Source of the DNA: Lytechinus pictus
Taxonomy: Eukaryota
Direction of reading: 5' to 3'
Length of the DNA stretch: 64,000 nt
Assembly: GCF_037042905.1 (NCBI RefSeq)
Contig: NC_087256.1
Coordinates: 9,424,001 to 9,488,000, forward strand
Under the pieces are notes generated by a model. The model searched no databases. It saw only the letters and a program-made list of their open reading frames with translations, and had not been told where the DNA came from. Shown one piece after another: positions 1 through 64,000 of the stretch (positions are counted from its first letter, which is position 1; every line of letters starts with the position of its first letter). The position numbers and the translations under genes were made by a program.

Positions 1-7
1 AGGAGAA

Positions 8-39
<32 letters not shown>

Positions 40-64
40 TGAGAAGAGAGAGAGGGGAGAGAGA
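1..64. repeat. (GA)n microsatellite
   Basis: Imperfect GA dinucleotide run, followed by a poly-G tract. Confidence 0.9.
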
Positions 65-384
65 AAATGGGGGGGGGGGCAAATAAAACCAACGCCAAGT
101 CTGAAATATATATTTTTTTAATGACAACATCAAAGTTCAAGGGGCGGAAGCAAATATTAGGTCATTTAAGGCTATAATTATAAAACAAATACATCAAAGT
201 TTTGTTTAGATTATCATCATCCTTCATTGATGGGGTATGTATACATAGTTTGCAGAAAATGAACCTTGATCAGACGTAGAACCAGATTATGGGCAGGTTG
301 GAGGGGCGGGGGACGGGGAATCTAACTAACGTCCAACCAAGAAACTTCCCACAGTTTCCTGAGCATTATTGTTAACTTAGTACT

Positions 385-715
385 AAAAACGTCTTGGTTG
401 AAAACAGTTTTCGTACCGTGATGTAGAACGAATTCAATAACACAGTAAATTAATTGTAAACGCAAGGCAAATCACAATGAACAGCTATTAGGTCTTTGTC
501 GAAAATTGGTGAACCGGAGCAGCAGTTTCGTCTTAGTTTTCGGAGCTGACGAAAAATTGCAAATATGTCGTTTGTTCAGAGTCCAGGACGAAACTGCTGT
601 TTTGATTCAACAATTTTCGACAAAGACTTCTTGGTTGCTCATTGTCATGAAGGACATTTGACAGGATTCATTTTTCTGTGTTCTTGAATCTGTCGTGCGT
701 CGTGGAGTGAAAACT
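385..715. mobile_element. Palindromic interspersed repeat (MITE-like); second copy at ~25705-25990
   Basis: Both loci share aaatcacaat..acagct..aggtctttgtcgaaaattgg...gctgacgaaaaattgcaaata...cgacaaagact. Internal inverted symmetry (gtctttgtcgaaaattg / caattttcgacaaagac). Boundaries approximate. Confidence 0.6.
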
Positions 716-727
716 CCCCAATATCAG

Positions 728-759
<32 letters not shown>

Positions 760-1166
760 GGAAATCACCCATTCTTTCACATTACTGTTGTTAGAGATGA
801 TGAACCATGGTTTACAATAGTGAGATACTTAAATCATAGTAGAATTGGTAAATAACCTCTCAAACAATTGTAAATGCCCCGAATCACCTGATTGTATTCA
901 ATACTTTCCATGGTTATTCCATTATGTACAATAAATATGTAAAAACTTCAAATCCTTTACCCCTCTTATCTATCGGTCACCCATAAAGCTGAACTACTGC
1001 AAATATTATCTTTGACTTTGAAACAATCTTTATTTGACATCACCTATTTAAGTAACATTTCCTTGTGTTAAAATGTCACACGTGACTCTATCTGGTGTCG
1101 ACCATTAAGTTTTGGTTTCCATATTGCTAGAGCTACTGTGACCAAAGTTGGCTCTGAGAAATAAAC

Positions 1167-14118
<12,952 letters not shown>

Positions 14119-14156
14119 ATGGATCTGCGCCTGCGGTTATCAATTGCACACATTTA

Positions 14157-14162
14157 AATAAA
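14157..14162 (+). promoter_or_regulatory. Candidate polyadenylation signal of protease 1
   Basis: AATAAA ~40 nt after the stop codon; a second AATAAA lies at 14246-14251. Confidence 0.4.
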
Positions 14163-14684
14163 CTATATTGAGCAGCATTTCGAAAGGAATCACTTATACT
14201 GACAGTCTTATCAAGTTTAATGCTTACTTCAACTCCCTTTCATTGAATAAATCTACATTAAAAATAATATTGATTTTACTTAGGTGACCATAACTTCTTT
14301 TACTCTCAATTATCTCATGATTAATATATTTCCAAGTAGTTCATATAAATCTATTATGTTATATTTTGAATTGATTTCATTTCCTAAAGGGAAACAAGAA
14401 TGCAGGAAATCTGATCATTTCAGTACTCTGGTTTTTTTTTAATCAAAATAAGTGTTATTCTATATAATAAAGTACTCCGCACTGAATTTTGAATACAAAA
14501 TAATTTTGACCGCCTTTTCTTATAATTTTTTAAATCACTAACACATGTATTTCCATGTGATAAACCACGGAAAACATCATAATTATGTAAGGTAGGAGTG
14601 GCAATCATGATGCATTATTATTATTTGAGCAAGCGAATTTGAGGAAGAATCAAAGTCATTGTTTCCCGCCAAAACGATCACCAG

Positions 14685-14853
14685 GTGGGTGTTTCATAAA
14701 GCTGTTCGTAAGTTAAGAGCGACTTTAAGAACGATTGGTGATCCTTTCTTATGGCGAATGGTATTCATTAGCGATGGTTTTGCGCGTAAGAAAGGATCAC
14801 CAGTCGTTCTTAAAGTCGCTCTTAACTTACGAACAGCTTTATGAAACACCCAC
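14685..14853. mobile_element. Near-perfect palindromic MITE (PIF/Harbinger-like, CAG target duplication)
   Basis: ~65-bp arms gtgggtgtttcataaagctgttcgtaagttaagagcgactttaagaacga... / ...tcgttcttaaagtcgctcttaacttacgaacagctttatgaaacacccac, with cag on both sides. Confidence 0.85.
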
Positions 14854-14864
14854 CAGAACTCTAT

Positions 14865-15780
14865 GGCCCGTATTCTGAATTATGGCTTATCTTAGTCCAT
14901 TGGTCTAACTCTGTGCTAACACTATGGTCAGCCGAAAATGACACAATATTTGTTCACATTGTTTGTTTCACAAGTTTACTTTGCTATTTCGTCATGCCTT
15001 AATGATGGAAAATACAATTGGAACTTCCTGACAGTTATGAATAATTTGTATATCAATTAAATTAGTTTATTAGATTACCTGGTAAAAGGAACTTTGCACT
15101 GTTAGAGATTTGTGTCACATTTTGGTTATCCATAGTATAACCATAACTTAAAGTCCACCCCAACAAAAAGTGGATTTGAATAAAAAGAGAAAAATCCAAC
15201 AAGCACAACACAGAAAATTTCATCAAAATCGGATGTAAAATAAGAAAGTTATGACATTTTTTTATTTCGCTTAATTTCACAAAATAGTTATATTCACATC
15301 CTGGTCAGTATGCAAATGAGGGAACTAATGACATCACTCACTCCCTATTATTTTGTATTTTATTATATGACATATTCTAATTTTCTCCTAATTGTCCTGT
15401 GAAACAAAGTTTTATTTCGCCCGGAACATGTGGAATTACCATTGTTTAACATTTTATATTTCAGTCAAGTTGGTCTTTATTGTCAAATCTGTCAAAATTG
15501 AAATATTGTATAATTCAAACAAAAAACAAAAGAAATAATGAGTGAGGAACATCATCGATTCTCTCATTTGCATGTGACTAAATTGTGCATATAGCTATTT
15601 TGTGAAAAATAAGCGAAACCTTAAAATGTCATAACTTTCTTATTTTACATCCGATTTTGATGAAATTTTCAGCATTATGCTTGCCCGATTTTTCTCTATT
15701 GATTCAAATCAACATTTTTCTGAGGTGGACTTGACCTTTAAAAGCAGAATTTGTGGTAAACTCGAGTTCAGAAGAAGGGC
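14865..15780. mobile_element. MITE (ggcccgtattctgaa...ttcagaagaagggc) interrupted by a Kolobok-like MITE
   Basis: Degenerate inverted termini flank the inserted ~600-bp element at 15148-15741. Confidence 0.55.
15148..15741. mobile_element. ~600-bp TTAA-flanked (Kolobok-like) MITE, copy 2
   Basis: ttaaagtccaccccaacaaaaagtggatttgaat ... ctgaggtggacttgacctttaa; long TIRs. Confidence 0.85.
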
Positions 15781-17441
15781 ACATTAGTTGATGACGTCAA
15801 GGGGGCGGAACTTGCTTTCGCAATATATTTTATTAAGAGAGTTGGTCTGATCTCAATATTGATACATCAACACCTGTCCATTGGTCATAATAAAGTCTTA
15901 AGAAAATCGTTCTTTTTCACCATTTTCACTCTGATTTACATTATAAATGACTTATATAGCTTTGGTATATTTCCACAAATTTATTAGAATAATTCAAAAT
16001 AAAAAGAAAATACTACAAATGTTTATTGTGAAAAACTTGAAATGCACGATTCTTAAACCTATGAGCCTGAACAATTTTAAGATGTAAGGTTAAGAATCAA
16101 TTTTCAGACCCAGTGTATGGTATGGACATATTTTATATTTCAATATGTTAGGTACTGTATAATGGTTATCCTACCGAAAATCATATTGTTCATTTTACTG
16201 AATGAATGAAATGAAGATTGATACAAAAATACACCTGTAGGCCTTAAGTAATTACGAAGTAGTTTGATATTTAATTGAGAACATTGTATCATTATATCAA
16301 ATTTCAGTGCGTCTTTTATATAAACTCACACAAGCGGATGCAAAAGGAAATAACAATAATATAACACAAATTGGTTGTTTATAGGAATTGTTATTGTAAT
16401 CTTATATCTACTTTGTATTGGTTTTAGGTAATATTTTTTCATTGGCTCAGTTTTGGGGGTATTGCAGTTGTACAATTCACAGAGCAAAACAATGTCGGTG
16501 GAATACAGGTCCTTTTTTTATTTTACCTTCCTAAGAATTTTCCTCCTCTGCGATTAGGTTTTTTGACGTAAGATATATCACTTATTCAAACAAATTAACA
16601 AAATAAATGGTTATCAATATTTCGGAGATTTTATTGAATACTTATTGATTACTAAAATTATGATGAATACTGTAATATTATACTTTAAAAAAGTAAAACC
16701 AAGACATTTATTTTCCAAGGTACATCTTTCCTGCCTAGGTAAGAGTAGTGAGTAATGATTCCAGTTAGCTAAATTTATTTAGAATCCCCCCAACAACAAC
16801 ATAACAACGTGCATATATACAGTATATAATTTTATGTTTAGATACCATATTATATTTCAAGTCATTATGTTTGTCGAAATGTGAATATCGAAACTTAGCT
16901 ATCATGATTTTGGAAACAACTGATGTGTTAAAAATATATTAAACACCACAAACCCCAAAAATCATTCTATGATAGTTGAAGAATTGAGTTTCACTGCATC
17001 AGTTCGCCATGATCGGTCGAAGTCAGATACTGATTTCAATAAAATTTCGAATCTCGAAGCACGAATCAGAATGATTCGGTTAAAAATGAAGAATTATGAG
17101 AGAAAGAGAGACGGAGATGTGTGGGTGTGTGTGTGAGGGAGAGAATGGGTGGGGGTGGATGTAGGTGTGTGTGAGAGAGAACGCCTTGCATCATTTCCCT
17201 ACTCAACGCACATCAGGATAGTGTATATCAAAACCCTTACTTAAGAGAGATAAATTAGTTCTTACTGGATTTTCATGAAACACTGCCCTGAACATGTAGA
17301 AGGAACGAAACCATTTATGTCTAACCCAAATTTTTTTTTCAATATTTTTTTTCAAACTGCCGAGCTGAGTTTGACTTGAAACATTAATTCAATCTTACAT
17401 CAAATAAAGATAAGGCTGAGGAGCAAGAAACCTATCCATGT

Positions 17442-18902
17442 TTAGGTATCAATGTCCATAATTCGTTTCTTCTGGGTTTCCTCCTGACACAGTCCAGTCC
17501 ACCAGTCATGGAAGTTTGGATGTTCATCCTGCCATGTATACTCGCCAGGTCTCAAAGACTTCTTGAGCAACGTCATGATAATGTAACACAACCTATCCCC
17601 AGTCTGGATACGAGTTGTCAGCATCGTAGAAGATTTCTCCACTCGACCGACTCTCCGCCATGCAAAGTATTCAAGGTACAGTTCATCGTTGCGATCCAGG
17701 AGATTGATGTAATCTACAAACTCCTGGACCGTCTTGAAGTCGTCAAAGTGGATGAAAGAATGAGGCGGCGCAAGACGTTCGTAATCTTTCTTCGGAGGTC
17801 CGTAGACTATTGGAACAGAACCTGTGAGAAGTGCATTGTACCAGAACTTTTCCGTGATGTACTCTGGACATTGGCTATTCTCCAAGGCGAGGTTGAATTT
17901 GTACTCCGATTGGATGGAATAACAGCCATTCGTGTAGCGAAGGCACTGCAAGCGTCCGCAAAGACCAAATGTATCAATGTCCAAGTACTTCTCCAACTCG
18001 TGTACAAATCTTGTCCTTCCCCAGCTGGTGTGATTGCAGTTAGATGACGCCCAATACATTAGTTTCTTCTTTCGAAGAACCATAGGACTTTTTTCTGAGT
18101 TGTGGGAATCCACGTAGTAATACGCCGGAGCAATATCTACACTCGACAGGTAGCTAATTGAAATATTATATGGATTCCCGAATTCTGGAGGTGGGTACTG
18201 TTCCGGGGTATGAATAGGTGCTTCTTTTGAGTGGAAAACCCAGAGTTGTCCCTTTGGCCGAGATTCAATAACCGACTTCCAATCCCGTTTTTCTGGAATG
18301 AGAAATACGACATCGCTCTCTTGAATGTCTTCGAGTGTGTCACCAACCTTGGTTTCAAAGTGGCAGTTTGAAAATTTGCAGTAAAATTTCGTCCATCTTT
18401 TGTTCTCTTCTTTGATCATTCGTTTACACATCTTCCTACATAATTGGAGAACTTTGATGACGCATGTGTTCGGGCTTTTGTGGTTCTGCCTCTGGCTTAC
18501 TGAGTTGTGTATCTTGTACAAGAGTCTGTTTTCCTGGAAAGTTACATTGTGCTTCATGCTTATCAAAGCATTTGCCAGCCATTTACTGTGCCTACCATCG
18601 TTCAGTTCCCCCTTAATCTCACGATTCGTTCTCTCAAATTTGAGGGCATCGGAACTGAGCTTGAGGTTCTTCAATATTGGAATATATTCATAATAATCAT
18701 GCCTGTCGTGGGAAGTCTGAACTTTCTCCGTATCACCTGCATCTCTCTCTTGTTCATTGGCAGTCAAACTATTTTGGTTGTATTGGAAATCGGCATGCGT
18801 TTTTCTTTGAGAGTAAGCTTCAATAGTTAGATGAAGAGCGATGACAAACATGACAACTCCGAATATCTTCAGTACTGTCCGCAGGGATATTAACTTCAGC
18901 AT
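17442..18902 (-). CDS. Alpha-1,3/4-fucosyltransferase (GT10), type II Golgi membrane protein, 486 aa
   Basis: Single open frame. N-terminal TM segment (IFGVVMFVIALHLTI), long stem, WVFHSKEAP, WASSNC, and the GT10 motif YKFNLALENSQCPEYITEKFWYNALLTGSVPIVYG...YERLAPPHSFIH...YFAWR. An acceptor tttgttccgtttgcag at ~18985 implies an upstream non-coding exon. Confidence 0.93.
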   Translation of the reverse strand: MLKLISLRTVLKIFGVVMFVIALHLTIEAYSQRKTHADFQYNQNSLTANEQERDAGDTEKVQTSHDRHDYYEYIPILKNLKLSSDALKFERTNREIKGELNDGRHSKWLANALISMKHNVTFQENRLLYKIHNSVSQRQNHKSPNTCVIKVLQLCRKMCKRMIKEENKRWTKFYCKFSNCHFETKVGDTLEDIQESDVVFLIPEKRDWKSVIESRPKGQLWVFHSKEAPIHTPEQYPPPEFGNPYNISISYLSSVDIAPAYYYVDSHNSEKSPMVLRKKKLMYWASSNCNHTSWGRTRFVHELEKYLDIDTFGLCGRLQCLRYTNGCYSIQSEYKFNLALENSQCPEYITEKFWYNALLTGSVPIVYGPPKKDYERLAPPHSFIHFDDFKTVQEFVDYINLLDRNDELYLEYFAWRRVGRVEKSSTMLTTRIQTGDRLCYIIMTLLKKSLRPGEYTWQDEHPNFHDWWTGLCQEETQKKRIMDIDT

Positions 18903-21247
18903 GTTGAATGGTCGAGCGATTCGTCTTCACGTGGCTTGTTCAAGAAGAGAAGGCTTCGAGTGCTTATGATATCGTGTATATTGTCTGCAAACGGAACAAA
19001 TGATACATGTTATATTAAATTAAAAATAATAATGATAGGTCAATACCATTACATTGATTCAGATGTCCCCCAATATTTCCTAATTTCCAATTACCTTAAA
19101 GCCACTAAATTCTTGATTAGAGATCGGGGAAGAAACCTGTTCTGAATTTCCCCCACTTATGTACCACTAATTGCGTAATTTGTTTATAAATGCATCTTAG
19201 ATTACAACTTTTTTTATAGACAGGGCTCCATTTATCTCGCTATTGAACAACAATTGAATTGAATTGAATTATGGCGTATAATTTCCTAACGCCAGATAAT
19301 GTGATAAAAAAGTCCCTTTAGTGTTTGTACATGTACTCAAAGTACATTCAGTCATTCATCGTATACAATTATCATAAAAATGAATTAAAGACATACATGT
19401 ACATTAAGTTACGAGTGAGCTAGTGGTGGTTATCATGGAAGGCGTAATTAGGCTTATACATGTATAAAAATTCAGCGATGTGTAAATCATTGTTGACCCA
19501 CTTAACATTTTTAAAGATTGAACATGAAACTACGGCAGGAATGGCTTCACAGTGAACTTGGTAGGTTGATAAATGCACGTAAGTTCACAAACTGCATTAT
19601 AAACCCAGACATAAAGCATTCGAGGTAATATTGATTCTTTGGACTAGGTTCGATGATGAAAAGAATTATATCGATCGTTATCCTTTCGCAATGAAGACCT
19701 CTGTGAAGTTAAGACGGAGTAAGATCAATAAAGCCGTGCTAGCTGTGCTAACTCGAATGATGTTTCTGAGTTGACCATTGTATACTCTCGATATATTTAC
19801 GTGTTTTCTGCTTAATACACAACATATACATGTACAGTACACATTTTTACTTGAATGTACGTTATTTCCATGTTTTTATAAAAAGTCAATCTAAGATTAT
19901 GATAATAATAATCAATGATAATGACGATGATAACATTTAACTATGGTCTTATTCCTCTCTTGATTCGGCATGTTACAGGAAAAACTTTTACGTGTACAAA
20001 AAACGAGGGTAAGAATACGTCCTTGCTCTCATTTCCGAATACATATTTCTAATGTCGTTTTTAGAGTGTATTACTCAGATCTATTTACGTTTTGAGTAAA
20101 GACCTATATTAATGTTTAATGAAAAATAAAAAAGTAGTTCCAAGTTTTGCATCCTGATGGGAGCTTCACCACTCTGTTTTAGAGGTATCAATTCTCCTCT
20201 TTGAGAATCTCTTTAGACCTATTGGCTGTGGTTGGTACCCTTTCAACAAAACACTGCAGAAAAAAGTACGTGGTTGGTAGCCTAATAGACCAAACAAATT
20301 CAACGCAAAACATGAATCATACTCACTCAATGAAGGGCTGATGAATTTGAATGATGAACTTCTTCTTGGTTATCTGATTTCGTAAGTTCCCAAGCTAATG
20401 GTGGTCGTTACATGTCAAACTGGAGATTATTCTGTGATCGATGGTAGAGTATAGCGTATAAGCCGATTTGAAGACACCATATCAAGGAAAGAAAAAAAAT
20501 CTTATGATTTGACAAAAATGATGGCAAATTGGAACGAAGATAGATGAGGAATGTGGGTTTGATTACTAAAATATATGAAGAAAAAAAATGTCAGTGGTAA
20601 TAAATACAACAGTCAAATAAGTTATGGCGATAAAAAAAAACACATACAAGAAGAAGATATGTATGAAGGCGTAGAAGAACATGTAGAAAAGGAAGAAAAA
20701 GGAAGTAGGCCCTGGAAGTAGGGGTGTGGGAATAGATCGATTTTTTTTTCACTAAAAATGAAAAGAAAGACATTACAACCATAAAAAACTAAGTGCTCTA
20801 AAATGCTAACCTGGGGGGGGGGGGGGCTGGGGCAGGATCATTCTACTATCTGACTATTATACTGTTTGATAAATGGTATCCGATTGGGCTAGACATTTTT
20901 CATGCATATATTACGTAAATGTTGAGTCACGTCAATGGCTGTAAGAAACTCGATTTCTGTAGAAATATATTCTCATAGGCTTACTATTTTGAAGGGTTGA
21001 ATAAACAGTATTGTGTCTCTTGCTCGCCACCGGGACTCTTCGCCCCCCCCCCTCCTCTGACAGTACACCACATTCTTTCCTTCCATTTTCATAAATGAGA
21101 TAAAGGTAAAATACAATGAATTGTAAATATGAAACTTATCTCCATATGGATACAGTCGATTGTATCTGTGTATGCTATGCAACCCTGGTCAATCTTATTC
21201 TACCTCGAACTCCCTAGTTATACTTTATTTGAATCTTATTCGGTACC

Positions 21248-21509
21248 AAGGGCGGAAATCTCTCTCCAACAAAGGTAGGGGACCTGGGGCTGAAAAATTT
21301 GACAAGCAAAAAAAAAAAAAAAAAAAAAAGGTTACCACCCAAAAAGTAAGGTCATCTCGTCCAAAATACATGTTTCATTCGATTTTGAATGATGTATTTC
21401 TTTCCATCATAAAAGACCAAAAATAGTAGGGGACATTTGATATTGTGTCCCCTAATATTTTGGCTAGGGGGACGCGTCCCCTGTATCCCCCTGGGATTTC
21501 CGCCCATGT
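21248..21509 (+). mobile_element. Short GC-ended interspersed repeat (same family as 2985-3320)
   Basis: Inverted ends agggcggaaatc ... gatttccgcccatg; body shared with 2985-3320. Confidence 0.75.
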
Positions 21510-23059
21510 TTGGTACAGGAAAGGGTCACCAGTCGTAAGTAAGATCACGCGTATAACTTCCAATCAGCTTCATGAAACGGCCCCAGGGTCATCTCTAGCT
21601 CTCATGCAAGAAATAAATTGAAATTGGATTGTTAACCTACTCACTCTTTTATTTTCTTTTAACCCTTTTACAGGGGATCCTTTATTGAACATAATAGCAT
21701 CTTATGTACACAGTATTGTTTCATTTCAAAACATCAAAAGATTTTCACAATATCTGATCCATGGTATTTTACAATATGTAGAGATTCTAGGTGAACGTAT
21801 ATATTTTATGTATCAAAACACAATAAGACAATCAAAATACGACAAAATACACTTAATATACTCGGGCAATTCACATTTCGACAACCACAACATTGATATA
21901 GGCTAGATGTCTATTTTAGTTCATATCTGCTCAAAACAATTTGCAATATACCTTCGTCTTTAGATCAATTTATCCCGTGCTGTCGCTTCACTTTCAGGTT
22001 TGTGCAATATCTTTTGATGTATTACAATAAATGATACTAGTATCACTGTGTAATTGCGATATTCGTTCATAGTTTGTGACGATTTTACAAGAAAAGCAGC
22101 AGTATATAGCAATTAATCGTTATAAAACAAAAATCATAACGGCTCAACGCTTCAACTTCAGTGATTATTATTATCAGCATATTCCTATAAGATGGTATAA
22201 TATGCACGATTTAAAAAATATTGATAAGTGATTATAATACAAGAATAATACTAGTAGATATAATATTCAAGATGAATAACGTATGGCAGCAGCTCTCTAT
22301 TGTGAATAAATCAAATACGTTGTATAAGATTGGGCTTTAAATCAGGCCCATTTCTCTTTAATAACTAATCGCAAAACTGAAAAGAGAAATTAAGGCAGTG
22401 TATAAATGGTCTGATAAAACCCTCTCGAAACATACTAAACAAACTTAATACTACCAACCTATGGTTTCCATATCACATTCAACTCCTTTTGTCTTAAAAA
22501 AAAGATCAATTTCAGAACAAAATCTAAAATCTAGTGCCTGAATATTGAATATTTGAGCAGAATCTGAAAAACTTGATAATAATATACAAGCCCAAGTAGA
22601 TTTGGATCATATTCAGTTTGAATAGTTTGTTTTAGAGTGTATTATATATGAATTTGTAGTGAATATAAAATATCTCTTCTTACGTACATAAATTTAAATC
22701 TTTTATTTCTACAACTAAGATCGAATAGCTACATTTCCATGATATACAATTTCATAATGAAAGCAGTGGTCGATGATATCAGTCCACGAAATTATTTTGT
22801 TTCTCCCTTGTTCGTAGAACCCATGTCTTAATTCTATATCGTTTAGATAAAATTAAACTGAGGTCAAATAAAAAGGTAAATTAATAATAATAATAATAAT
22901 GATAATATGAAAATCTATCCTAGAGACTGAACTCTGGAAAATAAAAGTGTAGAAAGGGGTGCATCACCCCTCAAAAGGGTCAAAGAGTCGCAGAAATTTA
23001 AGAGTGAAAAGCGTTATAATTCCTCGGATTTTCCCACATCTCAGCCTTTGTATTTCAAA

Positions 23060-23380
23060 GTGCCACCCTTTTTTCATACACCCCATATTATATCCTAAAC
23101 CAATGTCATACCCTGCCCCATATTTTAAATGCCTCAAGTCCAAAATCACACATTCCATCCCATTTCCTTTGGCATATCCTTTACCCCATCCGATCATTCT
23201 AACCCCACATACTATACCCCATTATCCTGTACTAAAACCTTTGCCTCATATCCGGTACCGTATCCTGTACCCCATATCCTATACCACATCCTATAATCCA
23301 TTGTGGCGCACTACATACTATCCAGAAATCATATACCACATGTCCTATACCCTGTCATATTTACCCCATATCCAATGACC
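23060..23380. repeat. Degenerate low-complexity (ACCCCAT/ATATCC)-rich repeat
   Basis: Recurrent accccat, atatcct and atacc words; strongly G-poor on the + strand. Confidence 0.55.
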
Positions 23381-23529
23381 AATATTTACTTTAACCCTTC
23401 AACTTGAACATTTTTTTAACTGAGCATTGAGTATAATTTCCTACTGCTTTTTGAAAGGTATACATTCATGTTTTAATATTATTCTCAATGATAAAGGAAG
23501 AGATTATCGGAGATCAGTTCCCTTTAGGG

Positions 23530-24409
23530 TCATAACTGAGATATCAGTTCGATAAGGTCCAAGAGCTTTATACGCGATAAAGGTTCCCTATACAGGCATT
23601 TCTCTCCTATATCTTTAAGATCATCGTTTCCTAAGTCATATCCCATAATGTAAATGAGTTGTCCAATCTGATACACATCACTCGCTCGGGTCGTCGCTGC
23701 GTTGTCAAATATCAATTCTGGTGCGTAGTGGATCGACAACGGATCCTCTTCATAATAATCTCTCTCGGTCTGCCCAAAGTCGTAGATCGCGGACAGGAGC
23801 GTCGTCGATGCATTACCCAGATCGATAAGGTACCCACTGAATAAGTCGTGGTCGGATTGTTTGACGATTACATTATCACCCTTGATGTCATTGTGCAAGA
23901 TGTCCATCGAGTGTAAGGCCTTCAAGGCAGAAAGGATATCAAGCATCACTGTCTTTGCGTGGTGGATGCTGACGTGTTCCTCTTGCGTCCATGTATTCAG
24001 AGTCCTCACCTTATACGTGCTATCATCACCTAGAAACTCCATTGCAATGGCAGTATTATTCCCGAGACTACCGACCCCGTACATGCGCGGAAATACGCCG
24101 GTGCCGGCGAAGAGTCTGATGAGGCGCGCTTCGAGGATGATCTCCTGCCGACGTACTTCGTAGTCGTCAGCGGTCGCGTGCAATATCTTCATCGCCACGG
24201 TCTTTCCTTGTCGTCCACGCTTCTGCCGGTAAGCGAAAACTCTCCCGAAGGCCCCTCCGCCAAGAGTGATGACAGAATTGGTCTTGTCAACGATAGGTTC
24301 GTATTTCTCGGCAATATTCACTTTCGCTAGGGGTGTAGTCTTTCTGAGTAATGCGAAATGAATTTCATTTAGGTCTTTGAACTGACAGTCCGCTGTGTCT
24401 TTCAAAAGT
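23530..24409 (-). CDS. Kinase-domain terminal exon of the gene above
   Basis: Recognisable kinase subdomains from the Gly loop to the subdomain XI Arg in one exon. Acceptor ttcttatttcag at 24410-24421; stop TGA at 23530. Confidence 0.9.
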
Positions 24410-26939
24410 CTGAAATAAGAAATATTAATAAGTGCATGTTTCAATGAAGCAGGACTGAAAAGCACACACGGAATTTAATAAAAAATAAATTCAACTGAAT
24501 ACTTAATGAAGCTCATTTCAAATTTATATGCAATTAAGTGTTTCTGTTTGTTTGACCGATTGATTGATTTTATACAATTAATTCGAATAACTATTCGTTT
24601 AAGTTTTGGCAAAGGTTGCCACAGGAAAAATAATATCTGTTGACTTCTTCCTAATTGGGAATCACTTAGAACACACACTGACCGTTAGTTTGGAAAGCCT
24701 CATTTTCATTTAATTTCATATATTTATTTTCCGACATAATACAAATAAACNNNNNNNNNNNNNNNNNNNNNNNNNNNNNNNNNNNNNNNNNNNNNNNNNN
24801 NNNNNNNNNNNNNNNNNNNNNNNNNNNNNNNNNNNNNNNNNNNNNNNNNNNNNNNNNNNNNNNNNNNNNNNNNNNNNNNNNNNNNNNNNNNNNNNNNNNN
24901 NNNNNGAGTTCTCGTTCCAATTTTTCCTTTGCTTTAGTGGCTTCATGCCAGGAAACCTCTAGGAACCTATTGTGAAGTAGATATAACAGTATAATGTGAC
25001 TACATAATTTATATTGAAACTATTTTTAAGGATAGGACAATGAAGCATCACTAAAATAGAATCGGGGGTTCATTTTCTTAGGATTGCCTTGTCGAAGAAA
25101 TTATACCTATTAAAAACAAGCGAATTAAAAAAAAACAATACATACATGCAATCCTACACATTTTTAAAATTCTATCATCTGCCAAAAAGAAGCAGAACGC
25201 TCATCGAGCATCTATATCATTATTGATTTTAAAATGAATAAAAGTGTTACGATCATTCGATGGTCTGCCGGAGTTTGGAAGTCGCAAAGAATTGTATGAC
25301 ATGATCCATAATACTCACTCGTTGTCTTCTTCCTTTTCTTGTACTTTCAGAAGAGCTTCTTCAAGATCGGTCTTGTATTTAGAATTCTCTTCCTTCAGGG
25401 GAAATCAGGACAAGAAAATAACGATTAAGTTACGTTAATATCGGAGACTTTAACTAAAACGATTCTGTTGAAAATTCGGAAAAAGTTTTTATTTTTGCAG
25501 AGCTCTTTACGAGTATCAGTGCATGTCATTGAGGAAGTATGTATGAAGGAAACCATACCAAGTCATTTTGTGAGGCAATTCCCTGAACCAACTACAATCT
25601 GATAATTCCATTCTTTTGCATCATGATGTGATGGTTCATTCTTACCCCTACATTCCATTGAACTAAAGAACTACATGTGTTACTACCCACCACTGTTGTT
25701 ATTAGAGAGTTTTCGCAGTTACCAAGAGAAATGATTCTAGAACATATTAAATGCTTTAAAACTACCCGTCAAATCACAATAAACAGCTGAGAGGTCTTTG
25801 TCGAAAATTGGATCGTCGTAAAATTCGAAGCTGACGAAAAATTGCAAATATATCGTTAGTCCAGAGTCAATGAAGAAACTGCTGTCTTGATTCACCAAAT
25901 TCCGACAAAGACTGCTTTGTCATGAAGGGATATTGACAATAGATTATGTACATTCCAGAAAGCGTCTGCGTAGTGTTGCGAAATAAAAATCCTTATTATT
26001 TCAACTAGTACGACACTCTAATGAACACCAGTGATGATTGATATTGAAGACAATGACGACGATGATAACAATGATAATAATATTTTTAAAATGATATGAT
26101 AACAATGATTATAATGGTAATGATTAAAATAATACAATTACCGTCATCATAAAGTAGTATTAGTGACAATTATAATATACACTAGAAAATTTATCCTTAA
26201 AATAAAATAAGTTCCTGCAGCAGAGTCTCGAGAACACCTGTAATCTTACCAGTTGGTGTATGTAACATTACAAATTTCCTTAAATAAAACACCCTTTTCC
26301 CCTTTTTAAACAGACCTGTTCTGTTAAATTGCAGAAAATTCCTGTCTTATGAATTTACAGAATGATTCTGTTATTGCTTTCTGCAAAATCTTTTTTTTGT
26401 TTTCTGTAAAATCATGGTTTTTTAACAGTGTATAGGGGGATAAAACAAAAAACATACATTGAAATACGGAAATACAATAAAAAATCATACTATATAAGCT
26501 TACGAAAGAGTAGTAATTCCTTTCGCGAATAACAAATATAAGTAATTCCGTCTTTGTAGTGCTACTTTAATCGGACAAAGGAAATTACATTGTCACACAA
26601 ATTGAAAAGAAATATTAAATAGGGAATGATTTTTACCTCCAGGGTGACAAGCATTTCCCTCATCCTGACAAGCATATCTGACATCCGTTTGATCTTCTTC
26701 TCAACTTCTCGCTGTTAAATGAAATTGGAAAAACAACAACATCCTTATTATCATTCAGGTAGACTCAAATACACTTCACATTCAACATAAATTACTGCAT
26801 AGGCATATTTGTTATTTTTTCGTGTTTGAAAGTTGTCTGTATATTTTTCTTTGTTAATTTCTGTATCAAGTTGATCTGTAAATGTTTTCCTTCGAGACTA
26901 TGTTTATCCTTAATTGCTATTTCGATTGTTAAATTTTCT

Positions 26940-26991
<52 letters not shown>

Positions 26992-29900
26992 AAATAATAC
27001 ATGTACAACAGCTTTGGCAACTCTTTTTATTTCAAATATTGTGAAAGAAATGAATGAAGAGAACAATGGTAGGCGTAGCTTAAATCAAGGTTCCCCAGAG
27101 CTATCTGCCCTTTGCCTAACATTGTTCTCTTCATCCATTTCTTTCACAATATATATATCTTAATATTTTAAATTTATTGAAAAAATCGTATATTTTCGTA
27201 GTTTATGGTCACGGACTTTCTGAAGAACAGTAGGAAAGATATAGCGAGTTTAGCGTGTGACATAAACATGATGAAGAAATGAAATGAAATTCATTAACAC
27301 GTCATAAATGTGGTACCACATAAATATGAAGTACAAAGTATAAAAATGCAATGAATCGTTGATTAATAAAAAAGATTGTGAAGTGATTATACATCCAAGG
27401 GATGAGAAAATAATACTAGTATTTAAAGGACAAGTCCTTCCCAACACAAAATTGATTTGAATAAAAAGAGAAAATCCAACAAGCATAAAACTGAAAATTT
27501 CATCAAAATCGGAGGTAAAATAAGAAAGTTATGACATTTTAAAGTTTTGCTTAATTAAAAAAAACAATTATATGCACATCCAAGTCAGTATGCAAATTAG
27601 AAGAATGATGACTTCATCCACTCACTATTTCTTTTGTATTTCATTATATGAAATATGGCTTATTCTAATTTTCTCCTCATTGTCAAGTGAAACAACGATT
27701 AAATCCCCCTTGAACATGTGGAATTAGCATTGTTTAATACTATGTGGTTCAGTCAAGTTGGTCCATATTGTCAATTCTGTAAAAAATGAAATATTGCATA
27801 ATTCAAACAATAAAAAACAAAATAAATAGTGAGTGAAGGACATAATTGACTATCTCATTTGATTGTCACTGAATTGTGCATATCACTGTTTTGTGAAAAA
27901 TAAGCGAAACTTTAAAATGTCATAACTTTCTTATTTTACATCCGATTTTGACGGAATTTTCAGCGTTATTCTAGTTTGATTTTTCTCTATTTATTCAAAT
28001 CAACATTTTTCTGGGGTGGACTTGGCCTTTAAAGAAAGATTACCCCCCATTTTAATGCTCATCTACCTATTATTATTATTATTACCTTTTCACGTTCGAA
28101 CTTGTTTGCTCTGTGAAACTCGCGTTCCCACTTCCTTCTCAAAACCCCGGTCCTCTTCCTTTCCTCTCGGAGTCTGTTCTCCAGCTTCACTGCGTACCCC
28201 CGAAAATCGGAAAAGTTTCCCATTGTTTTCTTGACACGGCATAAGATGGGGTCTTTCCCGCGTCGCTCGGCAGCTTTTCGGAAAGCATCTTCCCTCGCCA
28301 GCTCCAGAGATATCTTTGTTTCGGTTAAAATCTTCTGTCGAAGTTCGTTCTCCCTATGGCTTGATGCACCCTACATTGCGAAAGACAAAGTGCACAAAAA
28401 TAATGCCTTAATACTGCTTTCGAATCCCAAGCATAATATATGAATCATTTTTATGAAAATACATTCTACACGCATCTAAATAATGTTAGTAGGATAATAT
28501 TAATGCACAGATTTATGGGACTTATTAATCGATTCAATTATGGAACGGGTGTGAAAGGCGGGGCACATGGGTGTGTGTGTTTGTGTTTATGGTTGCAAGT
28601 GCTTGGGTTGGGGAGGTGTTGTAAAAAATGGCATGTAATGGTAGACGCCATTAAGATTTTTATGTTAGGATGGCGTCTATCATAGCCTAAATATGATCTT
28701 TATTGAACAATAAATCCGATGAAAAGGAATAAAGACGAAAGACTGGAGACGGATGGAGGAGAGGAAGATAAAGAGGGAGAGAGAGAGAGAGAGGGGAAGA
28801 GATAGAGGAGAAAGGGGGAGAGAGTGGAGGAGGGAAAGGGGAGGGGTTGATGGTGTATATAAGACCATTATTTAGTGGGGGTGCGTGAGGATGAGCTTGT
28901 TTGCATTTGGGATTTGAGTCTGATGTGGGTGTGGGTGCTAGTGTGTGTGTGTGTACATGGTGTGGGAAGGTATATTTTTGGTTTGATGGTTGTGAACTCG
29001 TCTGGGTGTGTGAGGATGTGTGTGAGGGAGTATTTGTGAGAGAGGTAGGGTGTTTGTGCATGCGGATGGGGTGGAAGGGTGGGTGTGCGTGTGTGTGTGT
29101 GAAGTGGGTGTAAGCATTTATTTTCTAATGTTATTGTTTGATTTTAAGCCTAATTATGAGTGATGACTTTAACACGACGTTATTTGTAAGAAATGATACC
29201 ATTATGACTGTGTTATAATTATGATGCATGTTTATATTGTTATTGAAAGATGAAATATGATATATGTTTTTGTTTTGATAGAATGAATTAAAAGATTATT
29301 AAAATGTATCTTGGGCAAGGATAGGTAAGTGTGTTTTGGATAAAAATGTATTGCTTTGAAAAAAAAAATTAAAGGGAGTTTAAAGTTGTTTGTTAGGGTC
29401 AGCGAGAGACGAGAGAGAGAATGAAAAGAAAGAGAAATATATATATATATATAGAGAGAGAGAGAGGGGGAGAGTATAGTAGAGATGATAAAGAAGTGGA
29501 GAGAGATATTGCACGAGAGAGAAGAGGGGGATAAAGAGAGAAAGGTAAAGCACGGGGTAAATATAGGTAGGGGTTAGAAATATTTGGTGTACCAACCTCG
29601 CAAAACATCATTCTTACATCTTTGTTAATATGTCCACTTGACTGGTTGATTGTAAAGACTTGTCGGCAATATTCCTAATCATACGAGAACAAAAACGAAA
29701 AAAGAAATGTATTCATAATCAAAATTATTCACATGTGCAGAATGCCAATGCCCATAGATATCTTAAATATTCTAATTCATAATACAACCCAGAATAAATA
29801 TATTTATTCGATTATTTAATTCCACACAAGTTTATGTATCAATTACCTACAATTTGGTTTCAGTCACTGCACTATTTGCGTAAGATATGTAGGAGCCCCG

Positions 29901-32900
29901 GAAAGAAGGGAATTCCTGTTTTTCTGTTACTCGAATCTAAATGATTTAAACATATCGACCCAAGAGGAATATATTTTCAATCTTTGACCATGTTGACGCT
30001 TAAACATGTAAAAGGTAATTCCTTTTTTTTTTACTCTTGAAGAAATTGACGTTGGACTGTTAAGACATTGTCACAAAGCGATTATGGCCACTGTTGATTA
30101 TAATGTATTTTGCAAGGCTTTGGAATTTATCCACTTGCTTAAATAATTGAATTGCACACAAATAATGAATATTTTGACCCGATCATCTCATTTTGGGGGA
30201 AATCATTCGAATGTAACGATGGTAGTTAAAGAGTATTCCTTGACAATGTATCTTACCTTAATGTTGTCCCTAACTCACATGAAGGGAACTTGATTTTTTT
30301 TTACTAAAATTACATAAGAAAAACTTTCAAAGAAAAAAATGATAAAATTCACATTTCCAACAACATTTTATTTCACGTATATCGAAGTATGTCTCAAAAT
30401 CTTGTTGCTTGAAATTCGACGAAATGTGTTGATTCATTTCTCACATTGAGTATACAAATAATCATAGAATACAAAGCAAGTCAAAGATTTTTGCATAAGC
30501 AACCCATTTCGAAAAAAAAAATGTTTATTGAGGTTTCATGCTTAAAGGTCAAGTCCACCCCAGAAAAATGTTGATTTGAATGAATAGAGAAAAATCTAAC
30601 GAGCATAACGCTGAAAGCTTCATCAAAATCGGATGTAAAATAAGAAAGTTATGACATTTTAAAGTTTCGCATATTTTTCTCAAAACAGTTATATGCACAA
30701 CTCAGTGATATGCAAATGCGAGAGTCAATGATGTCCATCACTCACTATTTCTTTTGTTTTTTATTGTTTGAATTGTACAATATATCAATTTATACAGAAT
30801 TGACAATAATGTAAAACTTGACTGAACTACATAACAATGTTAATTCCACAAGTTCAGGGAGGAATAAAGCTCGATTTCAAATGACATGGGGGAGAAAATC
30901 AGAATATTTCATATTTCAGATAATAAAATACAAAAGAAATAGTGAGTGCGTGATGTCATCAGTCCCCTCATTTGCATACTGGCCAGGATGTGCATATAAC
31001 TGTTGTGTGAAATTAAGCGAAACTTTAAAATGTCATAACTTTCTTATTTTACATCCGATTTTGATGAAATTTTCAGTGTTATGATTGTTGGATTTTTTTC
31101 TTTTTATTCAAATCAACTTTTTGTCGGGGTGGACTTGTCCTTTAAGATAACGACTATACGTCTGAGGAACAACTCAACCGATAATTACGACTATTCAAGT
31201 GAAATAAGCATATTTGGTCTTCCAATTGTTTTGAGGGAGTTGTTGGTATCATTACGCTGCAGCCATTTGCAGCTGTATCCCCGTTCGAGAACTTAGGCTT
31301 ACAAAATATTTTTGTTACTTGATTCCACCAAAAGACGTATATAAAATAGGGAATAATAAGACTAGCTAGGTTCAGGCCAAGTTTTATGTGAGGCCTAGGC
31401 ATAGAGGAATCGCTTCCGGTTTATAATTTCCGCTTGCTACATTTATTTTGTGCGTGATAAACAACTTTGCACATTCCAGTGAAAAACAGGTACCAGATAT
31501 ACAGCAATGTCTATGTACATTAATCATTTCTAACGTCACAAAAAAGTAAAAGTGGTATCAGATGGAAAGAGTTTAGAAAATAATCTAACATGCTCATTCA
31601 TGTGGGGCATAATTTTACACGAATAGAAACACAGGTCCTGAAATTATGGTAAGACATTCAGCTATGAATTCCACATGAAAAAGGAAACCCACTCGCATGT
31701 CTAAGTTCATAACAAAACGATTACACTTACAGTCCGTAATATAGCCAAATGTTGTTGAATGGCATAAACTTAAACAGAGCGATTCATTTATCAGTAATTC
31801 ATGTTTAACATGTATTCATCGCATAATCATTACGATTGTGGTCTGCAAATCTGTTACTAACGGTGTATACATTAAAATAAAATGGAAAATTTCTTAAAAT
31901 GGAAGAGTGCCAATGACAGTAGGCATATTACAGGATACAAGACAGGTCCACAATCTCTTGGTAACGGAATTACAATGTTCTTGTGGTATCGCCAATTTCA
32001 TAAGCTTCAAACAGACACTTTCACAGCCAAGTGGCTTGCATTCTACTCTAAGACAAAATATAGGCCAAGGAATAAAACCCAAAACCTCGCAATGAAATTT
32101 GAAACACTAAAGGGGAACACAAATGAAAATATTGGAAAGTATCAAGTTGTCTGTTAGTTAATGTTATGCTCTTAAACTTTACAAATAAATCATAAACATG
32201 CTTCGACTTGAAGTGATGAATGCTAGCGCGCAAGTCTCGAATAACCCCCCCCCCCCAAAAAAAAAAAAAAAAAAAAAAAAAACTATCCATTGTCAAGAAC
32301 TACTGTCGGGTGATTTAGTCTAAACCAATCAGAATCGTTCAACCAATCTACTCACAAGCCTACTTCATTTACTTTATTTCATTCCTTTAACCCATTTTGT
32401 TAATCTTGTTTCCATTCTCATTTAGTTCATCTCATTTCTAGATTACTTAATCTAGCCCTTTGTATGGAATTATTTTATTACATCCCGTGACGCCAATTGA
32501 GTATAGTTATCATCGTTCTTAAGACATGTTTTCTTTTTAGCAAAACCATAAATCAGGAAATCAGGAAATATCGTAAATCTAGATTCAATGTACATAACGC
32601 GGAAAATCAAATACCGTGATTCGGAAATCCATTCCCACAAACCGTCGTATAGTATAACCTGTCACACCAGCGAAGATAACTCCAAACCGACAAAGGATAT
32701 TATTCAATTACTAATGACGACCATCGGTCGGTTTGGAGTCGGTTTCATTGGTATGACTGTAACACAAAGAGGTTAGGCCTACAAGTCCTAGTCTTTGCTG
32801 TGATTAATTAGTCCATGGATTGTGGTAATGTATTCAAGAAGAAAAAGCAACGCTAATTCTTCCACCTACACGCTTTAAATCTTGGATCATTGTGGTCAAT

Positions 32901-34075
32901 ATTGACATCTCGCAGAGACAACAAAAAATGACCAATATCAAAACCATGTCATGACTCACTTTGATGCGATTGTAGTATGCAGACATTCGATTGATATCTG
33001 GCTCTGGTTTCTGCCATGCCTGGGCTCCTGGGACAGTCGTTTTCTTGAAAAGACTGTTGTTCTCCATGAGTCCGGATGGCAGTAGGTCGTCTAAAAGATC
33101 TCGAACAAGGCTAGGGATCAATAGATATCGAACGAAAAAAAAATGTTTGGATAATTATAAATACAATTAGTAACAAAAACGTTGCAGAAGAAAAAGGCTA
33201 TAAGACATTTTATTCAAAATATAAATCTGGTAAGAATAAACAATCTTTAAAAATGAAGTTAAAAACACACTAGAGCAATAGCAGAGTCAAAAGTATACAC
33301 TGCAGAAAAGATTTTGAACAGCGAAAATATTCTCCTTTGATTGATAACATCTTCAAAAACCAACAACAAGGTTACATATTTTGATGAAGGTTGAAAAATG
33401 TCATTAGATTTTTCAAACTGAAGTACATTTTTATAGCAGATGCGAAATACAAGACATCTTTAGATGAGTCAATGCACATCGATTCGTATGGATATAGAGT
33501 AATGGCTGTACAGTAATCGTAGGGAACTGGTATATTTTCAAGTTGCTGAATTGACTTGCGTTTGTTGATGATCTATAATATTCTTGCTGTAAATCTAATC
33601 GTTCATGTAATTCTTGGTATCCTAGTTTTCATTTTTCTTGACGTTATCAGTCTAGTTCTTCTTGTTTCAATTCTTGGCATTCATTTTAGCGCCAGATTCT
33701 GTTATTTTAGTCACAATCTTCTCATTTATTTTACATTTTTTGTTGGAACGTTTCGTCACCTGTCCTTTCTCCGTTTTCAGTTGTTTCCGTCCAAATTTGC
33801 TGATGGAAAATCACTGTCTAACTCTCGGAAGTGGACGCTTGGTGTATACACAGCCTTTCCCGGTGTATCATTTTTCTGGTTCGAAATACAGCACTAGCTG
33901 GCTTGGCAATTGGCCGTTGTTATGCATGTCCCAATACAGAAATAGGTCGACAACAAATAAAGGTGTCCTACATAATAACGAAGTGTTGATATACCGCACG
34001 TTGTGTCAATATTTCAAAGACTTTTAAACACAATTTTGTTTGACTCCGTTAAGATGCCGAAATCACTTACCTCAT
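23530..34075 (-). CDS. Protein kinase with charged/coiled-coil N-terminal region and C-terminal non-RD Ser/Thr kinase domain (~560 aa)
   Basis: Kinase exon 23530-24409 (LGGGAFGRV, VAMK, alphaC E, HNDIKGDNV, DLG, APE, SDVY). Phase-consistent upstream GT-AG exons: 25319-25392 (EENSKYKTDLEEALLKVQEKEEDN), 26637-26711 (REVEKKIKRMSDMLVRMREMLVTLE), 28086-28370 (95 codons, R/E/K-rich). More tentative: 29597(or 29618)-29674, 31160-31297, 32960-33110, and ATG-AG at 34071-34075. The N gap 24751-24905 could hide another exon. Confidence 0.7.
24751..24905. other. Assembly gap (N run)
   Basis: Run of n. Confidence 1.
26178..26432. mobile_element. TA|CACT...AGTG|TA MITE
   Basis: Termini tacactagaaaa ... 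ttttaacagtgta. Confidence 0.5.
26943..26990. repeat. (TA)n(TG)n microsatellite
   Basis: Read directly from the sequence. Confidence 0.95.
27036..27152. repeat. Inverted repeat with ~40-bp arms
   Basis: atattgtgaaagaaatgaatgaagagaacaatggtaggc ... gcctaacattgttctcttcatccatttctttcacaatat. Confidence 0.85.
27423..28032. mobile_element. ~600-bp TTAA-flanked (Kolobok-like) MITE, copy 3
   Basis: ttaaaggacaagtccttcccaacac ... ctggggtggacttggcctttaa. Confidence 0.85.
30542..31145. mobile_element. ~600-bp TTAA-flanked (Kolobok-like) MITE, copy 4, opposite orientation to copies 1-3
   Basis: ttaaaggtcaagtccaccccagaaaaatgttg ... ttgtcggggtggacttgtcctttaa. Confidence 0.85.
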
Positions 34076-34889
34076 TGTGACGAATGCGATCGGGTTTATA
34101 TATCCATGTAAATCCAAGGGTGATCTTTCGGTTACATTATCTCACATTCGACCAAGTGTCATATCCGTTGACAGTACAATCTGACACAGGATCTGATGGT
34201 TTTCATGGTGTTACTACCAACAACATGTACAAGGGCGCTGACATCGGCCCGTCCATCCTCGACTCTCGCTAGCGCACGCAAACTACTGCCGCCTTCACAC
34301 CAACGAAACCTACTTCAAACCGACCCATTTCATTGCCATTGGAAATAATGTAAAAGTTTTGATCGATCCCCTGATCGTATAGAATGGGTTGGGTTAGTAT
34401 GACTGCAACATCAACAAGTAGTAACTAAGGTGTGTCGTGGTGCTTTACAGGTTTGTACAAAGTATCCAGCAAAAATGAAGCGTGTTTTTCTTGATGCTTA
34501 TAATGAAATACCAAAATGTTGGGAGGAAACTAGATGTTTTATAAAATAATATCCTCTCTTCAATATCAAATCAATTAAGTTTCTCCGTTATCCTAATGTG
34601 CATGCGCAGTCAGGTTTAAACTTGCTAGCTCCATGACACATTAAAGTCAACATCAAGCCAGACATTGGTACCGGTTTGTTGAACCATCAATAGTTTGATC
34701 ATTAATTAATTGCGAATGTAAAAAAAAACAATGAGCAGAATATGCTATAGGTTTGAATCCTGGAAAACAGGGGAAAAAATGTGAATTGAATGAAGTTGAT
34801 TAACAGCGAAATTATAATTATCTCAAAGTAAAGGTTAAGTCATGGAATTAATTAACAAACAAAAGACTGAGACTATTTCATATTCCCCT

Positions 34890-35081
34890 TGCAACATGTC
34901 GTCTTCCTATCTGGTCGGTCATGATTTTATTTAACAAGTGCACAGCTAGTTACCAGTAATGCTTAAAGCATTTCCATTTATTTTAATGCAGGATAAAAGA
35001 GCATAGGTGCCGTGGCCGGGGATCGAACCCCGGACTTTCCATGTATAGCCAGGCGCCTTAGACCACTCGGCCACGGCACCT
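34890..35081 (-). mobile_element. tRNA-derived SINE with well-preserved head
   Basis: Minus strand ggtgccgTGGCCGAGTGGtctaaggcgcctggctatacatggaaagtccggGGTTCGATCCCcggccacggcacc (A and B boxes). A decayed relative at ~42190-42370 (+) shares the atgctcttttat body. The 34890 boundary is approximate. Confidence 0.65.
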
Positions 35082-38000
35082 CGGTCATGGTGGGATTAAG
35101 TGGCGTAATGAGCCAAATACATGTACTTCGAAAGAGCGCACAACATGACGTATGGGGTAAAATCTCTCAAAACTAGCGAGCGAGCGAAAATGCTTGCCTT
35201 TTCAAATATGAACATTTAATTTTGTGATATATCTTTGTAATAATGATAATAAGAAAATACAATCCATATTACATACTTTTCCCTAATTTTCCTTTTCCTT
35301 TTCTCTTTCTAATTTCTTGGTTGTGGAATCTCATGAGGGACCTAGCCCTCCCCCCCCCCCCTCTTATACACCAGTGCTTTTAAATCACTTCATAATGGAA
35401 ATCGTATGGAATTTAATATTTATATTTACAGTTGCTCTGCGTCTTCATTTAATGGCACTATACTTTATACAATGAACGCCATAACAATGGAGTTCTATTT
35501 TAGTTACTCCATGCTACATGTATAGTCATGAAATATATCAAATGAAATGGGAAAAATATTGAATAACGTTTTAAGAATAATAATTCATAATGAATTTTTC
35601 GTCCACACCGGTTTCAAGAGACGTTTTCTGTAATTGATTTTAACAATCTGGTCAAAGTCAAGTTCAAATTTATTTCTGATAAGAATTACTAGATCGATGG
35701 CTGCAAATCTCGTCACTGATAATCGTTATCTGGTTTGCCGGGTAGAAAATGAGGAAATGTGACGAGCTGAATATCAAATAAAAGGTGAAGGATATTTCCT
35801 ATGTTCGTTTGATAACATTATCACCACCAGTTGTTTTTTAAGTAGTGATATGGGAAGTGCAGGAGTGAGTGAGGGTGTGTGTGTGTATGTGTGCATGAAA
35901 GAAAGAGAGAAGGGGGAGGGGATGGAGCGGATGGTTTACACAAAGTTTAAAACACTTCCATTGCTCCATTATCATGTTCAATATTAAAAACACAAATAAA
36001 GAGAATGAAAGTTGATGATGCAAGGTTTGATGGTGATAAAAGCAACTAATTTTAATATTATTCTTTCCTTATGCTTGTGAAAATCGATGCCCTTAGGCTA
36101 CGGTGGATATTTTATGATATCAGACAATTATATCAACGTAAATCGAATCAATTCATTTCAAGTTCAGCACATCAGTAATGATGTCTTACTCAACAATATC
36201 TGTCGTATATAATCAACGGGAAAGTCCATCGCAACAAAAAGCTGTTTTGATTAAATAGATAACAGTAAATTAAGCATACCGCTGAAAACTTCCACAAACT
36301 CGGATTTAAGGTAAGAAAGTTATGACATTTTATATTTCCTCTTAATTTCAGTTATGTGCACCTCTTGGTCGGTAGGCCCTATGCCAATGAGGGAACCGAT
36401 GACATCACTAATGACGTTTCTTACTTATAACTATTTCATTTCTATATTGTTCTATGAAATATGAAATGGATATTCCTCATTGCATTGTGGAACAAGGTTC
36501 ATCCATGAGTATGTAGAATTGCCATCGTTACAGCCAATCGGGATTCAACAAGAGCTTATGTGTGGTCAAATGTGCCTCCCCAAAATATCATATTGTTTAT
36601 TATTAATTTTGATTGAATGGCAAGAATTAGAACGACTCACATCACTTCCACTGATTGGTGTAAGGGTATATGGATCGATTATTAGAATAGGATACGTTCT
36701 CCCTACGGCCGTACACAGATGGGGGGGGGGGGGGCAGGGGGCAGCTGCCCCTCCCCCGCATAAATATTGAAAACTTACATTTTTCTGAAAATTCCCCCAA
36801 ATTCATCAAAAGTATGCACAAAGTTTTGCAAATGCAAAAGCGTCCTTATGAGAAGCTTGGTCGCTTCGCTCTCTTGCTTTCGATTTTTTTTTAATTTACG
36901 TGTCCTGCACCCCCGGCCAAATGTTATGCGTACCGCCATGGTTCTCCCCCATGATCGATCTTATTATTTTAATGAATACCTCTGTCAACACAAGGAATTG
37001 TGAATATTAACAATATTAGTGTCAGTAATTCAATTTGAGCGAAATTAGATTTTGGTGCCACTCGGAGAGGAGATCTATCTTCAAATTAGTCACTTTTAAA
37101 CAAAATATTTAGTAGTTGAATAATTTCTTAAATCATGTTTAAGAACTTAAAGGAATCCGATGACTGTAAAACAAAACCATTTTTTTAACCTTTATATCAT
37201 GATCATTTTATTTTTCATTTTCTATTTGTTCTAGCATTTTAGTTTGATAAAAAATGTAATCTTCCCTGATAATCAGAGAGAGCAATGGACCAGGTGGTGA
37301 AGTTTGTTCAGCTCTCACAGTCCATACAGCGTTATAAAGATGTTGATATCTGTTATAATATCACAATACGGAGATCTTCTGAAAGGAGGTAAGACTACCA
37401 TCACCAGCTCAATCATTTATGCTGTTTTCAGTAATGGAGTTTCGGAGTGCAAGAATTTGAAATTTATATGATTTAGACATGCTCAATTTCATTTTTTTAA
37501 AATATAAATTTATATGTTTGATATATCTCAGTCTCATTTTGTCAATTTCACTTATGAACAATGATTTCCTATCTCATACTAACACCATAAAATAAGGCCT
37601 ATGTTGTATCATTATGATTATTATTACTATTATTACTATTATTATAATTATTATTTCTATTTCATTGTATTTTTTGTGATCGACATTGAATGTTGAACCG
37701 ATTGTAATATCTAGACTCTGTATTGTAACTTTGATTATATTTTGTGGATGGAAATGAATAAATCTCAAATCTGAATATCCTTTATTTTGAACATGATATC
37801 ATCGAATTCTATATATAAAGAGATGTTTCAAGCAGGGCACTGGGAACGATTTTGATCTCGGGGGCCATGGTTTCAAACTAGGGACAACATTATGTGCTTG
37901 TACATAATAATAAGACGATGATAAACATATATATATATTTTTTTAATTACAAGACAGTGCGTTTCTCTAATCTATTTACTGATGCATTTTTCATCAGAAT

Positions 38001-38304
38001 TTATCTTTCTATCAGCTAGATATGACAACATGTCGAATTCATAAGAAACGAAAACGTGAATAACTTGATCCGGTACAACTGTTTAAGTGTATTCATCGAG
38101 TTCAGGATTCTATTTGTTTGGAAGTAGTAAAGTATTATTGAGACACCTTACTCCTGAGACATGCTGTTGGTATGAAACATAGTTATGTAATTATGATGTT
38201 ATTATCATTGATGCAGAAGGAATCCACTTTATATATTGGATTATTATAGATTGGATTGATATGATTTTATTTTACTTTTAATCAGTCGACATTCCAGGTA
38301 TTCC

Positions 38305-41300
38305 ATGATGCACTCATTCTGCGTTCTCACCGTCTTGCTGTCGGCACTTATGCCGTGTCTATCGGCCTGGGCACCACTCTACCGTACCGCCGACAAAGCA
38401 CCAAACAGCTACATTATAGTGCTAAAGGTGACGTTTCAAACATTCCCATAGCTCTACGTTTAACATAGGAATTTAATTATGCAATTTTAATGATCAGATT
38501 CAAAATAGTTTTGGCTTAATGTAGCAAGTGTATTACAGTGAATGTTGAGGCGATAAGCAACCATCAAACAAAAATGGAACTCTATCTTCTTAGGTGGATC
38601 TTAAATCGTTATCCATTGACTTTAAGCAACGTCTGATAATATTTTAAGTCGTTGCATCAATTTACTCTGAATGATGAACTTATTTGCACTGGGCAGCATT
38701 ATGTATGGTCCAATCAAGTTCAATAGATACCATAACGCCAAGATAATGGCATATTGGGGGAAGTTCGAATTTCGTACCACAACAAAAACGACATGTGTAT
38801 TTGATTTTTCAAATAACAATAGGATGTTTAGTTAAATAAGTTATAATGCTATTTCAATATTCTTTCTCTTTTCAACATCCCCTGATATTCATAACTCATT
38901 CATCATTTTTTTGTTTATTGATNNNNNNNNNNNNNNNNNNNNNNNNNNNNNNNNNNNNNNNNNNNNNNNNNNNNNNNNNNNNNNNNNNNNNNNNNNNNNN
39001 NNNNNNNNNNNNNNNNNNNNNNNNNNNNNNNNNNNNNNNNNNNNNNNNNNNNNNNNNNNNNNNNTCCTATCCTTCTTCTTTCTTCTTCTTCCTCCTCCTT
39101 CTTTTTCTCTTTCTTCTTCTTCTTCTTCATCATCTTCATCTTCCTTTACTTATTCTTCCTCTTTTTATCTTTAATCTACTTTGTAGGAAGGGGTTGACGT
39201 AGATGAAATAACCTCCTCTTTTGTTACCACGGCAACTGCATCCGGCCTATCTTTTGATGTTACCCACAAGTATAGATCCATCTTAAATGGATTCTCTGTG
39301 ACTCTGCGTAACGAGGAACTCCTATCATTGGTAACTAAATTCAAATGTAGTCATTAGACTTATTTAAGCATTAGCTAGGTTCACCTATATAATTTTACAA
39401 AAATTTAATATATTAGAATTTCTCCAGTTTTATCAAATGAACGAACGACTCATTATAACTTCAAGACAAAGATTGAAAAGAGTGAAATGTAAATTTTCTA
39501 TTAAAAAATGTTATATTTTGTCTATGAATCATATTCAGTATTTGCCATAATTATAGTTCTGTTGCAAGAATTCTCATGAATCCTCCAAGTAGTCCCTCAA
39601 AAAATATAATCTTCACTCAGTGATTGTATTGTGACATTTATTATGTATGAATATCATCTGTCAGGTATGTGGTTGGGTATGTACCAAGGGCACACTTTAC
39701 TTTCTCAAAGTAATATAATTATCTTGCATCCACTGGTGCATGAATGGGGTGGTGCGGGGCTTGGGTCACTCGCCCCACCAAAAGAGTTCCGCGACTGAGA
39801 ATAAAAAGGAGAAATTAAAAGATAAAGAAGAGGGGTGACATAAAAGACTATTTCTGAATGTTATGTCAAAAGCTATTTCATTTAAAAGAAGTAAAGACTT
39901 TTGCTGTCTCACGGCAATTTGGTTGTTTTTGTTTTGTTGTTTCATACGCCATGTTCTACCCATTCAATTCTTATTTTAACTCTGTGCTCAACTGCTGGCA
40001 TTTTTCGTTAGATTCGCTCGCACGAATCTGTTCGATATGTGGAGGAGGATGGCATGGCGTACATTGACGAGGCAACTTGGGGTTTGGATCGAATCGATCA
40101 GCGGAATTTACCTTTGGACGATTCTTACATCCCTTTTGGTAAGACAATCTAGATTTAAGGAGATGTTTCCATATTCGATCAATATTTAAAACTTGGATTT
40201 TCAGAGCAATGGCATAACACGAATAGGCTCGTATTGTCCGAAATATGTTTTTCTATCAAATGGCAACAAGTGACATAATAACACAAATAGAGTTTTAATG
40301 AGCTTGTACTTGATATCTTGTTCTGTGCGAATGTTCAGAGAGAGAGAAAGAAAAATCCTGTTTTGAGTTATACGGTTGGTCAACGGATCGTACCTTGGTG
40401 TCTAAGTAAATGACAGAAACATAATTTGTGTGTTTTACAGCTTCCTTTTGTCGAAGTGTGGACAGTGTCGTAATGTGTATACTTTATATTATCCATACAT
40501 TTTGGTTGATGTTTAAGCATTATAAAAATTATATTTTACTATACCTTCTTTTATTACAAAATACAATTCTTGTTAAAGTTTAGATTGATGTTGTTTTCCC
40601 CCCAATAGCAAATGGAGAAGGGGCACATGTGTATATTATAGATACCGGACTCATGACCACTCACACCGAGTTTGAGGACAGGGGGACATTTGCTTATGAC
40701 GCAACAAATAGAGAGATCGTACGTATATGATTGATAAATGAATATAATCAATTTTATTAGTCTTATTTTATCTTGTTTTATTCTAAAGTGGAACATAGAT
40801 TTTTAAAATGTATCTTAACAATATACTACGTTCTGAGTGACAACATCTCACCACATTGAAAATTTTCAGATAAAAATGATGTAATACACGTACATGTGGA
40901 TCGTAGTTATGAAATTTATTTCGGTTATCAAATTAGCAAACAAGCCTATCAGAAGGTTTTACAAACTTTTGTGATTATGGCTAGATTAGGTGAAGCATCT
41001 GCTCTCTTCTCACGCTTTGAGATATCGGGAATCTGTATAGGAGGAATGCCACTTAAATCGTTCATTATTCGAAATCTATCTAAGCTGATTAAGTTGAAAC
41101 AAGTACATAGCATGTATAATCATACTGTAACAACTGTTTATGTAATGGGAAAAAAACTTTTCATTGTTCTTTATACTTACAAGTGCATGTAACTATAAAT
41201 GATCCTCATTTCGTTTCATAGTAACAAACCTAATTTGTATTGGCACCTCGTTACTCTGTGATAACTTGCTCTTTTATTGAAATGAAAAAAAAAACTTTCT

Positions 41301-44300
41301 TTGTTGAAGTGAAAAGTTTATTTTCCTTTCAACAAACAAATTTTCATTTTCATTTCAAAATCAAAAGAGCAAATTATTATACAGTAACGAGATGCCAATA
41401 CAAATTAATATCCGAGGCCCTATGGATATGCTGGTGTACCGACTCAAGACGGACTAAAGCTATTTTCATTGACATATCATCGTTTGGTTTAGAGTCGGTT
41501 ATGCTTCAGTCAAAACAACGAAACCGACTCCAAACCGACCGATGGTATGTTGAAGATTGAAGATAACGTAGTAGTTTCAATCCGTGTGGAGTCGGTTACT
41601 GGTTAGTTGAATTGATTGCAGTATGAGTGACAGGAGAGAGCCTAAAAAGTCAATTGAATGAATGGTTGTGTGTTGCAGGGCACTGGGACGGACTGTAATG
41701 GCCATGGGACCCACTGCGCTGGGACAGCAGCAGGAAAAGACTACGGTGTAGCACCAAAAGCCATGGTCTATGGTGTCAGGGTTCTAGGATGCCAGGGATC
41801 TGGAGCTTGGTCTGGAATCATTGATGGTGAGCTTGTATACAAATAATACACAACATCGAGAGTACTATAAGGAATTACACACACGTGATATATATATGGA
41901 TCAGTTCTAACTCTCCCTTGGCATTTAATACCGAGGGCGTTTTGACGGTCACGGTTTTAGAAGTACTAAGCCTATGTAATAGTATTCGAATTCCCGAGCA
42001 AAATTATATGTATTATGCAGGTGTAGGTTTTATAGATTTTTATATTGTTATTTGATAAACCGCCCTCATCTAAAGACATAACCGCTCAATTGTCATTTAT
42101 AGTGACTGGTCACGTGATAGACTTCAGCAAATTATTTGATTGGGATCCACGTCACCCTTTTTTTTATTAATATCAAAGTAGAGGTCTGTGGCGCACTCGT
42201 GGCCGCATGATCAAAGGTGCCTGGCGACACATGTGAAAGCCCGGGGTTCTGTTCCCTGATCCCCCTTCCCTTGACCAATGCATTTATCATAAGCCTACAT
42301 TGCTCTAATGCTCTTTTATTCAAAATGAAGTGAAATTTGTGCAGGCATTGTTGATACCAACGTATGCACGTATTTGTTTGGTGGCTGTCCCTTTTAATGC
42401 ACTCGAGCTTGACTTCGCCCAGAGGCAAATGTTGGAGAGCGCCATCTAAAAAAACACCGAATACATTGGATCATAGGTGATTTTTGAAGGACACCATGTA
42501 CTGTGTTTAAACAAATTACATCCATTGAGCCACAAAGCCTCAAATTCACCTCTCAGACATATTACTTGTTGCTTTGTCAGGCAATTCCCAAGCATGTCTC
42601 CCAGTTCTGGGGCCCATTTCATACAGAGTTACAGCTGCCATTATGGCAACTACCACGGCAACATGGCTCAGCAGCCAATCAAAATCAAGGTTACCATGGT
42701 AGTTGCCATAATTACAGAGTTACAACAGTTGCAACTCTTTATGAAACGGGCCCCAGATGCGAGTGGGTTTTATTTTCCTTAGTTTTGCAATGTCACGTGT
42801 ACATATTGTGTCAACTTGATTATTACCTTTTAATGGAGTAAGCCAGCTTTAAAGCGGATCTTCTTAAAGAAGCAGGCCTGGAATCACATATTCCCAGAAA
42901 TACAAATAAAATAAGGCCACCGCACACCTTACGACTGTTCGCGATCCGATTTTGGAACAAATCGCGTTTTGCTCATTTTCTGAAAATGTGAATGGAACAT
43001 ATCATTTTATTTGAGATTAAAATAAATTGAAAGAATACTTATATAACCATTTTAAAAGATTGCTAGCCTTTATTTTGATGTAAAGGCCAAATTAGTTTCA
43101 AATCGTAGCCAATCGTACGACTGCTATGACGTCATTACGACTAGATATTAAATTCGCTTTTATTCTAAGAAGGATGATAGCATAGTCACAAGTTTGAACA
43201 TAGGTATTCGTACGATGATTTAGAACATTACACAGTAAGATATTCCAAGTCTCAATATTAGCATCAAAGGTCAAATTCTACTACATTTATTCTGAAATCG
43301 GGTCGCAGATCAATCGTAAGGTGTGCGGTCGCCTTTATATGCCCCTTAAAAATGATTACAGGGGTATATATTGAGTAATTATACATTAAATCATATGAAC
43401 AGCTTCTTAGGTCTATGGGAGGATCTCCTCCCTCGAACTTACCGAGATACCGTACGCCAGTACACCACCACTATCCCTCTCCGAGAACATCATCGTACAG
43501 ATCACCATCATCATCATTACTACCACTTAAAGTCTTCATTCTTTTAAGGAATTTCTAAATGAACGAAACACTGTTTGGCTTATAACGCATCAGTCTCTGG
43601 AATTATTTTGTTCTTTCTCCGCCTTTCGGTCTGTATAGGAATGGATTGGGTAGCGAGTAATGGTAACCGACCTGCTGTAGCCTCCATGTCTCTCAGCGGT
43701 CCTGCGGATGGGACTGCTGTTGATGAAGCTGTAGCCAATATGGTGGCTGCAGGTGTTACGTTGACCGTCTCAGCTGGGAACAACAACTATGATGCTTGTC
43801 AGCGCATGCCAACTAGAGCACCGGAGGTAAAGTAATTCTTGATTCGCTACGAAATTATATATAATAAAGCAAGAAAAACAATACTCAATCTTGCCGATGG
43901 CTATATAGATAAATCTTCCAATATAAGCCTCGAATTCGGCAAAGTTAAGTGAGTTAGCCACCACATATCCGAACATATCCATCTCGTACTTGTTTGACCA
44001 TATTCTTCTCATTTAAGTGGTCTGTCGCACAAACGACACCTTGTTATATTGGTCGGACCATGGTTGTAGTAGGTCTGACAGACTCGGTTTAATTTGTTGC
44101 AAATTTAAGGGAGGTCGTATAAATCTGGAAATGAAAGGAAACATTATACAATTTTGTTTTCGAAAAGACGAACACATTTACTGTCCAAGTTTCCCCTATG
44201 CCTGTTTCACATATGGCGCAATCAATTGAAACTCAGTTGTCTGCCTAATTTAGATGCCTTTGTCTCTGAGGCATTCTTTTAATTACTCCAATAAAATCAC

Positions 44301-45637
44301 AATTCACATCGTGTCCAGGCGCCATCGAGCAACACCATGATAGAACTACTTTATTTTTTAAGATCAACTTTCAGAGTCGTTTCGAGGTACCGGTGTCATT
44401 GATTTGGAGGTGATAGGAATCAAGGAAGCAAGATCTTGGTTTACTCTCGAAGATCTTTTAATATGAGTGACAGACAGCTATTTACAAGCATATCCAAATT
44501 ATGGGCATGGTGGAAGAGTTAAGATGTTTATTTTTTATACTGGTTTATACTCCTCCCGTCCTCCTTCCAGGATCACAATCATTGCCAGGAGATTAATCGC
44601 CAAATAAAATAAACCATACTTCCTTTTATAATGGTTCCTACAGGCTATCACAGTTGGAGCCACCGAGAAAGACGACGCGAGGGCGTCGTTTTCCAACTAC
44701 GGCGGATGCGTCAATATCTTCGCCCCTGGACGATCCGTCGTTAGTGCGGGCATCGGTTCAGATACCGAGTATACCTCCAAGAGTGGAACCAGTATGTCAA
44801 CGCCTCATGTCGCAGGTGAGTCGTTGATATATGCATTATAGAGGCTCGAGGAGCTATTACTTGTTTTGCACATGACTCCATGCCATGTACTTATATAAAA
44901 TGAAAGGAATGAGATCCCAAGTGTTGTTGATGATGTCCAAATAACGTGAGACTGTGTTTCCGACGTAATGGCATGTTACATATCACCACTGGCTATTGAT
45001 ATAATAAAGTGCATTTAAAGCCTCTAATAAGTGATTCAATCGAAGATCAAGATCTCATGGAAATTTGTTTTTACATAGTTTGCTGTAAGAATGAACCCAG
45101 TCTATAGACTGTAAAATTTTCGTAATTGATTTTATATAATTCAAAAGAGAATGGAATTACCTTTTGTTTCATTATAAATTTCTAATAATCCCCCATTAAG
45201 AAAATGATGGCAAGTAAGGTATATTATACAAAAATGTTTATAAAACACTTTCGTCCACTACCGCAAGATCATTATATCAACATTCCAAAAGTGGCACAAT
45301 ATTTTTTAAAACCACTTTACAACTGACTCTCTATATCCGTGTTGAACAATTAAAGTCAGATGCCAGGCGCAGAGTTGCCTACCACTTCGTTAAAACGACG
45401 ACCCTGCCTTCGGCATGTTCCTGATGTTCGGAGGGTTACACTCCAAAAAATAAATATTTTCCAATGAAATGATTTGATTTATCTCAACCATCAGGTGCAG
45501 CTGCTTTGTATCTTGGCGAGAACCCATCCCTGACACCGCTCCAAGTCCGCAGCGTACTATCCAATGGAGCAACTAAAGACTGTGTCTCTGACCCGATGGG
45601 CTCACCCAATTTACTCCTCTACGTGCCAAACCAGTAA
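38305..45637 (+). CDS. Secreted subtilisin-like serine protease, S8A proteinase K/aqualysin type, paralog 2 (~384 aa, 8 exons)
   Basis: Exons 38305-38427, 39187-39330, 40012-40138, 40609-40718, 41679-41826, 43639-43826, 44644-44815, 45495-45637. GT-AG introns, same phases as paralog 1. Signal peptide; I9 prodomain ([17 protein letters not shown]); [39 protein letters not shown]; ends [11 protein letters not shown]. Confidence 0.93.
38923..39064. other. Assembly gap (N run), followed by a (TCT/CCT)n microsatellite to ~39145
   Basis: Run of n, then the trinucleotide repeat. Confidence 1.
42190..42370 (+). mobile_element. Decayed tRNA-derived SINE
   Basis: cgtggccgcatgatcaaaggtgcctggc.a.acatgtgaaagcccggggttc matches the SINE head at 35005-35081. 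Confidence 0.5.
42607..42756. mobile_element. Palindromic MITE (CWG-flanked, Harbinger-like)
   Basis: ctggggcccatttcatacagagttaca ... tgcaactctttatgaaacgggccccag. Confidence 0.75.
42915..43333. mobile_element. PIF/Harbinger-like MITE
   Basis: TIRs ggccaccgcacaccttacga ... tcgtaaggtgtgcggtcgcc; a partial second copy lies at 9680-10000. Confidence 0.75.
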
Positions 45638-47581
45638 AACGTGAACGGTCTTATGCGCATACTAAGAAATTTGTTAACCCTAAATTAAACACTTGTACCA
45701 ACCTATTTGAGTGTAATCTTGCACCTAGTAGCAAAAGGTGCAAAAATCCACATTTTCTTTATCATTATTTGCACCAAGAAATGCTCGTTTCCACCCTGAC
45801 AAGCTGCAAATTTTAACCTTTTAAGGTGCATGATACTTGACATTAATAAAGGTTCAAATTTGAACCTTAATTACATGGTTAATTTCTGCACCCTATAGGG
45901 TGCTTAATAAAGCTAATTGAACCCTAAAAGGTGCACAAATGAGCATAATTGTCCTCATTAGCACTCCTTGGGCTGATGCTATTGTACCAACACCTCCCGT
46001 TCAAATTTGAAACCCTATTTCTTAGTGTGTGTGTGGGGGGGGGGGGGTGAGGAAGAGGTACTGATGTTGGTGGAGAGGGGTAAAGGTCCATAATTACAGG
46101 GAAAGTTCAATAAACATCTTATAGATTTAACAAGTTTTATTGAGTTTGATCTTACTGAGGTTGAATATTAATTTGTAATTTGTTTGGATGATGAAACATT
46201 TGAACTGGACATAGGGTTAATATATAGGTCCTTCAAGCTTTACTCTATAGATCAATTAAATTCAAATTTGGGTTTAATGACTACCTTTAACAGAAAAAAA
46301 GATGTTGGCATTTCCGAAGAAAGGACCTGTGCTAATTAAATTGATTTTGAACAGAATGTCAAGTATTAGAAATGTTATTGCAAATTAAGCCTAGATGCAT
46401 GATAATATTATTAGAAGTTGTAAACCCGATTATTTAATGTAAGATACAAGTGCAATCAAATTCTCCTGTGCAATACATGATGGCAAATTAACATATAAAG
46501 TCATATTTTTATCAATTATAAATTCATATAAAGCAATATACCGAAGTAAAAAAATATAGTGGTAATTGTTATTTACATGAATATGAATTGTTTGTACTAA
46601 AGCTGAACTAAAGTTCTAATACACGTGTCTATGTCAAACGCAGCTAACTTGTAACTTGAGGTTACGAAAAAAAATAAAAATGAAAACGACAAAGAAAGGG
46701 GGGGGGGTGAGGAAAGTTTGTAAAAATGTTTTCACATCAAGACGTGTTAGCCGGTGTATGTCGACGTACATTTCATATGGCAAGCAGTCTTCATCCCCAT
46801 TTTCGTGATATCAATTTTCCTTTTCGTTTTATACAACAACATACAAATTATTTATTTGAATAAAAACATTTCTAATGTCTATCAAAGATAATTCTCCATT
46901 TCAAGAAATGTGACAAAGAAAGCGACTTGCTATGGCCTACGTAAATCGGCATAGCTGGTTAAAATCTTTAGGTATGGCAGCTCCTCAAAAAGGGGGTAGT
47001 CGTGTGGAATCCTGTGGAATGAAAAGAAAATGGAAAATAACATTTTGAGAGATAAAGGAAAACTTGCTTCTACACCCTCAATGCTTGTCATTGAAATAAA
47101 AACCCATCAATAACGCTCGTGATCAATGCTGTAATGACATGATACTGAACCCCACTCTTTACCTAGTATATACTCCTCACTCGAGACGCCATATTATAAT
47201 CCTACCCTTATTTCTCACAAATTATTAGCATGATTAGTGCGTCAAGTTCAGGGTTTTCAATAACTAAAAACTCGAATAACCTCTTATAAATCCCGGACGT
47301 ATCACCAGGAACGTGTTATAGCAATCTCCTTTCTATAAGGGGAGTGTTCTGTATTATGATCATGTGATTGGTATTACAGGTGTATGGACATGAGGGCCCC
47401 GTAACACAAATGTTAGCGATTGATCGGTAATTTGAAAGAACAATTCTGATTGGTTCCTAGTCAGTCTACCGAGCAAAATGCTCAGACTGTCCGTGGTGTG
47501 ACGTGTAGCCATGCAGAAGTGGCAGAAGCGACCTGAACGAAGTTGTTTTAATTTCCATGAACTGATAACCCACCGCGGGCC

Positions 47582-49610
47582 ATGGGAACCAATGCTATCA
47601 ACTTCACTAAAAGTGACATCGACGATCTTGATCCCCAAGATGGAACGGTCTTCGAAGACTATGGCTTCGATATCAAACAGAGAATCGGAATCTCAGTGGT
47701 TTACAGTCTAATTGCATTAACGGGAATAGCAGGTATGGAACAACCTTAGTTTAGAATCTATCGACAATTTACATACAAAAATAGTTTCCTCTTATTCATC
47801 TATTATTCTATTCGGTTTTCATTCCGTCGTAATTAGACCGACAGTACATGTATATCAAATAAAAAAATAAGGTAATCAAATAAGAATTACAGGTTTTGAG
47901 GAGAAAGAGAGAGAGAGAGGGGGGTGCAAGGGGGGGGGGGTTAAGAGAGGGGGCAGACGGATAGAGAGATATATAGGGTGATAGAAGAAAAAGACAGAGA
48001 AAGAGAGAGAGAATGAGAGAGAGAGAGGGAGAGAGAGTATCTACCTATGTCCTCCATAGAGGCATGACTTAAGTGACACAAAAATGATACGTCTGACAGA
48101 AAAGGTGCGGGTATAACCATTAGTAACTAATCAGGTTCTATAGTTAATGAGCACGAATCCTTTCGATCAAAACTGTCCCCTTCAACCAATTTCGAATTTT
48201 GAATAGGAGGTTATCAATGGTTTTCTCTTTTAGGGCTATAGGTCTAATAACTTGAAATTATTATTGGTAGTGGGTGTGGGCATATTGTCTTTTCCACCAT
48301 TGTCATTCATATATCGTGAGACCAGAGTACACAATTCCTATTTTAGATGCCTCACTTCGCTAGGAACAGTGCAATTGGTAATTCGTCACGACATAATTTT
48401 TTCCGTAATAGAATACTTTGAACCATATATCATAACAGCTGTCTCTCGAAAAGAAAGCTAGAGACAATGATCTCTTATTTACATTAGCATTTAACTGGGT
48501 ATCTATTCGTTCGTGTATCATAATGTAAGTAAATGCAAGCAATTCTTTATACTATCATCCATCCTTCTCATATTTCAATCCACAGGAAATGCTTGTGTCT
48601 TCATGGCAGTTCTTCTTTCAAAGAAGCTCCACACGCTAACAAACATCCTTGTGGTAAATCTCAGTATCACAGATTTCCTGGCATGCTGCAGTATTCTTGT
48701 CCAAAGTGTAGTTCTTGTGACATCAGACAAGTTCCTCAAGGTAGTTCCTACTCAGCTTTGCGTCCTAGCCGGTGCAGTCAACTTCGTGGGTGTGTCTAAC
48801 AGTCTCATGACGCTAACGCTGATAGCCTTTATGCGGTGGTATGTCATTACCCGCAGCATCAGAGGCCAAAGAGGACTCCATACTCCTGGAAAGGTAGCAG
48901 CGTTAATAATCATCACTTGGATATTCTCGTTGGTGTCCATGATACTGCCACCGGCACTTGGGCTAGGAACTCTAGGGTACAGCGCGGCCTACCATCAATG
49001 CTTGACGATCGACGAAAACAAACTCGTAGCGTACCTTAGTATGTTGCAGAGCGGTGGATGTCTTACCTTTGTCGCAGTTGCTCTTTCTTTCTACATCGCC
49101 ATATATCTGTTCGTTCGAAAGAATACCAGGGCTTTTTCGTTAAGGCTTAGCAGAACTGAAGAAATCCAGAACGTACATGAATCAAGAACAAACATAGAGC
49201 TAGATGAAGTGAAAGATTGTCATGAACAAAGATTGAAGCAAAGCGAACAACGTCGTCAAATGGATGCCCTATTTCGGGATCGAGAGTGGAGGATCACGAA
49301 GAATCTTCTTGTTGTATTCTGCATATTCTTAATTTGTTTCATCCCATTCGCCGTAACCCTTGCAATACCCGGAGGAAGCCTCTCCAATGTCTACACAACT
49401 GCGTTGTTGTATTTAAACGCTTGTATCAACCCTGTTGTGTACTGTCTGAAACATGACCAATTCAAGGAGGTACTGAGGCCCATGTTACGGTGCAGGTGGT
49501 CAAACATTCCACAACCTACCAAGCTTCTCAGACTCTGTTTCCATCGGTCAGATCGCGTTTTGCAGTCTCCCACTACTACTTCCACTAGTGCACTGATAAA
49601 AAGAATGTGA
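47582..49610 (+). CDS. Rhodopsin-like (class A) orphan GPCR, paralog 1 (~391 aa, 2 exons)
   Basis: Exon 1 47582-47732 (gccATGG; MGTNAINFTK...KQRIGISVVYSLIALTGIAG) spliced in phase 1 to exon 2 48586-49610. GN in TM1, NLSITD in TM2, AFMRW at the DRY position, W in TM4, CFIP in TM6, NPVVY in TM7, helix 8 FKEVL. Confidence 0.92.
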
Positions 49611-49802
49611 AATAGAAAATACATTTTTGGTCTGCTTCCTGACTCCAAATCATAGTAACGATCCCTGCACGACTAGCGCAGAAATGTATATTTTTCAAAA
49701 TTTCCACTAGTGCACTCATAAATAGAATGTGAAACAGAAATGCACTTTTTGTTGTTATCTGCAACAGATCTCTAAATCATCAGTAACAGTCCCTGCACGA
49801 CT
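49580..49802 (+). repeat. Diverged tandem duplication (~120-bp period) spanning the GPCR1 stop codon
   Basis: ttccactagtgcact.ataaa.agaatgtgaaa.agaaa...aaatcat...tccctgcacgact occurs at 49580-49674 and 49702-49802. Confidence 0.85.
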
Positions 49803-50633
49803 CCCCTATAATCCTTTTTTCCGCATTTTTTTGTGGGATGGGGTCACGTAGTACTTTTAGTAGTGCGAAAGTAATTTTTTATCTCAAAAGATTTTTTTTT
49901 TCAATAGTAATCGTACAAACCATTCTGAAACTAGATTCAACCTTGAATTAATTAATCAGATCAAAGGGAATATAACCTTCAAAGTTTCCATCTTCCGTTA
50001 AATTTTGTAAAAAAAAAAATGAGGAGTGACAGTCTGTGTCTCGAGACTACAAATAGAGAAGTCATGAAATTCGCAACAAGTGTACGAAACGTCAGAGGGG
50101 GGGGGGGGGTATAAGGGCACTTATGGTTAATATAATTTTACTTAAGATGTTATTTTTATCGAAATAAAAGAATCTTAAACCTTGATGTACCCATTTACTT
50201 TGAATTTTGCAATTTATCAACTAAGTGATATAAGTGATAGACAACGTTTCTTTTTTTTGTCAAGTAGCGGATCCAGGGGTCATGATAGATCCTTTGCTTT
50301 TTTTTTTCCATTTTTGCTTGTCAAATTTTCGTGATGGAAAATTTCAAAACATTGTCTAACGATTTTTGTTGTTGATAGCCCTTTTTTGTGTTTCTTTCTT
50401 TGCTTATTCGGGGGAGGAAAACGCCTTATTTTCTTTCTAGGCCCCATACATGAAACACAGCCCTTTACCTTGATCCTGGATTCACTGCTGATGGTAGATA
50501 ATATCAGAGCCAGGCTTTTAAATAATTAGTCTGCATTATAACACTGACAGTAGAGCAAGGTCACCCCTTAATAATTGCCGGTAGAAAATTTACCGAATTG
50601 ATGTAGAGGGAAAATGTGATTGAAATAATTGGA

Positions 50634-50894
50634 TACACTACAAAAAACAACAAAATAAAACGCGGTGTAGATTTAATGCACCAGCCCGATATCTATACAT
50701 ATTCACACCATGCAGAGAAGTATTAAAGAACACCAGTTTGGTTTTGGTCTAATACTAGATAGGTGTTTATACAACACCAATTAGTATTAAAACAGCATTG
50801 GTTTGATTCCAAACTGGTGTTGTTTCAATACTTCTCTGGTGTGGACATAGATTGCGGGCTGGTGGTAAATCAACACCGGAGTATTTGCAGTGTA
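50634..50894. mobile_element. TA|CACT...AGTG|TA MITE
   Basis: Termini tacactacaaaaaac ... gtatttgcagtgta; inner inverted arms (caccagcccg / cgggctggtg; aacaccagtttgg / ccaaactggtgtt). Confidence 0.7.
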
Positions 50895-51889
50895 AGATAT
50901 ATACGAGATTTTGCATGAGTCATAAACGAGGCAGTATCTTTATTTTCAACAATAACAAAAATAACAAAAGTTAACTGTGACGTGTAGCCAAATATATATA
51001 TATATATAACAGCCGAGCTTTGGATTTCATGTGAATATACAAACAAAATCGTTCTTAAATCTAACGAATGAATCGATTTTAAAGATTAAAATAAAAATCT
51101 TACAGGTTTAACTTTAATAATGATATTAACGGTGGCTACTTATATAGCGCACATGTCTAACTTTCAGTGCTCATGGCGTTTCAAGAAGTTTAATGTACTC
51201 ATAAACAATAATTGACATCAACTAGAACAAGAAATAGAATAGAAATTTTGATTTTCCAGTATAAAACACACTATGAAACTGTTAAATGTCAAATGTTCGT
51301 TGGATACTAAATAGTCCCAATCTAGATTTGCATCTAATCCATTGAATTTAGAGTGTATAGTAGTACTACAAGTACCGCCACCAAGCTACTACTATTTTGC
51401 TACTACTACATTTGATTAATTTGATATTCGATTTGTATTCTGAACAAGCTGGTTAGAGCATTCAAACGATAACTGTCTAGAGTGTGAAGGATATAGTTAA
51501 CGTGACTCATTGAGGTTGCTTGAGAAGTATGCCAGCAAAAGTTAGATTCGAAAGTATCCGGTTCGGTACTTACGTACACTTTTTTTAAATCATTTTTTAT
51601 TGCACTTAATGTAAGGAAAGAAAGAGAGGGAGAAAAAAAAAGGATGTGGAACTTGTGGGCGGTGTAAAGCATATTGGCCATTCGACATGACTGAAGTTTT
51701 TTTTAATATTATAACCAAAAAGGCTCAGAGGTGACCCTCGGAAAGAGCGGTGACAACCGTCATCACAAGCTTTCTTTTAAGGCGGCATCCCCACCACTTT
51801 CAATTCACAGGATGGTATTTGCGGTGACTCCAAAAGAGAACTTGAAAAACTTGTGACAAAACATGTGGTTCTATCTTATATTTTTTTTA

Positions 51890-52095
51890 TACATTCTTAA
51901 AATATTGGGCAACATACTGTCCACACAAAAATTGGTTAAAGAATTCATCCAACTCTGGGTAGTTTTCAACCAGTACTGTGTATATAGTTTCCACCCAAAG
52001 CACACATTATCGGTTTAAAACTACACCCAGAATTGGATAAAGTATTAACCAATTGTTGTGTGGACAGTATTTTGCCCAACATTTTTAAGAGTGTA
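51890..52095. mobile_element. Palindromic MITE
   Basis: tacattcttaaaatattgggcaacatactgtccacaca ... tgtgtggacagtattttgcccaacatttttaagagtgta. Confidence 0.8.
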
Positions 52096-53145
52096 CTTGT
52101 AATTGTAGTAGCCTGTATCTGTATAAATTTGCTATCATGTCAAATCAAATCGTTTAACAAAATAAACAAAAATCATTCAGGATATTTATTCAAGGAATGG
52201 TTCACATGGATCACAGGGGCACAATTAACGATTTGTGATGAGCAGCCTGTCGCGGCCTTCTACGAATTGTTCTTAAAGCACTCCTGACAAATCCATGTAT
52301 TAATTTCTGATCCAAATATATGAATAATCATTCATAAGCGTGATTATTCACCACTGAATGGTATACGCATTAAAACCAAAATAAAATGATAATGGTCCAG
52401 CGGTCTCAGATACTGATGCATATTAATCGTGGAACCGTAGGTACAATTCCCCCAAGCTGTTTTCACAGGGGTCATTCATCGCAGCAGTTCCCTAGAAAAG
52501 GATTAGAAAATATTTGTCTTCATTCCACGGTCGAAAAACTAAAATCATGAAAACTTTGTTATTTCGATCTATTTGCATGTATTCCTTCCCACTCATTTGG
52601 CTGTATTAACACTTATTCTAACAGAAACTCGTGACACACGCTATGAACCAATAAAAATCTGGTACCACAAGGCCATTTGAAACAATATAGGGCTTCGAAT
52701 ATGATATGGAAAACTGAACACCGCCGAAATGATTTTGAACTTTAGGTGGATAGAATGAAAGTGTGTATATGCCTGACTGATTCATAGCTTGGCCTGTTGT
52801 CGAATTAGCCACGAATTCACTTTATCGTTGGCGATACGTCGTAATTCATAACACGAGAGTCCACTCTTCACTTAAATAACCAACTGTCCTAATGGCTTTG
52901 CGGAATTAGCGATCTCGGTAGCTCAACTTAAGGGCAATGTCGAATTTAAGCGACATTACTCAACAAATTTACTGGATCCATGACTAGGTGATGGAGGCAA
53001 ATAGCTTGTCTTGGATGTCTGATGTCGATCGGAAATTAGATCTTCTTCATCACACCAACACTAACATGACTAATGGACAATTCGCAACTTTTCTTCTGTC
53101 CAAACATGCTTTTGAATAAATGCGGACATTTTGCAATTTACCGCC

Positions 53146-55048
53146 ATGGCGGCTAACAGCACTGACCTGAATACCTGGTATACTGCCAGTCAGGAATGGA
53201 CTCATGAAACAGCAAGTGAGGAGTACGCCTTTGATTTCAAACAGAGGATAGGCGTTTCTGTTATTTACTGTCTCATTGTGTTAGTAGGTGTCACAGGNNN
53301 NNNNNNNNNNNNNNNNNNNNNNNNNNNNNNNNNNNNNNNNNNNNNNNNNNNNNNNNNNNNNNNNNNNNNNNNNNNNNNNNNNNNNNNNNNNNNNNNNNNN
53401 NNNNNNNNNNNNNNNNNNNNNNNNNNNNNNNNNNNNNNNNNNNNNNNNNNNNNNNNNNNGAGTGCAGCTCTGGGGAACTCTGATGCTAAGCTGACCATTA
53501 TTCTCTTTCCTCATTTTTTCCACAACATATCTGAATAAAAAGAGTTGGCAAATTGACTTCAAAATGTATGTTTGTATTTTTTGGACGGAAAATCAATAAA
53601 AAATAATATAATCTAGATTTGATAACAGGAAAGTTTATCATTCCTTGAAAAAAAATAAATGACCCTTCAAAAATTTAAATTTGAATACTTTGGTGGGTGC
53701 ATGACGTGATATGCTTTCTTATTTGGATATCGGCCGTTATTATGCTTATCGCAGTTTAGAAAATAAACGTAATTTAGACATCTTATATCAGTTTTAAAGA
53801 ATATTTCTTTGTTGTTCTTGCATTATTCCAATTGTCTTTATATTCAACAAAAATACTTTCAGCAGACTTGAAGTTTAAAGAATGATTTTTGAAAAAACAT
53901 TGCCCTCTAGGCTAAATATTTTTAAATGAGTGTATTTGTTAACAAAAAATAGCTTGGCATTCATGACGAGAACAATCTTCTTGACTTTTGAAACAGGAAA
54001 TGCTTGCGTCATCTTGGCTGTACTGTTCTCAAGAAAGCTTCACACCCCCACCAACATCCTGGTGGTAAATCTCAGTGTAACCGACTTTATTACCTGTTGG
54101 TCTCTTCTCATCCAAATCGTCGTTCTCTTGAACTCAGACCATGTCCTCAGGTTGGTTCCGCGTCCTCTGTGCCTCCTGGCTAGCGGAGTCACCTTCGTAG
54201 GAACTACCTGTAGTCTGATGACGCTGACACTGATTGCCTTCATGCGTTGGTACGTCATAACCCACAGCATCAGAGGTCATACAGGACTCCACACTACTAG
54301 GAAGGTTGCAACAATGGTAGTTTTTGTGTGGACTACCTCGTTGATCGTATCATTGCTTCCACCCGGTCTAGGAATAGGAACCCTGGGTTATAGTATCACC
54401 TATAAGCAATGTTGTACCGTAGATGATAATCTTATAGTCAAATATTACAGCATGGTGCAAGGCTGCGGGTCCTTCATCCTTGTGATGCTTGCCGTTTACT
54501 TTTACACTTCTATATTCTTATTCGTTTGCAAGAATGACAGGAAGTTTACACAGAGGTTTAGCCATGGGAACGACTCATGTCGTGTCAATGAATTAAACTC
54601 TGACTTAAAGGAAGGATCTAAGACAGAGGGGGATACACATTTTCCCACTCGCAGTCTTTCCTATATGGTGGAAAATGGGCATCATCAACAAGATCAAAGC
54701 GAGACAGAGCGTCGAATGGTGGAGCAATTTAGGAAGCGGGAGATAAAGTTGACAAAGAACTTATTTGTGGTGTTCTTCATTTTTGTGGTGTGTTTAGTTC
54801 CTTTCTCCATAAGCCTTGCCATTCCTGGTGGAAGCATCGTCAATATCTACTTCGCTGTCGTGGTATATTGTAACTCCTGTGTCAATCCCTTAATATACTG
54901 CCTAAAACACGACCAGTTCAAAGAGGTTTTGAGGCCATTGTTGAGATGCAGGTGGTCCAAAATTCCGCAGCCCACACAATTCATCAGGCACCTGTTTCCT
55001 TCAGATCAACATTCAGAAATTAGCAACATTTATTCATTATCAGGATAA
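53146..55048 (+). CDS. Rhodopsin-like (class A) orphan GPCR, paralog 2 (~400 aa, 2 exons)
   Basis: Exon 1 53146-53296 (gccATGG; MAANSTDLN...KQRIGVSVIYCLIVLVGVTG; 151 nt as in paralog 1; donor cut off by the N gap). Exon 2 53997-55048 with GNACV, NLSVTD, AFMRW, CLVP, NPLIY. Confidence 0.9.
53298..53459. other. Assembly gap (N run)
   Basis: Run of n inside the GPCR2 intron. Confidence 1.
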
Positions 55049-55913
55049 ATATTGTCGCAAACAATCATTCATCTGTCACCCACGTATGATGCAAACATGA
55101 TTTACTTCACCAGGCTTAGATTGATTTCTGACTTGAAATCCTTAAAGCTTCGATGACCGGTTTGCCAAGTTGATCTTCAAGATTTTATTTTCTTATTTTT
55201 TTGATGGGACAAAATATCAATGTTAAGATATTTAGACTTCAATTATCGTTAAAACAGGAATAAATGTTGTTTGGTATAAAATCCATTAGTAAAGAAACAA
55301 AAGTACTCAACATATTGTACACATGGAAGTGGATATCAACACATTATAAATGTAGACTGTAGTTGATTGAAGAATTTGTATTATCCCATCTCAAAAATAC
55401 CATAGTTAACTCAATTTAACGAATAGTCTTGAGAAGGAAGTAAGACGAATGTGAAATTTGTAGGCATAGTTTATTTTCGCATATACATGAAGTTGCGTTG
55501 AAACTGTAGAAAATATTCAATAAAATGTTTAACATGGCACATAAGGTAAAGCATAAAACAAAGTAGCACTAAAACTTTCTTTCATTGTTGATTTCTAGCT
55601 GTATTTGCGTCTTGTTTCAAATTCTACACCAACTATATATACTCATTACTTAGCTAATGATCTGAATGTTAAAAAATATGTTGAATGGGACTATCATAAA
55701 GGAATGTTTACTTAGAAAGGAACAACATGGAATGAGATGGAGGCTTATAGCTTTATTTTGCAATGCATATAAAATGTATATTAATTAGTTGATTTATATT
55801 AATAGATAGATAATTATAATTTTTTAACTTTATAATATATATAAAAAAAGAGTTTTTCGTTTGTAAATGTTAACGTAGTGCGCTAATGCACAATTCATAA
55901 ATTAGCATGAAAA

Positions 55914-58900
55914 TCAGGATTCATTGGGGACATAGAGAAGAAGATTTTCGGAATCGTGCAACTCGGTGACTTTGTCTCTGCTAGCTGTTTCTAGGATGAC
56001 GTCACGAACTTCATTTGGTGATAGGTCAGGATTCAAGCCAAGATGGACTGCAACAACACCTGCCAAAATGAGAAGTTCAACCAATATGAATTGGTGTTAG
56101 TAGTAAAGTGTTAGTGGAAAGTAAGACAAATCGGGCTCTTTCTCTTAATAGCCTTTCCATATGGAAGAGGGTAGCCGACAAATGCCAGTGACAGCCATCT
56201 CTGTCTTCTTTTTGACGTACGTAATTCTTGATATCAAAATTGATTTACCGATATATAGGCAACAGACCTAATAGCTTTTCAAGTTATAGGAAAACATTCA
56301 AATATAAGTAATACCACTGAAATGAGAGTGGATTTCAATTCTTTTGAACATGTGCATACAACAGAGTCTGATTCCACCTGGTAGCGGAGGTGATTTATTT
56401 CCCCCAAGAAAGTTAGGATGCTTGTAAGCAAACAACCAGGGAACGGAAGGCTCGAGACCCTCTCTGTTGGACCTCTTGTATTGAGGACATGTGTCTTATC
56501 AAAGGAAACCAGCGCACCAAGTGAGAATGAAACCTCGGCCAACGGATTGATTAGAAAGTCAAGGGTGATTATAATACAAAAGTTATAATTCAAGATTTTA
56601 AATCATTTATAACGAACCTGCTACATGAGGACATGCCATGCTGGTTCCGCTCAGCGATCGATATCCGTCGTCAGATCGGTAGTCTGCGCTCAGAATGCGA
56701 TGCCCGGGAGCAAAGATATCCACGCATGCGCCCCAGTTTGAAAAGTAGACCCTGGCATCGTCATCCTGGATCGCACCGACTGTGATTGCCTTTAGAATTG
56801 AAACAAACAAAATATGATAATTATTTTTATGTGATTATAAGATTAATTACACTCTAGAAACAAATCAGTCAAAATGACTAGTTAATAGGGTCAGCTGGGT
56901 GCAGCTGTTATTCTAGTCATATTTGACTATTTTCTAGTCGTATTTTACAAGAGCAGAGTTATTTCTGACTAGAATATTAATTTGTCAGAAATGTGACTGT
57001 CATATCAGTTGCACCCAGGTGACTACTTGTCTAGTCAATTTGACTGATTTGTTTTAAGAGTGTAGGCAATCTAGCAATATAGATTTGTAATATTTCCCCT
57101 GAATGAGTCGTTGATAATCAATTACTATTCCTCCACACAATCTACTGTTCCCTGTATGGAGTAAGATAATTGACCTATGTGTTTATCACTTTTTTAGGAC
57201 GGTTCCCTTTTATTACACCTTCTAAGCTCCGTAGTTTATCATCTGCCATAATAAACAATCGGCAAATCAATTAGGATGGTTCTCTTGATCTTGAGGAATC
57301 ATAACAGTTGATTTTAGAGGTCTAGGCAACTTTGAAAAAAAAATTGTTCTTAGATATGGAGGAAACATGAAGAAGATCTTTCAACAATACCTCAGGTGCT
57401 CTGGCGGGAGAAGCGCGGCATGCATCGTAGTCGCTATTACCAGCCGCTACCACCACCGTCACACCTGCCCTGTGAAGGTTTCCCAGTGACTCGTCTACAG
57501 AACGAAGTCCACCGCCTCCAAGAGACATGCTAGCAACGGCTGGACGAATACCATTGACGGCAACCCAGTCCATACCTAAAGGGACAGTGTAAACAAATGA
57601 GTAACTGACTTGGAAAATAGGGAAAGAGCGAGATATAGAGAGTAAGCAAACTGAACTTGAGGTGATTGTGTAAAAACTTATAAACAACAATCGATGACCA
57701 TTTTAGAGTCGACATACAAGTCATGTCGATCCGTCACAGAGCTTTCGATTTACATGACAGATGTTTCTACGACCATAAAATGACCATAACCATCTGCACA
57801 TTTGAAATTTCGTCGGATCCTCCCGTTTTACAACTGTTTCCGGGATGAATCGACGCTACGAGGCGTTTTGCTGAAAACGACAACATAATAAAGAGTTTTT
57901 GGGTCACGTGATAATGTTTTCAATGCGTCAATGCGAGTAAGTCTTCATCCTAAAAATCTAAAAAAAAAAAATCCCCAGTGTATCATCCGAAGCAGATTAG
58001 TCTTCGGAGTTGGGAAGACGTGCCTTTGGTTCATCGTGACGCGAAAAATCTCCGTAACTTGAAGGACATGTAGTAGTCAACTTGAAGAGGGAAATCATTG
58101 GACTTCTGTGCAATAATGCACTTTAATTGATATGGTATAAAATACTGACCATCGATAATGGCAGACCACGAGCCGTATCCATAACATCCAAGAACCCGCA
58201 CGGCATATACTTTGGCGGCCTTGGCAACCCCGTATCGTTTGCCTGCGATTGTACCTGCACAATGAGTGCCATGTCCCTGGCAGTCACCTTCGTTCCCCTG
58301 CCGATCAAGAATATAAGTTGTCGGTATGAATAGAGAAAGCATCCTATATTTTGTGGGTAAATTACCCAACACTCACCGTCAATGACCGCTGACCATGACC
58401 CAGACCCATAACAACCAAGAACCCGTACGGCGTAGACTTTAGCAGCTTTGGCAACTCCGTACCGTTTACCTGCGATCGTGCCGGCACAGTGGGTCCCATG
58501 CCCTTGACAATCACCATCGTTGCCCTGTCATTTATGGAAGAGTGGATATTTTCGGTTATGACCTTTAGACAAACTCACCATCGATTACAGATGATGATGA
58601 ACCGGACCCGTAACACCCAAGAACTCTGACGGCATACACCTTTGCACCCTTGGCCACACCGTACCTTTTACCCGCTATAGTCCCTGCACAGTGAGTCCCG
58701 TGACCTTGACAATCGCCATCATTACCCTATTATAGAATAGTCATGATATCCATTGATGTTATTTATGTCGACGTAATTTCAGTAACACGTTTGGACATAC
58801 TGAATAACAATCCTGGAATTTTAAATAAAAAAATGCCGATCTTTAGTATCGAATGGTTCTAGCCGCATCCTGACCATGGTATTTTCTATGTAGTTTGAAA

Positions 58901-60604
58901 AAGTTGAAGATCTATGTGAATTACCCCCCCCCCTCTATATTTTAGATAATAATTCACCTCAAGGAAACTGACTTTATGTTTATTATATCATTTCCTGAAA
59001 TGAATTTTTTCTGGAACATAATTTTTTCTAGAATCTTTATCAACTCTTAAGACATGAAAGATGTCTATGATATATAAGGTACTTACGATAGCGTAGTTCA
59101 TGGCGTCATAGACGAATTCTGCTCTGCCCTCAAAGTCCTCATGGGTTGTTCTGATTCCAGTATCAAGGACGTATACATTCACACCGCTGCCATTACCTAT
59201 CAAGATTATATGGTTATGGAGGAGTCAGTAAAAAATACACCAAACAAAATACAACGCAGCGATCTTACCACCGATGTTTATCATGAACATCAAGGAATAA
59301 AAGTAATGTCGAACATGATTTTTTGAAATGTTTGGCAACAAAAACAACAGCTACCCATCCCAGACTGGTATAATAAGAAAACCTGCAGACATCAAGGTAA
59401 TTTTGAATCATTTCAAAACGACAATGAAAGATTGAATGGGTATATCTTACCGACTGGAGTATAACTATCATCGAGAGGAAGATCTCTTTGGTTGATCCTG
59501 TCAAGTCCCCAGATCTCTGTAGTGTGTGCTAGGCCATCTTCTTCCACGTACTTCACAGAGGGGTGGGCTCGCACCTGTGTTGGTTAGGGTGTGCGTGGGA
59601 GTGTGAGTGTGTGTGTGGGGATGTAAGTGGATTGGGTGAGCGTGTATGTGTGTAAGTACGGATTTGTGCGTGGCAAAAAATACAGGTAAGTGTGTGTGGG
59701 GGTAGGGGTGGGTGAATATAAGGGTGACAGAGTGTTTGGGGTGTGTGGAGGGAGAAACAGTCAGAGAGTGTGTGTGAGAGAGATGTAGAGCTTCGATGTA
59801 AGGCAAAGTCGTTATTCTTTTTATGCTTCATACCTCGCTTCCTGTCATTAATTATTTTGCATCTGTGCCAAAAAAGGGGTGTGTGGGTTGAATTCATTGC
59901 AACAATGATTTAAAATTTCATGTGCCAGTCTAACAGGAAAAAATACATTATTATTATTGAAATGCTACCCATTGAGAGGGTTAAAAGCGCAACATGACCT
60001 GTTTTGTTTTGCCAATGTTCAAGCATTTTGGCCTAAATGATTGATTATGTTTCAGTTTAAATTGATGAAATATATAACAAAAACTCTTACCACTGCTAAG
60101 GCCTCCTTTGATAAAGATATTGCAAATCCATTGAGGACTCTGTTGTACTCTTTCAGAGGGTTGTTAAATGTTATACTTTTCAGCCGGGATTCTTCATGAA
60201 GAGATTGTAGAACGTTTGGAAGCACAGCATTCCTCTGCCAGGTGAAAGACAATTTTATAGATTTATCAAATCAGATTTACATAATTTCAAATGATAATCG
60301 TGCTTTTATACATTTCAATTTTTTCGGTAAAAAGTCACCCAGATACTAATAACATATTCTCAATAAGGTATATGATTGTTCTAATATCCGAACGACACAA
60401 AAAGAGACTATCTAATAATCTAATATTATGCTTTTCGTCTACTTATCGGAAATACTTATATATTTCCCCAGTACTTACCTTCAGGACTACGATGTACTGC
60501 TCCTTAATGGCTTCTCGTGTTTTGAATAAAGGAGCTCGACGAGCCGCCACAACCGCACCAGATAGCAAGATGGAGAATGAGAGGATGGAGACAATGCACC
60601 GCAT
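55914..60604 (-). CDS. Secreted subtilisin-like serine protease, S8A proteinase K/aqualysin type, paralog 3 (~384 aa; exon 5 present in three alternative copies)
   Basis: Exons in transcript order: 60479-60604, 60091-60234, 59451-59574, 59087-59196, [58579-58726 | 58377-58524 | 58150-58297], 57391-57575, 56618-56789, 55914-56059. Same phases as paralogs 1 and 2. Signal peptide [20 protein letters not shown]; [55 protein letters not shown]; ends [10 protein letters not shown]. Confidence 0.93.
56848..57064. mobile_element. TA|CACT...AGTG|TA palindromic MITE in intron 6 of protease 3
   Basis: tacactctagaaacaaatcagtcaaaatgactag ... ctagtcaatttgactgatttgttttaagagtgta. Confidence 0.8.
58150..58297 (-). 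CDS. Protease 3 alternative exon 5C (catalytic His exon)
   Basis: cggcag|[50 protein letters not shown]|gtcagt; 148 nt, phase 0 in, phase 1 out. Confidence 0.9.
58377..58524 (-). CDS. Protease 3 alternative exon 5B (catalytic His exon)
   Basis: tgacag|[50 protein letters not shown]|gtgagt; 148 nt, phase 0 in, phase 1 out; absent from the ORF track. Confidence 0.9.
58579..58726 (-). CDS. Protease 3 alternative exon 5A (catalytic His exon)
   Basis: taatag|[50 protein letters not shown]|gtgagt; 148 nt, phase 0 in, phase 1 out; absent from the ORF track. Confidence 0.9.
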
Positions 60605-60763
60605 GATTGACGTCATCGGGTTAATCTATATAATATTAATGAATAAAATGTTGATGAAGTTAGTAACAAAGAGTACTAAAAATCATTCGAGACATGGATT
60701 CTTCCATATATTATCGATCAGGTATCTGTGTACAGGTTGTTGGATGGTCTTCTCCAATTGTTT

Positions 60764-60862
60764 GATAACAATAACAACAACACCAACAACAACAATAGTA
60801 ATAATGATAATAATGATGATGATAATTATAATGATGATGAAAATGAAATTAATAATAATAAA
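60764..60862. repeat. (AAC/AAT/GAT)n trinucleotide microsatellite
   Basis: Read directly from the sequence. Confidence 0.85.
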
Positions 60863-62879
60863 TGGATTTATAAAGCGCTTTTTGCCCGAGGACACAAGAC
60901 GCTTCCGTTATTTTGTTTTTGCCATGAGCTATTAAATTATAGAACTCGATAAAAATAATTTTTTAATCCTTGATTTCTTATCTTGCTTTAAATATCAAAC
61001 TGATATTCTATCGATATAATTATAGTTATCATATTTCGGCCGATATTCGGATTCTTGATTATTTAAAATCTTTTGAATTGAATTTCTACTAAAGAAATTC
61101 AGGGTAAATATAATATACAAATAAACCAGGCTATGAGGAAGTATAGAGGGGAATTGTCCGTTAATAATATTAATAATTGGTTTAACAACCTTCATGATAG
61201 GAAGCTTTACCCATTTGTATGCTTATGCTTGAACATTTCTATTGATTCCTCAATCCAGGGGGTAGGAGGTGACTGCCATTATGATTTCAAAATAATGAAG
61301 AAAAAAACGTGAGTGGCAGAGGAGAAGAAACTAAGAAGAGAATCAAAAGTGATGTCTATTTTGAGTGACTATAATTTCTGTTATTGAGAAAAAAAATCGT
61401 CATATATAAAGTCGCCTTGCACTCCCTCGCGCCGCACCCGAATTTCACCGATATGATTTTCGCTATCTTATCATTGTGACTTTATATGAATAAAAAATTA
61501 AGGCGTGTAATAGTCCCAATATCTTCTCTTGCATTATTTCTGACGGCAGTCCTTTGCTTATTTTTTTTTTATTAAGGAAGCAATACAGAGTTTTGGATGA
61601 ACAAATTTCAAATGGGGCGTTTGCCCTTTATGCAAAGGTCCAAAGTCCGAACGCGATAATTGCCATTTATTACTTAAACAAAATGATTAGGCCTAATTAT
61701 CCTTCGGTTATATTTGATCACACCAAGCTTATAAAACAACCTTTTGAACGGCAATACTGCACATTTCATAGCATAATATTTAATACCATTTAATAATTAG
61801 TACCAATGTAAGTTTTATGATTTCGCCTCTAGTGCAAATGAAGGCAAATCTAGGTGAATCCTCTTTATTTTTAGTACTCATTCAATAAGTCCAAAATTTA
61901 ATTTCAAGAAAAATCCGTAGCTTTTCTCACATTTATCACATTTATCTTAAAACAGTAATTCCTAGGCTGAATAAAGTTAATCAGCATTGATCTTTAGGCA
62001 AGCACAGCTGATGTTGGTACAAATAGATGGAAAAAACTGTGAGGGTTATCTATTTAGTATTCACATAAATAACTAAAAGGTATGCACACAATAATGTGGC
62101 AAAATAACAATTGCCTCCTGTATTGAATATTGTAATATCGTGTTAAGCTATTGTCGCCTTTACATAATACAGTACACGGGTAGAATATATCGTAATACTT
62201 ACATTTTGTACCTGGAATAAGACTGAGTCAGAAAAACCGGGTCGTGGATTCCGCTGCCTTCAAGAATAGCCGAACACCTTCAACATGTTCAATAACCAGC
62301 TGATAACCATACCGGCTTCGTCTCTTACCCCTATAAAGCGATTAGGCTAATACTTATCAATAATTTACACCAGCGGTCGAAGATCAATAAGATTAATGAG
62401 CTAAACTTATCGGTATTTGCTGGACCTGTAACGTACTGTCCAATTATTATCATTATTAAAAAAAAAACTAAATTGTGCTATCGCAGTTGATGACCATGTT
62501 AGTTGGCTTAATTTTGATTTGCATTTATATCATTAAGTCGAGTGAGGACGTGCTGCAAACGTTACGTTACCACGGTAACATTTTTTTTCTAAACTCCTTT
62601 TTTTTACTAAATTTTATGGTCTCATCTTAACTTACATCATGTTACTTAAAGTGCATCCTGTTAGCCTATTTGGAGAGTCAACATTACAATCAGGCCTTGA
62701 CAAATACTCACTCAGCTTTATTCTCCATGACTTGTGATGATAAGATAAAGCATTGTCGCATTGAAGAGAGTTAACATTCTTGTTCCTGACTATAATGATA
62801 ATAAGAACAGAGCGACACTGCCAATTGGAGTCACTGAATCTATATTCGGTTTTTTCATCTTAAAATTTAGATTTTTTAA

Positions 62880-63450
62880 ATTTTTTATTCCATGTTCACA
62901 CTAAATCGTGATATTCATTCCTACGACACAAGAAATTCACTCAATTTTCATTTAGCAAATCCAATCACAACCACAGCATATAAATCTATTCGCCACACAG
63001 GTCCAGACATTTGGCATTCTTTGCCAATTGATGTTAGAAACTCCTCTTTATCATGTTTATTATCTTCGTTTAAACAACCGTTAAAAAGGCAACTCCTTAA
63101 AGCTTAATATGCTTACATAACTGTTCTTAACATACGTGCATGGTGGGTGGGTGGGTGGGTCGGGCTTTTAGTTATGAAGTATCATATAAATATGTAATAT
63201 ATCATTATCGTTGATAGAAGTTTTATCCATTTAGTATTCCATATAACTGTATATTATGTATTCTATTATTTACTGAGTCATATATTTTCCGGGTGACCCA
63301 ACCTTACAAGCATACTGCTTTCATGGGCATCCAATTTTCGTAATATGTATCTATAAAACGAAGTATTTTGCATTTATTTTAAAGTGTGATACGTAATTTG
63401 TATAATGTCTCATTTCTATACTTTGTAATGTTTGTATATTCTTGATTTTG
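62880..63450 (+). mobile_element. 5'-truncated CR1/L2/Crack-clade LINE 3' fragment
   Basis: The translation FTLNRDIHSYDTRNSLNFHL...KSIRHTGPDIWHSLPIDVR...FKQPLKRQLL matches the typical ORF2 C-terminal pattern (H.Y.TR...GP..W..LP...FK..LK). An AT-rich 3' UTR follows; the 3' boundary is approximate. Confidence 0.7.
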
Positions 63451-64000
63451 CATGTTTTTTAATGCTTCATGCAGGGAACATCGGCCCAAATAAAAATATA
63501 AATGCAGAATGACAATCCTGTACATTCAAATATAAATGAATCGCAAGTTGTACTTGAAGTGCATAATATGAAATAGAAGACAATGAAATAATCTTGGAGC
63601 ATGCATCCTTGTCATTTCATTTTTTTTTATTGACGATGTTTGAAAATACATTGAACTGGGACCAATGTCAAATAAGTAGAGTCTTTATACGTTGATATGT
63701 CTAAAGTTATTATCTGGAGTGAAAGTGGATGGAAACGGTTTTTATGTGAATTAATGTATCTCATTGTCAATGTCAATATGTTTGGTTTGTATCATTATCT
63801 GGAATAAAGATGAGTAGAAATAACGTTAATCATGTTTTTTTATCATTTTTCTCTTAGTAAATAGGTGGATATCTAGCCTACCTATCTATTTCCCTCCTTC
63901 TTCCTTCGTCTTTATATTCACCCTCACAAACACGTGAACACACACACCCACTCACTCAATTAGTCACTTTTTCTCTCCGAATTTTGTCTCCATATTTTGC

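What the first reader, a model, noticed from the sequence alone, without database searches (positions are those of the whole stretch)
58150..58726. Three tandem copies of the catalytic-histidine exon: a candidate mutually exclusive exon cassette in a subtilisin-family protease
Seen in sequence: between exon 4 (catalytic Asp) and exon 6 of minus-strand protease 3 there are three intact paralogous exons, 5A 58579-58726, 5B 58377-58524 and 5C 58150-58297. Each is exactly 148 nt, with an AG acceptor, a good donor (gtgagt, gtgagt, gtcagt) and the same phase (0 in, 1 out). Each encodes [12 protein letters not shown]...VRVLGC. No other exon of the gene is repeated, and I found only one such exon in each of the two paralogous genes. 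The ORF track shows only 5C. Established: same-length, same-phase tandem exon paralogs are the hallmark of mutually exclusive splicing (Dscam, myosin heavy chain, pyruvate kinase M). Inference: one gene yields three enzymes that differ only in the active-site segment. I do not know of a described case in an S8A protease but cannot search the literature.
Basis: partly seen in the sequence, partly recalled or inferred. Interest (0 to 1): 0.92.

Follow-up and report, generated by a model that had tools for sequence, protein, structure and literature searches.

The report
Three alternative catalytic-histidine exons in protease
A secreted proteinase-K-like protease gene of a probable echinoderm carries three tandem copies of the exon that encodes its catalytic histidine, and RNA reads show that each mRNA uses exactly one, giving three enzymes that differ mainly at the pocket binding the substrate's fourth residue (P4).

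Summary

- **Exons.** Exons 5A, 5B and 5C are each 148 nt, with AG acceptors and GT donors. They are 72-78% identical in DNA and identical at 43-46 of 49 residues.
- **RNA evidence.** Raw RNA-seq reads join exon 4 and exon 6 to each copy. On the exon-6 side the counts are 58 (5A), 135 (5B) and 21 (5C). No copy-to-copy joint was listed. Transcript contigs from two other studies show the same three forms.
- **Frame.** Any double or triple inclusion puts a stop four codons into the second copy.
- **Conservation.** Genomic contigs of a related species carry the same triplet. Orthologous copies show dS 0.6-1.0 and dN about 0.01, and keep the copy-specific residues.
- **Where the copies differ.** By ungapped alignment to proteinase K, four of the six variable positions are residues 101, 104, 106 and 107, in the S4 substrate-pocket segment. 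Altered P4 specificity is inferred from this, not tested.
- **How exclusivity may be kept.** The likely causes are the very short inner introns (54 and 79 nt) together with frameshift and mRNA decay. A scan for docking/selector RNA pairing was negative.
- **Elsewhere in the genome.** A distant paralog independently carries two such exons.
- **Prior reports.** No paper describing this in a subtilase was found. The scan had noted other candidate mutually exclusive exon clusters in this genome (an ADAMTS protease, an anoctamin), but not this one.

Verdict: a well-supported new member of a known kind.

The parts
60479..60616 (-). Exon 1: start codon and signal-peptide-like N-terminus. The real start may be the second ATG at 60604.
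   Evidence: ORF and tblastn model. The joint 60479/60234 is supported by 246 reads in X21. Organism B transcripts change codon 3 to a stop, so Met5 is probably the start.
60091..60234 (-). Exon 2: inhibitor I9-like propeptide.
   Evidence: Pfam PF05922 at E=0.0036, below the curated cut-off for this single-exon piece. Spliced joints.
59451..59574 (-). Exon 3: end of the propeptide and start of the mature enzyme.
   Evidence: Gene model and joints.
59087..59196 (-). Exon 4: catalytic Asp (motif VYVLDTGI). It is the constitutive upstream partner of the cluster.
   Evidence: Pfam PF00082 positions 1-26. Joined to 5A, 5B and 5C in RNA.
58579..58726 (-). Exon 5A. Proteinase K numbering: His69; S101, S104, S106, V107, G87. 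About 21-27% of junction reads.
   Evidence: Its ortholog in the related species is 89% identical in DNA, with dN 0.009 and dS 0.63.
58525..58578 (-). Intron between 5A and 5B, 54 nt (71 nt in the relative). Too short to leave about 50 nt between the 5' splice site and a branch point.
   Evidence: Steric threshold from PMC7969005.
58377..58524 (-). Exon 5B: S101, W104, A106, V107, A87. The major form, about 54-70% of usage.
   Evidence: Ortholog 89% identical in DNA, with dN 0.009 and dS 0.64.
58298..58376 (-). Intron between 5B and 5C, 79 nt (75 nt in the relative).
58150..58297 (-). Exon 5C: Y101, W104, A106, I107, A87. Minor form, about 9-23% of usage. Its GTCAGT donor matches that of the single-copy neighbour gene.
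   Evidence: Ortholog 85% identical in DNA, with dN 0.018 and dS 0.98.
57391..57575 (-). Exon 6: oxyanion Asn region (motif AAGNS). It is the constitutive downstream partner of the cluster.
   Evidence: Pfam PF00082 positions 110-166. Joined to all three copies.
56618..56789 (-). Exon 7: catalytic Ser (motif [11 protein letters not shown]).
   Evidence: Pfam PF00082 positions 173-247, E=3e-10. Joints.
55914..56059 (-). Exon 8: C-terminus and stop codon.
   Evidence: Gene model and joints.

Best explanation
This is a genuine cluster of three mutually exclusive exons in a secreted proteinase-K-type (S8A) preproprotease gene.

**Shown**
- Each mRNA carries exactly one of 5A, 5B or 5C between exon 4 (catalytic Asp) and exon 6.
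- All three are used in the same sample, with 5B dominant.
- All three copies and their copy-specific residues are kept by strong purifying selection in two species.

**Inferred**
- The cassette holds the catalytic His, a probable internal disulfide (positions equivalent to aqualysin Cys67-Cys99), and the 100-107 strand that forms one wall, the lid (104) and the floor (107) of the S4 pocket.
- The three isoenzymes therefore probably share chemistry but differ in P4 preference or in fit to inhibitors: S104 gives an open pocket in 5A, W104 a bulky lid in 5B, and W104 plus Y101 and I107 in 5C.
- Exclusivity is most likely kept in two ways. The 54- and 79-nt inner introns are too short for a donor and the next branch point to be engaged together. 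Any double, triple or zero inclusion shifts the frame (148 nt), with a stop four codons into the second copy, so stray products would be removed by nonsense-mediated decay.
For: - **Anatomy.** Three 148-nt, same-phase exons with AG/GT sites. The ORF is intact only with one copy, and a stop follows 4 codons into a second copy.
- **RNA.** X21 raw reads give e6-5A/5B/5C 58/135/21 and 5A/5B/5C-e4 32/105/13. Introns have zero depth and no 5x-5y joint is listed. X1 and X10 contigs hold all three forms, at depths 124.8/321/106.5 and 8.4/20.1/8.7.
- **Selection.** Between copies dS is saturated and dN is 0.03-0.06. Between the window and the related species, each copy has dS 0.63-0.98 and dN 0.009-0.018. 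All 11 listed differences of organism B in the three exons are synonymous.
- **Conserved anatomy in the relative.** 148 nt each, the same splice sites, and inner introns of 71 and 75 nt.
- **Mapping.** Ungapped alignment places exon positions 5-48 on proteinase K 65-108 and positions 1-48 on aqualysin 62-109. Segment 100-104 and residue 107 form S4, and 104 is its lid (PMC5374539, PMC1890553). Four of the 6 variable positions fall in the last 9 residues (P=0.007, post hoc).
- **Introns.** The inner introns are 54 and 79 nt against 244-601 nt for all others in the gene. The steric threshold is about 50 nt (PMC7969005).
Against: - Four low-support joints in the read-laying output were not displayed, so rare double inclusion or skipping cannot be excluded.
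- The isoform ratios are similar in the three runs examined, so there is no evidence yet of regulated switching.
- The amino-acid differences are few, and no activity data or structural model was obtained.
- Inner introns of 71-79 nt might be spliceable in this animal. Its minimal intron size is unknown to me, so steric hindrance is firm only for the 54-nt intron.
- Branch points and nonsense-mediated decay were not tested.
Confidence: 0.85

Rival explanations
1. All three exons are spliced in mutually exclusively, but the isoenzymes do not differ in substrate specificity. The conserved differences would instead serve folding with or release from the propeptide, stability, resistance to endogenous or pathogen inhibitors, or RNA-level splicing control.
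For: Only 3-6 residue differences separate the copies. Usage ratios are similar across three runs. In modelling work the 107 Val/Ile change is regarded as minor (PMC1890553).
Against: Position 104, the S4 lid, changes from Ser to Trp and position 101 from Ser to Tyr, which are large changes. Both are conserved per copy across dS of about 0.6-1.0. The differences cluster in the 100-107 strand.
Confidence: 0.25
2. Exclusivity is enforced by competing RNA secondary structures of the Dscam type (a docking site and selector sequences), not by steric hindrance plus mRNA decay.
For: Clusters with more than two variants often use this mechanism (general knowledge). The downstream intron holds a short block conserved between the two species, with core CCTCTTCAAGT.
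Against: A duplex scan of both flanking introns against the three selector zones gave nothing beyond shuffled controls in either species, and the best windows are not conserved. The inner introns leave little room for selectors.
Confidence: 0.1
3. The triplication is an assembly artefact, or two of the copies are unused pseudo-exons.
For: None found.
Against: The copies are 22-28% divergent, which is not the pattern of a collapse or expansion error. Independent Logan contigs from five runs of another species show the same tandem order. Each copy has spliced reads to both neighbours and dN/dS of about 0.015.
Confidence: 0.01

Closest known systems
Mutually exclusive exon pairs and clusters derived from tandem exon duplication (pyruvate kinase M exons 9/10, OGDH exons 4a/4b, alpha-tropomyosin exons 2/3, SNAP25 exon 5, Dscam clusters)
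   Same: Tandem homologous exons of equal length and phase, with exactly one per mRNA. A short intervening intron and frame disruption guard exclusivity, as in OGDH and tropomyosin (PMC7969005). In PKM and OGDH, as here, an enzyme's functional segment is swapped.
   Different: The host gene is a subtilase and the swapped segment includes a catalytic-triad residue plus a specificity pocket wall. There are three variants rather than two. No docking/selector signal of the Dscam kind was found.
Insect serpin-1-type genes with alternative exons encoding the reactive-centre loop (for example PpSerpin-1, PMC10513286)
   Same: Specificity in a protease system is diversified within one gene by swapping the exon that carries the specificity determinant. 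Exon duplication and gene duplication act side by side in the same family.
   Different: Those genes encode inhibitors, not proteases. There the alternative exons are the last coding exon, whereas here they are internal and flanked by constitutive exons on both sides.
Proteinase K / aqualysin-type S8A subtilases (PDB 1IC6, 4DZT)
   Same: These are the best PDB matches of the cassette, at E 4e-15 to 1e-10 and ungapped. The gene has the D-H-S motifs, an I9-type propeptide and Cys positions matching aqualysin 67/99.
   Different: This is an animal gene with seven intron positions, one of roughly 50 paralogs in the genome. Its S4 segment is supplied in three alternative versions.
Engineered S4-pocket variants of subtilisin BPN' and related enzymes (positions 104 and 107)
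   Same: The same positions that protein engineers and modellers treat as P4 determinants (PMC1890553) are those that differ between the natural cassettes.
   Different: This is natural and heritable, and the choice is made at splicing. The effect on specificity has not been measured.

Membership tests
Mutually exclusive exon (MXE) cluster | Two or more adjacent homologous exons of the same length and phase, each with its own splice sites | tested here: met
   Three 148-nt exons, phase 0 in and 1 out, AG acceptors and GT donors. nhmmer finds exactly three copies in the gene.
Mutually exclusive exon (MXE) cluster | Each variant is spliced to both flanking constitutive exons in mature RNA | tested here: met
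   joints e6-5A/5B/5C with 58/135/21 reads and 5A/5B/5C-e4 with 32/105/13 reads in X21. The same joints appear in X1 and X10 contigs.
Mutually exclusive exon (MXE) cluster | Transcripts with two variants or none are absent or rare | tested here: met
   No 5x-5y or e4-e6 joint is among the 15 listed joints, against 214 e6-side junction reads. Caveat: four weaker joints were not displayed.
Mutually exclusive exon (MXE) cluster | The reading frame is preserved only with exactly one variant | tested here: met
   148 nt is not a multiple of 3. The AB, BC, AC and ABC combinations all hit a stop 4 codons into the second copy.
Steric-hindrance type MXE (alpha-tropomyosin / OGDH) | The distance from the 5' splice site to the branch point in the intervening intron is below about 50 nt | tested here: inconclusive
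   The 54-nt intron A-B cannot reach 50 nt. The 79-nt B-C intron and the 71/75-nt introns of the relative are borderline. Branch points were not mapped. Threshold from PMC7969005.
Docking-site/selector (competing RNA structure) MXE, Dscam type | One intronic docking sequence complementary to a selector next to every variant, conserved across species | tested here: not met
   The RNAduplex scan gave nothing better than shuffled controls in the window or in the relative.
U2/U12 spliceosome-incompatibility MXE | Variants flanked by introns of different spliceosome types | tested here: not met
   All donors are GT[GC]AGT U2-type and all acceptors are AG.
Peptidase S8A, proteinase K subfamily | Subtilase domain with Asp, His and Ser motifs in that order plus the oxyanion Asn | tested here: met
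   PF00082 matches on exons 4, 5, 6 and 7 at consecutive profile positions. Motifs DTG, GHGTH, AAGN and GTSMA in the 388-aa model.
Peptidase S8A, proteinase K subfamily | Closest solved relatives are proteinase K / aqualysin-type enzymes | tested here: met
   The top PDB hits of the cassette are aqualysin-1, a keratinase, the Vibrio/Serratia proteinase-K-like enzymes and proteinase K. PCSK9 and the bacillar subtilisins score lower.
Peptidase S8A, proteinase K subfamily | N-terminal inhibitor I9 propeptide | tested here: inconclusive
   PF05922 at E=0.0036 and 18.4 bits, below the 21.2-bit cut-off, when exon 2 is scanned alone. The whole spliced protein could not be submitted by reference.
Peptidase S8A, proteinase K subfamily | Proteolytic activity | not testable with these tools
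   Needs expression and assay.

The most novel reading that the evidence does not exclude
The three cassettes yield isoenzymes with distinct P4 (S4-pocket) specificity or distinct inhibitor escape, deployed differently by tissue or condition. Duplication of the His/S4 exon would then be a recurrent route to diversify subtilase specificity without duplicating the gene, since it arose independently at least twice in this expanded family. As far as I could find, this would be the first natural case of active-site cassette swapping by splicing in a subtilase.
Probability: 0.45. Interest if true: 0.65.

Novelty: new member of a known kind. Interest (0 to 1): 0.5.

Why it matters
- **Natural cassette mutagenesis.** Evolution has kept three versions of the strand that forms the S4 pocket, at positions 101, 104, 106 and 107, on an otherwise identical enzyme. 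Expressing the three forms would give a clean natural test of how these positions set P4 preference in proteinase-K-type enzymes.
- **Splicing versus gene duplication.** Within one expanded gene family, alternative splicing and gene duplication are used side by side for the same purpose.
- **A compact splicing model.** The cluster has three exons, 54- and 79-nt inner introns and no detectable docking site. It is a small system for studying how exclusivity is enforced outside insects and vertebrates.
- **Annotation.** Gene predictors will report only one isoform, or a frameshifted gene, unless the cluster is recognised.

Tried and rejected
1. Searches used window:58377-58523:-, which is the wrong frame of 5B. 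By luck its hit P0001, a wrong-frame ORF on a Logan contig, led to the related species' genomic contigs.
2. **Full-length protein work.** Searches for annotated isoforms, a structure prediction and deeper orthologs were not possible, because the spliced 388-aa protein has no reference and I did not type it. The 'open_frame_aa' values of the genome search did not correspond to real long ORFs.
3. **Fragment searches.** Searches with 5B, the 5C ORF and the L003 copy gave only the neighbour-gene ortholog L009, a single-copy paralog from another run (L011), a fungal-type proteinase K on a metagenome contig (L012) and a contig without DNA (P0005). None extends the phylogenetic depth.
4. **Docking/selector RNA pairing.** Rejected.
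5. **U12-type incompatibility.** Rejected from the donor sequences.
6. **Tree of the exon copies.** Only the 5A ortholog pair and the L003 pair are supported. The order of the duplications and their timing relative to the neighbour gene are unresolved.
7. **Decayed extra copies.** None found in the neighbour gene or the window paralogs.
8. **Literature.** No report of mutually exclusive exons in a subtilase. The library lacks most subscription journals, so absence is not proof.

Full report
**Observation**

On the minus strand, three 148-nt segments lie at 58726-58579 (5A), 58524-58377 (5B) and 58297-58150 (5C). They form one direct-repeat family. Each is preceded by AG and followed by GTGAGT, GTGAGT and GTCAGT respectively, and each translates in the same phase to 49 residues carrying GHGTH. 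They share 72-78% of nucleotides and 43-46 of 49 residues, with 28-29 codons differing synonymously and only 3-6 non-synonymously.

Together with exons at 60616-60479, 60234-60091, 59574-59451, 59196-59087, 57575-57391, 56789-56618 and 56059-55914, any single copy gives a 1167-nt ORF of 388 aa. Every double or triple inclusion runs into a stop four codons into the second copy. The pieces match Pfam Peptidase_S8 at consecutive profile positions, and exon 2 weakly matches Inhibitor_I9. The two paralogs inside the window have one His exon each, and no decayed copies were found.

**Are all three used, and one at a time?**

The single read-laying run laid two raw RNA-seq runs and two sets of transcript contigs on 55800-60700.

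- **X21 (raw reads, organism B).** Depth is confined to exons. Exon 6 is joined to 5A, 5B and 5C by 58, 135 and 21 reads, and exon 4 by 32, 105 and 13 reads. These are about 21-27%, 63-70% and 9-10%.
- **The 5B-exon 4 joint.** It is listed with five 'letters between'. These are two synonymous differences of organism B in the first two codons of 5B, so the junction itself is the canonical one.
- **X1 (organism A) and X10 (organism B, another study).** Each holds separate contigs for all three forms, with exon 4 and exon 6 sequence on their ends, at depths 124.8/321/106.5 and 8.4/20.1/8.7.
- **Missing joints.** No joint between two copies and no exon 4-exon 6 joint is among the 15 shown. Four weaker joints were not printed, so rare aberrant forms cannot be excluded.
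- **X31 (organism A, rRNA-depleted).** It has no reads on the gene, so expression is not ubiquitous.
- **Index search.** X1 holds 0.22 of the words of the whole gene but 0.60 of those of the 577-nt cluster.

**Conservation**

A wrong-frame query of mine returned a 62-aa ORF (P0001). Its Logan contigs L004-L008, from five runs of one study, are genomic DNA of a related species. They carry the end of exon 4, then 5A, 5B, 5C, exon 6 and part of exon 7.

- Each copy is again 148 nt with AG/GT sites, including the GTCAGT donor of 5C. The inner introns are 71 and 75 nt.
- The long flanking introns no longer align.
- Orthologous copies are 85-89% identical and paralogous ones 72-81%, so the triplication predates the split of the two species.
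- Nei-Gojobori estimates give dS 0.63, 0.64 and 0.98 and dN 0.009, 0.009 and 0.018 for the three orthologous pairs. Synonymous sites are saturated between copies.
- All 11 listed differences of organism B within the three exons are synonymous.

Each copy is therefore individually under strong purifying selection.

**What differs**

phmmer against the PDB aligns the cassette without gaps to aqualysin-1 (positions 1-48 = residues 62-109, E 4e-15) and to proteinase K (positions 5-48 = residues 65-108, E 1e-10). Exon position n therefore corresponds to proteinase K residue n+60.

- The catalytic His is His69.
- The two Cys residues kept in all copies fall at aqualysin positions 67 and 99. That these form a disulfide in aqualysin is from my own knowledge.
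- The six variable positions are 63, 87, 101, 104, 106 and 107:

| Position | 5A | 5B | 5C |
|---|---|---|---|
| 101 | S | S | Y |
| 104 | S | W | W |
| 106 | S | A | A |
| 107 | V | V | I |

- Positions 101, 104, 106 and 107 are all conserved per copy in the relative.
- In proteinase-K-type enzymes the segment 100-104 pairs with the substrate's P4-P1 strand. S4 lies between 100-104 and 132-136/137, residue 104 is its flexible lid and residue 107 its floor (PMC5374539; PMC1890553).
- Four of the six variable positions fall in the last nine residues (P=0.007, post hoc).

The inference is three isoenzymes with the same chemistry but different S4 pockets. It was not tested, and no structure could be predicted because the spliced protein has no reference.

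**How exclusivity is kept (inferred)**

- The inner introns are 54 and 79 nt, against 244-601 nt for every other intron of the gene. They are also short in the relative.
- A distance of about 50 nt between the 5' splice site and the branch point is regarded as the steric minimum (PMC7969005). The 54-nt intron cannot provide it, and the others are borderline.
- Joining 5A to 5C is not sterically blocked. It, like skipping or any multiple inclusion, shifts the frame into an early stop, so nonsense-mediated decay is the expected back-up.
- A scan for a docking site pairing with a selector at each variant gave nothing above shuffled controls in either species.
- All donors are U2-type.

**Family context**

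- The window is G000:C12:9424001-9488000 of an 812-Mb assembly. The genome has at least 53 His-exon matches, so this is a large proteinase-K-like family.
- A neighbouring intronless GPCR points to an echinoderm. This is a lead only.
- The nearest paralog lies just beyond the window's end (L002). It has the same eight-exon plan and a single His exon with a GTCAGT donor. Its ortholog in the relative (L009) is also single-copy and is closest to 5C.
- A more distant paralog (L003, G000:C12 at about 16.44 Mb) has two intact 148-nt His exons 742 nt apart. They are each other's closest relatives (support 97/96), with dN 0.09 and saturated dS. This is an independent duplication of the same exon, and it has not been checked with RNA.

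**Comparison with what is known**

The mechanism class, mutually exclusive exons born by tandem exon duplication, is well known (PKM, OGDH, tropomyosin, Dscam). The nearest functional analogy is the insect serpin-1 genes, which swap the reactive-centre-loop exon (PMC10513286). Full-text searches found no report of mutually exclusive exons in a subtilase or in echinoderm proteinase-K-like genes. The library is incomplete, and I could not check whether public annotation already lists the isoforms. The scan's own notes list other candidate clusters in this genome, an ADAMTS protease and an anoctamin, but not this one.

**Verdict**

This is a new member of a known kind. It is of moderate interest, mainly as a natural S4-pocket cassette experiment and as a compact model of mutually exclusive splicing.

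Noticed in passing
L003:5809-6846 (= G000:C12:16441809-16442846, minus strand): A distant paralog of the protease has two intact 148-nt His exons with AG/GT sites, 72% identical in DNA, 742 nt apart. A stop follows 2 codons into the second copy if both are included. The two copies group together in the tree (97/96), so this is an independent duplication and a second candidate mutually exclusive pair. No RNA check was possible.
   Followed up: partly
window 58640-58642, 58438-58440, 58211-58213 (codon 29 of 5A, 5B, 5C) versus L004 copies: Codon 29 (proteinase K position 89) is Lys (AAG/AAA/AAA) in all three copies of the window and Arg (AGA) in all three copies of the related species, while the surrounding synonymous differences between copies are kept. 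This is either a parallel change driven by the shared rest of the protein or a very short gene-conversion tract.
   Followed up: partly
L002:2596-7670 (G000:C12:9488596-9493670, just beyond the window's end, minus strand): A fourth tandem proteinase-K-like gene with the same eight-exon plan and a single His exon (92% residue identity to 5B, GTCAGT donor). Together with the two plus-strand paralogs in the window it forms a local gene cluster.
   Followed up: yes
window 60602-60616: Organism B transcripts differ at 60605, 60606, 60609 and 60611, so that codon 3 after the first ATG becomes a stop. The conserved start is therefore probably the second ATG (60604), which leaves a typical signal-peptide-like N-terminus.
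   Followed up: partly
window 56784-57111 (intron between exons 6 and 7): RNA depth here is far above that of the gene in some runs (X10 up to about 2500), and X31 has reads only here. There are many loose ends and indels. This looks like a dispersed repeat or transposon fragment transcribed from elsewhere, not part of the protease mRNA.
   Followed up: no
L005:501-650 versus L004:502-649: In the related species, position 87 of 5A is Gly in four runs and Asn in one, an apparent polymorphism at one of the copy-variable positions.
   Followed up: no
window 17442-18902, 23530-24465, 48513-49610, 53930-55048: Long intronless ORFs lie between the protease genes. The one at 53930-55048 resembles rhodopsin-type GPCRs, and its best Atlas cluster is mostly echinoderm. 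The scan's notes mention GPCR paralogs nearby.
   Followed up: partly
window 59590-59800 (intron 2 of the protease): A CA-rich, low-complexity tract (CACACA... and ACCC motifs) that yields spurious ORFs and a spurious tblastn extension.
   Followed up: no

Follow-up and report, generated by a model that had tools for sequence, protein, structure and literature searches.

A mutually exclusive cassette of three exons in a secreted sea urchin subtilase and its probable effect on substrate preference

We analyzed a 64,000-nt stretch of the Lytechinus pictus genome (hereafter the window; NC_087256.1, forward-strand positions 9,424,001 to 9,488,000), and coordinates below are counted from its first letter. 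The minus strand of the window carries, at 55914..60616, a gene with eight exon positions, a CDS of 1167 nt, and a precursor of 388 aa. The fifth position is occupied by three alternative copies (5A, 5B, and 5C), and translation of the spliced CDS shows that the frame stays open across the gene with any one of them. The features are the following, with residues 87 to 136 given in subtilisin numbering and the kind of evidence in brackets.

60616-60479, minus strand: exon 1 (spliced open frame)
60234-60091, minus strand: exon 2 (spliced open frame)
59574-59451, minus strand: exon 3 (spliced open frame; junction 3-4 confirmed by RNA)
59196-59087, minus strand: exon 4, constant, with the catalytic Asp in VLDTGI (RNA: joined to 5A, 5B, or 5C)
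58726-58579, minus strand: exon 5A, isoform X3, with G87, S101, S104, S106, V107 (translation and RNA junctions)
58586..58606, minus strand: codons 41-47 of 5A, residues 101-107, SGSSSSV (translation and alignment)
58525..58578, minus strand: spacer 5A-5B, 54 nt, GT...AG (69 nt in the Strongylocentrotus purpuratus counterpart)
58524-58377, minus strand: exon 5B, isoform X1, with A87, S101, W104, A106, V107 (translation and RNA junctions)
58384..58404, minus strand: codons 41-47 of 5B, residues 101-107, SGSWSAV (translation and alignment)
58298..58376, minus strand: spacer 5B-5C, 79 nt, GT...AG (78 nt in the S. purpuratus counterpart)
58297-58150, minus strand: exon 5C, isoform X2, with E at codon 3, A87, Y101, W104, A106, I107 (translation and RNA junctions)
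58157..58177, minus strand: codons 41-47 of 5C, residues 101-107, YGSWSAI (translation and alignment)
57575-57391, minus strand: exon 6, constant, carrying the S1/S4 wall 132-136 as SLGGG and the oxyanion Asn within AAGN (RNA: joined from 5A, 5B, or 5C)
56789-56618, minus strand: exon 7, with the catalytic Ser (spliced open frame)
56059-55914, minus strand: exon 8 (spliced open frame)

The gene product is a secreted peptidase S8A of the proteinase K/aqualysin subfamily. Its precursor is a pre-pro subtilase made of a predicted signal peptide (judged from the hydrophobic N-terminus), an I9 propeptide, and an S8 domain. The three translations from the window are identical to the L. pictus RefSeq "aqualysin-1-like" proteins XP_054765966.2, 967.2, and 968.2 (isoforms X1, X2, and X3), and these predicted isozymes are alike at 382 of their 388 residues. 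The best match is aqualysin I (phmmer, 4dzt, E = 1e-87; 56% identity). The residues D147, H181, S333, and N268 occupy invariant columns in an alignment of 88 sequences, with the motifs DTG, HGTH, and GTSMA in the order Asp-His-Ser. An AF2 model of the isoform X1 precursor, built on this alignment, has a pLDDT of 90.8, and Foldseek matches it to 4dzt (TMt 0.94) and to proteinase K (TMt 0.89). The propeptide corresponds to PF05922, precomputed on identical or near-identical RefSeq proteins, and has a beta-alpha-beta fold in the model (residues 36-112). The likeness to aqualysin I and proteinase K (PDB 4dzt, 1ic6, and the 3PRK complex) covers the triad, the oxyanion Asn, the I9 propeptide, and the segments 100-104 and 132-136, and the Cys at the aqualysin-type disulfide positions are invariant. 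In contrast to these relatives, the urchin gene is an animal (echinoid) gene with introns, and the exon that codes for the catalytic His and the 100-107 segment is present in three copies that serve as alternatives.

All three copies of exon 5 measure 148 nt, or 49 full codons and one extra nucleotide; they begin in phase 0, and every copy is flanked by its own AG acceptor and GT donor. Because 148 is not divisible by 3, both double inclusion and skipping shift the frame and lead to an early stop: two or three copies in the mRNA give a stop at codon 226, 4-5 codons into the second copy, and the loss of exon 5 gives one at codon 199. The RNA data comprised L. pictus contigs (data set X1, 99% identity) and L. 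variegatus-like contigs and raw reads (data sets X9 and X20). All six junctions (4-5A, 4-5B, 4-5C, 5A-6, 5B-6, and 5C-6) are present in the two Lytechinus species. In data set X20, 5A is joined by 27 junction reads to exon 4 and by 58 to exon 6, 5B by 135 to exon 6, and 5C by 12 (+7) to exon 4 and 21 to exon 6; contigs with 5A or 5C also occur in X1 and X9. At a threshold of 3 reads, the junction reads of X20, which number more than 200, include neither joints between two copies nor 4-6 joints; contigs cannot show the absence of double inclusion, and NMD could hide rare transcripts of this kind. The introns have zero read depth, and no read has the 54-nt or the 79-nt spacer spliced out. Hence, 5A, 5B, and 5C form a mutually exclusive cassette from which each mRNA takes exactly one copy. 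The shortness of the spacers (54 and 79 nt) probably disfavors splicing between neighboring copies. Exons 2 and 3 of alpha-tropomyosin are the type case of mutually exclusive exons enforced by steric hindrance. The urchin cassette resembles them in its very short spacers (54/79 nt, and 69/78 nt in S. purpuratus) and in the frame incompatibility of double inclusion, and by analogy a steric mechanism may operate here too.

The share of transcripts is about 54-63% for 5B, 23-27% for 5A, and 10-23% for 5C, so that about 37-46% of transcripts carry 5A or 5C. These proportions are alike in three runs and hence give no sign of regulated switching. They fit a constitutive mixture, but equally a weak functional difference between the forms. 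Two further possibilities in the RNA data were considered and rejected. A loose end beside exon 4 in X20, a candidate paralog exon, equals in our reading the start of L. variegatus 5B once the synonymous variants reported below are taken into account. A paralogous origin of the 5C reads is contradicted by the paralog itself, which has N100-W101, a variant absent among the reads.

The products XP_054765966/7/8 and LOC578252 X1-X3 had already been predicted in RefSeq, but by automatic annotation only, which says nothing on a mutually exclusive cassette or on differences at S3/S4. We found no description of the cassette in the literature on mutually exclusive exons, subtilisin/peptidase, Strongylocentrotus, and sea-urchin aqualysin. 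The RNA data also correct the annotation of L. variegatus: its RefSeq entries have the 5B form alone in the protein cluster examined, and its RNA shows that all three forms are expressed.

Exon 5 codes for the catalytic His, for the strand behind it, and for the 100-107 segment. Six of its 49 codons differ between the copies (in the order 5A/5B/5C): codon 3 (D/D/E), 27 (G/A/A), 41 (S/S/Y), 44 (S/W/W), 46 (S/A/A), and 47 (V/V/I). A preliminary description of this DNA had counted six variable positions, four of them in what are codons 41-47, and had given the variants as S101/S104/V107, S101/W104/V107, and Y101/W104/I107; the translations of 5A, 5B, and 5C agree on each point. It had also placed the variable residues at subtilisin 100-107, and our alignment leads to the same place. 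Residues 5-48 of the exon align with proteinase K 65-108 without a gap, and the alignment with BPN' ends at exon residue 48, which is residue 108. It follows from the gapless alignment that codon 40 is G100 and that codons 41, 44, 46, and 47 are residues 101, 104, 106, and 107. The strings for residues 100-107 of BPN' and proteinase K quoted in that description agree with the sequences of these enzymes. In the AF2 model, the region consists of a short strand (residues 213-215, i.e., 101-103) followed by a helix (216-229).

In proteinase K, segments 100-104 and 132-136 sandwich P4-P1 of the substrate, Ser101 is a residue of the S3 site, 104 forms a side and the flexible lid of S4, and 107 lies at its bottom (PMC1890553). 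By homology, codons 41, 44, and 47 are thus predicted to lie on the ligand-contacting surface as residues 101, 104, and 107. The earlier assignment of the variation to S3/S4 is supported for these three positions by the alignment and the structural work (PMC1890553). Residue 106 is not recognized as part of a pocket, and the sites at codons 3 and 27 lie outside the cleft. The V107I change is, moreover, conservative. The view that exon choice spares the triad and the S1 pocket holds, since the residues concerned are in constant exons or identical across copies: Asp in exon 4, His in all three copies, Asn and the S1 walls in exon 6, and Ser in exon 7. Experiments in subtilisin BPN' have shown that Y104A, V107I (with L135V), and S101K alter the P4 and P3/P5 preferences (PMC7935941), and the work of Rheinnecker on engineered subsite variants is cited there. 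These variants concern the same positions 101, 104, and 107 as the urchin exons, with V107I being also a natural difference; as laboratory mutations in a bacterial enzyme, their effect sizes are not directly transferable. Bacterial enzymes have S, T, or N at 104 and S at 101, where the urchin has W104 and Y101 instead.

The cassette is also found in S. purpuratus. There, LOC578252 (locus L004) has 5A-5B-5C in the same order, with spacers of 69 and 78 nt, and RefSeq isoforms X1-X3 of equal length. The copy-specific residues common to both genera are G87, S/T104, and S106 in 5A and Y101 and I107 in 5C; the D/E difference at codon 3 lacks such conservation, since 5C of S. purpuratus has D there. 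Within one species, the copies are 72-82% identical in nucleotides, those in the window 72-78%, and dS is mostly too saturated to compute. Orthologous copies of Lytechinus and S. purpuratus are 85-89% identical, with dS of 0.5-1.0 and dN of 0-0.018. For 5A these values are 89%, 0.52 (dS), and 0.018 (dN), and the amino acid sequence of 5B is identical (dN 0, dS 0.71). The dN/dS of 5A and 5C is about 0.02-0.035, and their frames and splice sites are intact in the two genera. Over the three copies, 1 of the 12 codons at residues 101, 104, 106, and 107 has changed between Lytechinus and S. purpuratus (S to T). All 35 variant sites in the RNA are synonymous, 18 of them within exon 5 copies. Judged by these substitution patterns, each copy is under purifying selection. 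An ML tree of the 148 nt resolves just the 5A pair (88/97) and the separate pair of a paralog, LOC585917 (100/100); the orthology of 5B and of 5C rests on pairwise identities and not on the tree.

Diadema setosum has a single exon 5, of the 5B type and with the same 100-107 segment. Going by this one exon, 5B is the ancestral type, and the comparison places the origin of the cassette after the Diadema split and before that of Lytechinus and Strongylocentrotus. When we used the 49 aa of 5A as a query for exon-sized ORFs in other echinoid assemblies, the only match was P0002; hence, the dating cannot be made finer than these two splits. Entries of Antedon and Ptychodera named "isoform X1/X2" were considered as instances of the same cassette and rejected, because their lengths differ.

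Is the concentration of differences at 101-107 more than chance? If sites are chosen uniformly, the probability that at least 4 of 6 fall in some 7-residue window is 0.049, and it is 0.004 for the named 100-107 segment. The two values become 0.053 and 0.0066, respectively, when each site is weighted by its variability across the family. With the substitutions common to the two genera, 4 of 5 are inside the segment (P = 0.0017). As the segment was picked after the data had been seen, the honest P falls somewhere from about 0.05 to 0.005. The clustering is real, though by itself just moderately significant (around 0.05 as an unprejudiced scan); the conservation across species is the stronger evidence.

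The reading that in our view probably holds is that of a mutually exclusive cassette in a secreted subtilase, giving three isozymes that likely differ in their P4/P3 preferences. Since the differences between the exons fall largely on residues that line the substrate groove as its wall, lid, and floor, one gene probably yields three specificities, i.e., by analogy, different cutting preferences. Each mRNA would, with its one 148-nt copy, determine the S3 site (101) and, in S4, one wall (100-104), the lid (104), and some of the floor (107). The ancestral and majority form 5B (S101, W104, V107) would place an aromatic lid on S4. In 5A, the lid would be lost (S/T104, with S106 and G87), leaving an S4 that is both more open and more polar and resembles that of bacterial enzymes of the aqualysin type. 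In 5C, the S3 site would gain an aromatic side chain through Y101, and I107 would make the S4 floor bulkier. The triad, the oxyanion hole, S1, and the second wall of S4 (132-136) are the same in all three forms. Along with three P4/P3 preferences, the isozymes would probably differ in how well they fit their own propeptide and inhibitors that resemble a substrate, and a mix of isozymes would broaden the cleavage range of the secreted enzymes. We infer in which direction and how far specificity would shift, as well as a digestive role.

Three other explanations have to be weighed. The variable segment might mainly tune maturation or control, through the fit in S4-S1 of the propeptide C-terminus or of an endogenous or dietary protein inhibitor, with consequences for activation kinetics, for stability, or for escape from inhibitors. 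We regard this as unlikely, if still worth serious attention. In the model, the last propeptide strand (residues 101-112) reaches a low-confidence linker (114-119) just before the mature N-terminus, as would be expected of a propeptide filling the cleft like a substrate; one propeptide is common to all isoforms, and mutations in the S4 cavity are noted to affect, in turn, how stable the catalytic site is (PMC7935941). However, the same residues would serve specificity too, so that nothing separates the two readings, the preliminary description had itself allowed for a change in inhibitor susceptibility, and the analysis identified no inhibitor partner. It is rather improbable that the copies are functionally equivalent, with drift tolerated at surface positions under loose constraint and a cassette kept without isoform-specific function. 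Codons 3, 27, 44, and 46 do belong to the positions that vary more within the family, V/I at 107 is a mild exchange, and the isoform ratios hardly change from run to run. Against this, the states at 87, 101, 104 (S/T vs. W), 106, and 107 were kept in S. purpuratus despite the dS of 0.5-1.0, with the single S to T change noted above. The copies agree at many positions that vary more in the family, the most variable ones in exon 5 (39, 29, 4, 21, and 20) being invariant among 5A, 5B, and 5C, and Y at 101 is rare (7 of 257 distinct family segments). Finally, that 5B alone works, 5A and 5C being decaying duplicates included by splicing noise, would suit its majority share and ancestral type, but is very hard to believe given the large share of 5A and 5C in the transcripts, their intact frames and splice sites with low dN/dS in two genera, and the exclusively synonymous RNA variants in them.

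Returning to three isozymes with different preferences, a comparable arrangement exists in insect serpin-1, where alternative copies of exon 9 code for the reactive-centre loop, for example in Manduca sexta, Bombyx mori, and Cydia pomonella (PMC10671500). As is proposed for the urchin gene, tandem mutually exclusive copies alter recognition residues only and give several specificities per gene (PMC10671500). Yet serpin-1 swaps the bait loop of an inhibitor, whereas the urchin gene swaps the subsite wall of a protease along with its catalytic His; serpin-1 has 4-14 copies, and the urchin has three with far fewer differences (6 residues). Proteases as a rule gain new specificities through gene duplication; in this gene, alternative splicing would take that role inside the catalytic domain while the catalytic machinery is fixed. 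The cassette provides a natural minimal set of variants at the very positions targeted by engineers (three enzymes with six differences among them, of which four lie in residues 101-107), and its evolution is polarized, with the ancestral 5B state known from Diadema. Hence, it makes a clean system for the effects of the S4 lid and the S3 site on subtilase specificity, and for the enforcement of exclusive choice by short spacers.

On a wider reading, about which we are evenly divided, this would be the first described animal protease in which a conserved mutually exclusive cassette swaps half of the S4/S3 site plus the catalytic-His exon, giving isozymes with distinct P4/P3 preferences. Together with the duplication in LOC585917 and a tandem paralog, the exon would then be a recurrent hot-spot in the diversification of subtilases in echinoids, which might serve digestion in the alkaline gut of the larva. 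LOC585917 has its own, independent duplication of exon 5, whose copies vary at residues 89-91 and 99 and not at 101-107. As these vary elsewhere, the putative tuning of S3/S4 is specific to the cassette gene and not a rule of the family. The tandem paralog varies at residues 100/101.

The aqualysin-1-like subtilase gene on the minus strand carries three copies of exon 5, which a repeat search grouped into a single direct-repeat family with three members of ~160 nt (58141-58300, 58368-58527, and 58570-58729). Reverse-strand translation reproduced exactly the peptides given in the preliminary description, together with the six codons that vary between 5A/5B/5C: 3 (D/D/E), 27 (G/A/A), 41 (S/S/Y), 44 (S/W/W), 46 (S/A/A), and 47 (V/V/I). 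The nucleotide identity between copies is only 72-78%, and third codon positions carry 29-34 of the 33-41 differences in each pair. The exons are the following:

60616-60479, minus strand, exon 1
60234-60091, minus strand, exon 2
59574-59451, minus strand, exon 3
59196-59087, minus strand, exon 4
58726-58579, minus strand, exon 5A (148 nt, 49 open codons, phase 0, AG/GT bounded)
58524-58377, minus strand, exon 5B (148 nt, 49 open codons, phase 0, AG/GT bounded)
58297-58150, minus strand, exon 5C (148 nt, 49 open codons, phase 0, AG/GT bounded)
57575-57391, minus strand, exon 6
56789-56618, minus strand, exon 7
56059-55914, minus strand, exon 8

The joined coding sequence (1167 nt) is open with any single exon-5 copy. 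Joining two or three copies breaks the frame, with a stop at codon 226, and omitting all of them leads to a stop at codon 199. Intron 3 contains a GT/GTGTG-rich low-complexity tract (59580-59780, plus strand).

The product, of 388 aa, combines a hydrophobic N-terminus with an I9-type propeptide and an S8 domain. Its nearest solved structures by phmmer are aqualysin I (4dzt, E = 1e-87), a Meiothermus keratinase, Vibrio and Serratia proteinase K-like enzymes, and proteinase K. An AlphaFold model built from 88 homologues has a mean pLDDT of 90.8 and matches 4dzt with a TM of 0.94 at 56% identity. The translations are identical to the L. pictus RefSeq "aqualysin-1-like" isoforms X1 (5B), X2 (5C), and X3 (5A), i.e., the three isoforms are already predicted in RefSeq; our literature search found no description of the exon-5 cassette or of its S3/S4 pattern. 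Among the L. variegatus RefSeq proteins examined, the sole form is the 5B one (XP_041476915.1, record P0273), which starts four residues later.

In one L. pictus RNA run, the fraction of words sampled from 58140-58740 that is present is 0.57, near the ~0.62 estimated if all three exons and no intron were present. Four RNA runs were mapped onto 57300-59620, of which X32 (L. pictus) contributed no reads. In the other three, introns and spacers had zero depth, and exons 4 and 6 were each joined to 5C, 5B, and 5A. These joints came from contigs of X1 (L. pictus) and X9 (a second, L. variegatus-like Lytechinus) and from raw reads of X20 (also the second species), where exon 6 was joined to 5C by 21 reads, to 5B by 135, and to 5A by 58. 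No joint between two exon-5 copies or between exons 4 and 6 was found in this region at the listing threshold of at least 3 reads, although contigs cannot prove absence. The cassette behaves as mutually exclusive, and nonsense-mediated decay might mask rare double inclusion. Usage of 5C/5B/5A is ~10/63/27% in X20 from joint reads, and 19/58/23% in X1 and 23/54/23% in X9 from contig depth. The ratios are similar in the three runs, which speaks for constitutive production of a mixture and not for switching. The reads of the second species (X9, X20) contain all three forms, as opposed to the 5B form alone among the L. variegatus RefSeq proteins examined. Exon 4 shows nine synonymous variants in X20, at 30-60% of reads, which reflect either two haplotypes or mis-mapping from the tandem paralog, in which exon 4 codes for an identical peptide.

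It had been proposed that the differences between copies concentrate on the S3/S4 substrate-binding segment. Codons 5-48 align by phmmer without gaps to proteinase K residues 65-108, which places codons 41/44/46/47 at residues 101/104/106/107. The alignment to BPN' terminates with identical numbering, and both agree with the earlier mapping to segment 100-107. The model shows a short strand at residues 213-215 (101-103) and, after it, a helix (216-229). In proteinase K, segments 100-104 and 132-136 sandwich P4-P1, Ser101 is the S3-site residue with its side chain directed off the substrate-binding surface, the S4 side and flexible lid are made up by residue 104, and residues 96 and 107 form the S4 bottom (PMC1890553). 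In subtilisin BPN', Y104A enlarges S4, V107I combined with L135V alters the preference for Tyr or Phe at P4, and S101K raises kcat/KM ~8-fold on a target peptide with P3 Ser and P5 Glu (PMC7935941). The other S4 wall and S1 (SLGGG, AAGN) are encoded by exon 6, the catalytic Asp by exon 4, and the Ser by exon 7. Neither they nor the His differ between isoforms, and the triad and S1 pocket are unchanged, as had been anticipated.

Most likely, one gene gives three secreted isozymes, with differences confined to one S4 wall, the S4 lid, the S4 floor, and the S3 site as far as the substrate groove is concerned. W104 would provide 5B with an aromatic lid. This lid would be absent from 5A, which would be more polar and resembles bacterial aqualysin-type enzymes (GSGSTS, GSGSNS at the segment), and 5C would gain an aromatic residue at S3 together with more bulk on the pocket floor. 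From this we infer that the isoforms differ in P4/P3 preference, and therefore probably also in how well they fit the propeptide that they share and inhibitors that mimic a substrate. The alternative in which exon 5 controls maturation or inhibition instead of substrate choice cannot be separated from such tuning of specificity with the present data. A digestive role is plausible: an aqualysin-1-like gene is among the digestive-cell markers of Heliocidaris larvae (PMC11817407), and the larval urchin stomach is alkaline, at ~pH 9.1 (PMC4458843). The logic is the same as in exon 9 of insect serpin-1 (PMC10671500), but here it is the protease that varies, within its catalytic domain.

With uniform choice of sites, the probability that at least 4 of 6 differences fall in some 7-residue window is 0.049, and in residues 100-107 it is 0.004. 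Weighting by family variability, from 257 distinct segments, gives 0.053 and 0.0066. As the segment was picked with the data already in view, the clustering by itself counts as moderate evidence. A more telling point is that the most family-variable positions of exon 5 (39, 29, 4, 21, 20) do not differ among 5A/5B/5C. Few family members have Tyr at 101 (7/257 segments).

The S. purpuratus ortholog (LOC578252) has equal-length isoforms X1-X3 and the same 5A-5B-5C array and order, with spacers of 69 and 78 nt (54 and 79 nt in L. pictus). Its copies lie on the ortholog locus L004:

L004 13567-13714, S. purpuratus exon 5A
L004 13784-13931, S. purpuratus exon 5B
L004 14010-14157, S. purpuratus exon 5C

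Orthologous copies of the two genera are 85-89% identical in nucleotides, with dS of 0.52-0.98 and dN of 0-0.018; different copies are 72-82% identical, with dS mostly too saturated to compute. Both genera share G87 and S106 in 5A, where position 104 is small and polar (S in Lytechinus, T in Strongylocentrotus). The 5B peptides of the two are identical, and 5C keeps Y101 and I107. Only one copy-specific residue, D/E at codon 3, lacks conservation across the two genera. In the outgroup echinoid Diadema setosum, only one exon 5 lies between exons 4 and 6, with [10 protein letters not shown] in the 100-107 region, the sequence of which indicates that 5B retains the ancestral state, 5A and 5C being derived. 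Five substitutions are common to both genera, three on 5A (A87G, W104S/T, A106S) and two on 5C (S101Y, V107I), and four of the five lie in segment 100-107 (P = 0.0017). Neutral drift as the origin of the copy differences is contradicted by this conservation of copy-specific residues across genera. Each of the 35 sites at which RNA data of the other species or alleles vary is synonymous, and 18 lie within exon-5 copies. Together with the transcript joints of 5A and 5C and the low dN between orthologous copies, this contradicts a functional role of 5B alone.

The paralog LOC585917 has its own two copies of exon 5 (the His exon), ~650 nt apart (L005:5782-5929 and L005:6578-6725 at its S. purpuratus locus) and used in equal-length RefSeq isoforms X1 and X2 (L. 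pictus proteins P0293/P0175). They pair in the exon tree (100/100), hence this duplication is independent. The copies differ by Q/R two residues before the catalytic His, H/K-V/L-H/F at 89-91, and S/E at 99, with no differences at residues 101-107. As they vary elsewhere, S3/S4 tuning appears specific to the gene under study. Exon 5 of the tandem upstream paralog (L. pictus XP_063963520.1, S. purpuratus LOC578182) is 5C-like (records P0178, P0287, P0290, P0291), with no second copy within 400 nt upstream of it in Logan contig L001. Its residues are N100-W101 in Lytechinus and N100-Y101 or G100-Y101 in Strongylocentrotus models, a sequence pattern that again points to 100/101 as a putative diversification site.

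Two further S8 genes indicate that the window is part of a subtilase gene cluster:

8229-12719, plus strand, S8 proteinase K-like gene, single exon-5 equivalent with [14 protein letters not shown]
40608-44814, plus strand, S8 proteinase K-like gene, single exon-5 equivalent with [14 protein letters not shown]

An intronless ORF of 372 aa with 7TM/GPCR features (53930-55048, plus strand) lies a short way downstream of the protease gene and is oriented opposite to it. A 7tm_1 gene occupies the equivalent relative position in S. purpuratus (L004 17924-19691), hence synteny is conserved.

Follow-up and report, generated by a model that had tools for sequence, protein, structure and literature searches.

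Three tandem copies of the catalytic-histidine exon form a probable mutually exclusive exon cluster in a sea urchin proteinase K-like subtilase gene

Mutually exclusive exons that arose by tandem duplication and persist under purifying selection are well known, and include exons 5a and 5b of SCN-alpha, the clusters of muscle myosin heavy chain, and exons 2 and 3 of alpha-tropomyosin. Here, we describe three tandem copies of exon 5 (5A, 5B and 5C) in a gene of the sea urchin Lytechinus pictus that share the features of these clusters: homologous neighboring exons of equal length and phase, each with usable splice sites of its own, the presence of one copy per mRNA, an exon length that is not a multiple of 3, and orthologous copies that are under purifying selection. 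As in alpha-tropomyosin, which represents the steric type, the intervening introns are very short, the exclusion mechanism being putative at our locus. Unlike in the SCN-alpha, myosin and tropomyosin clusters, the host gene encodes a predicted secreted subtilase, and the swapped part comprises a catalytic residue and a specificity loop. As judged from the genomes of three species and the RNA of two, splicing at this locus exchanges part of the active-site cleft and leaves the catalytic residue unchanged. We found no paper describing this three-exon subtilase case. We consider it about 90% probable that 5A, 5B and 5C constitute a mutually exclusive exon cluster in a secreted proteinase K/aqualysin-like subtilase gene; the cluster would have originated by tandem duplication of a 148-nt exon encoding the catalytic His together with the 100-107 loop.

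The window that we analyzed is a stretch of 64,000 nt from L. pictus (contig NC_087256.1), to whose first letter the following positions refer. The gene, an 8-exon proteinase K/aqualysin-like S8 subtilase, lies on the minus strand and contains the following features.

55914-60616, minus strand: subtilase coding sequence, 388 aa (gene model; RNA joints at every intron)
60479-60616, minus strand: exon 1 (gene model, RNA joints)
60091-60234, minus strand: exon 2 (gene model, RNA joints; Pfam PF05922 match)
59451-59574, minus strand: exon 3 (gene model, RNA joints)
59087-59196, minus strand: exon 4, constitutive, with the catalytic Asp in the motif VLDTG and a phase-0 end; joined to 5A, 5B or 5C (Pfam, RNA joints)
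58579-58726, minus strand: exon 5A, 148 nt, first in transcription order, with the catalytic His; Gly27, Ser44 and Ser46 are diagnostic (AG/GT, frame, Pfam, RNA joints)
58525-58578, minus strand: spacer intron 5A/5B, 54 nt, GTGAGT...ACAG (sequence)
58377-58524, minus strand: exon 5B, 148 nt, middle copy (AG/GT, frame, Pfam, RNA joints)
58298-58376, minus strand: spacer intron 5B/5C, 79 nt, GTGAGT...GCAG (sequence)
58150-58297, minus strand: exon 5C, 148 nt, last copy; Glu3, Tyr41 and Ile47 are diagnostic; donor GTCAGT (AG/GT, frame, Pfam, RNA joints)
57391-57575, minus strand: exon 6, constitutive (Pfam, RNA joints)
56618-56789, minus strand: exon 7, with the catalytic Ser (gene model, RNA joints)
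55914-56059, minus strand: exon 8 (gene model, RNA joints)

Each exon-5 copy consists of 49 codons plus 1 nt, starts in phase 0, and is flanked by an AG on its 5' side and a GT on its 3' side; its last G completes a Gly codon with the first 2 nt of exon 6. The three gene models that contain a single copy are identical to the RefSeq L. pictus aqualysin-1-like isoforms: the model with 5B is isoform X1 (XP_054765966.2), that with 5C is X2 (XP_054765967.2), and that with 5A is X3 (XP_054765968.2). Exon 1 encodes a hydrophobic N-terminus of the signal-peptide type, exon 2 matches the I9 propeptide family (PF05922), and exons 4-7 match Peptidase_S8 (PF00082; E = 7e-9 for exon 5A). The best solved relative of the protein is aqualysin-1 (4dzt, E = 1e-87), and in the alignment with that structure the triad D147/H181/S333 corresponds to aqualysin-1 D39/H70/S222. 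The arrangement is that of the proteinase K subfamily: an I9 propeptide is followed by an S8 domain with Asp, His and Ser in the subtilase order. The database relatives of a full-length echinoderm homolog (P0077) also carry PF05922 and PF00082, and the 49-aa exon, when queried against protein representatives, retrieved mostly bacterial multi-domain subtilases. On this basis the gene product is a peptidase of family S8A, proteinase K subfamily, with an I9 propeptide, whose activity and secretion are predicted. The urchin members thus resemble aqualysin-1 and proteinase K in domain composition and aligned triad, but differ in being animal genes with introns. Members of the aqualysin-1-like family (PstI/pstl1) have been reported to mark gut cells that resemble exocrine pancreas in the larvae of urchins and sea stars (PMC11817407; bioRxiv 10.64898/2026.09.20.752982); the published marker belongs to the same family, with no identity to the L. 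pictus gene described here implied. The L. pictus genome contains at least 53 matches to the His exon.

We assessed exon usage from RNA joints in the reads and contigs of four runs (X1, X2, X8 and X21), which represent three studies and two species; the other letters found in runs X8 and X21 and the differences between L. pictus and L. variegatus count as one line of evidence, not two. All four runs contained both joints of exon 5C (57573->58148 and 58296->59086); 5B was joined at 57573->58375 and 58523/58518->59086. For 5A, the joints 58725->59086 and 57573->58577 were present in X1, X2 and X21, and X8 contained the exon-6 side only. Two or more of the runs therefore connected each copy to both of its flanking exons, and exon-6 joints of each copy were present in four of four. 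In X21, which is raw RNA-seq, the exon-6 joints of 5A, 5B and 5C were covered by 58, 135 and 21 reads, respectively, and the exon-4 joints by 32, 105 and 13. The contigs of X1, X2 and X8 (182-205 nt) each comprised one copy with 14-37 nt of flank on each side, and these joined exon 6 in all cases and exon 4 with two gaps. Intron read depth was zero. In every run, 5B was the major form (54-63% of joints), 5A and 5C each contributed about 10-27%, and the ratios of the three forms were alike across the four runs. Among the best-supported joints listed for these runs, none connected one copy to another (5A-5B included); five further joints lie outside that list. Together, these data indicate that each mRNA contains exactly one exon-5 copy, with rare double inclusion or skipping possible beyond the listed joints. 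The initial annotation had proposed that each copy is translated, and the exon 4-copy-exon 6 joints in four runs, along with the three RefSeq isoforms, agree with this proposal.

Exon 5 encodes both the catalytic His and the substrate-binding loop 100-107, and the residues that vary between the copies correspond in the alignment to proteinase K/subtilisin positions 101, 104, 106 and 107, which we take to line the S4 pocket. Position 104 carries no aromatic residue in 5A in three of three species. Because the copies differ at these S4-pocket positions, we lean slightly toward the view that the one gene produces three enzymes with different P4/P3 preferences. We give a lower, though still substantial, chance to the alternative that the cluster is truly mutually exclusive and that its isoforms are enzymatically equivalent, the copies being kept for regulation (stage- or tissue-specific splicing, or dosage) or for stability or inhibitor sensitivity. 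Such equivalence would be consistent with the small number of differing residues (3-6 of 49) and with the like ratios of the forms in the four runs; it does not readily account for the clustering of the differences at loop positions 101, 104, 106 and 107, or for the conservation of these loop differences by copy between genera. The locus offers a testable system in which to ask how few changes at these four subtilase positions shift specificity.

Because 148 nt do not make up a whole number of codons, only the inclusion of a single copy keeps the reading frame open. A second copy in the same mRNA is out of frame and meets a TGA after 4 codons, and if every copy is skipped, exon 6 is read in a shifted frame that reaches a stop 26 codons into that exon. 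The cluster thus has the property of frame-enforced mutually exclusive exons, in which multiple inclusion leads to a premature stop; the decay of such transcripts is a prediction, and nonsense-mediated decay may serve as a backstop against multi-copy messages. In addition, the spacers of 54 and 79 nt, as compared to 244-1003 nt for the remaining introns of the gene, may be too short for efficient splicing, such that double inclusion would be sterically excluded. Steric hindrance is a candidate mechanism suggested by spacer length. In a paralog that has an alternative exon pair of this kind, the spacer spans about 740 nt, indicating that this subtilase family can do without short ones. In insect Dscam and 14-3-3 zeta, selectors compete for RNA base-pairing with a docking site and thereby ensure exclusivity, a mechanism known from several arthropod multi-exon clusters. 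That docking/selector pairing, rather than short spacers and frame, enforces exclusivity at our locus appears improbable: outside the splice sites, intron 4, the spacers and the intron after 5C contain no conserved block when Lytechinus is compared with Strongylocentrotus (46-65% identity), and the best duplexes between the flanking introns and the spacers were no better than those of shuffled sequences (|z| < 1.6), although these tests are weak and exon-internal selectors fall outside their reach. With short introns and frame incompatibility as the favored explanation, the cluster provides a testable system for the choice of one exon out of three in an animal that is neither an arthropod nor a vertebrate.

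The three copies are mutually 72-78% identical in nucleotide sequence and 88-94% identical in amino acid sequence. The initial annotation had counted, over 49 codons, 28 synonymous and 3 replacement differences both for 5A versus 5B and for 5B versus 5C, and our recount returned the same values; the 34 nucleotide differences of the former pair are distributed 3/2/29 over the first, second and third codon positions, and the 33 of the latter 1/1/31. For 5A versus 5C, a pair absent from that count, we found 29 synonymous and 6 replacement codons (41 nt; codon positions 4/3/34). The third-position excess is highly significant (chi-square p = 1e-9 to 1e-12). Recounting also found no indels and no in-frame stops in 5A, 5B or 5C, and the spacers, described earlier as unalignable, indeed align no better than shuffled sequence (54 nt versus 79 nt, z = 0.16). 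The repeat unit is 160 nt, and similarity ends at the exon and its splice consensus. The copies differ at 62-75% of shared four-fold sites; we considered and rejected selection for silent-site divergence, as this difference does not exceed the saturation expectation of 75%.

These silent differences also limit what can be estimated between copies. With the NG86, LWL85 and YN00 methods, dS for the copy pairs was undefined or failed (synonymous difference proportion >0.75), and maximum likelihood (ML) gave an unstable dS of 2.6 to about 20, with dN of 0.03-0.06. The initial annotation had expected a high dS and a dN/dS far below 1; because synonymous sites are saturated, the copy-versus-copy dN/dS amounts to an upper bound of about 0.02. 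Given that the copy-versus-copy estimators failed or were unstable, we relied on ortholog comparisons to assess selection.

The genomes of L. variegatus (locus L034) and Strongylocentrotus purpuratus (locus L033) each contain the three copies in the same order and with intact AG/GT sites. The orthologs of the outer copies are located as follows.

L033 6567-6714 and L034 5038-5185: orthologs of exon 5A
L033 7010-7157 and L034 5467-5614: orthologs of exon 5C

In S. purpuratus, isoforms X1, X2 and X3 of LOC578252 contain the 5B-, 5C- and 5A-type exons, respectively. The 5A/5B spacer measures 54 nt in both Lytechinus species and 69 nt in S. purpuratus, and the 5B/5C spacer measures 79, 79 and 78 nt in L. 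pictus, L. variegatus and S. purpuratus; between genera, spacer length is conserved but spacer sequence is not. Between L. pictus and S. purpuratus, we found 13 synonymous and 2 replacement codons in 5A (binomial p = 9e-6), 17 and 0 in 5B (p = 1e-9), and 20 and 2 in 5C (p = 4e-9). Between L. pictus and L. variegatus, the corresponding counts were 6/0, 8/0 and 2/0. Tree-wide omega was 0.014, and a model with omega = 1 was worse by 162 lnL units. No copy showed an omega near 1, and AG/GT sites and frame were kept in nine of nine copies from the three species. The earlier claim that all copies are old and under purifying selection is thus upheld by the ortholog codon counts, by omega and by an exon tree that groups by copy. 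From these results, we conclude that strong purifying selection has acted on every copy ever since the duplication.

It is very unlikely that 5B alone is functional, with 5A and 5C being decaying or cryptic exons whose inclusion reflects splicing noise. The predominance of 5B in every run (54-63% of joints) and the RefSeq annotation of L. variegatus, which holds the 5B form alone despite three genomic copies, could be read in this way. However, 5A and 5C each account for 10-27% of joints in four runs from three studies, nearly all codon differences in these two exons between L. pictus and S. purpuratus are synonymous (13/2 and 20/2), the residues Gly27 and Ser46 of 5A and Tyr41 and Ile47 of 5C are conserved between species, and each of the three species retains the splice sites and the frame. 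Even less probable is the idea that gene conversion between copies (concerted evolution), rather than purifying selection on each, keeps the proteins alike. The nucleotide differences between 5B and 5C number 26 in S. purpuratus, as compared to 33 in L. pictus, and the S. purpuratus 5C has Asp3 as in 5B, which could represent a small conversion tract. Conversion would homogenize silent sites as well, and yet these are saturated; moreover, the copies group by copy across species, the pattern that the initial annotation had named as the sign of a cluster that predates speciation, with a tree grouped by species being rejected (delta lnL 46, AU p = 6e-5). Nucleotide differences number 2-22 within a copy across species versus 26-41 between copies, and in the present sample we saw no tracts of identical silent sites common to the copies within a species. 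A recent origin of the copies by duplication, or their origin as an artefact of assembly or of merged haplotypes, which the initial annotation had already discounted and for which nothing speaks beyond the tandem arrangement, is so improbable as to be negligible, given the saturated synonymous sites, the same trio in the same order in independent assemblies of three species, and the presence of all three copies in RNA of two.

Exon comparisons covered the copies of L. pictus, L. variegatus and S. purpuratus along with the single exon of Diadema setosum; a search of the ORF-style exon fragments of other urchin assemblies with the 5C open frame yielded 2 matches, too few for an exon tree. Unconstrained ML trees (147 nt) recovered the 5A and neighbor-exon clades with support of 98-99 and the 5B and 5C clades weakly (43-70), with no stable order for 5B, 5C, the neighbor exon and Diadema. 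Diadema has one exon where the other species have three, which places the triplication after the Diadema split and before the divergence of Lytechinus and Strongylocentrotus. The Diadema exon is 5B-like and differs by one residue from the L. pictus 5B protein. Neither the Diadema ortholog nor the neighboring paralog contains relics of extra exon copies. The 5B protein is identical in L. pictus and S. purpuratus and may be the closest to the ancestral sequence, a suggestive reading given that the 147-nt trees fix neither the root nor the ancestral copy.

A paralogous echinoid subtilase has a pair of alternative His exons (L. pictus XP_054766636/7; S. purpuratus LOC585917 X1/X2). As in the gene described here, a homologous 148-nt exon has been tandemly duplicated, and the copies are annotated as two isoforms; the paralog differs in having two copies instead of three, a longer spacer in L. 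pictus (the approximately 740 nt mentioned above), and variable positions at 7, 29-31, 39 and 49. Both Lytechinus and Strongylocentrotus have retained the pair, and because Diadema also has both copies, this duplication is older than the Diadema split. The paralog copies share gene-specific residues, which indicates that the two duplications were independent. It is conceivable, with the odds in our estimate falling just short of even, that echinoid proteinase K-like proteases have repeatedly made the His/S4-loop exon a splice-selected specificity cassette whose isoforms differ in P4/P3 preference. If so, one gene would supply several digestive or extracellular protease specificities. General concepts of mutually exclusive splicing are unchanged by our findings, and the three L. 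pictus isoforms were already in RefSeq. The comparison also flags under-annotation of two genes with one isoform each: the L. variegatus ortholog, and the Diadema paralog, which has two exon copies in the genome.

The subtilase gene comprises 8 exons on the minus strand (coding region 55914-60616, in a model built from sequence), and retains a 388-aa open frame with any single copy of exon 5. Its exons are as follows:

60479-60616, minus strand: exon 1
60091-60234, minus strand: exon 2, Inhibitor_I9 (Pfam)
59451-59574, minus strand: exon 3
59087-59196, minus strand: exon 4, Peptidase_S8 (Pfam, exons 4-7)
58579-58726, minus strand: exon 5A, 148 nt, preceded by AG, donor GTGAGT
58377-58524, minus strand: exon 5B, 148 nt, preceded by AG, donor GTGAGT
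58150-58297, minus strand: exon 5C, 148 nt, preceded by AG, donor GTCAGT
57391-57575, minus strand: exon 6, Peptidase_S8
56618-56789, minus strand: exon 7, Peptidase_S8
55914-56059, minus strand: exon 8

The closest solved structure is aqualysin-1 (4dzt, E = 1e-87), and in that alignment the triad D147/H181/S333 falls on aqualysin-1 D39/H70/S222. Because H181 aligns to H70, exon 5 codes for the catalytic histidine together with the following strand and loop. We found that the three single-copy models match exactly the RefSeq 'aqualysin-1-like' isoforms of L. pictus, X1 (XP_054765966.2, 5B), X2 (XP_054765967.2, 5C) and X3 (XP_054765968.2, 5A); in S. purpuratus, isoforms X1, X2 and X3 of LOC578252 carry 5B-, 5C- and 5A-type exons. 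The family was retrieved starting from a full-length echinoderm homolog. Alternative use of the three copies has thus already been modelled by the NCBI pipeline, and the cluster is a textbook-type case of mutually exclusive exons arising by tandem exon duplication. A literature search found no paper on the alternative use of these three copies; the host family and the part that is swapped (a catalytic residue plus a specificity loop) are apparently undescribed in this respect, as are the age bracket, the per-copy evidence for selection and the recurrence in a paralog. At the N-terminal end, L. variegatus-type reads carry TAA at codon 3 of the annotated ORF (60609 G>T plus three adjacent changes; 60602-60616, minus strand), and Met5 (ATG 60604-60602) is the probable conserved start, which matches the 384-aa L. 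variegatus protein.

To assess use of each copy, RNA from contig sets X1, X2 and X8 and from raw paired RNA-seq X21 (run labels, distinct from the isoform names) was mapped on 55800-60700. Depth was ~100 over exons, with none over introns, and joints supported every intron of the gene model. For each of 5A, 5B and 5C, both the exon-4 and the exon-6 joint were present in at least 2 runs. In X21, 135 reads joined 5B to exon 6 and 105 joined it to exon 4, with 58 and 32 for 5A and 21 and 13 for 5C; across the four runs these copies accounted for 54-63%, 20-27% and 10-25% of exon-6 joints, respectively. The contig sets contained contigs of 182-205 nt that held one copy each plus 14-37 nt beyond both ends, the flanks falling on exon 6 and, where that joint was listed, on exon 4. 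No 5A-5B, 5B-5C or 5A-5C joint was present among the best-supported joints listed for the four runs; five weaker joints fall outside that list, which leaves room for rare events. These data show that each mRNA contains a single copy out of the three.

Runs X8 and X21 carried L. variegatus alleles at variable sites (among them GGC>GGA in 5A and, at the beginning of 5B, GGC>GGA together with AAC>AAT), indicating that all three copies are used in L. variegatus too. RefSeq lists only the 5B isoform for this species (XP_041476915.1), though its locus holds three copies (L034 5038-5614); the gene is therefore under-annotated there. Within intron 6, at 56784-57111, RNA contig depth reached ~2500 (X8) with many indels and loose ends; this signal resembles that of a dispersed repeat with transcripts from other loci, not that of a part of the subtilase mRNA.

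The initial annotation had argued, from a hand count of codon differences, that the copies are old and under purifying selection. Our recount reproduced its figures exactly: 28 synonymous and 3 replacement codons for both 5A/5B and 5B/5C, with nucleotide differences of 3/2/29 and 1/1/31 at the three codon positions; 5A/5C differ at 29 synonymous and 6 replacement codons (4/3/34). The third-position excess is strong (chi-square p 1e-9 to 1e-12). Indels and stops are absent among the copies, as had been stated, and the two spacers do not align (z = 0.16 against shuffled sequence); the mechanically detected repeat unit, 160 nt, corresponds to the exon plus splice consensus. The expectation of a dN/dS far below 1 held, but its value is only bounded, at ~0.02 or less, because silent sites are saturated: 15-18 of the 24 shared four-fold sites differ, and dS is undefined by NG86 and 2.6 to ~20 by ML. 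Intercopy dN/dS alone thus gives no date for the duplication.

The orthologs bracket its age in relative terms. The S. purpuratus locus (L033: 5A 6567-6714, 5B 6784-6931, 5C 7010-7157) and the L. variegatus locus (L034: 5A 5038-5185, 5B 5240-5387, 5C 5467-5614) share the 5A-5B-5C order, with AG/GT at every copy. The same copy differs between species by 2-22 nt, versus 26-41 nt between different copies, and exons group by copy: a by-species topology was 46 lnL units worse (AU p = 6e-5). The triplication therefore predates the Lytechinus/Strongylocentrotus split, in agreement with the proposed antiquity of the copies. The Diadema setosum ortholog (L035) has one exon 5, whose protein is one residue from 5B, and its locus shows no remnants of additional copies. 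A single exon in Diadema and three in Lytechinus and Strongylocentrotus place the triplication between the Diadema/camarodont and Lytechinus/Strongylocentrotus splits.

Purifying selection was likewise evident for every copy. Between L. pictus and S. purpuratus, synonymous/replacement codon differences were 13/2 for 5A (dS 0.52, p 9e-6), 17/0 for 5B (dS 0.71, p 1e-9) and 20/2 for 5C (dS 0.98, p 4e-9; binomial tests, null of 30% synonymous); against L. variegatus they were 6/0, 8/0 and 2/0. A codon model over 12 exon sequences gave omega = 0.014, and fixing omega at 1 cost 162 lnL units. From these results, we conclude that every exon-5 copy is conserved. The S. purpuratus 5B and 5C (L033 6784-7157) differ by 26 nt, versus 33 in L. 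pictus, and 5C there has Asp3 as in 5B; this closeness could reflect a short conversion tract or chance.

Subtilases bind the substrate backbone through segment 100-104, and residues 104 and 107 form part of the lining of their S4 pocket. The copies vary at residues 63, 87, 101, 104, 106 and 107 (proteinase K numbering, with His181 set on His69): 5B has Trp104 and Val107; 5C has Tyr101, Trp104 and Ile107; and 5A has Ser104 (Thr in S. purpuratus), Ser106 and Val107. Since these copy-specific states sit at substrate-binding and S4 positions and are kept between genera, the sequences favour, at slightly better than even odds, a difference in P4/P3 preference among the isoforms. At the family level only, aqualysin-1-like members have been reported to mark gut cells of exocrine pancreas-like type in the larvae of urchins and sea stars (PMC11817407; bioRxiv 10.64898/2026.09.20.752982).

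As to how one copy is chosen, the spacers are 54 nt (5A-5B) and 79 nt (5B-5C) in both Lytechinus species and 69 and 78 nt in S. purpuratus; the shortest of the gene's remaining introns (244 nt) is three to five times as long. Spacer sequence is conserved between genera no better than random alignment. Shortness and kept length without kept sequence fit steric exclusion, in which a branch point would lie too near the preceding donor for both to be used. Furthermore, 148 nt is not a multiple of 3: translation of any second copy would be frameshifted and run into TGA after four codons, and omission of all three shifts exon 6, with a stop after 26 codons. Nonsense-mediated decay may thus act as a backstop against multi-copy mRNAs. 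Tests for docking/selector RNA pairing on this cluster gave no support.

Short spacers are not the whole explanation for the subtilase family, because a paralog at ~16.44 Mb (G000:C12) carries two alternative 148-nt His-exon copies (L032 5808-5957 and 6698-6847, minus strand) with a spacer of ~740 nt. Its isoforms are annotated in L. pictus (XP_054766636/7) and S. purpuratus (LOC585917 X1/X2); its Diadema setosum ortholog has both copies (L037 9220-9369 and 9757-9906) and one annotated protein. The presence of both copies in Diadema makes this pair older than the three-copy cluster, and it arose independently. A tandem paralog ~8 kb upstream of the three-copy gene (XP_063963520.1; L031 4583-4730, minus strand; G000:C12:9490583-9490730) has the same 8-exon layout with a single exon 5, whose donor is GTCAGT and whose C-terminal residues are 5C-like (SAIID). 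Exon 5 of this paralog is also single in L. variegatus (L036), and no relics of extra copies were found around the L. pictus gene.

Two more His-exon matches lie in the window, at 41682-41825 (plus strand, 71% identity to 5B) and 10702-10830 (plus strand, 56%). The genome contains at least 53 such matches, indicating a large family partly clustered on this chromosome. In the sea cucumber Apostichopus japonicus, two tandem subtilase genes are merged into or lie beside one gene model. With only one His exon per gene (L038 3664-3813 and 16367-16516), that locus has no exon cluster. Finally, a rhodopsin-type GPCR open frame of 372 aa without introns (53930-55048, plus strand) lies tail-to-tail with the protease gene, and a 7tm_1 gene at the same place in S. 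purpuratus (L033) and L. variegatus (L034) indicates conserved synteny.
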